From: a virus
Lineage: Duplodnaviria > Heunggongvirae > Uroviricota > Caudoviricetes
DNA: 11,561 nucleotides
IMG/VR virus record: IMGVR_UViG_2850756110_000001
Strand: one strand, 5' to 3'
Shown in pieces: positions 1-11,561 of this stretch (positions within the stretch are counted from its first letter, which is position 1; the number at the start of each line of letters is the position of its first letter). The notes beneath the pieces were generated by a model. It worked only from the letters and a program-made list of their open reading frames with translations, was not told the DNA's origin and searched no databases. The position numbers and the translations under genes were made by a program.

Positions 1-728
1 TCAAATAACCAGCTTAACCCATTCCTGACCTCGAGTATCGTTATAGCGATCGGTGGTTGCCTGGACTTTATGTCCTAGTAATGTTTTTGTATCGATACCC
101 TGTGCACGGTACAGCCGTTCTGATAGAGAGCGTTGTTCATGAAATGTTGGCGGAGTTTTTCCTGCTGGTGGAATTATCCCAGCCAGATCCCGTGCTTTGG
201 CAAAGTAGTCGCTCAGGTTGTCTTTACTCATCGGCTTCGGTTGTTTCTGGTGCCGACTATGGATTAGATATGGACTTAATATTCTGTCTCGGCACCCATC
301 AATAACTTCTTTTAACGTTATCCCAATGGCATCACAGCGTAGTGTAAGCGGTAACGCCAGACGCATTCCGGTTTTTCCCTGGGTGATATGCAAGTGTTCG
401 TTCCACACATCTGAAAAACGCATGTGGCAAATGTCATCACGGCGCTGACCAGTAACAATCGCAAGAAGCATTGCGTTACGGATAAAGTGTTTTTCAGGCG
501 TTGCATTGTAAATTTTTTGCCAGTCTTCCATGGTGAGCCTGGCTCTGGTTACTTTAGGGATCGGTTTACGGGTAGCCTCCGGAGGATTCCATCCAGGAGG
601 AACTTCCCCTGCATGCTGTGCTTCTTTATAAATATCAACCCATAATCCACGATTTACTCTCGCTGTGCTGACCATGTCTTTATCCAGCCACTCATCCAGT
701 ATTAATGCAAAGTCTCTTACTTCCAGTT
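1..728 (-). pseudogene. int: Phage tyrosine integrase, C-terminal catalytic part of a gene split by IS2
   Basis: Minus-strand frame ends with TGA at 3..1. Translation (...EVRDFALILDEW...TGQRRDD...QGKTG...TFHEQRSLSERLY...GHKVQATTDRYNDTRGQEW) carries the R / K / HxxR / Y recombinase signature and resembles the lambda Int C-terminus. The first ~13 residues of the track ORF (up to 765) are encoded by IS2, not by the gene. Confidence 0.85.
724..728. repeat. IS2 target-site duplication, left copy (CAGTT)
   Basis: CAGTT immediately outside the IS2 terminus at 729; identical pentamer at 2060-2064 outside the other terminus. Confidence 0.85.
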
Positions 729-739
729 TGGATTTGCCC

Positions 740-1645
740 CTATATTTCCAGACATCTGTTATCACTTAACCCATTACAAGCCCGCTGCCGCAGATATTCC
801 CGTGGCGAGCGATAACCCAGCGCACTATGCGGATGCCATTCGTTATAATGCTCGAACGCCTCTGCAAGGTTCTTTGCTGCCGTTAACCCGTCTGGTTTGG
901 GCATGATACTGATGTAGTCACGCTTTATCGTTTTCACGAAGCTCTCTGCTATTCCGTTACTCTCCGGACTCCGCACCGCCGTGTTCTTCGGTTCAAGTCC
1001 CAACATCCGGGCGAACTGGCGTGTTTCATTAGCCCGGTAGCATGAACCATTATCCGTCAGCCACTCCACTGGAGACGACGGAAGATCGTTGCCGAAGCGG
1101 CGTTCCACCGCACCCAGCATGACGTCCTGTACTGTTTCACTGTTGAAGCCGCCGGTAGTCACCGCCCAGTGCAGTGCCTCACGATCACAGCAGTCCAGCG
1201 CGAACGTGACACGCAGTCTCTCTCCGTTATCACAGCAGAACTCGAACCCGTCAGAGCACCATCGCTGATTGCTTTCTTTCACGGCCACTCTGCCTGTATG
1301 TGCCCGTTTCGATGGTGGTACAGCAGGTTTTCGCTCAAGCAACAGCGCATTCTGGCGCATGATCCGGTAAACACGTTTGGCATTGATCGCAGGCATACCA
1401 TCAAGTTCTGCCTGTCTGCGAAGCAGCGCCCATACCCGACGATAACCATACGTGGGCAGCTCTCCGATAACATGGTGTATACGGAGAAGCACATCCGTAT
1501 CATCAGTGTGACGACTGCGGCGGCCATCCATCCAGTCATCGGTTCGTCTGAGAATGACGTGCAACTGCGCACGCGACACCCGGAGACAACGGCTGACTAA
1601 GCTTACTCCCCATCCCCGGGCAATAAGGGCGCGTGCGCTATCCAC
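740..1645 (-). CDS. insD: IS2 transposase OrfB (InsD), DDE integrase-like catalytic domain
   Basis: 301-aa ORF ([20 protein letters not shown]...[14 protein letters not shown]...) recognised as IS2 InsD; overlaps orfA as expected for IS3-family frameshift expression. Confidence 0.9.
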
Positions 1646-1968
1646 TTTTTTGCCCGTCCATATTCAACGGCTTCTTTGAGGAGTTCATTTTCCATCGTTT
1701 TCTTGCCGAGCAGGCGCTGGAGTTCTTTAATCTGCTTCATGGCGGCAGCAAGTTCAGAGGCAGGAACAACCTGTTCTCCGGCGGCCACAGCAGTAAGACT
1801 TCCTTCCTGGTATTGCTTACGCCAGAGAAATAACTGGCTGGCTGCTACACCATGTTGCCGGGCAACGAGGGAGACCGTCATCCCCGGTTCAAAGCTCTGC
1901 TGAACAATTGCGATCTTTTCCTGTGTGGTACGCCGTCTGCGTTTCTCCGGCCCTAAGACATCAATCAT
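1603..1968 (-). CDS. insC: IS2 transposase OrfA (InsC), HTH DNA-binding protein
   Basis: 121-aa product [41 protein letters not shown]... starting at the ATG at 1968. The track ORF extends 15 codons further upstream from a non-ATG start. Confidence 0.9.
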
Positions 1969-2059
1969 CTGTACTCCAATGACTAGTCTAAAAACTAGTA
2001 TTAAGACTATCACTTATTTAAGTGATACTGGTTGTCTGGAGATTCAGGGGGCCAGTCTA

Positions 2060-2064
2060 CAGTT
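2060..2064. repeat. IS2 target-site duplication, right copy (CAGTT)
   Basis: Direct repeat of 724-728 flanking the IS2 insertion. Confidence 0.85.
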
Positions 2065-2455
2065 CTTTCAATGGGTGGTTTCCCAGACGGGAAACCAGGT
2101 ATGCAGCCATTCGAGTTTTTTCTTTGTGAGTTGTAGCTGCAATATCTCCATTTTTCAGTCGCGTGTCCTGTATTTTCAGATATCGATCAACCCATGCCTT
2201 TAATCTGATACCCCGACGTTTTGTTGCTGACGGACTTTCATCAATTTTGCGCATGAAATATTCAGCTTCTGCTGCAGCTATTCGCTGATTGGCTGTGGAA
2301 GCGATTTTTTCTGCCTTACCTTTGTCTGTTCCGAGTCCGTGAAATTTTCCAGTCACAGGATTTTTATACTGGTAGTAAACTCTGCCAGTTCTGCGATCAA
2401 ACTTTTCGTAAAGACCGGCTACGTCAGTGCTGTTTTTTCGTGGCCTCGGTGACAT
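2060..2455 (-). pseudogene. int: Phage tyrosine integrase, N-terminal part (arm-binding/core-binding region), interrupted by IS2
   Basis: Minus-strand ATG at 2455..2453; translation MSPRPRKNSTDVAGLYEKFDRRTGRVYYQYKNPVTGKFHGLGTDKGK...KEL has the lambdoid Int N-terminal pattern. After removing IS2 and one TSD copy the frame continues directly into 728..1 (...KEL|EVRDFAL...), giving ~372 aa. Confidence 0.85.
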
Positions 2456-2671
2456 GAGTTAAAATCTCCTTCAGTGCATCATCATCGCCAGTATGAATTT
2501 CCGGCGCAATTCCCGTTTCACCAGGCCCAACAAATACTGCTCGGCGATCTATCAGCCAACGCCCACGAATTTTTTGTGGTCTTGGAACGATGTATCCTAG
2601 TTTTCCGTATTTCACCAGGGTAGTGTTTGTTATTGGGAGACTGAACCGTTTTGGTTTCCACTCGTCGAGCG
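2424..2671 (-). pseudogene. xis: Excisionase (Xis-like), 5' end removed or replaced by IS1
   Basis: Native translation PLDEWKPKRFSLPITNTTLVKYGKLGYIVPRPQKIRGRWLIDRRAVFV... resembles lambda Xis (LTLQEWNARQRRPRSLETVRRWVRECRIFPPPVKDGREYLFHESAV). Overlaps int start by ~32 bp as in xis-int modules. No start codon in the native part; the track ORF N-terminus (58 aa) is encoded by IS1. Confidence 0.6.
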
Positions 2672-2726
2672 GGTAATGCTGCCAACTTACTGATTTAGTG
2701 TATGATGGTGATTTTAAGGTGCTTGC

Positions 2727-3002
2727 GTGGCTTCCATTTCCATCAGATGTCCTTCCTGCTCCGCTACTGAAGGCGTGGTGCGTAACGGCAAAAGCACTGC
2801 CGGACATCAGCGCTATCTCTGCTCTCATTGCCGTAAAACATGGCAACTACAGTTCACTTACACCGCCTCTCAGCCCGGTACGCACCAGAAAATCATTGAT
2901 ATGGCCATGAATGGCGTCGGATGTCGCGCCAGTGCACGCATTATGGGCGTTGGCCTCAACACGGTTTTACGTCACTTAAAAAACTCAGGCCGCAGTCGGT
3001 AA
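2727..3002 (+). CDS. insA: IS1 InsA
   Basis: 91-aa product [58 protein letters not shown]..., recognised as IS1 InsA. Confidence 0.9.
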
Positions 3003-3424
3003 CCTCGCGCATACAACCGGGCAGTGATGTGATTGTCTGCGCTGAAATGGACGAACAGTGGGGCTACGTCGGTGCTAAATCACGTCAGCGCTGGCTGTTT
3101 TACGCGTATGACAGGATACGGAGGACGGTTGTGGCGCACGTCTTCGGTGAACGCACTCTGGCCACACTGGAGCGTCTTCTGAGCCTGCTGTCGGCCTTTG
3201 AGGTCGTGGTATGGATGACGGATGGCTGGCCGCTGTATGAATCACGCCTGAAGGGAAAGCTGCACGTTATCAGCAAGCGTTACACTCAGCGCATTGAGCG
3301 ACATAATCTGAATCTGAGACAACATCTGGCAAGGCTGGGACGGAAGTCACTGTCGTTCTCAAAATCGGTGGAGCTGCATGACAAGGTCATCGGGCATTAT
3401 CTGAACATAAAACACTATCAGTAA
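2921..3424 (+). CDS. insB: IS1 InsB frame (expressed as InsAB' by -1 frameshift)
   Basis: 167-aa frame ...[36 protein letters not shown]...[13 protein letters not shown]..., recognised as IS1 InsB. Confidence 0.85.
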
Positions 3425-3439
3425 GTTGGAGTCATTACC

Positions 3440-3550
3440 GCTTCGGCTTTGAACTCTTTAGAGTAACGTTGTTTTTTTCTGCTCATTATTAGCTCCTTCT
3501 GATGCCATTCTATTTCAGGAAGGAGTGTCCGTTAAACTCAGGCTACCTCA
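3440..3550 (-). mobile_element. IS600-like (IS3 family) left-end remnant: terminal IR plus first 16 codons of orfA, truncated by IS1
   Basis: Minus strand reads TGAGGTAGCCTGAGTTTAACGGACACTCCTTCCTGAAATAGAATGGCATCAGAAGGAGCTAATA-ATG AGC AGA AAA AAA CAA CGT TAC TCT AAA GAG TTC AAA GCC GAA GC: a TG... IS3-family terminus, AAGGAG SD, and MSRKKQRYSKEFKAEA, which matches my recollection of the IS600 IRL and OrfA N-terminus. It is cut at 3440 by the IS1 terminus. Confidence 0.75.
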
Positions 3551-4049
3551 CTGTGATATTGCTGCAGACAAGGCAAAACTTTTACTGGAAAAAGGCGGGG
3601 AAATTGCTGTCCGGTTTAAAATCCCCGAAAACGTCAATCTTGAGACAACCAGAAACAAGTATGCCTTTGGTTTGTACTGGCGAATAGCGGAATGGCCGGG
3701 TGAGGGTGGTGAAGGCCATCTGAGTTCTTTCTTTGTCCAGTCAGATAAAGCCAGTATTAATGTTGCATACCATCATACAGTTAATCAACAAAAAGAACTT
3801 GGCACGTTTGGCGCATTCGACCATGACTGGCATACGCTTGCATTTAAATTTAAGGGCAGTAACAGCATTAATGTTACTCCGGTGCTTGATGGTGTGGATG
3901 GACAGGCGTTTGACCTGGTGAAATGGGCCAATACTGCTAATGGACTCAACAGGTTTGTCATTACGGATATTACAGGTAGTGCAGAAACCTACCCTGTACT
4001 TATTGATACGGTGGAAGTTAAAGCAAACAAAGCTGGAGCAGCCGCATAA
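3551..4049 (+). pseudogene. Orphan 3' fragment (~166 codons) of an unknown gene whose 5' part was displaced by the IS600 insertion
   Basis: Open frame runs from inside the IS600 end to TAA at 4047-4049 with no in-frame ATG. The only start candidate (GTG 3525) lies inside the IS600 inverted repeat with zero-spaced SD. Product (...WHTLAFKFKGSNSINVTPVLDGVDGQAFDLVKWANTANGLNRFVITDITG...) has a beta-rich, lectin/ConA-like look; function not established. Confidence 0.5.
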
Positions 4050-4053
4050 TTGC

Positions 4054-4091
4054 TAAAAAAAGCCGCCAGCGGCAGGAATGGAAGCTGGCGG
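4054..4091 (-). terminator. Intrinsic-terminator-like hairpin; strong on minus strand (stem + U7), weak on plus strand
   Basis: 8-bp GC-rich stem CCGCCAGC (4063-4070) / GCTGGCGG (4084-4091), 13-nt loop. On the minus strand the stem is followed by a run of 7 T (plus-strand A-run 4055-4061). It sits 5 bp after the stop of the 3551-4049 frame. Confidence 0.45.
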
Positions 4092-4139
4092 AGGTAATCC
4101 CAATGGAGAATGTAAAGAAAAGATGCTTTCGTACATTGG

Positions 4140-4170
4140 TTTTTTAAATGAAAACAATTCTCATTGTCAA
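4140..4170 (-). promoter_or_regulatory. Candidate sigma70 promoter on minus strand (perfect -35 TTGACA, -10 TTTAAA/TAAAAA)
   Basis: Minus strand reads TTGACA-atgagaattgttttca-TTTAAA. Would fire toward the 4054-4091 terminator about 80 nt away. Sequence only, no expression data. Confidence 0.25.
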
Positions 4171-4394
4171 CCATAACGGTAAGAAATTATGACATTTATT
4201 CATCAGGTGATGCTGTACTTCTGTACGGCGGTCTGTGCTGTATCTTCTTTCGGGTGGGTACAGGGCTGTGCGCGATTTCTGGTACAGGCAGATTGATAAA
4301 AGGGCCGCTGAGAAAATCAGCGCCAGTCAGTCAGCCGGAAGCAAACCCGAAGAACCCGTTACTCCTTAACAACCCCTTTCAGCGAGAAAATCCC

Positions 4395-4640
4395 ATGTCA
4401 GAAATCACATCCCTGGTCACTGCAGAGGCAGTGAAGGAAGTCCTGCGCTCTGAAGAAGTCCGGAGCGCACTGAAACAGAAACTTCGCCTGAATCTTGAGT
4501 CGCGTCTTGATGCAGAAGTGGATGCCATTCTGGATGAGCTGCTGGGCGTAGCAGTGGTTCCTGAGCCGGAAGGTATCGCGGGTGACGGGAGTGCTTCAGA
4601 TGGCGGTGAACCTACACCTGACAGCGACATGATGATGTAA
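4395..4640 (+). CDS. Hypothetical small acidic protein (81 aa), moron-like position upstream of the lysis cassette
   Basis: ATG at 4395 with weak GAGA SD; product [81 protein letters not shown] has a helical N-terminal half and an acidic, low-complexity tail. The track ORF 5' extension (4164-4394) has implausible composition and no RBS. Confidence 0.5.
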
Positions 4641-4652
4641 GCATGCGCAAGG

Positions 4653-4685
4653 GACCATCGGTGTGTGCCGGTGGTCTTTATATTG
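4653..4685 (+). terminator. Candidate intrinsic terminator between the acidic ORF and the holin gene
   Basis: GACCATCGG (4653-4661) pairs with CCGGTGGTC (4668-4676) (9 bp incl. one G-U), 6-nt loop, then TTTATATTGTTGTG. Confidence 0.4.
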
Positions 4686-4716
4686 TTGTGAGCTTCCGGA
4701 TTGCGGGAGACGGGGT

Positions 4717-4932
4717 ATGTACCAGATGGAAAAAATCACAACAGGTGTGTCATACACCACGTCAGCGGTGGGAACGGGCTACTGGTTCCTGCAGTTGCTG
4801 GACAGGGTTTCCCCGTCTCAGTGGGCGGCAATAGGCGTGCTGGGGAGTCTGTTGTTTGGGCTGCTGACATATCTGACTAACCTGTATTTCAAAATCAGAG
4901 AGGACCGTCGTAAGGCGGCGTGGGGAGAGTAA
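4717..4932 (+). CDS. Class II holin, phage 21 S-type pinholin with dual start (Met1/Met4)
   Basis: [71 protein letters not shown] closely resembles S21 as I remember it (...[24 protein letters not shown]...[18 protein letters not shown]...). Two TMDs; second ATG at 4726. Confidence 0.85.
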
Positions 4933-4936
4933 AGCG

Positions 4937-5281
4937 ATGAAGAAAAAATACGAACTGGTTGTTAAAGGGATAAATAATTACCCGAATAAGATTACTGTTA
5001 CTGTGGCACTGGAAATTGGTGGGTATCCGTCACTGTTGTTGCCAGATGTGGCGATTAGTCTTGACCGTACTGAAGATGCCACGCTGGAGTTTTACGAAGC
5101 TGAGGCGAAAAAGCAGGCGAAGCAGTTTTTCATGGATGTTGCTGCCGGGTTATGTGAAGGGGATGGTCCGTTGCCGGAAAAGCGCCCCGTAATTTTAGAG
5201 GCGCAGGATGTGTTGATAACCTACAGAGGAAAACTACCGGGAATAATTACTGGTTCTCTGAAGACTCCACCGCTGGCCTGA
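4937..5281 (+). CDS. Hypothetical protein between holin and endolysin (same position as YdfR/DUF1327-type prophage genes; family not verified)
   Basis: ATG at 4937 preceded by GGAGAG; 114 aa, soluble; starts 5 bp after the holin stop. Confidence 0.65.
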   Translation: MKKKYELVVKGINNYPNKITVTVALEIGGYPSLLLPDVAISLDRTEDATLEFYEAEAKKQAKQFFMDVAAGLCEGDGPLPEKRPVILEAQDVLITYRGKLPGIITGSLKTPPLA

Positions 5282-5331
5282 AGACTTAACATATCCAGGG
5301 ATTTGAAATCGATAAACCCTGATAAATATCC

Positions 5332-5865
5332 ATGAACACCAAAATCAAATACGGCCTGTCGGCTGCCATTCTGGCGCTGATTGCCGCAGGTGCGCCTGCG
5401 CCTGAAATCCTCGACCAGTTTCTGGATGAAAAGGAAGGTAACCACACCACGGCATACCGTGATGGCGCGGGTATCTGGACCATCTGCCGCGGTGCCATCC
5501 TGGTGGATAGTAAACCTGTCGTCCCGGGCATGAAGTTGTCGAAGGAAAAATGCGACCAGGTCAACGCCATTGAGCGTGATAAGGCGCTGGCATGGGTGGA
5601 GCGCAATATTAAAGTGCCGCTGACCGAACCCCAGAAAGCGGGTATCGCGTCATTTTGTCCCTATAACATTGGCCCCGGTAAGTGTTTCCCGTCGACGTTT
5701 TACAGACGGATTAATGCTGGTGACCGCAGGGGAGCATGCGAAGCGATTCGCTGGTGGATTAAGGACGGTGGCAGAGACTGCCGTATCCGCTCAAATAATT
5801 GCTACGGTCAGGTATCCCGGCGAGACCAGGAAAGTGCGCTGGCGTGCTGGGACATCGACAGATAA
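5332..5865 (+). CDS. SAR endolysin (T4-lysozyme-like muramidase, glycoside hydrolase family 24)
   Basis: N-terminal weakly hydrophobic Gly/Ala-rich segment (YGLSAAILALIAAGAPAP) typical of a signal-anchor-release domain. Catalytic triad E35...D44...T50 (KEGNHTTAYRDGAGIWT) with the same spacing as the triad I recall for P21 R. Downstream partner of a pinholin. Confidence 0.9.
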   Translation: MNTKIKYGLSAAILALIAAGAPAPEILDQFLDEKEGNHTTAYRDGAGIWTICRGAILVDSKPVVPGMKLSKEKCDQVNAIERDKALAWVERNIKVPLTEPQKAGIASFCPYNIGPGKCFPSTFYRRINAGDRRGACEAIRWWIKDGGRDCRIRSNNCYGQVSRRDQESALACWDIDR

Positions 5866-5955
5866 GCAGAATATTTTGCTGAAAAATAAGGCATGAGCAC
5901 GCGGACGGATAACACGAAATCCTGCGAACTGGCGAAACGTAAGTGAATAAAAGTA

Positions 5956-5995
5956 AAAACCCCGTTTGTTGGCACCAAGCGGGGTTTTGTGTTTC
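5956..5995. terminator. Bidirectional intrinsic-terminator-like hairpin between endolysin and Rz
   Basis: Perfect 9-bp stem AAAACCCCG (5956-5964) / CGGGGTTTT (5980-5988), extended by an inner TTGG/CCAA pairing, followed on plus strand by TTTTGTGTTT and on minus strand by TTTTTACTTTTATT. Confidence 0.5.
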
Positions 5996-6021
5996 TGACC
6001 TTGAGTAAGGCAAGGGAGAAC

Positions 6022-6204
6022 ATGGCGAAGTATAAACGAATTCTGTTGAGGTTGACCATGAAAAACGGCCTTGAACTGAAAGCGCCTGTAACTGATGACA
6101 TCAGCAGAGCACTGGCTTTTGCCATTAAGTGGGTGGCGGTCGGTGTTGCTGTGTCCCCGATGCTGTATGGGCTGGCAAAACTGGTCATTGCGTTGAAATC
6201 GTGA
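6022..6204 (+). CDS. Hypothetical small membrane protein (60 aa; basic N-terminus, one C-terminal TM helix)
   Basis: ATG at 6022 preceded by AAGGGAGA; product [60 protein letters not shown]. Its stop overlaps the SD of the next ORF. Confidence 0.45.
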
Positions 6205-6218
6205 AGGGAGGATTAAGC

Positions 6219-6350
6219 ATGTCAGACAAACTCATAACGCTGGCGAAGATCCTCTGTGTAATTGTCGGCATTTCATTTTCACTAATGCTGGTTGCTCTTT
6301 TTCTTTCCATGGCCTGGATGATGTTGTCTTCGTCGGGGCTGCTGGGGTGA
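6219..6350 (+). CDS. Hypothetical small single-pass membrane protein (43 aa), translationally coupled to Rz
   Basis: Strong SD AAGGGAGG 7 nt upstream of ATG 6219; product [43 protein letters not shown]. Its TGA (6348-6350) overlaps the GTG start of Rz (GTGA). Confidence 0.55.
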
Positions 6351-6820
6351 ACATAAACCGAATGCTTTCCGCGTTTACCGTTATTCTGCTGGTGGTCTGT
6401 GGTGCGCTGTGGCTGGCAACAGACCATTACCGTGATAACGCCATCACCTACAAAGCGCAGCGCGATAAAAAAGCCAGAGAGCTGGAGCTGGCAAACGCAA
6501 CCATTACTGACATGCAGCAGCGCCAGCGTGATGTTGCTGCGCTTGATGCCAGATACTCAAGGGAATTAGCCGATGCGAGAGCTGAAAATGAAACTCTGCG
6601 TGCTGATGTTGCCGCTGGTCGTAAGCGCCTGCGGATCAACGCCACCTGCTCCGGTACCGTGCGTGAAGCCACCGGCACCTCCGGAATGGATAATGCAACC
6701 GGCCCCCGACTGGCAGACACCGCTGAACGGGATTATTTCACCCTCAGAGAGCGGTTGATGACAATGCAGAAGCAACTGGAAGGGGCGCAGGAATATATCC
6801 GCACTCAGTGTATTAACTAG
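6347..6820 (+). CDS. Rz: Rz inner-membrane spanin (i-spanin)
   Basis: ...[72 protein letters not shown]...[29 protein letters not shown] is nearly collinear with lambda Rz. N-terminal TM helix. Start is GTG 6347 or ATG 6362. Confidence 0.9.
6573..6758 (+). CDS. Rz1: Rz1 outer-membrane lipoprotein spanin (o-spanin), embedded in the +1 frame of Rz
   Basis: [61 protein letters not shown] matches lambda Rz1 (...LCVMMLPLVVVGC...[32 protein letters not shown]). Lipobox VSAC, proline-rich mature part. Start may be the internal MKL. Confidence 0.85.
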
Positions 6821-6843
6821 TATTTTTGTTATCCGGAGAATGC

Positions 6844-7068
6844 ATGAAGAAATTACTGGTAACCGTAAAGCCTTTTCAGGGAACAATTCCGTTCCGTATT
6901 TTGCAGCGTGGTCGTGTTCTTGTTGAAGGTTCGTTCAGTGGTAAATGTACGCAATTACACTCCCGGACCTTTCAGGTGAATGCCACGAATGAAGAGCTAA
7001 CCGTTGAGTGTACGATGAATGCCGCTAAATGCCGCATGGTATCCGCTGCATTACAGCCAGTGTGTTGA
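6844..7068 (+). CDS. Hypothetical small protein (74 aa) at the position occupied by bor in lambda; no recognisable similarity
   Basis: ATG 6844 with GGAGA 6 nt upstream; product MKKLLVTVKPFQGTIPFRILQRGRVLVEGSFSGKCTQLHSRTF... Weak support; could be non-coding. Confidence 0.3.
   Translation: MKKLLVTVKPFQGTIPFRILQRGRVLVEGSFSGKCTQLHSRTFQVNATNEELTVECTMNAAKCRMVSAALQPVC

Positions 7069-11561: not shown

Follow-up and report, generated by a model that had tools for sequence, protein, structure and literature searches.

The gap between a sialate esterase gene and the lysis genes of a lambdoid prophage was predicted to hold a promoter and a terminator facing each other about 80 nt apart, on the strand opposite to the late genes. 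The question raised by this locus is whether such a pair marks the gene of a small regulatory RNA (sRNA) and, if so, what kind of RNA would be made and on what it would act. The window, i.e. the whole stretch of 11,561 nt analysed here, is taken from the tailed-phage record IMGVR_UViG_2850756110_000001 of IMG/VR. Judged from its sequence, the promoter and terminator pair is a real and previously unannotated sRNA gene candidate and a relative of the known sRNA Esr41. The feature is probably a self-contained gene for an ~80-nt trans-acting sRNA of the Hfq type, a diverged Esr41 paralogue residing in the late region of a lambdoid (Stx-type) prophage.

Promoter, terminator and predicted RNA

The features on which the argument is built are as follows.

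4170..4165, minus strand: -35 hexamer TTGACA of the sRNA promoter, read from the sequence
4164..4147, minus strand: spacer of 18 nt, read from the sequence
4146..4141, minus strand: candidate -10 hexamer TAAAAA, non-consensus, read from the sequence and putative in function
4137..4055, minus strand: predicted sRNA of about 78-83 nt, from the covariance-model match and the Esr41 alignment
4134..4126, minus strand: 5'-terminal block GUACGAAAG, nearly invariant in the alignment, a possible second pairing site
4111..4103, minus strand: putative seed AUUCUCCAU, single-stranded and complementary to Shine-Dalgarno plus AUG, from conservation and predicted folds
4102..4093, minus strand: weak small hairpin GGG-AUUA-CCU in the predicted fold, counterpart of GGGG-UAUU-CCCU in Esr41
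4091..4063, minus strand: terminator hairpin, 8-bp stem CCGCCAGC/GCUGGCGG with a 13-nt loop, from sequence and predicted folds
4061..4055, minus strand: U7 tail, read from the sequence, part of the terminator and presumed Hfq-binding 3' end
3525..4049, plus strand: nanS-p-like SASA sialate esterase, C-terminal remnant with a DUF6645 domain, from Pfam and the annotation of related records
4189..4371, plus strand: gene for DUF1378, running divergently from the sRNA promoter, with a frameshift caused by a 2-bp deletion

Direct reading confirmed the perfect TTGACA of the original prediction, while its acceptable -10 stands in position but is weak in quality. Measured against the sigma-70 criteria used here (hexamers at 16-18 nt spacing, A at -11, T at -7), the predicted promoter combines a perfect -35 and an 18-nt spacer with a -10 that has A at -11 but lacks T at -7; TAAAAA thus agrees with TATAAT in four of six positions, the A at position 2 being present and the T at position 6 missing. 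An alternative -10 at a spacing of 17 nt reads TTAAAA. The promoter is absent from the promoter-scan list because the scan accepts only second hexamers that end in T. TTGACA is found four times in the window and 7.5 ± 2.7 times would be expected, so that the hexamer is not above chance.

The 8-bp GC stem was likewise confirmed by reading. Its arms are CCGCCAGC at 4091..4084 and GCTGGCGG at 4070..4063, seven of the eight pairs are G-C, and the loop (4083..4071) is, at 13 nt, atypically long for an intrinsic terminator. The minus strand has a GC-rich hairpin before a U-run, as is typical of intrinsic termination, with one C (4062) between stem and tail. The seven U reported after the stem are present and occupy 4061-4055, but 4054, at which the feature had been made to end, is an A. 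The tail ends 5 nt past the esterase stop codon (4047-4049). Since the plus strand has A7 before the stem and no U-run after it, the structure would terminate minus-strand transcription only. A terminator scan gave just an inner 5-bp version at 4075..4063, because its loop limit was 8 and the full loop is 13 nt.

The 5' end of the RNA is placed at 4134-4137 by alignment to the 5' end of Esr41 and to sub-type W2 of the element, and the 3' end within the U-run 4061-4055; the family's covariance model scores 109.5 bits over 4137..4055. Folding of the minus-strand RNA, proposed earlier as a check, gave -19 kcal/mol for 82 nt (z = -2.2, with 3 of 200 shuffles as good), which is modestly better than shuffled sequence. 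The small hairpin is weakly supported, as its register shifts between sub-types. The earlier statement that no plausible ORF is enclosed has to be qualified, as two mechanical minus-strand ORFs overlap the element: 4157..4053 (34 aa, TTG start) and 4174..3989 (61 aa, ATG start). Both shift frame or are missing among close relatives, and a coding reading was ruled out on these grounds. As the motifs are individually unremarkable, the case for more than chance rests on conservation and homology.

Conservation and prevalence

Related prophages, in which loss of either promoter or terminator had been named as evidence against an sRNA, keep both. When loci were sampled through the neighbouring DUF826 gene, 72 of 80 carried a copy of sub-type W1-W4 and six more a related W5 form. 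Conservation is concentrated in islands, namely TTGAC(A/T), UUCUCCAU, the stem arms and the U-run. TTGAC(A/T) occurs in all 34 distinct slot sequences (81 loci), with flanking bases and spacer varying by sub-type; the -10 is TAAAAA or TAGAAA at 17-18 nt, followed just downstream by an A-run of variable length. UUCUCCAU, missing only from W5, is unchanged in every W1-W4 variant and in Esr41, ACGAAAG of the 5'-terminal block is kept in W1, W3 and W4 (CGAAAG in W2), and the U-run measures 6-8 in all variants. The terminator stem does not vary (0 compensatory pairs), and covariation therefore lends the structure no support.

Identity between sub-types is about 85%, similar to that of neighbouring genes. 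Twelve further loci (ML35 and 11 IMG/VR contigs) match the copy in the window with 100% identity, and strains such as FORC_069 and O104:H4 C227-11 also have an identical copy. In a recombinant, L074, promoter, body and terminator are all complete. Phage records with the element number 151, most of them from Stx-converting phages, and it occurs, unannotated, in 917 of 5,426 complete E. coli genomes. Beyond Escherichia/Shigella, a pattern scan of species representatives gave only true Esr41 copies and chance matches.

Homology to Esr41

Esr41 (EcOnc14) is an Hfq-dependent, experimentally characterised sRNA of EHEC O157:H7 (PMC5286369), which pairs with the ribosome-binding sites of cirA, chuA and bfr and so represses these genes (PMC5286369; PMC8065619). 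The Rfam model of Esr41 (RF02676) aligns end to end, positions 1-74 of 74, to 4129..4055, with a score of 20.7 bits (E = 0.14) that lies far under the gathering score of 102. This threshold admits only near-identical copies, and true copies of Esr41 reach 103.4 bits on the model. In the reverse direction, a covariance model made from the phage variants alone, with Esr41 left out, found the Esr41 locus at 26.3 bits (E = 4.7e-4), over its full length and at the annotated position. Smith-Waterman alignment of promoter plus RNA with Esr41 scored 40, against 16.2 ± 2.3 for shuffles (z = 10.5, 0 of 1000 as good), and the RNA alone gave z = 9.3 (0 of 1000). The promoter parts alone were marginal (z = 2.0, reached by 48 of 1000 shuffles), TTGACA aligning with TTGACA and TAAAAA with the TATATA of Esr41. 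These alignments show the element to be a homologue of Esr41 in RNA body and terminator, and it is best seen as a diverged paralogue.

Esr41 and the element have in common a single-stranded core UUCUCCAU.GGG.AUU.CCUCCGCC, a terminator CGCC[A/G]GC...GCUGGCG with U-run, and a promoter layout of TTGACA with an 18-nt spacer. In predicted folds the order of parts is also the same: a 5' hairpin, a single-stranded U-rich seed with UUCUCCAU, a small hairpin, and the terminator with its U-run. The two differ in length (72 nt in Esr41, about 80 nt in the element), in the -10 hexamer, in the terminator loop and in the 5' domain, where GAUGC-UCUAG-GCAUC of Esr41 stands against GUACGAAAGCAUCUUUUCUUUAC. The 5' hairpin is degraded or weak in the window variant and clear in W2, whose 5' domain (GAUGUCGAAAGCAUC, 10 of 15 identical) is intermediate toward Esr41. 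The conserved ACGAAAG block, complementary to cirA +17..+23, is missing from Esr41. Their genomic places differ as well: Esr41 lies in SpLE1 / O-island 43 near iha and ter, whereas the element sits in the late region of lambdoid prophages.

Genomic slot and small RNAs of other prophages

BLAST showed the surroundings to be a lambdoid late region, and early candidate readings as P2-like tail genes or a type I toxin were dropped. Bounded by the esterase stop on one side and the lysis genes on the other, the element runs opposite to esterase, DUF1378, DUF826, holin and lysozyme, and no minus-strand gene lies upstream that its terminator could serve. The window as a whole is the remnant of a prophage in decay: IS elements have inserted, the esterase is truncated (homology to intact genes begins near 3550, with an IS1 upstream), DUF1378 is frameshifted and the late promoter region (Q, pR') is missing.

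The same slot, between esterase and holin and on the same strand, is used by other small RNAs. PasA (85 nt) and PasC (79 nt) are Northern-confirmed, Hfq-dependent sRNAs of EPEC E2348/69 (PMC8550237), EcOnc51/52 are Hfq-CRAC candidate peaks of EHEC Sakai (PMC4104026), and the synteny of the Pas slot from esterase to holin/lysis genes has been described (bioRxiv 10.64898/2026.05.13.724894). These RNAs resemble the element in length (79-85 nt), in a TTGACA -35 with 17-nt spacer and A-rich -10, and in a GCCAGC/GCUGGC terminator stem with U-run, which abuts the esterase stop in PasC (3' end 2 nt past it) and EcOnc52. Homology to Esr41 and the slot shared with sRNAs together support the original reading of the ~80-nt unit as a small RNA gene.

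The resemblance does not extend to the RNA bodies, for which both covariance models give scores of about 10 bits (E about 2); alignment to the element reaches z of 2.3-3.6 only (2.3-3.3 for PasA/PasC), mostly from hexamer and stem. The seed of PasA, GCCAGCACCU within its 5' terminator arm, is not kept; the window has GCCAGCUUCC, with nothing but the stem bases GCCAGC in common. No PasA/PasC match turned up in any W-type locus by BLAST at word size 7. The identity with PasA/PasC suggested by synteny was therefore rejected on sequence, and these RNAs are positional analogues only. Prevalence differs too, PasA being found in 25 phage genomes by Zhu et al. and the element in the phage records counted above. 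The Pas family has been defined by BLAST at >75% query coverage, and occupation of the slot by a different RNA helps explain Pas surveys in which most related phages 'lack' a Pas gene.

Other small RNAs of Stx-type prophages near the esterase gene, the anti-sRNAs AsxR/AgvB and STnc100/PasD of the pR' moron region, lie upstream of it, between Q/stx and nanS-p, whereas the element lies downstream; AsxR and AgvB are 51-60 nt long and act as sponges of core sRNAs. Their Rfam models (RF02703, RF02702, RF02076) match related loci but gave no match in the window at gathering thresholds and none in 3900-4400 at E up to 10, and identity with AsxR/AgvB was rejected on position and on these searches. The prophage region that would hold these RNAs is deleted in the window.

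Predicted seed and targets

In the folds predicted for W1, W2 and Esr41 the seed stays single-stranded, and in Esr41 and the element alike it complements the same Shine-Dalgarno sites in chuA and cirA. For the window RNA, complementarity to chuA is perfect over 9 nt at -13..-5 and that to cirA covers 7 nt (UCUCCAU) at -13..-7, while cirA +17..+25 is a perfect 9-nt complement of the 5'-terminal block GUACGAAAG. Net cofold binding to cirA was -11.6 kcal/mol for the window RNA, a value reached by 2 of 60 body-shuffled controls, and -15.5 kcal/mol for Esr41 (0 of 60). PasA and PasC did no better than shuffles with cirA; PasA, whose loop has the same two short motifs, was dropped as a cirA regulator, being unsupported by cofold or by stored RIL-seq rows. 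Predicted pairing of the window RNA with bfr was no better than shuffles. For chuA the cofold was non-significant even for Esr41 itself, which indicates that the statistic has little power.

Probable regulation in trans and its alternatives

In the reading we consider probable, RNA polymerase would start from TTGACA-18 nt-TAAAAA, facing away from DUF1378 and against the late operon, and the transcript would comprise a weak 5' hairpin, an unpaired U-rich region with the invariant AUUCUCCAU and a small hairpin. Transcription would stop at the GC stem and U7, at the end of the esterase gene. Hfq would be bound by the U-tail and the U-rich body, and AUUCUCCAU, as the seed, would base-pair with Shine-Dalgarno regions of the CAUGGAGA(A/U) type, such as those of chuA and cirA. 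The outcome would be less haem and catecholate-siderophore receptor and, via CirA, cells less sensitive to colicin Ia/Ib. In this scheme the synthesis of the RNA, its binding by Hfq and the repression of its targets are inferred, and the element probably shuts off iron and colicin receptor genes.

The RNA could instead act in cis, pairing with the esterase-DUF1378 intergenic part of the pR' mRNA, to which it is perfectly complementary, so that RNase III cleavage or convergent interference tunes the lysis cassette. Its orientation opposite to the five late-region genes and its fixed position between esterase stop and DUF1378 in all sampled prophages agree with such a role, as do the RIL-seq chimeras that link the slot-mate PasA to the 3' end of the esterase gene beside it (PMC8550237, tables). 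We nevertheless regard it as unlikely. The closest relative, Esr41, acts in trans from the SpLE1 island without a late operon around it, and unrelated bodies (W1-W5, PasA/C, EcOnc52) are swapped in the same slot. Since any cis-antisense RNA would pair regardless of its sequence, and bodies are swapped, the invariant UUCUCCAU is better explained by targets in trans; in the window itself, loss of Q and pR' means that there is probably no late transcript on which to act. The original description as antisense to the late genes is accordingly right in orientation, but action in trans is more likely, as for Esr41. A cis effect is compatible with the trans-acting model.

The element could also be an inert relic, the descendant of an sRNA gene, silent or non-functional behind too weak a promoter and kept by linkage to the lysis cassette and by phage spread. 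The -10 without T at -7 fits this, and so does the level of sub-type identity, which is similar to that of neighbouring genes. The orthologue on Sp5 of Sakai (chromosome ~1270645-1270730) is not among the Hfq-CRAC EcOnc candidates numbered up to EcOnc64, a list that does include Esr41 and the slot-mates EcOnc51/52, and no published transcript at the Sp5 copy was found in the tables of Tree et al., in reviews or in a nanS-p region paper. As the window is a decayed remnant, with its IS insertions and damaged esterase and DUF1378, its copy could be an inert passenger. Against this stands the pattern of conservation, with variation in the 5' part and the flanks but none in -35, seed and stem arms. 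Recombinants such as L074 keep the complete unit, the window copy is identical at 12 other loci although the adjoining gene has decayed, and the expressed Esr41 has the same non-canonical promoter shape (TATATA at 18 nt). On balance an inert relic is improbable.

Small divergent sRNAs beside genes for small hydrophobic proteins are known from type I toxin-antitoxin pairs such as tisB/istR-1 and zorO/orzO, and DUF1378, of ~60 aa with a hydrophobic N-terminus and a start codon 18 nt from the sRNA -35 on the opposite strand, invites the comparison. An antitoxin-like partnership is very improbable, as the sRNA overlaps neither the DUF1378 coding region nor its ribosome-binding site, as Esr41, PasA and PasC occur without an intact DUF1378 neighbour, and as DUF1378 is frameshifted in the window where the sRNA is intact. 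To our knowledge no toxicity of DUF1378 is known, which also counts against it. That a chance TTGACA lies beside a terminator serving something else, or that a minus-strand small protein is encoded, is barely conceivable: the hexamer is no commoner than chance and the 34- and 61-aa ORFs do overlap, but promoter, body and terminator are kept as a unit, body and terminator are homologous to Esr41, there is no upstream minus-strand gene in need of termination, and the ORFs are frame-shifted or missing in close relatives.

Implications

A wider proposal can be put forward tentatively. The esterase-lysis junction of Stx-type prophages may be a dedicated, exchangeable sRNA cassette site, in which the shell (a TTGACA promoter and a terminator next to the esterase stop) stays constant and the bodies (W1-W5, PasA/C, EcOnc52 and recombinants such as L074) are swapped. 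Its commonest occupant in Stx1/Stx2 phages would be the unnamed Esr41 paralogue, clamping cirA at two sites, the Shine-Dalgarno via AUUCUCCAU and codons 6-9 via GUACGAAAG, as well as the chuA Shine-Dalgarno. Gain of an Stx phage alone could then rewire iron uptake, give resistance to colicin Ia/Ib and back up Esr41 in EHEC.

The Rfam threshold for Esr41 (102 bits) is too strict for paralogues, and automatic annotation therefore misses them. If expressed, the element would be an unannotated regulator carried by roughly a sixth of complete E. coli genomes and by most sequenced Stx-converting phages, the Stx2 phage of O157:H7 Sakai among them. Such a regulator would have the same seed as Esr41, a controller of haem and siderophore receptors and of colicin sensitivity, and the element could mask or modify the phenotypes of esr41 deletions in EHEC. 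If true, the control of iron uptake would be tied directly to the carriage of a toxin phage.

Features of the element

The element, a predicted small RNA gene on the minus strand (4137-4055), is placed between an esterase remnant and the start of DUF1378, in what is a decayed lambdoid, Stx-type prophage.

Features of the element and of the prophage around it (window positions; promoter hexamers, spacer and U-run read from the sequence)
4170-4165, minus: -35 hexamer TTGACA
between TTGACA and TAAAAA, minus: spacer, 18 nt
4146-4141, minus: candidate -10 hexamer TAAAAA
between TAAAAA and terminator stem, minus: U-rich stretch, about 50 nt
4091-4084, minus: stem 5' arm CCGCCAGC, then 13-nt loop
4070-4063, minus: stem 3' arm GCUGGCGG, then one C
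4061-4055, minus: U-run, seven U
743-2013, minus: IS2, abutting the integrase fragment
2060-2455, minus: lambda-type integrase, arm-binding N-terminus
2921-3421: IS1, truncating the sialate esterase to its C-terminal domain
3525-4049: nanS-p-like SASA sialate esterase, C-terminal DUF6645 domain
4189-4371, plus: DUF1378, frameshifted by a 2-bp deletion
4395-4640: DUF826, then class II holin and lysozyme
right end, past lysozyme: IS66 and IS110

The original prediction had TTGACA, -10, hairpin and seven U right and erred by one base in the limit of the U-run; the orientation that it proposed, antisense to the late genes, is borne out by the gene order. Each alone, the promoter and terminator parts are unremarkable, and the window contains TTGACA four times, where 7.5 occurrences would be expected. 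Consensus promoter and terminator scans passed over the pair because the -10 lacks its final T (at -7) and the loop exceeds the length allowed. The whole window gave no Rfam match at curated thresholds. The folding energy of the 82-nt RNA is -19 kcal/mol (z = -2.2); the predicted length is 78-83 nt if the RNA starts at 4134-4137, as its alignment with sub-type W2 and with the 5' end of Esr41 indicates. Variants that are otherwise nearly identical (loci L009-L088) differ in the A-run between the -10 and this start (4136-4145, minus), which has about 5 to 9 A. The variation resembles slippage, and it could adjust the output of the promoter or the position of the 5' end. A terminator-like hairpin (4322-4306, minus) within DUF1378, ahead of the sRNA promoter, could insulate the gene against antisense read-through.

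Relationship to Esr41

By sequence comparison, the nearest relative of the element is Esr41. With permissive settings, an Rfam scan of 3900-4400 aligned 4129-4055 (minus) end to end with Esr41 (RF02676), at a score of 20.7 bits (E = 0.14) that lies below curated membership (gathering score 102). Against the genomic Esr41 of O157:H7, which resides in SpLE1 near iha whereas the element belongs to a lambdoid late region, the alignment spans RNA and promoter: TTGACA-18-TATATA in Esr41 corresponds to TTGACA-18-TAAAAA in the element, both contain the core UUCUCCAU.GGG.AUU.CCUCCGCC, and terminator and U-run align. A covariance model built from the phage variants only, with Esr41 left out, found Esr41 at its exact annotated coordinates and full length (26.3 bits, E = 4.7e-4). 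The Smith-Waterman score against Esr41 was 40, while dinucleotide shuffles scored 16.2 +/- 2.3 (z = 10.5, 0/1000); the promoter parts alone were marginal (z = 2.0). The covariance-model and Smith-Waterman tests support homology; the element and Esr41 have a common ancestor, and an Esr41-like action is predicted.

Conservation and spread

Eighty IMG/VR loci were sampled through the neighbouring DUF826 protein and thus independently of the RNA. A homologue of sub-types W1-W4 (W1 being that of the window) was present at 72 of them, so that promoter and terminator are kept in related prophages; six loci carried W5, a longer related form, one a W5/W1 recombinant (L074) and one something else. Across the 34 distinct sequences the distance of TTGAC(A/T) from the DUF1378 start is constant despite differing flanks and spacer, and stem arms and U-run are present in all. 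The motif UUCUCCAU is unchanged throughout W1-W4 and missing only in W5. Variable are the 5' region, the loop of the terminator and the number of A in the run that follows the -10. The terminator stem yielded no compensatory pairs, and hence no covariation evidence, because it never varies. Overlapping minus-strand ORFs change frame or vanish among close relatives, and the variant of the Sakai prophage Sp5 has none of at least 20 aa; a coding reading is thereby ruled out.

Phage records with the element number 151; nearly all of these phages are Stx1- or Stx2-converting, VT2-Sakai among them. Of 5,426 complete E. coli genomes, 917 carry it (median 2 copies, up to 7). Almost nothing is annotated under it. 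Across bacterial species, each represented by one genome, a pattern scan returned only true Esr41 copies (E. coli, Shigella flexneri) and chance matches.

W5 (L062, L033, L038, L057, L088; ~1132-1234, minus) is about 100 nt long and lacks UUCUCCAU; G-U changes in three variants preserve its 5' hairpin ACACCG...CGGUGU, and its terminator has a 9-bp stem around an insert of 36 nt. Possibly W5 is an sRNA in its own right that acts on different targets. In L074 (1169-1255, minus) the 5' half is of the W5 type and the terminator of the W1 type, so modules are exchanged inside the sRNA gene.

Likely targets

Esr41 is an Hfq-binding, trans-acting sRNA whose pairing at the ribosome-binding sites of cirA, chuA and bfr represses these genes; it makes cells resistant to colicin Ia/Ib and influences fitness under low iron (PMC5286369; PMC8065619). 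The single-stranded invariant AUUCUCCAU of the window RNA fits the Esr41 target sites in chuA and cirA: chuA -13..-5 is complementary to it at all 9 nt (also 9 nt in Esr41, 12 nt in W4), and UCUCCAU is complementary to cirA -13..-7. A further conserved block lies at the predicted 5' end: ACGAAAG, which in the window reads GUACGAAAG, is complementary to cirA +17..+25 and is absent from Esr41.

Cofold results for the cirA initiation region (net binding), against 60 body-shuffled controls
Esr41: -15.5 kcal/mol; 0/60 shuffles as good
Window RNA (W1): -11.6 kcal/mol; 2/60 as good
Sp5 variant (W3): -11.0 kcal/mol; 2/60 as good
W4: -8.6 kcal/mol; 0/60 as good
PasA: -3.5 kcal/mol; no better than shuffles
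PasC: -7.5 kcal/mol; no better than shuffles

Pairing of the window RNA with bfr was no better than chance. For chuA the cofold statistic was not significant even for Esr41 itself and thus has little power, so that we infer from homology and seed matches, rather than report as a result, that the window RNA would repress chuA and cirA.

Other small RNAs of the slot

PasA (85 nt) and PasC (79 nt) of EPEC E2348/69 are Hfq-dependent and Northern-validated, the 3' end of PasC lying 2 nt beyond the esterase stop (PMC8550237 table S6); both are encoded between esterase and holin on the antisense strand (synteny: bioRxiv 10.64898/2026.05.13.724894). EcOnc51 and EcOnc52 are Hfq-CRAC candidates of EHEC Sakai from the same slot (PMC4104026). 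All have in common with the element TTGACA, an A-rich -10 at 17-18 nt and a terminator stem GCCAGC/GCUGGC with U-run; in PasC and EcOnc52 the terminator adjoins the esterase stop. No body homology to the element was detectable (covariance models about 10 bits, E about 2; alignment z = 2.3-3.6), and PasA and PasC share its slot and outer shell but not its sequence. AsxR and AgvB occupy another locus, upstream of the esterase, whereas the element is downstream.

In prophage PP2 of E2348/69 (L003 3775-4000, minus) and Sakai Sp12 (L007 1480-1684, plus) the slot holds two tandem promoter-RNA-terminator units, PasA/EcOnc51 and then an EcOnc52-like unit adjoining the esterase stop; PasA also has a 'minor' form of 236 nt, in which transcription probably reads through to the second terminator. 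The PasA terminator loop (L003 3916-3960, minus) contains UCUCCA and CGAAAG, the cirA-complementary motifs of the window RNA. No net binding of PasA at cirA is predicted, and the part of the RIL-seq table consulted gives cirA-FnrS pairs, not PasA.

Alternative readings and significance

In the decay zone (743-3550), upstream of the esterase, Q, pR' and the STnc100/AsxR moron region of related loci are missing; since the antiterminator gene Q and pR' are absent, the late transcript probably no longer crosses this copy. Cis-antisense action on that transcript, which would be compatible with a role in trans, is improbable and leaves both the invariant seed island and the stand-alone life of Esr41 unexplained. 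That the element is an inert relic is about equally improbable. The imperfect -10 and the decaying prophage around this copy speak against the main reading. No report of a transcript from this variant was found, and the Hfq-CRAC candidate table, which includes Esr41 and EcOnc51/52, has no entry for the copy in Sakai Sp5 (chr ~1270645-1270730, a position derived from the offset to AsxR).

A comparison with E. coli ML35 and phage VT2-Sakai places the DUF1378 deletion near 4233-4234 (plus); the frame breaks after about 15 codons, and of the usual length of about 60 aa an ORF of 35 aa remains; the adjoining sRNA gene is intact, and a type I toxin-antitoxin pair of the two is unlikely. Chance juxtaposition of promoter and terminator, individually so ordinary, is likewise unlikely for a pair retained across related prophages. 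Elsewhere in the lysis region, the gap from the DUF826 stop (4640) to the holin start (~4717) contains a strong hairpin of 13 bp followed by a U-rich tail (4650-4679, plus), which could act as a terminator or control holin translation, and a near-symmetrical hairpin past the lysozyme gene, AAAACCCCG...CGGGGUUUU (5956-5988, plus), looks like a bidirectional terminator.

The element is classed as a predicted prophage-borne Hfq-type sRNA, apparently unnamed, and a paralogue of Esr41. According to Zhu et al., most phages resembling the Pas-carrying prophages lack a Pas gene, for which a simple explanation would be that the slot is taken by the RNA of this element.

Follow-up and report, generated by a model that had tools for sequence, protein, structure and literature searches.

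The window, i.e., the whole stretch of 11,561 nucleotides that was analysed, carries on its plus strand, in this order, an InsB open reading frame (ORF, 2921-3424), the 3' remnant of the sialate O-acetylesterase gene nanS-p, a frameshifted DUF1378 gene, a DUF826 gene, a holin gene, and the genes for DUF1327, lysozyme and Rz (Table 1). The nanS-p remnant matches the full-length SASA esterase genes of E. coli ML35 and O104:H4 at their 3' end with 100% identity, and its upstream cut was made by IS1, to which the InsB ORF belongs. The holin gene is the first gene of the lysis cassette. On the left side of the window, an integrase gene is interrupted by an IS3-family element, and IS66 and IS110-family elements lie on the right side. 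Neither a Q gene nor a late promoter was found within the window, and none of the complete E. coli genomes searched covers more than 42% of it, which together identify the window as a decayed, IS-ridden prophage remnant from which Q and the late promoter have been lost. The named proteins nearest to those of the window are from Shigella. Because this remnant is without Q and the late promoter, the cassette in it is probably silent and decaying.

Table 1. Features of the esterase-holin stretch and its surroundings (positions of the window).
Feature	Position	Strand	Basis
Sialate O-acetylesterase gene nanS-p, 3' remnant, 174 codons	3525-4049	+	Pfam DUF6645, E 2.4e-29
Candidate convergent small RNA, PasA/PasC/EcOnc32 positional type	4052-4140	-	Fold, layout, weak matches
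Candidate small-RNA promoter	4141-4170	-	-35 TTGACA (4170 to 4165), 17 nt to TTAAAA or 18 nt to TAAAAA
Originally proposed promoter, TTGTCA, 18 nt, TATGAC	4164-4193	+	Hexamers read directly
DUF1378 pseudogene	4189-4369	+	Pfam PF07125 in two frames (28.3 and 81.1 bits)
DUF826 gene, 81 aa, ATG start	4395-4640	+	Pfam PF05696, 144 bits, E 1.6e-42
Terminator-like hairpin and U-rich run	4650-4689	+	Core 4653-4661 paired with 4668-4676; scan, fold
Second hairpin CTTCCG-GATTG-CGGGAG, near-invariant, overlapping the holin Shine-Dalgarno sequence	4693-4709	+	Fold
Holin gene, phage-21-type class II (pinholin), 71 aa, dual start Met1/Met4	4717-4932	+	Pfam PF04971, E 9e-33
DUF1327 gene	4937-5281	+	Pfam/neighbouring genes
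Lysozyme gene	5332-5865	+	Pfam/neighbouring genes
Rz gene	6347-6820	+	Pfam/neighbouring genes

The DUF826 gene is the 81-aa ORF that the original prediction, made from the letters alone, had placed at the centre of a moron-like unit at 4164-4685, i.e., a plus-strand promoter, a gene for a small acidic protein and a terminator. The ORF is indeed ATG-initiated, and the match of its product to the DUF826 family far exceeds the curated cut-off of 25 bits and covers profile positions 1-75 of 75. The whole protein has a pI of 4.1, and the acidic tail rich in Asp, Glu, Gly and Pro is present as described, with seven D/E, no K/R and nine G/P in residues 52-81. In an AlphaFold2 model, residues 2-17 and 20-49 form helices and the tail is disordered, and both helices are conserved, with a tail after them that is acidic, Pro-rich and variable and has MMM as its last residues. 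The N-terminus, which had been described as an amphipathic helix, is thus helical in the model, but its amphipathic character was not significant in a simple hydrophobic-moment test.

Among 34 unique related sequences, the pooled pN/pS of DUF826 amounts to 0.12 over residues 1-51 and rises to 0.54 in the tail. The variable columns are distributed over the three codon positions as 21, 21 and 47, all differences in tail length are in frame, and the gene is intact in 32 sequences, the two exceptions being one true frameshift and one alignment artefact. The DUF826 ORF is a real gene under purifying selection, and in this respect the conservation of the ORF, left as a question when it was first described, is established. 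An 83-aa antisense ORF at 4379-4630 was set aside because selection tracks the DUF826 frame. A 158-aa ORF starting from TTG 4164 was rejected as a gene, being the DUF826 frame continuing upstream.

When 1.84 billion representative proteins were searched exhaustively with a profile, only 55 DUF826 clusters came up, all of them from Enterobacteriaceae (E. coli and Shigella, Citrobacter, Salmonella). Distant members keep the two helices, an acidic Pro-rich tail, and a hydrophobic tip that reads MMM, MML, TML or ATLL. A scan of species-representative genomes for DUF826 patterns found none. PHROGs gives no function for the family, and the Pfam family is likewise without known function. The structure prediction that had been suggested as a check of the 81-aa product yielded a model, but a fold search of the PDB with this model returned no meaningful match (best E 6.2), and neither fold nor sequence likeness to a known DNA mimic was found in PDB, Pfam or PHROGs.

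The unit had been described as a single gene; it is actually the pair DUF1378-DUF826, in which DUF1378 was overlooked. The DUF1378 ATG lies at 4189, inside the proposed -10 hexamer. Alignment with the intact copies of ML35, O104:H4 and VT2-Sakai places a 2-bp (TG) deletion within GGTCTGTGCTG (4230-4240), which shifts the DUF1378 frame: codons 1-18 are in the frame of ORF 4189-4296, and the remainder is in the frame of ORF 4235-4369. With no single intact frame across the match, the window copy is a pseudogene of a PF07125 family member. This deletion is not a sequencing error, since the same allele is found in six NCBI assemblies, which carry window positions 4050-4720 exactly, and GCA_002949655.1 is an example of an assembly with the allele; a scan of species-representative genomes for the frameshift allele found none. 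The intact product has 59-64 aa, one predicted membrane helix and a basic tail. DUF1378 is intact in 29 of the 31 related loci that cover the gene (from the set of 34 unique sequences), with a pooled pN/pS of 0.22 and variable columns by codon position of 13, 9 and 27, and it is a real gene under selection in the relatives.

More than 200 Stx phages have a match to the region 4050-4720, with an identity of about 87%. Of 5426 complete E. coli genomes, 1027 carry the region, the median being three copies. In ML35, O104:H4 and VT2-Sakai, the gene order is Q, (stx), esterase, DUF1378, DUF826, S, R; at the DNA level, the window is 99.3% identical to E. coli ML35 and 87% identical to VT2-Sakai. The linkage to the esterase extends to distant relatives. 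All 34 loci with less than 60% protein identity for which upstream sequence was available carry SASA esterase, DUF1378 and DUF826 in this order, 32 of them retrieved with an E. coli P0116 query and two with a Citrobacter query. The P0116-query loci have Com/Mom or other genes and no holin downstream, and a holin follows in the two Citrobacter-query loci. In Salmonella phages, a lone DUF826-like gene is found between Rz and the small terminase. All of these DUF826 contexts are on the late-gene strand. The GC content of the cassette (0.47-0.55 vs. 0.48-0.56 for the lysis genes) does not set its composition apart.

The neighbouring esterase was reported to be induced by 1-2.4 log with mitomycin C, i.e., it is a late gene (PMC10462455), and the phi24B esterase was reported to be a capsid-decoration protein (10.64898/2026.04.10.717836). 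The cassette travels with this upstream esterase and is not a self-contained promoter-gene-terminator unit. The presence of DUF1378/DUF826 between the esterase and the lysis genes was merely noted in the literature, and a search on DUF826 found only that paper, which notes the domains (PMC10462455). A search by locus tags and DUF1378 found nothing relevant, and the phi24B lysogen-expression paper does not cover the two genes.

The segment is also an optional, mosaic module. In a set of 80 viral contigs with a holin of 93-100% DNA identity, both small genes are present in about 44 and absent from about 36, and the latter share with the window only the last ~48 nt ahead of the holin ATG. In E. 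coli E2348/69, prophage PP2 has an esterase gene and a related holin gene that are separated by quite different DNA, and prophage PP5 has an IS after the esterase region and no holin within the 4.5-kb locus examined. A further case is prophage Sp3 of E. coli O157 Sakai, which is without almost exactly the equivalent of window positions 4210-4656. Here, the equivalent of 4160-4209 (from TTGTCAA to the seventh DUF1378 codon) is joined directly to the holin-leader hairpin, with the junction at a shared CATCAG. Relatives that lack exactly 4160-4690 had been suggested as a check of the moron reading. Sp3 provides a near-exact loss, but one that takes the coding sequence and leaves both the supposed promoter and the supposed terminator in place.

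The hairpin with a U-rich tail shortly before the holin gene was correctly noticed in the original prediction. It is formed by 4650-4679 with a stem of 13 pairs, has at least five T in eight, and is separated by about 37 nt from the holin ATG at 4717. No other terminator-like site ranked higher in our scan, in which 10 sites were found vs. 1.4 expected. However, its assignment as the terminator of the small-gene unit itself is not clearly supported. A stable stem (-14 to -24 kcal/mol) and a U-rich run after it are present in all 30 unique holin leaders, whether or not these have the cassette. When 17 of the leaders were aligned, the 9-bp helix was paired in 94% of cells, with five of the nine pairs changing on both sides, and sliding the partners by 1-3 columns lowers the pairing of the whole two-helix structure to 40-59%. 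Compensating changes are seen between the cassette-less hairpin AGCCATCAG...CTGGTGGCT and that of the window, GACCATCGG...CCGGTGGTC, and the hairpin is kept in Sp3 despite the deletion of the cassette. Its presence, with compensatory changes, in cassette-less loci indicates that the hairpin at 4650-4689 belongs to the holin leader.

Most variants of this hairpin have the classical terminator form: a stem of -15 to -24 kcal/mol and, within the 10 nt that follow it, six to eight U. At the corresponding position, PP2 of E2348/69 has a GC hairpin with T6 that is unrelated. However, the U-run is interrupted in the window (UCUUUAUAUUGUUG) and weak in one hairpin class, so that termination at 4650-4689 may be partial, and a role in stability or translation is possible. 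In the Com/Mom context, which is without a holin, an unrelated hairpin directly follows DUF826, suggesting that hairpins mark module ends generally; a description of the window hairpin as also being the terminator at the end of the DUF826 module is thus defensible. Closer to the holin, five of the six pairs of the second hairpin never vary, and 99% of its cells are paired; in its position this hairpin is like the lambda sdi element. The most likely role of the hairpin at 4650-4689 would be that of an intrinsic terminator shielding the lysis genes from transcription that is not antiterminated.

At the other end of the segment, the hexamers TTGTCA (4164-4169) and TATGAC (4188-4193), 18 nt apart, are present as described, but their reading as a plus-strand promoter fared poorly. 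The candidate fails the scan criteria, the second hexamer being without T at position 6, and promoter-like sites occur in the region at chance level (two found vs. 2.2 expected). It overlaps the minus-strand -35 as well as the ribosome-binding region and start codon of DUF1378. Among 21 unique sequences upstream of DUF1378, the -35 position reads TTGTCA in 10, ATGTCA in five, TAGTCA in three and TCGTCA in one, and the -10 position reads TATGAC in 14, AATGAC in three, CATGAC in two and TATGAT in two. The hexamers are thus not conserved as a promoter; the constant part of the -10 is ATGA only, i.e., the DUF1378 start codon and part of the next codon.

The conserved core across the relatives is TGTCAA, which is the reverse complement of a perfect minus-strand TTGACA, and the two readings, plus-strand -35 hexamer and minus-strand TTGACA, overlap by five bases. 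Among the 19 unique relatives with the motif, TTGACA is perfect on the minus strand in 15, and the remaining four match five of the six positions; the plus-strand -35 is down to four of six in nine of these relatives, whereas the minus-strand reading stays at five of six or better. The arrangement TTGACA, 17-18 nt, TA(A/G)AAA on the minus strand recurs in three unrelated spacer types, and the TTGACA of the window aligns base for base, at 4170-4165, with the one just upstream of EcOnc32 (Sakai Sp3), and it also aligns with those upstream of PasA and PasC. The minus-strand -10 (TTAAAA or TAAAAA) is poor and fails the scan criteria as well. The proposed plus-strand promoter is better read, from these patterns of conservation, as the putative mirror image of a minus-strand small-RNA promoter.

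We note that the gap from GTCAA to the DUF1378 ATG (TATGAC) is 18 nt in most relatives, distant ones included. This fixed gap, together with the better -10 TATGAT in two relatives, would also fit a weak promoter on the plus strand. There may thus be a weak plus-strand promoter at 4164-4193.

The transcript that would start from this minus-strand promoter is predicted to form a hairpin at its 5' end (4109-4137) and a terminator stem in which 4063-4070 pairs with 4084-4091; U7 (4061 to 4055) comes after the stem. The terminator consists of CCGCCAGC, 13 nt, GCTGGCGG and U7 and adjoins the esterase stop codon. In position, strand, -35 and terminator layout, the candidate agrees with PasC, PasA, EcOnc52 and EcOnc32. 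PasC and PasA of EPEC are northern-validated, Hfq-dependent small RNAs (PMC8550237, Table S6), and so are EcOnc32 (Sakai Sp3) and EcOnc52 (Sakai Sp4) (PMC4104026). Across the whole window, all Rfam families stayed below their gathering scores; Rfam Esr41 gives a weak full-length match to the candidate, with 20.7 bits where the gathering score is 102. With a covariance model made from window-type sequences, the matches to EcOnc32 (15.7 bits, E 0.13) and PasC (14.3 bits, E 0.3) are weak too, and they fall exactly at the mapped EcOnc32 and PasC positions.

The closest known RNAs are PasA/PasC (PMC8550237, 10.64898/2026.05.13.724894), EcOnc32/EcOnc52 (PMC4104026) and Esr41 (Rfam RF02676). As in this type, the element of the window is on the minus strand in the gap that separates the esterase stop codon from the following late gene, with TTGACA as the -35, an A-rich -10, an RNA length of ~80-110 nt, a GCCAGC/GCTGGC terminator stem, and a U-run adjoining the esterase stop. 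The window RNA differs in that its body has diverged, with scores of 14-21 bits, far below the Rfam threshold. The minus-strand element at 4052-4140 is a probable but putative member of the PasA/PasC/EcOnc32 positional small-RNA family, the similarity of the RNA body being weak. AsxR, one of the AsxR/AgvB anti-sRNAs, was rejected for this region, as it is located between stx2B and the esterase.

Taken together, the observation behind the original prediction was largely accurate, and its interpretation as a moron is partly supported: the segment is an optional module, with about 36 of the 80 loci being without both genes, but it has no supported promoter of its own, and its supposed terminator is better assigned to the holin leader. 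We consider it likely, with good though not full confidence, that 4164-4685 comprises the last part of an 'esterase module', which belongs to the late operon of a Shiga-toxin-type lambdoid prophage, together with the start of the holin leader, and is not a self-contained moron. The order on the late strand would be the DUF1378 translation start, the DUF826 gene, and then the hairpin and U-rich run ~37 nt before the holin gene. In an intact phage, DUF1378 and DUF826 would be without a promoter of their own and would be read in the Q-antiterminated late transcript along with the NanS-p esterase and the lysis genes. In lambda, antitermination by Q passes downstream terminators, and our assignment of the hairpin is modelled on that case: in the lysogen, the hairpin would terminate ordinary transcription ahead of the lethal lysis genes, and Q-modified polymerase would read through it. 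The minus-strand TTGACA would most likely drive the convergent small RNA from ~4140 to 4052, ending at the terminator next to the esterase stop.

What the two proteins do can be suggested with low confidence only: DUF1378 and DUF826 may serve the late phase in an accessory way, connected with the esterase or with the timing of lysis, rather than act in lysogenic conversion. A more specific version, in which DUF1378 and DUF826 act as a late-phase pair with NanS-p or the pinholin (e.g., in lysis timing or in the processing or placement of the capsid-decorating esterase) and, separately, the hairpin acts as a 'safety' terminator, is speculative, and we would rate it as rather unlikely. As a side observation on the two products, DUF1378 has a membrane anchor and a basic tail, and DUF826 is an acidic protein of two helices whose disordered tail has the conserved hydrophobic tip (MMM, MML, TML).

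The autonomous moron of the original prediction would require that a sigma-70 promoter at 4164-4193 expresses the acidic protein in the lysogen, that 4653-4685 is the terminator of this unit, and that the protein provides a conversion or anti-defence benefit, e.g., as a DNA mimic. The presence or absence of the cassette among phages with near-identical holins and its almost exact loss in Sp3 speak for such a unit, as do the GTCAA at a fixed 18 nt from TATGAC in most relatives, the hairpin after DUF826 in two unrelated downstream contexts, and a DUF826 protein that is small, acidic and under selection. However, the proposed -10 holds the start codon of the conserved DUF1378, so a transcript from this promoter would skip DUF1378. 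The promoter fails the scan where comparable sites are at chance level, its -35 decays in relatives that keep the minus-strand TTGACA, and in Sp3 both 4160-4209 and the hairpin remain after the coding sequence has been deleted. Moreover, the pair is linked to the esterase, which is a late structural gene, the GC content of the cassette is no different from that of the lysis genes, and no DNA-mimic fold was matched. These points leave the autonomous moron improbable. About equally doubtful is a hairpin at 4650-4689 that acts mainly in the processing, stability or translation of the holin mRNA and would set holin dosage or start-codon choice together with the hairpin at 4693-4709. The hairpin is conserved with the holin and not with the upstream genes, always at a fixed short distance from the near-invariant Shine-Dalgarno hairpin, and the interrupted U-run of the window and the weak one of one hairpin class would fit as well. 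Against this stand the classical terminator form of most variants (six to eight U, -15 to -24 kcal/mol) and the replacement in PP2 of E2348/69 by an unrelated GC hairpin with T6. We regard it as very improbable that the segment acts mainly as RNA and that the 81-codon ORF is incidental, e.g., with a small RNA cut from the 3' end of the DUF826 message. Hfq-bound small RNAs are abundant in prophage late regions (PMC4104026), and the DUF826 message does end in a stable hairpin and U-run. However, selection acts on codons, with the excess of variable columns at third positions (21, 21, 47) and in-frame indels, protein-level homologues exist in Citrobacter and Salmonella, and no Rfam family reaches its gathering score.

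Compared with known systems, the closest counterpart of the window cassette is the pair between nanS-p and S in Stx phages (VT2-Sakai orf43 region, Min27 ORF47/48, 933W-type; WP_000142783.1, WP_001290235.1), which has the same genes, order and flanks. The window differs from it in that DUF1378 is frameshifted, the esterase is cut by IS1, and Q and the late promoter are lost. Morons of lambdoid phages, as the account of Juhala et al. 2000 given in PMC4104026 describes them, are extra DNA with their own promoter and terminator that is expressed from the prophage. The window cassette resembles them in being optional between near-identical neighbours, in lying in the moron-tolerant stretch past the late promoter, and in ending at a hairpin. 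Unlike morons, it has no supported promoter of its own, shares its hairpin with cassette-less loci, is co-inherited with a late structural gene, and has an ordinary composition relative to the lysis genes.

The late operons of lambda and phage 21 offer a further likeness: loci of the window type have a terminator-like hairpin and a Shine-Dalgarno hairpin before a dual-start class II holin gene in a Q-controlled operon, and in lambda the sdi stem-loop sits at the dual start of the S gene. The N-terminal extension of the window holin is MYQ, which has no positive charge, whereas that of the phage 21 holin is MKS.

The DUF1378-DUF826 cassette is already annotated and consists of known families, and in this sense the finding is an ordinary one; the genes are annotated in hundreds of Stx phages and in about one-fifth of complete E. 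coli genomes, and the decaying copy in the window matters little. The pair itself is widespread in EHEC and Shigella prophages, under selection and linked to the esterase. If the hairpin is indeed a 'safety' terminator, it would let phages carry expressed cargo (stx, esterase, small RNAs) right before the lethal lysis genes. The stretch between esterase and holin, with its candidate small-RNA gene and its covarying terminator-like hairpin, bears on how lysis may be kept silent in Stx prophages during cargo expression.

The DUF1378 gene of the window is frameshifted by a 2-bp deletion inside a short TG repeat (4230-4240). Six NCBI assemblies carry exactly the same allele, so this deletion has become fixed in a lineage and does not stem from a sequencing mistake. 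In prophage Sp3 of E. coli O157 Sakai (L175, 2395-2530), codons 1-7 of DUF1378 run straight into the hairpin of the holin leader, and a shared CATCAG marks the join. The junction looks like a microhomology deletion that removed the entire DUF1378-DUF826 cassette, suggesting loss as the origin of at least some cassette-less leaders.

A diverged trio of esterase, DUF1378 and DUF826 is found at L087 (2786-5068) and at 31 similar loci, in which no holin follows the trio and the DNA-modification genes Com and Mom lie about 1 kb downstream. A strong, unrelated hairpin stands immediately 3′ of DUF826 there (L087 3252-3279). At L123 (3001-3240) and about 45 Salmonella-type loci, a lone DUF826-like gene lies between Rz and the small terminase gene, with neither DUF1378 nor the esterase; its product has an N-terminal extension and lacks the hydrophobic-tipped tail.

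Near the holin start, a near-invariant hairpin (4693-4709, in the region 4693-4735) overlaps the Shine-Dalgarno sequence. In phage 21, the longer holin product is the antiholin. In the window, the dual-start extension is MYQ and contains no positively charged residue; the longer product may therefore lack the antiholin role that its counterpart has in phage 21. The DUF1327 gene is found in only some related loci and is thus another optional insert of the lysis cassette. The prophage is also riddled with insertion sequences (1-3424 and 7458-11185), and the window contains neither Q nor the late promoter.

Features of the window outside the DUF1378-DUF826 cassette
Feature	Position	Strand	Remark
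IS3-family element	740-2013		splits integrase gene
IS1	within 1-3424		truncates esterase
Candidate convergent small RNA	4052-4170	minus	-35, 5′ hairpin, terminator
DUF1327 gene (114 aa)	4937-5281		between holin and lysozyme
IS66	7458-9676		downstream of Rz
IS110-family transposase	10010-11185		downstream of Rz

The candidate small RNA has TTGACA (4170 to 4165) as its -35 element, and its terminator directly adjoins the esterase stop codon. Its layout matches that of the published PasA, PasC, EcOnc52 and EcOnc32, although the sequence similarity to them is weak.

In every case, the variable acidic tail of DUF826 is capped at its C-terminus by a short hydrophobic tip (window 4620-4637; also the DUF826 proteins P0111, P0114, P0117 and the E. 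coli query P0116), which reads MMM, MML, TML, ATLL or AMM and is kept even in Citrobacter homologues. Such a tail resembles a protein-docking tail.

Follow-up and report, generated by a model that had tools for sequence, protein, structure and literature searches.

Lambdoid lysis is among the best-studied gene circuits and is taught as the work of four genes: S, R, Rz and Rz1. In the cassette of lambda, P21 and Qin, a class II holin of the P21 type, a SAR-type lysozyme and an Rz gene with Rz1 embedded in it follow one another in that order, and Rz abuts the gene upstream of it such that the R stop codon overlaps the Rz start. In the Qin prophage of E. coli K-12, rrrQ is joined directly to rzpQ with a 4-nt overlap, and an insert between the two is therefore dispensable for a working cassette design. 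Lysis timing governs toxin release in Shiga-toxin (Stx) phages, one of which, P13374, carries the order R - ant - ORF53 - Rz.

The locus described here lies in an 11,561-nt stretch of phage DNA (the window) that, from the translations of its ORFs, we take to be a degraded lambdoid prophage in an IS-rich genome of the Escherichia/Shigella type. Its integrase gene is presumably split by an IS2-like element, and the translations also point to what we take to be IS1, IS66-family and IS110-family elements. No Q gene remains within this IS-ridden window, and the lysis cassette is its sole intact block. The known genes of the cassette are as follows.

Listed ahead of the holin: DUF826 gene, found by family search
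4717-4932: P21-type class II holin with an M1/M4 dual start (Phage_holin_2_1 match, 1.9e-32)
4937-5281: YdfR/DUF1327 gene, between S and R
5332-5865: SAR-type lysozyme R, the endolysin
6347-6820, plus strand: Rz i-spanin gene (Pfam Phage_lysis, 7e-50)
6573-6758, plus strand: Rz1 o-spanin gene, embedded in Rz (Pfam Rz1, 1.5e-19)

The types of holin, lysozyme and spanins and their order are those of the lambda/P21/Qin cassette. Unlike that cassette, the present one has a YdfR/DUF1327 gene between S and R and a gap of approximately 480 nt between R and Rz, which holds an untranslated region (UTR), a terminator hairpin and two small membrane ORFs. Here it is the second of these ORFs, and not R, that is joined to Rz. 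The features of the insert are as follows.

5866-5955, plus strand: conserved 3' flank of the endolysin gene, the untranslated leader of the module
5956-5998, plus strand: intrinsic-terminator-like hairpin and U tract (stem 5956-5968 with 5976-5988, loop 5969-5975)
6012-6019, plus strand: Shine-Dalgarno (SD) site of ORF1 (AAGGGAGA), with an anti-SD duplex of -8.4 kcal/mol
6022-6204, plus strand: ORF1, 60 aa (phrog_1115/4493)
6048-6060, plus strand: putative internal start of ORF1 (GAGG at 6048-6051, 6-nt spacer, ATG of Met13 at 6058-6060), which would give a nested 48-aa form
6204-6211, plus strand: SD site of ORF2 (AAGGGAGG), sharing one base with the ORF1 stop codon (6202-6204)
6219-6350, plus strand: ORF2, 43 aa (phrog_4906, a family of unknown function, 2.1e-23)

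A preliminary description of this DNA had reported two ORFs of 60 and 43 aa after the terminator and had treated them as genes. Both are present, at 6022-6204 and 6219-6350, and homologues between R and Rz were found in many E. coli prophages and, for ORF1, in Salmonella as well. Selection on these ORFs was assessed by pooled pairwise Nei-Gojobori counts over the unique alleles of related sequences, a descriptive measure that uses no tree. ORF1 has a pN/pS of 0.255 (28 alleles) in the called frame versus 1.10 and 2.65 in the other two frames, and ORF2 has a pN/pS of 0.469 (18 alleles) versus 0.72 and 1.49. Reference values at the same loci are 0.163 for the holin, 0.141 for R, 0.418 for Rz and 0.535 for ydfR; the rounded values for the two ORFs (0.26 and 0.47) thus stand beside 0.42 for Rz. 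The codon-aligned antisense frame is broken by stops in 12 of the 28 ORF1 alleles and is interrupted in every ORF2 allele. ORF1 and ORF2 are real protein-coding genes under purifying selection in the called frame alone.

These data bear directly on the notion that the ORFs are non-functional recombination leftovers picked up by gene callers. Rearranged copies of the kind that this explanation expects do occur: in some an ORF1 C-terminal fragment follows ORF2, others are fusions, and a single allele contains an internal stop. However, selection is frame-specific, the start signals and the hairpin are conserved, and both ORFs are intact in nearly all of the approximately 100 loci sampled from two genera. 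The explanation is already disfavoured, and we consider it most improbable.

Four other reading frames in the region were considered and rejected. A longer, 71-aa version of ORF1 beginning at GTG 5989 was rejected, as its upstream extension crosses the U tract of the terminator and, in the Salmonella loci, meets a stop codon; a 73-aa version (GTG 6129) was set aside with it. An antisense ORF of 126 aa (5808-6188) spans the terminator and contains stops in 12 of 28 alleles. A 17-codon mini-ORF in the UTR (5894-5947) loses its start in the Stx-phage and Salmonella copies.

Both ORFs are annotated as hypothetical proteins in RefSeq, and neither matches a Pfam, NCBIfam or lysis-category PHROG family. 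ORF1 matches two PHROGs families without assigned function (phrog_1115, 2.6e-42; phrog_4493, 4.3e-30). Its SD duplex falls below the 5th percentile of the window background, and the spacing to the start codon is short. The N-terminal segment is basic, with a net charge of +5 ahead of the anchor. A core sequence, FAIKW, is invariant and is flanked by the conserved residues A32 and V38. An AlphaFold2 (AF2) model places helices at residues 2-14 and 21-59 (mean pLDDT 76). The hydrophobicity of the C-terminal segment is low (+3.7) and similar to that of the SAR domain of R. ORF1 is predicted to be a tail-anchored, N-in protein held by a weak membrane anchor on a long C-terminal helix.

The internal start of ORF1 shows its own pattern of conservation. 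GAGG or GGAGG is kept at the Met13 spacing in all nine of the nine ORF1 family representatives, and this SD site persists despite differences in the residues that it encodes (LRL versus VEA). Many gene callers place the ORF1 start at Met13, and distant members begin MKNG. The first 12 codons retain their peptide pattern in distant members. The conservation of the Met13 SD site together with that of codons 1-12 suggests that ORF1 is probably made in both 60-aa and 48-aa forms.

The anti-SD duplex of ORF2, at -11.3 kcal/mol, is the strongest in the cassette and lies beyond the 1st percentile of the window background, which agrees with its earlier designation as near-consensus; the duplex ends at -6, near the usual spacing. 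The transmembrane helix of ORF2 is unambiguous (residues 11-29), with a summed Hessa dG of -3.8 versus -2.1 for the transmembrane domain (TMD) of Rz. Because the N-terminus is short and carries a charge of +1 and the 14-residue tail is uncharged, an N-in/C-out topology is predicted. The single transmembrane helix that the preliminary description assigned to each ORF is therefore clear for ORF2, whereas ORF1 has a weakly hydrophobic segment that resembles the SAR domain.

Overlaps between translation signals link ORF1, ORF2 and Rz into a chain: the ORF1 stop codon lies inside the ORF2 SD site, and the ORF2 stop codon overlaps or abuts the Rz start. As first described, the ORF2 stop TGA (6348-6350) overlaps a GTG at 6347-6349 (GTGA), with the caveat that the Rz start in the RefSeq/PGAP annotation is an ATG at 6362, 15 nt beyond the GTG. 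The Rz N-terminus read from the GTG (MNINRML) parallels the MNRVL of other Rz alleles. The GTG has an SD duplex of -5.0 and the ATG one of -6.0 with a spacing of 12 nt, and neither is well placed. Since the SD sites are weak or badly spaced at both candidate starts, translation of Rz at this locus should rely on ribosomes completing ORF2, whichever start is used.

We examined 32 unique Rz junction contexts. In 28 of these, the ORF that ends at most 12 nt from the Rz start is a small membrane-peptide ORF, namely ORF2, ORF1, O3, O5 or a 49-aa relative of ORF1. The other four have a methyltransferase gene (L060), an ORF in L003, upstream sequence in L088 and a deletion-disrupted Rz N-terminus (L008). 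In all contexts but L088 and L008, an upstream ORF ends no farther than 12 nt from the Rz start. Judging from these contexts, coupling appears to be a property of Rz with any upstream gene, including the Qin endolysin, the methyltransferase of L060 and the other small ORFs. The tight linkage to the spanins that had been proposed for the two ORFs therefore stands with regard to their overlapping signals; the Qin and L060 junctions argue against its being exclusive to ORF1 and ORF2.

This pattern raises the possibility that the small ORFs act in cis only. The peptides would then have little function of their own, and the ORFs would be leader ORFs that restored coupling to Rz after an insertion (of the UTR and terminator, or of ant) parted it from the endolysin. 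The poor SD sites at the Rz start and the readiness of Rz to abut or overlap an unrelated upstream ORF favour such an explanation. The 'RWW-stop' C-termini that recur in the small ORFs simply encode the Rz SD site GGTGGTGA, and the C-terminal half of ORF2 is variable (pN/pS 0.56). Against this, the constraint on ORF1 equals that on bona fide lysis genes, ORF1 has its invariant FAIKW and conserved A32 and V38, and ORF2 is constrained in its N-terminal half (pN/pS of 0.33 for codons 1-24). In addition, nearly every ORF in this slot encodes a membrane peptide, a feature for which coupling by itself gives no reason, and ORF1 relatives persist without Rz. We regard a purely cis-acting role as unlikely.

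The distribution of the two genes is uneven. Of 5,426 complete E. coli genomes, 988 (about a fifth) carry the 535-nt region with a coverage of 80% or higher, annotated there as two hypothetical proteins; E. coli copies number roughly 5,300 in all. By protein search, relatives were found in Escherichia alone for ORF2 and in Escherichia and Salmonella for ORF1. ORF2 occurs in 276 phage records, mostly of Stx phages, and ORF1 in 14; in most Stx phages ORF2 lies directly ahead of Rz, and megablast matches there extend from ORF2 into Rz. In phage P13374, ORF53 (49 aa) is the homologue of ORF2 (phrog_4906, 3.9e-32), and its stop codon lies in the same GGGGTGA junction before Rz. The Stx phages differ from the present locus in carrying ant instead of the terminator and ORF1, and there ORF2 is coupled to the ant stop codon and has a 6-residue N-terminal extension. 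ORF53 is unannotated in many Stx-phage records.

The following arrangements were observed between R and Rz, where T denotes the terminator hairpin and ORF1C the ORF1 C-terminal fragment.

R-T-ORF1-ORF2-Rz: the commonest arrangement, found in the present window
R-T-ORF1-ORF2-ORF1C-O3-Rz: L034 and L041
R-T-O4-ORF2-ORF1C-O3-Rz: EC958 (L089)
R-T-ORF1-O3-Rz: L054
R-T-O5-Rz: SF-468 (L091)
R-ant-ORF2-Rz: Stx phages
R-T-ORF1-Rz: Salmonella, with an HP1-type holin
ORF2 split from Rz by a methyltransferase gene or other genes: L060 and L088

O3, at 28 aa, is paralogous to the C-terminus of ORF1, and O4 and O5 belong to phrog_6632, another family without assigned function. In the Salmonella prophages, which have a different type of holin, ORF1 homologues lie between the lysozyme gene and Rz. 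These arrangements indicate that the gap between R and Rz is a variable slot and that the module is mosaic and mobile.

ORF1 relatives are also found elsewhere. Each with a hairpin of its own, they follow tail-fibre genes, adjoin a DUF1353 gene or precede a probable portal gene (identified by eye from its translation), and some are tandem paralogues. Because relatives sit by tail-fibre and probable portal genes, ORF1 does not appear to be strictly a lysis-cassette gene. This observation is expected if ORF1, and perhaps ORF2, were cargo of the moron type, unrelated to lysis and serving superinfection exclusion, host fitness or as a membrane toxin from permissive gaps in late operons. The gap between R and Rz is a known insertion point, at which Stx phages carry ant. 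The family is also narrow and patchy: an exhaustive profile search with ORF1 against 1.84 billion representative proteins yielded 22 small representative clusters, none of them tied to a named family, and no locus was confirmed when 185,579 species, each represented by a single genome, were scanned with an ORF1 profile. A cargo role has to contend with the upstream DNA, where a terminator lies immediately before the genes and no promoter-like site is present on the plus strand, making expression in a lysogen unlikely. Moreover, PADLOC gives no defence-protein match for ORF1, ORF2 or O5, and ORF2 almost always adjoins the spanin position. We consider cargo unrelated to lysis to be rather improbable.

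The leader upstream of the hairpin (approximately 90 nt) is homologous, and can be aligned, in prophages of E. coli and Salmonella; it is retained in Stx phages whose terminator has been replaced, and its core GGATAACA at 5907-5914 is invariant. The hairpin has 13 pairs including an A/U extension (6 G-C pairs), a 7-nt loop and the tail TTTTGTGTTT, and so has the GC-rich stem, short loop and directly 3' U tract of an intrinsic terminator. RNA folding gives -18.9 kcal/mol (z = -2.9), a value equalled in none of 200 shuffles. In 11 contexts from E. coli, Salmonella and metagenomes, at both lysis and non-lysis positions, a small membrane ORF of these families has a GC-rich hairpin with a U tract 20-53 nt ahead of its start, with dG values of -17.8 to -27.6. 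In the alignment of these 11 sequences, 89.5% of cells pair and both sides change in 6 of the 13 pairs. The covariation score of 0.337 compares with 0.121 in shuffles (reached by 0 of 500), and slid controls give at most 0.087. The structure of the hairpin, and not its sequence, is kept through compensatory changes.

The terminator had been described as strong and bidirectional. The reverse strand also folds, less well than the forward one (-15.7 kcal/mol, z = -2.05, with 7 of 200 shuffles as good) and has one stem mismatch. It carries a better U tract than the forward strand, supplied by an A tract that lies upstream of the hairpin and is invariant in the 11 contexts. Bidirectional activity is therefore plausible, and would be weaker on the reverse strand. 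Rfam yielded no RNA family for either the hairpin or the UTR, at gathering or at permissive thresholds; the only match, on the minus strand at 5946-6020, is weak and sub-threshold and is essentially a match to the terminator.

The reverse face of the hairpin is relevant to a further proposal, that the locus resembles a type I toxin-antitoxin system. A minus-strand antisense RNA would start within the 5' end of ORF1, cover the ORF1 SD site and end at the hairpin. A candidate promoter for such an RNA is present.

-35 at 6058-6053 and -10 at 6034-6029, minus strand: promoter-like site inside the 5' end of ORF1

The folding and U tract of the reverse strand, the invariant A tract and the minus-strand Rfam match would all favour this proposal, as would the low synonymous divergence of ORF1 codons 1-12 (pS 0.16 versus 0.36 for codons 29-60), and the peptides are small and hydrophobic, as type I toxins are. 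However, promoter-like sites occur in the region at the frequency expected by chance (three versus 3.3), and the -10 element coincides in part with a conserved Lys/Gln-Tyr codon pair; a more distant member (L104) lacks this element but keeps the peptide pattern. The absence of an Rfam family at the gathering threshold and of a separate plus-strand promoter for a toxin mRNA also count against it. The suggestion in the preliminary description that the peptides are toxin-like finds little support, as there is no Rfam, PADLOC or Pfam match, and we judge a type I arrangement to be very unlikely.

No sigma-70-like promoter was found on the plus strand between R and ORF1 (5866 to 6022), and it is therefore a reasonable inference that expression of the small ORFs depends on read-through of the hairpin. 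By analogy with the lambda paradigm, the hairpin would terminate transcription and Q would permit read-through.

Taken together, the data are best explained by a mobile late-operon module that comprises the hairpin and two inner-membrane-protein genes, runs as a coupled chain into Rz and is accessory to lysis. We assign this explanation a probability of roughly 0.5. In a lysogen, the hairpin would halt stray transcription and the module, having no promoter, would be silent. On read-through by Q-modified polymerase, the peptides and the spanins would be made from antiterminated late transcripts only. Ribosomes would translate ORF1 (probably as the 60-aa and 48-aa forms), ORF2 and then Rz as a coupled chain, such that translation of the small ORFs would hand ribosomes to an Rz start that has no good SD site. 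Inserted in the inner membrane, the peptides would be accessory to the lysis module and dispensable for it, and ORF2 would most likely act with or on the membrane-anchored i-spanin Rz.

A role as a regulator of lysis, spanin or holin is plausible from the position of the genes. Almost without exception, the ORF preceding Rz encodes a membrane peptide, and these peptides come from three or more unrelated families, a pattern that suggests more than bare coupling and makes the i-spanin a likely partner. Because Rz is coupled to non-membrane genes too and ORF1 relatives occur away from Rz, we hold a spanin-specific reading only modestly. In its most specific version, the peptides ahead of Rz (ORF2 and the interchangeable O3, O5 and ORF1-type peptides) would be dedicated partners of the i-spanin, serving either as an 'anti-spanin' that holds its TMD inactive or to bring the polycistronic mRNA to the membrane for co-translational insertion of Rz. 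We consider this version doubtful. If it were correct, most Stx phages would carry a regulator of the final step of Gram-negative lysis, at the outer membrane, and no phage-encoded regulator of that step would have preceded it.

Our search found no paper on either gene (most subscription journals lay outside its coverage), and a survey of Stx-phage lysis cassettes does not mention them. We place the module among a known kind, the accessory small membrane proteins of phage lysis cassettes. Its significance is that two further conserved membrane-protein genes reside inside a textbook lysis cassette, one of them directly before Rz in hundreds of Stx phages. If the peptides adjust lysis timing or the production of spanins, they would alter burst size and the release of Stx. 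ORFs of 60 and 43 codons would also offer a simple genetic handle in phages that plate on K-12; plaque-forming relatives include PhiR5_2 and PhiR12 (PV340546, PV340549).

Judged on sequence or architecture, the module falls outside each of the known systems with which we compared it: holins, spanins, the Mu-type releasin, morons and PADLOC defence proteins. An i-spanin combines an N-terminal TMD with a long coiled-coil domain in the periplasm, and o- and u-spanins have a lipobox. By contrast, ORF2 and ORF1 would have only 14 and 2 periplasmic residues, respectively, and have neither a lipobox nor a Phage_lysis or Rz1 match. The holins offer a closer parallel, as ORF1, like lambda S105/S107 and S21 68/71, has two nested, SD-preceded starts whose products differ by a positively charged N-terminal extension. 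Holin dual starts are 2-3 codons apart, whereas those of ORF1 are separated by 12, and a bona fide holin is already present in the cassette. Neither ORF matches a holin family, and although both have TMDs, the charged hydrophilic cytoplasmic C-terminus of holins is absent, since ORF1 ends in 'KS' and the tail of ORF2 is uncharged.

Phage Mu provides an example of an accessory membrane protein in a SAR-endolysin cassette. Its releasin gp25 (DUF2730) is a 99-aa protein of N-out/C-in topology with an anionic 73-aa cytoplasmic domain (PMC9239132). Both gp25 and ORF1 are small late proteins that are tethered to the membrane and have a short cytoplasmic domain; their genes lie a few genes from that of a SAR endolysin, and neither protein is a holin or a spanin. 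ORF1 differs in being 60 aa long, predicted N-in and tail-anchored, with a basic N-terminus, and shows no sequence kinship (no Pfam DUF2730 match). In addition, the present cassette has its own pinholin, and ORF1 relatives also occur with no endolysin nearby.

Finally, the module shares with morons, the promoter-gene-terminator units of lambdoid phages, a mosaic and mobile character, a bounding terminator and an occurrence at several unrelated positions in late operons. The likenesses to Mu releasin, to holin dual starts and to morons are offered as functional analogies only. In contrast to a moron, the terminator here is upstream, no promoter-like site precedes the genes, and Rz follows without a terminator. 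An upstream terminator without a promoter-like site suggests that the unit is built for antitermination-dependent expression rather than for expression in a lysogen. The recurring order of a terminator hairpin followed by a small membrane ORF may thus mark genes apparently built for antitermination-only expression.

The unit formed by the terminator-like hairpin and the two small membrane-protein genes ORF1 and ORF2 was found again in a different lysis cassette, which carries two holins and a GH108 endolysin (comparison locus L090, positions 2578-3099). There, ORF1 contains an internal stop, and the gene 3′ of ORF2 is not Rz but encodes a 60-aa lipoprotein (lipobox LVGC, phrog_7528). At another prophage locus (L060), a 311-aa ORF (3337-4272) is inserted between ORF2 and Rz; a DPPY motif recognized on reading its sequence makes it a putative DNA methyltransferase. 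Because the stop codon of this ORF overlaps the ATG of Rz, Rz is coupled to whichever gene lies upstream.

The slot before Rz holds different small membrane ORFs in other prophages (L089, L091 and L105). Salmonella prophage loci carry tandem ORF1 relatives (L101 and L102) or an additional ORF near ORF1 (L097). These features, in the coordinates of each locus, are:

L089 3055-3141, small ORF before Rz
L091 2660-2797, small ORF before Rz
L089 2657-2791, small ORF before Rz
L105 2501-2650, small ORF before Rz
L097 2714-2811, 32-codon hydrophobic ORF (MAAMICFVAAFMLACDGRSGWGWFLLVGLIVM) in a Salmonella prophage
L101 2805-3168, tandem ORF1-family paralogues of 64 aa, then 55 aa
L102 165-528, tandem ORF1-family paralogues of 64 aa, then 55 aa

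Among the alternative pre-Rz ORFs, one of 28 aa (O3) is paralogous to the C-terminus of ORF1, two of 44-45 aa (O4 and O5) are members of phrog_6632, and a 49-aa relative of ORF1 occupies this slot in a widespread Salmonella prophage remnant. Several end in 'RWW-stop', which is an in-frame reading of the Rz Shine-Dalgarno sequence GGTGGTGA. The 32-codon ORF lies upstream of a UTR-hairpin-ORF1 unit and overlaps the last part of the lysozyme gene. At the end of a Salmonella prophage, a SASA/DUF6645 esterase gene precedes the tandem paralogues and a DUF1353 gene follows them; two terminator hairpins in a row stand ahead of the first paralogue.

Within the window, the cassette contains the following additional elements:

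4650-4679, second terminator-like hairpin (13 pairs, tail ATATTGTTGT)
4937-5281, YdfR/DUF1327 gene between holin and endolysin
5907-5914 (within 5900-5925), invariant core GGATAACA in the 3′ UTR of the endolysin gene R
6029-6058, minus strand, promoter-like site (TGGTCA, 18 nt, TATACT) directed to the hairpin upstream of ORF1
6048-6060, internal start of ORF1 (GAGG, 6-nt spacer, ATG at Met13)

The second hairpin falls in the interval from the DUF826 gene to the holin start (4717), so a hairpin precedes the holin gene too, in the same pattern as for the small ORFs. The ydfR gene is the least constrained of the cassette (pN/pS 0.535), and occupies the same position between holin and endolysin as its counterpart in K-12 Qin. 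R begins 50 nt after the ydfR stop, with no detectable Shine-Dalgarno pairing in 5310-5334 (+0.3 kcal/mol). The GGATAACA core is common to E. coli and Salmonella prophages; in the surrounding region (5900-5925), which has no Rfam match, 5907-5910 pair with 5919-5922 in a short stem of 4 bp.

Outside the cassette, the prophage is heavily degraded (1-3470 and 7458-11561). The minus-strand integrase gene, with its C-terminal part at 1-765 and its N-terminal part at 2057-2455, is interrupted by a putative IS2-like element, and the DUF6645 gene is truncated by a putative IS1. Downstream of the cassette lie what we assume, from ORF translations, to be IS66-family and IS110-family elements.

RNA from the minus-strand site, if made, would be antisense to the ORF1 Shine-Dalgarno sequence. 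Promoter-like sites in the region are as many as chance predicts, and the -10 element shares bases with conserved codons. The internal GAGG-spacer-ATG is kept in all nine family representatives (9/9), despite differing residues encoded by the Shine-Dalgarno region. The sequence suggests that ORF1 may be made in two isoforms, of 60 aa and 48 aa, the longer one bearing a +4 N-terminal extension; these two predicted isoforms recall the dual starts of holins.
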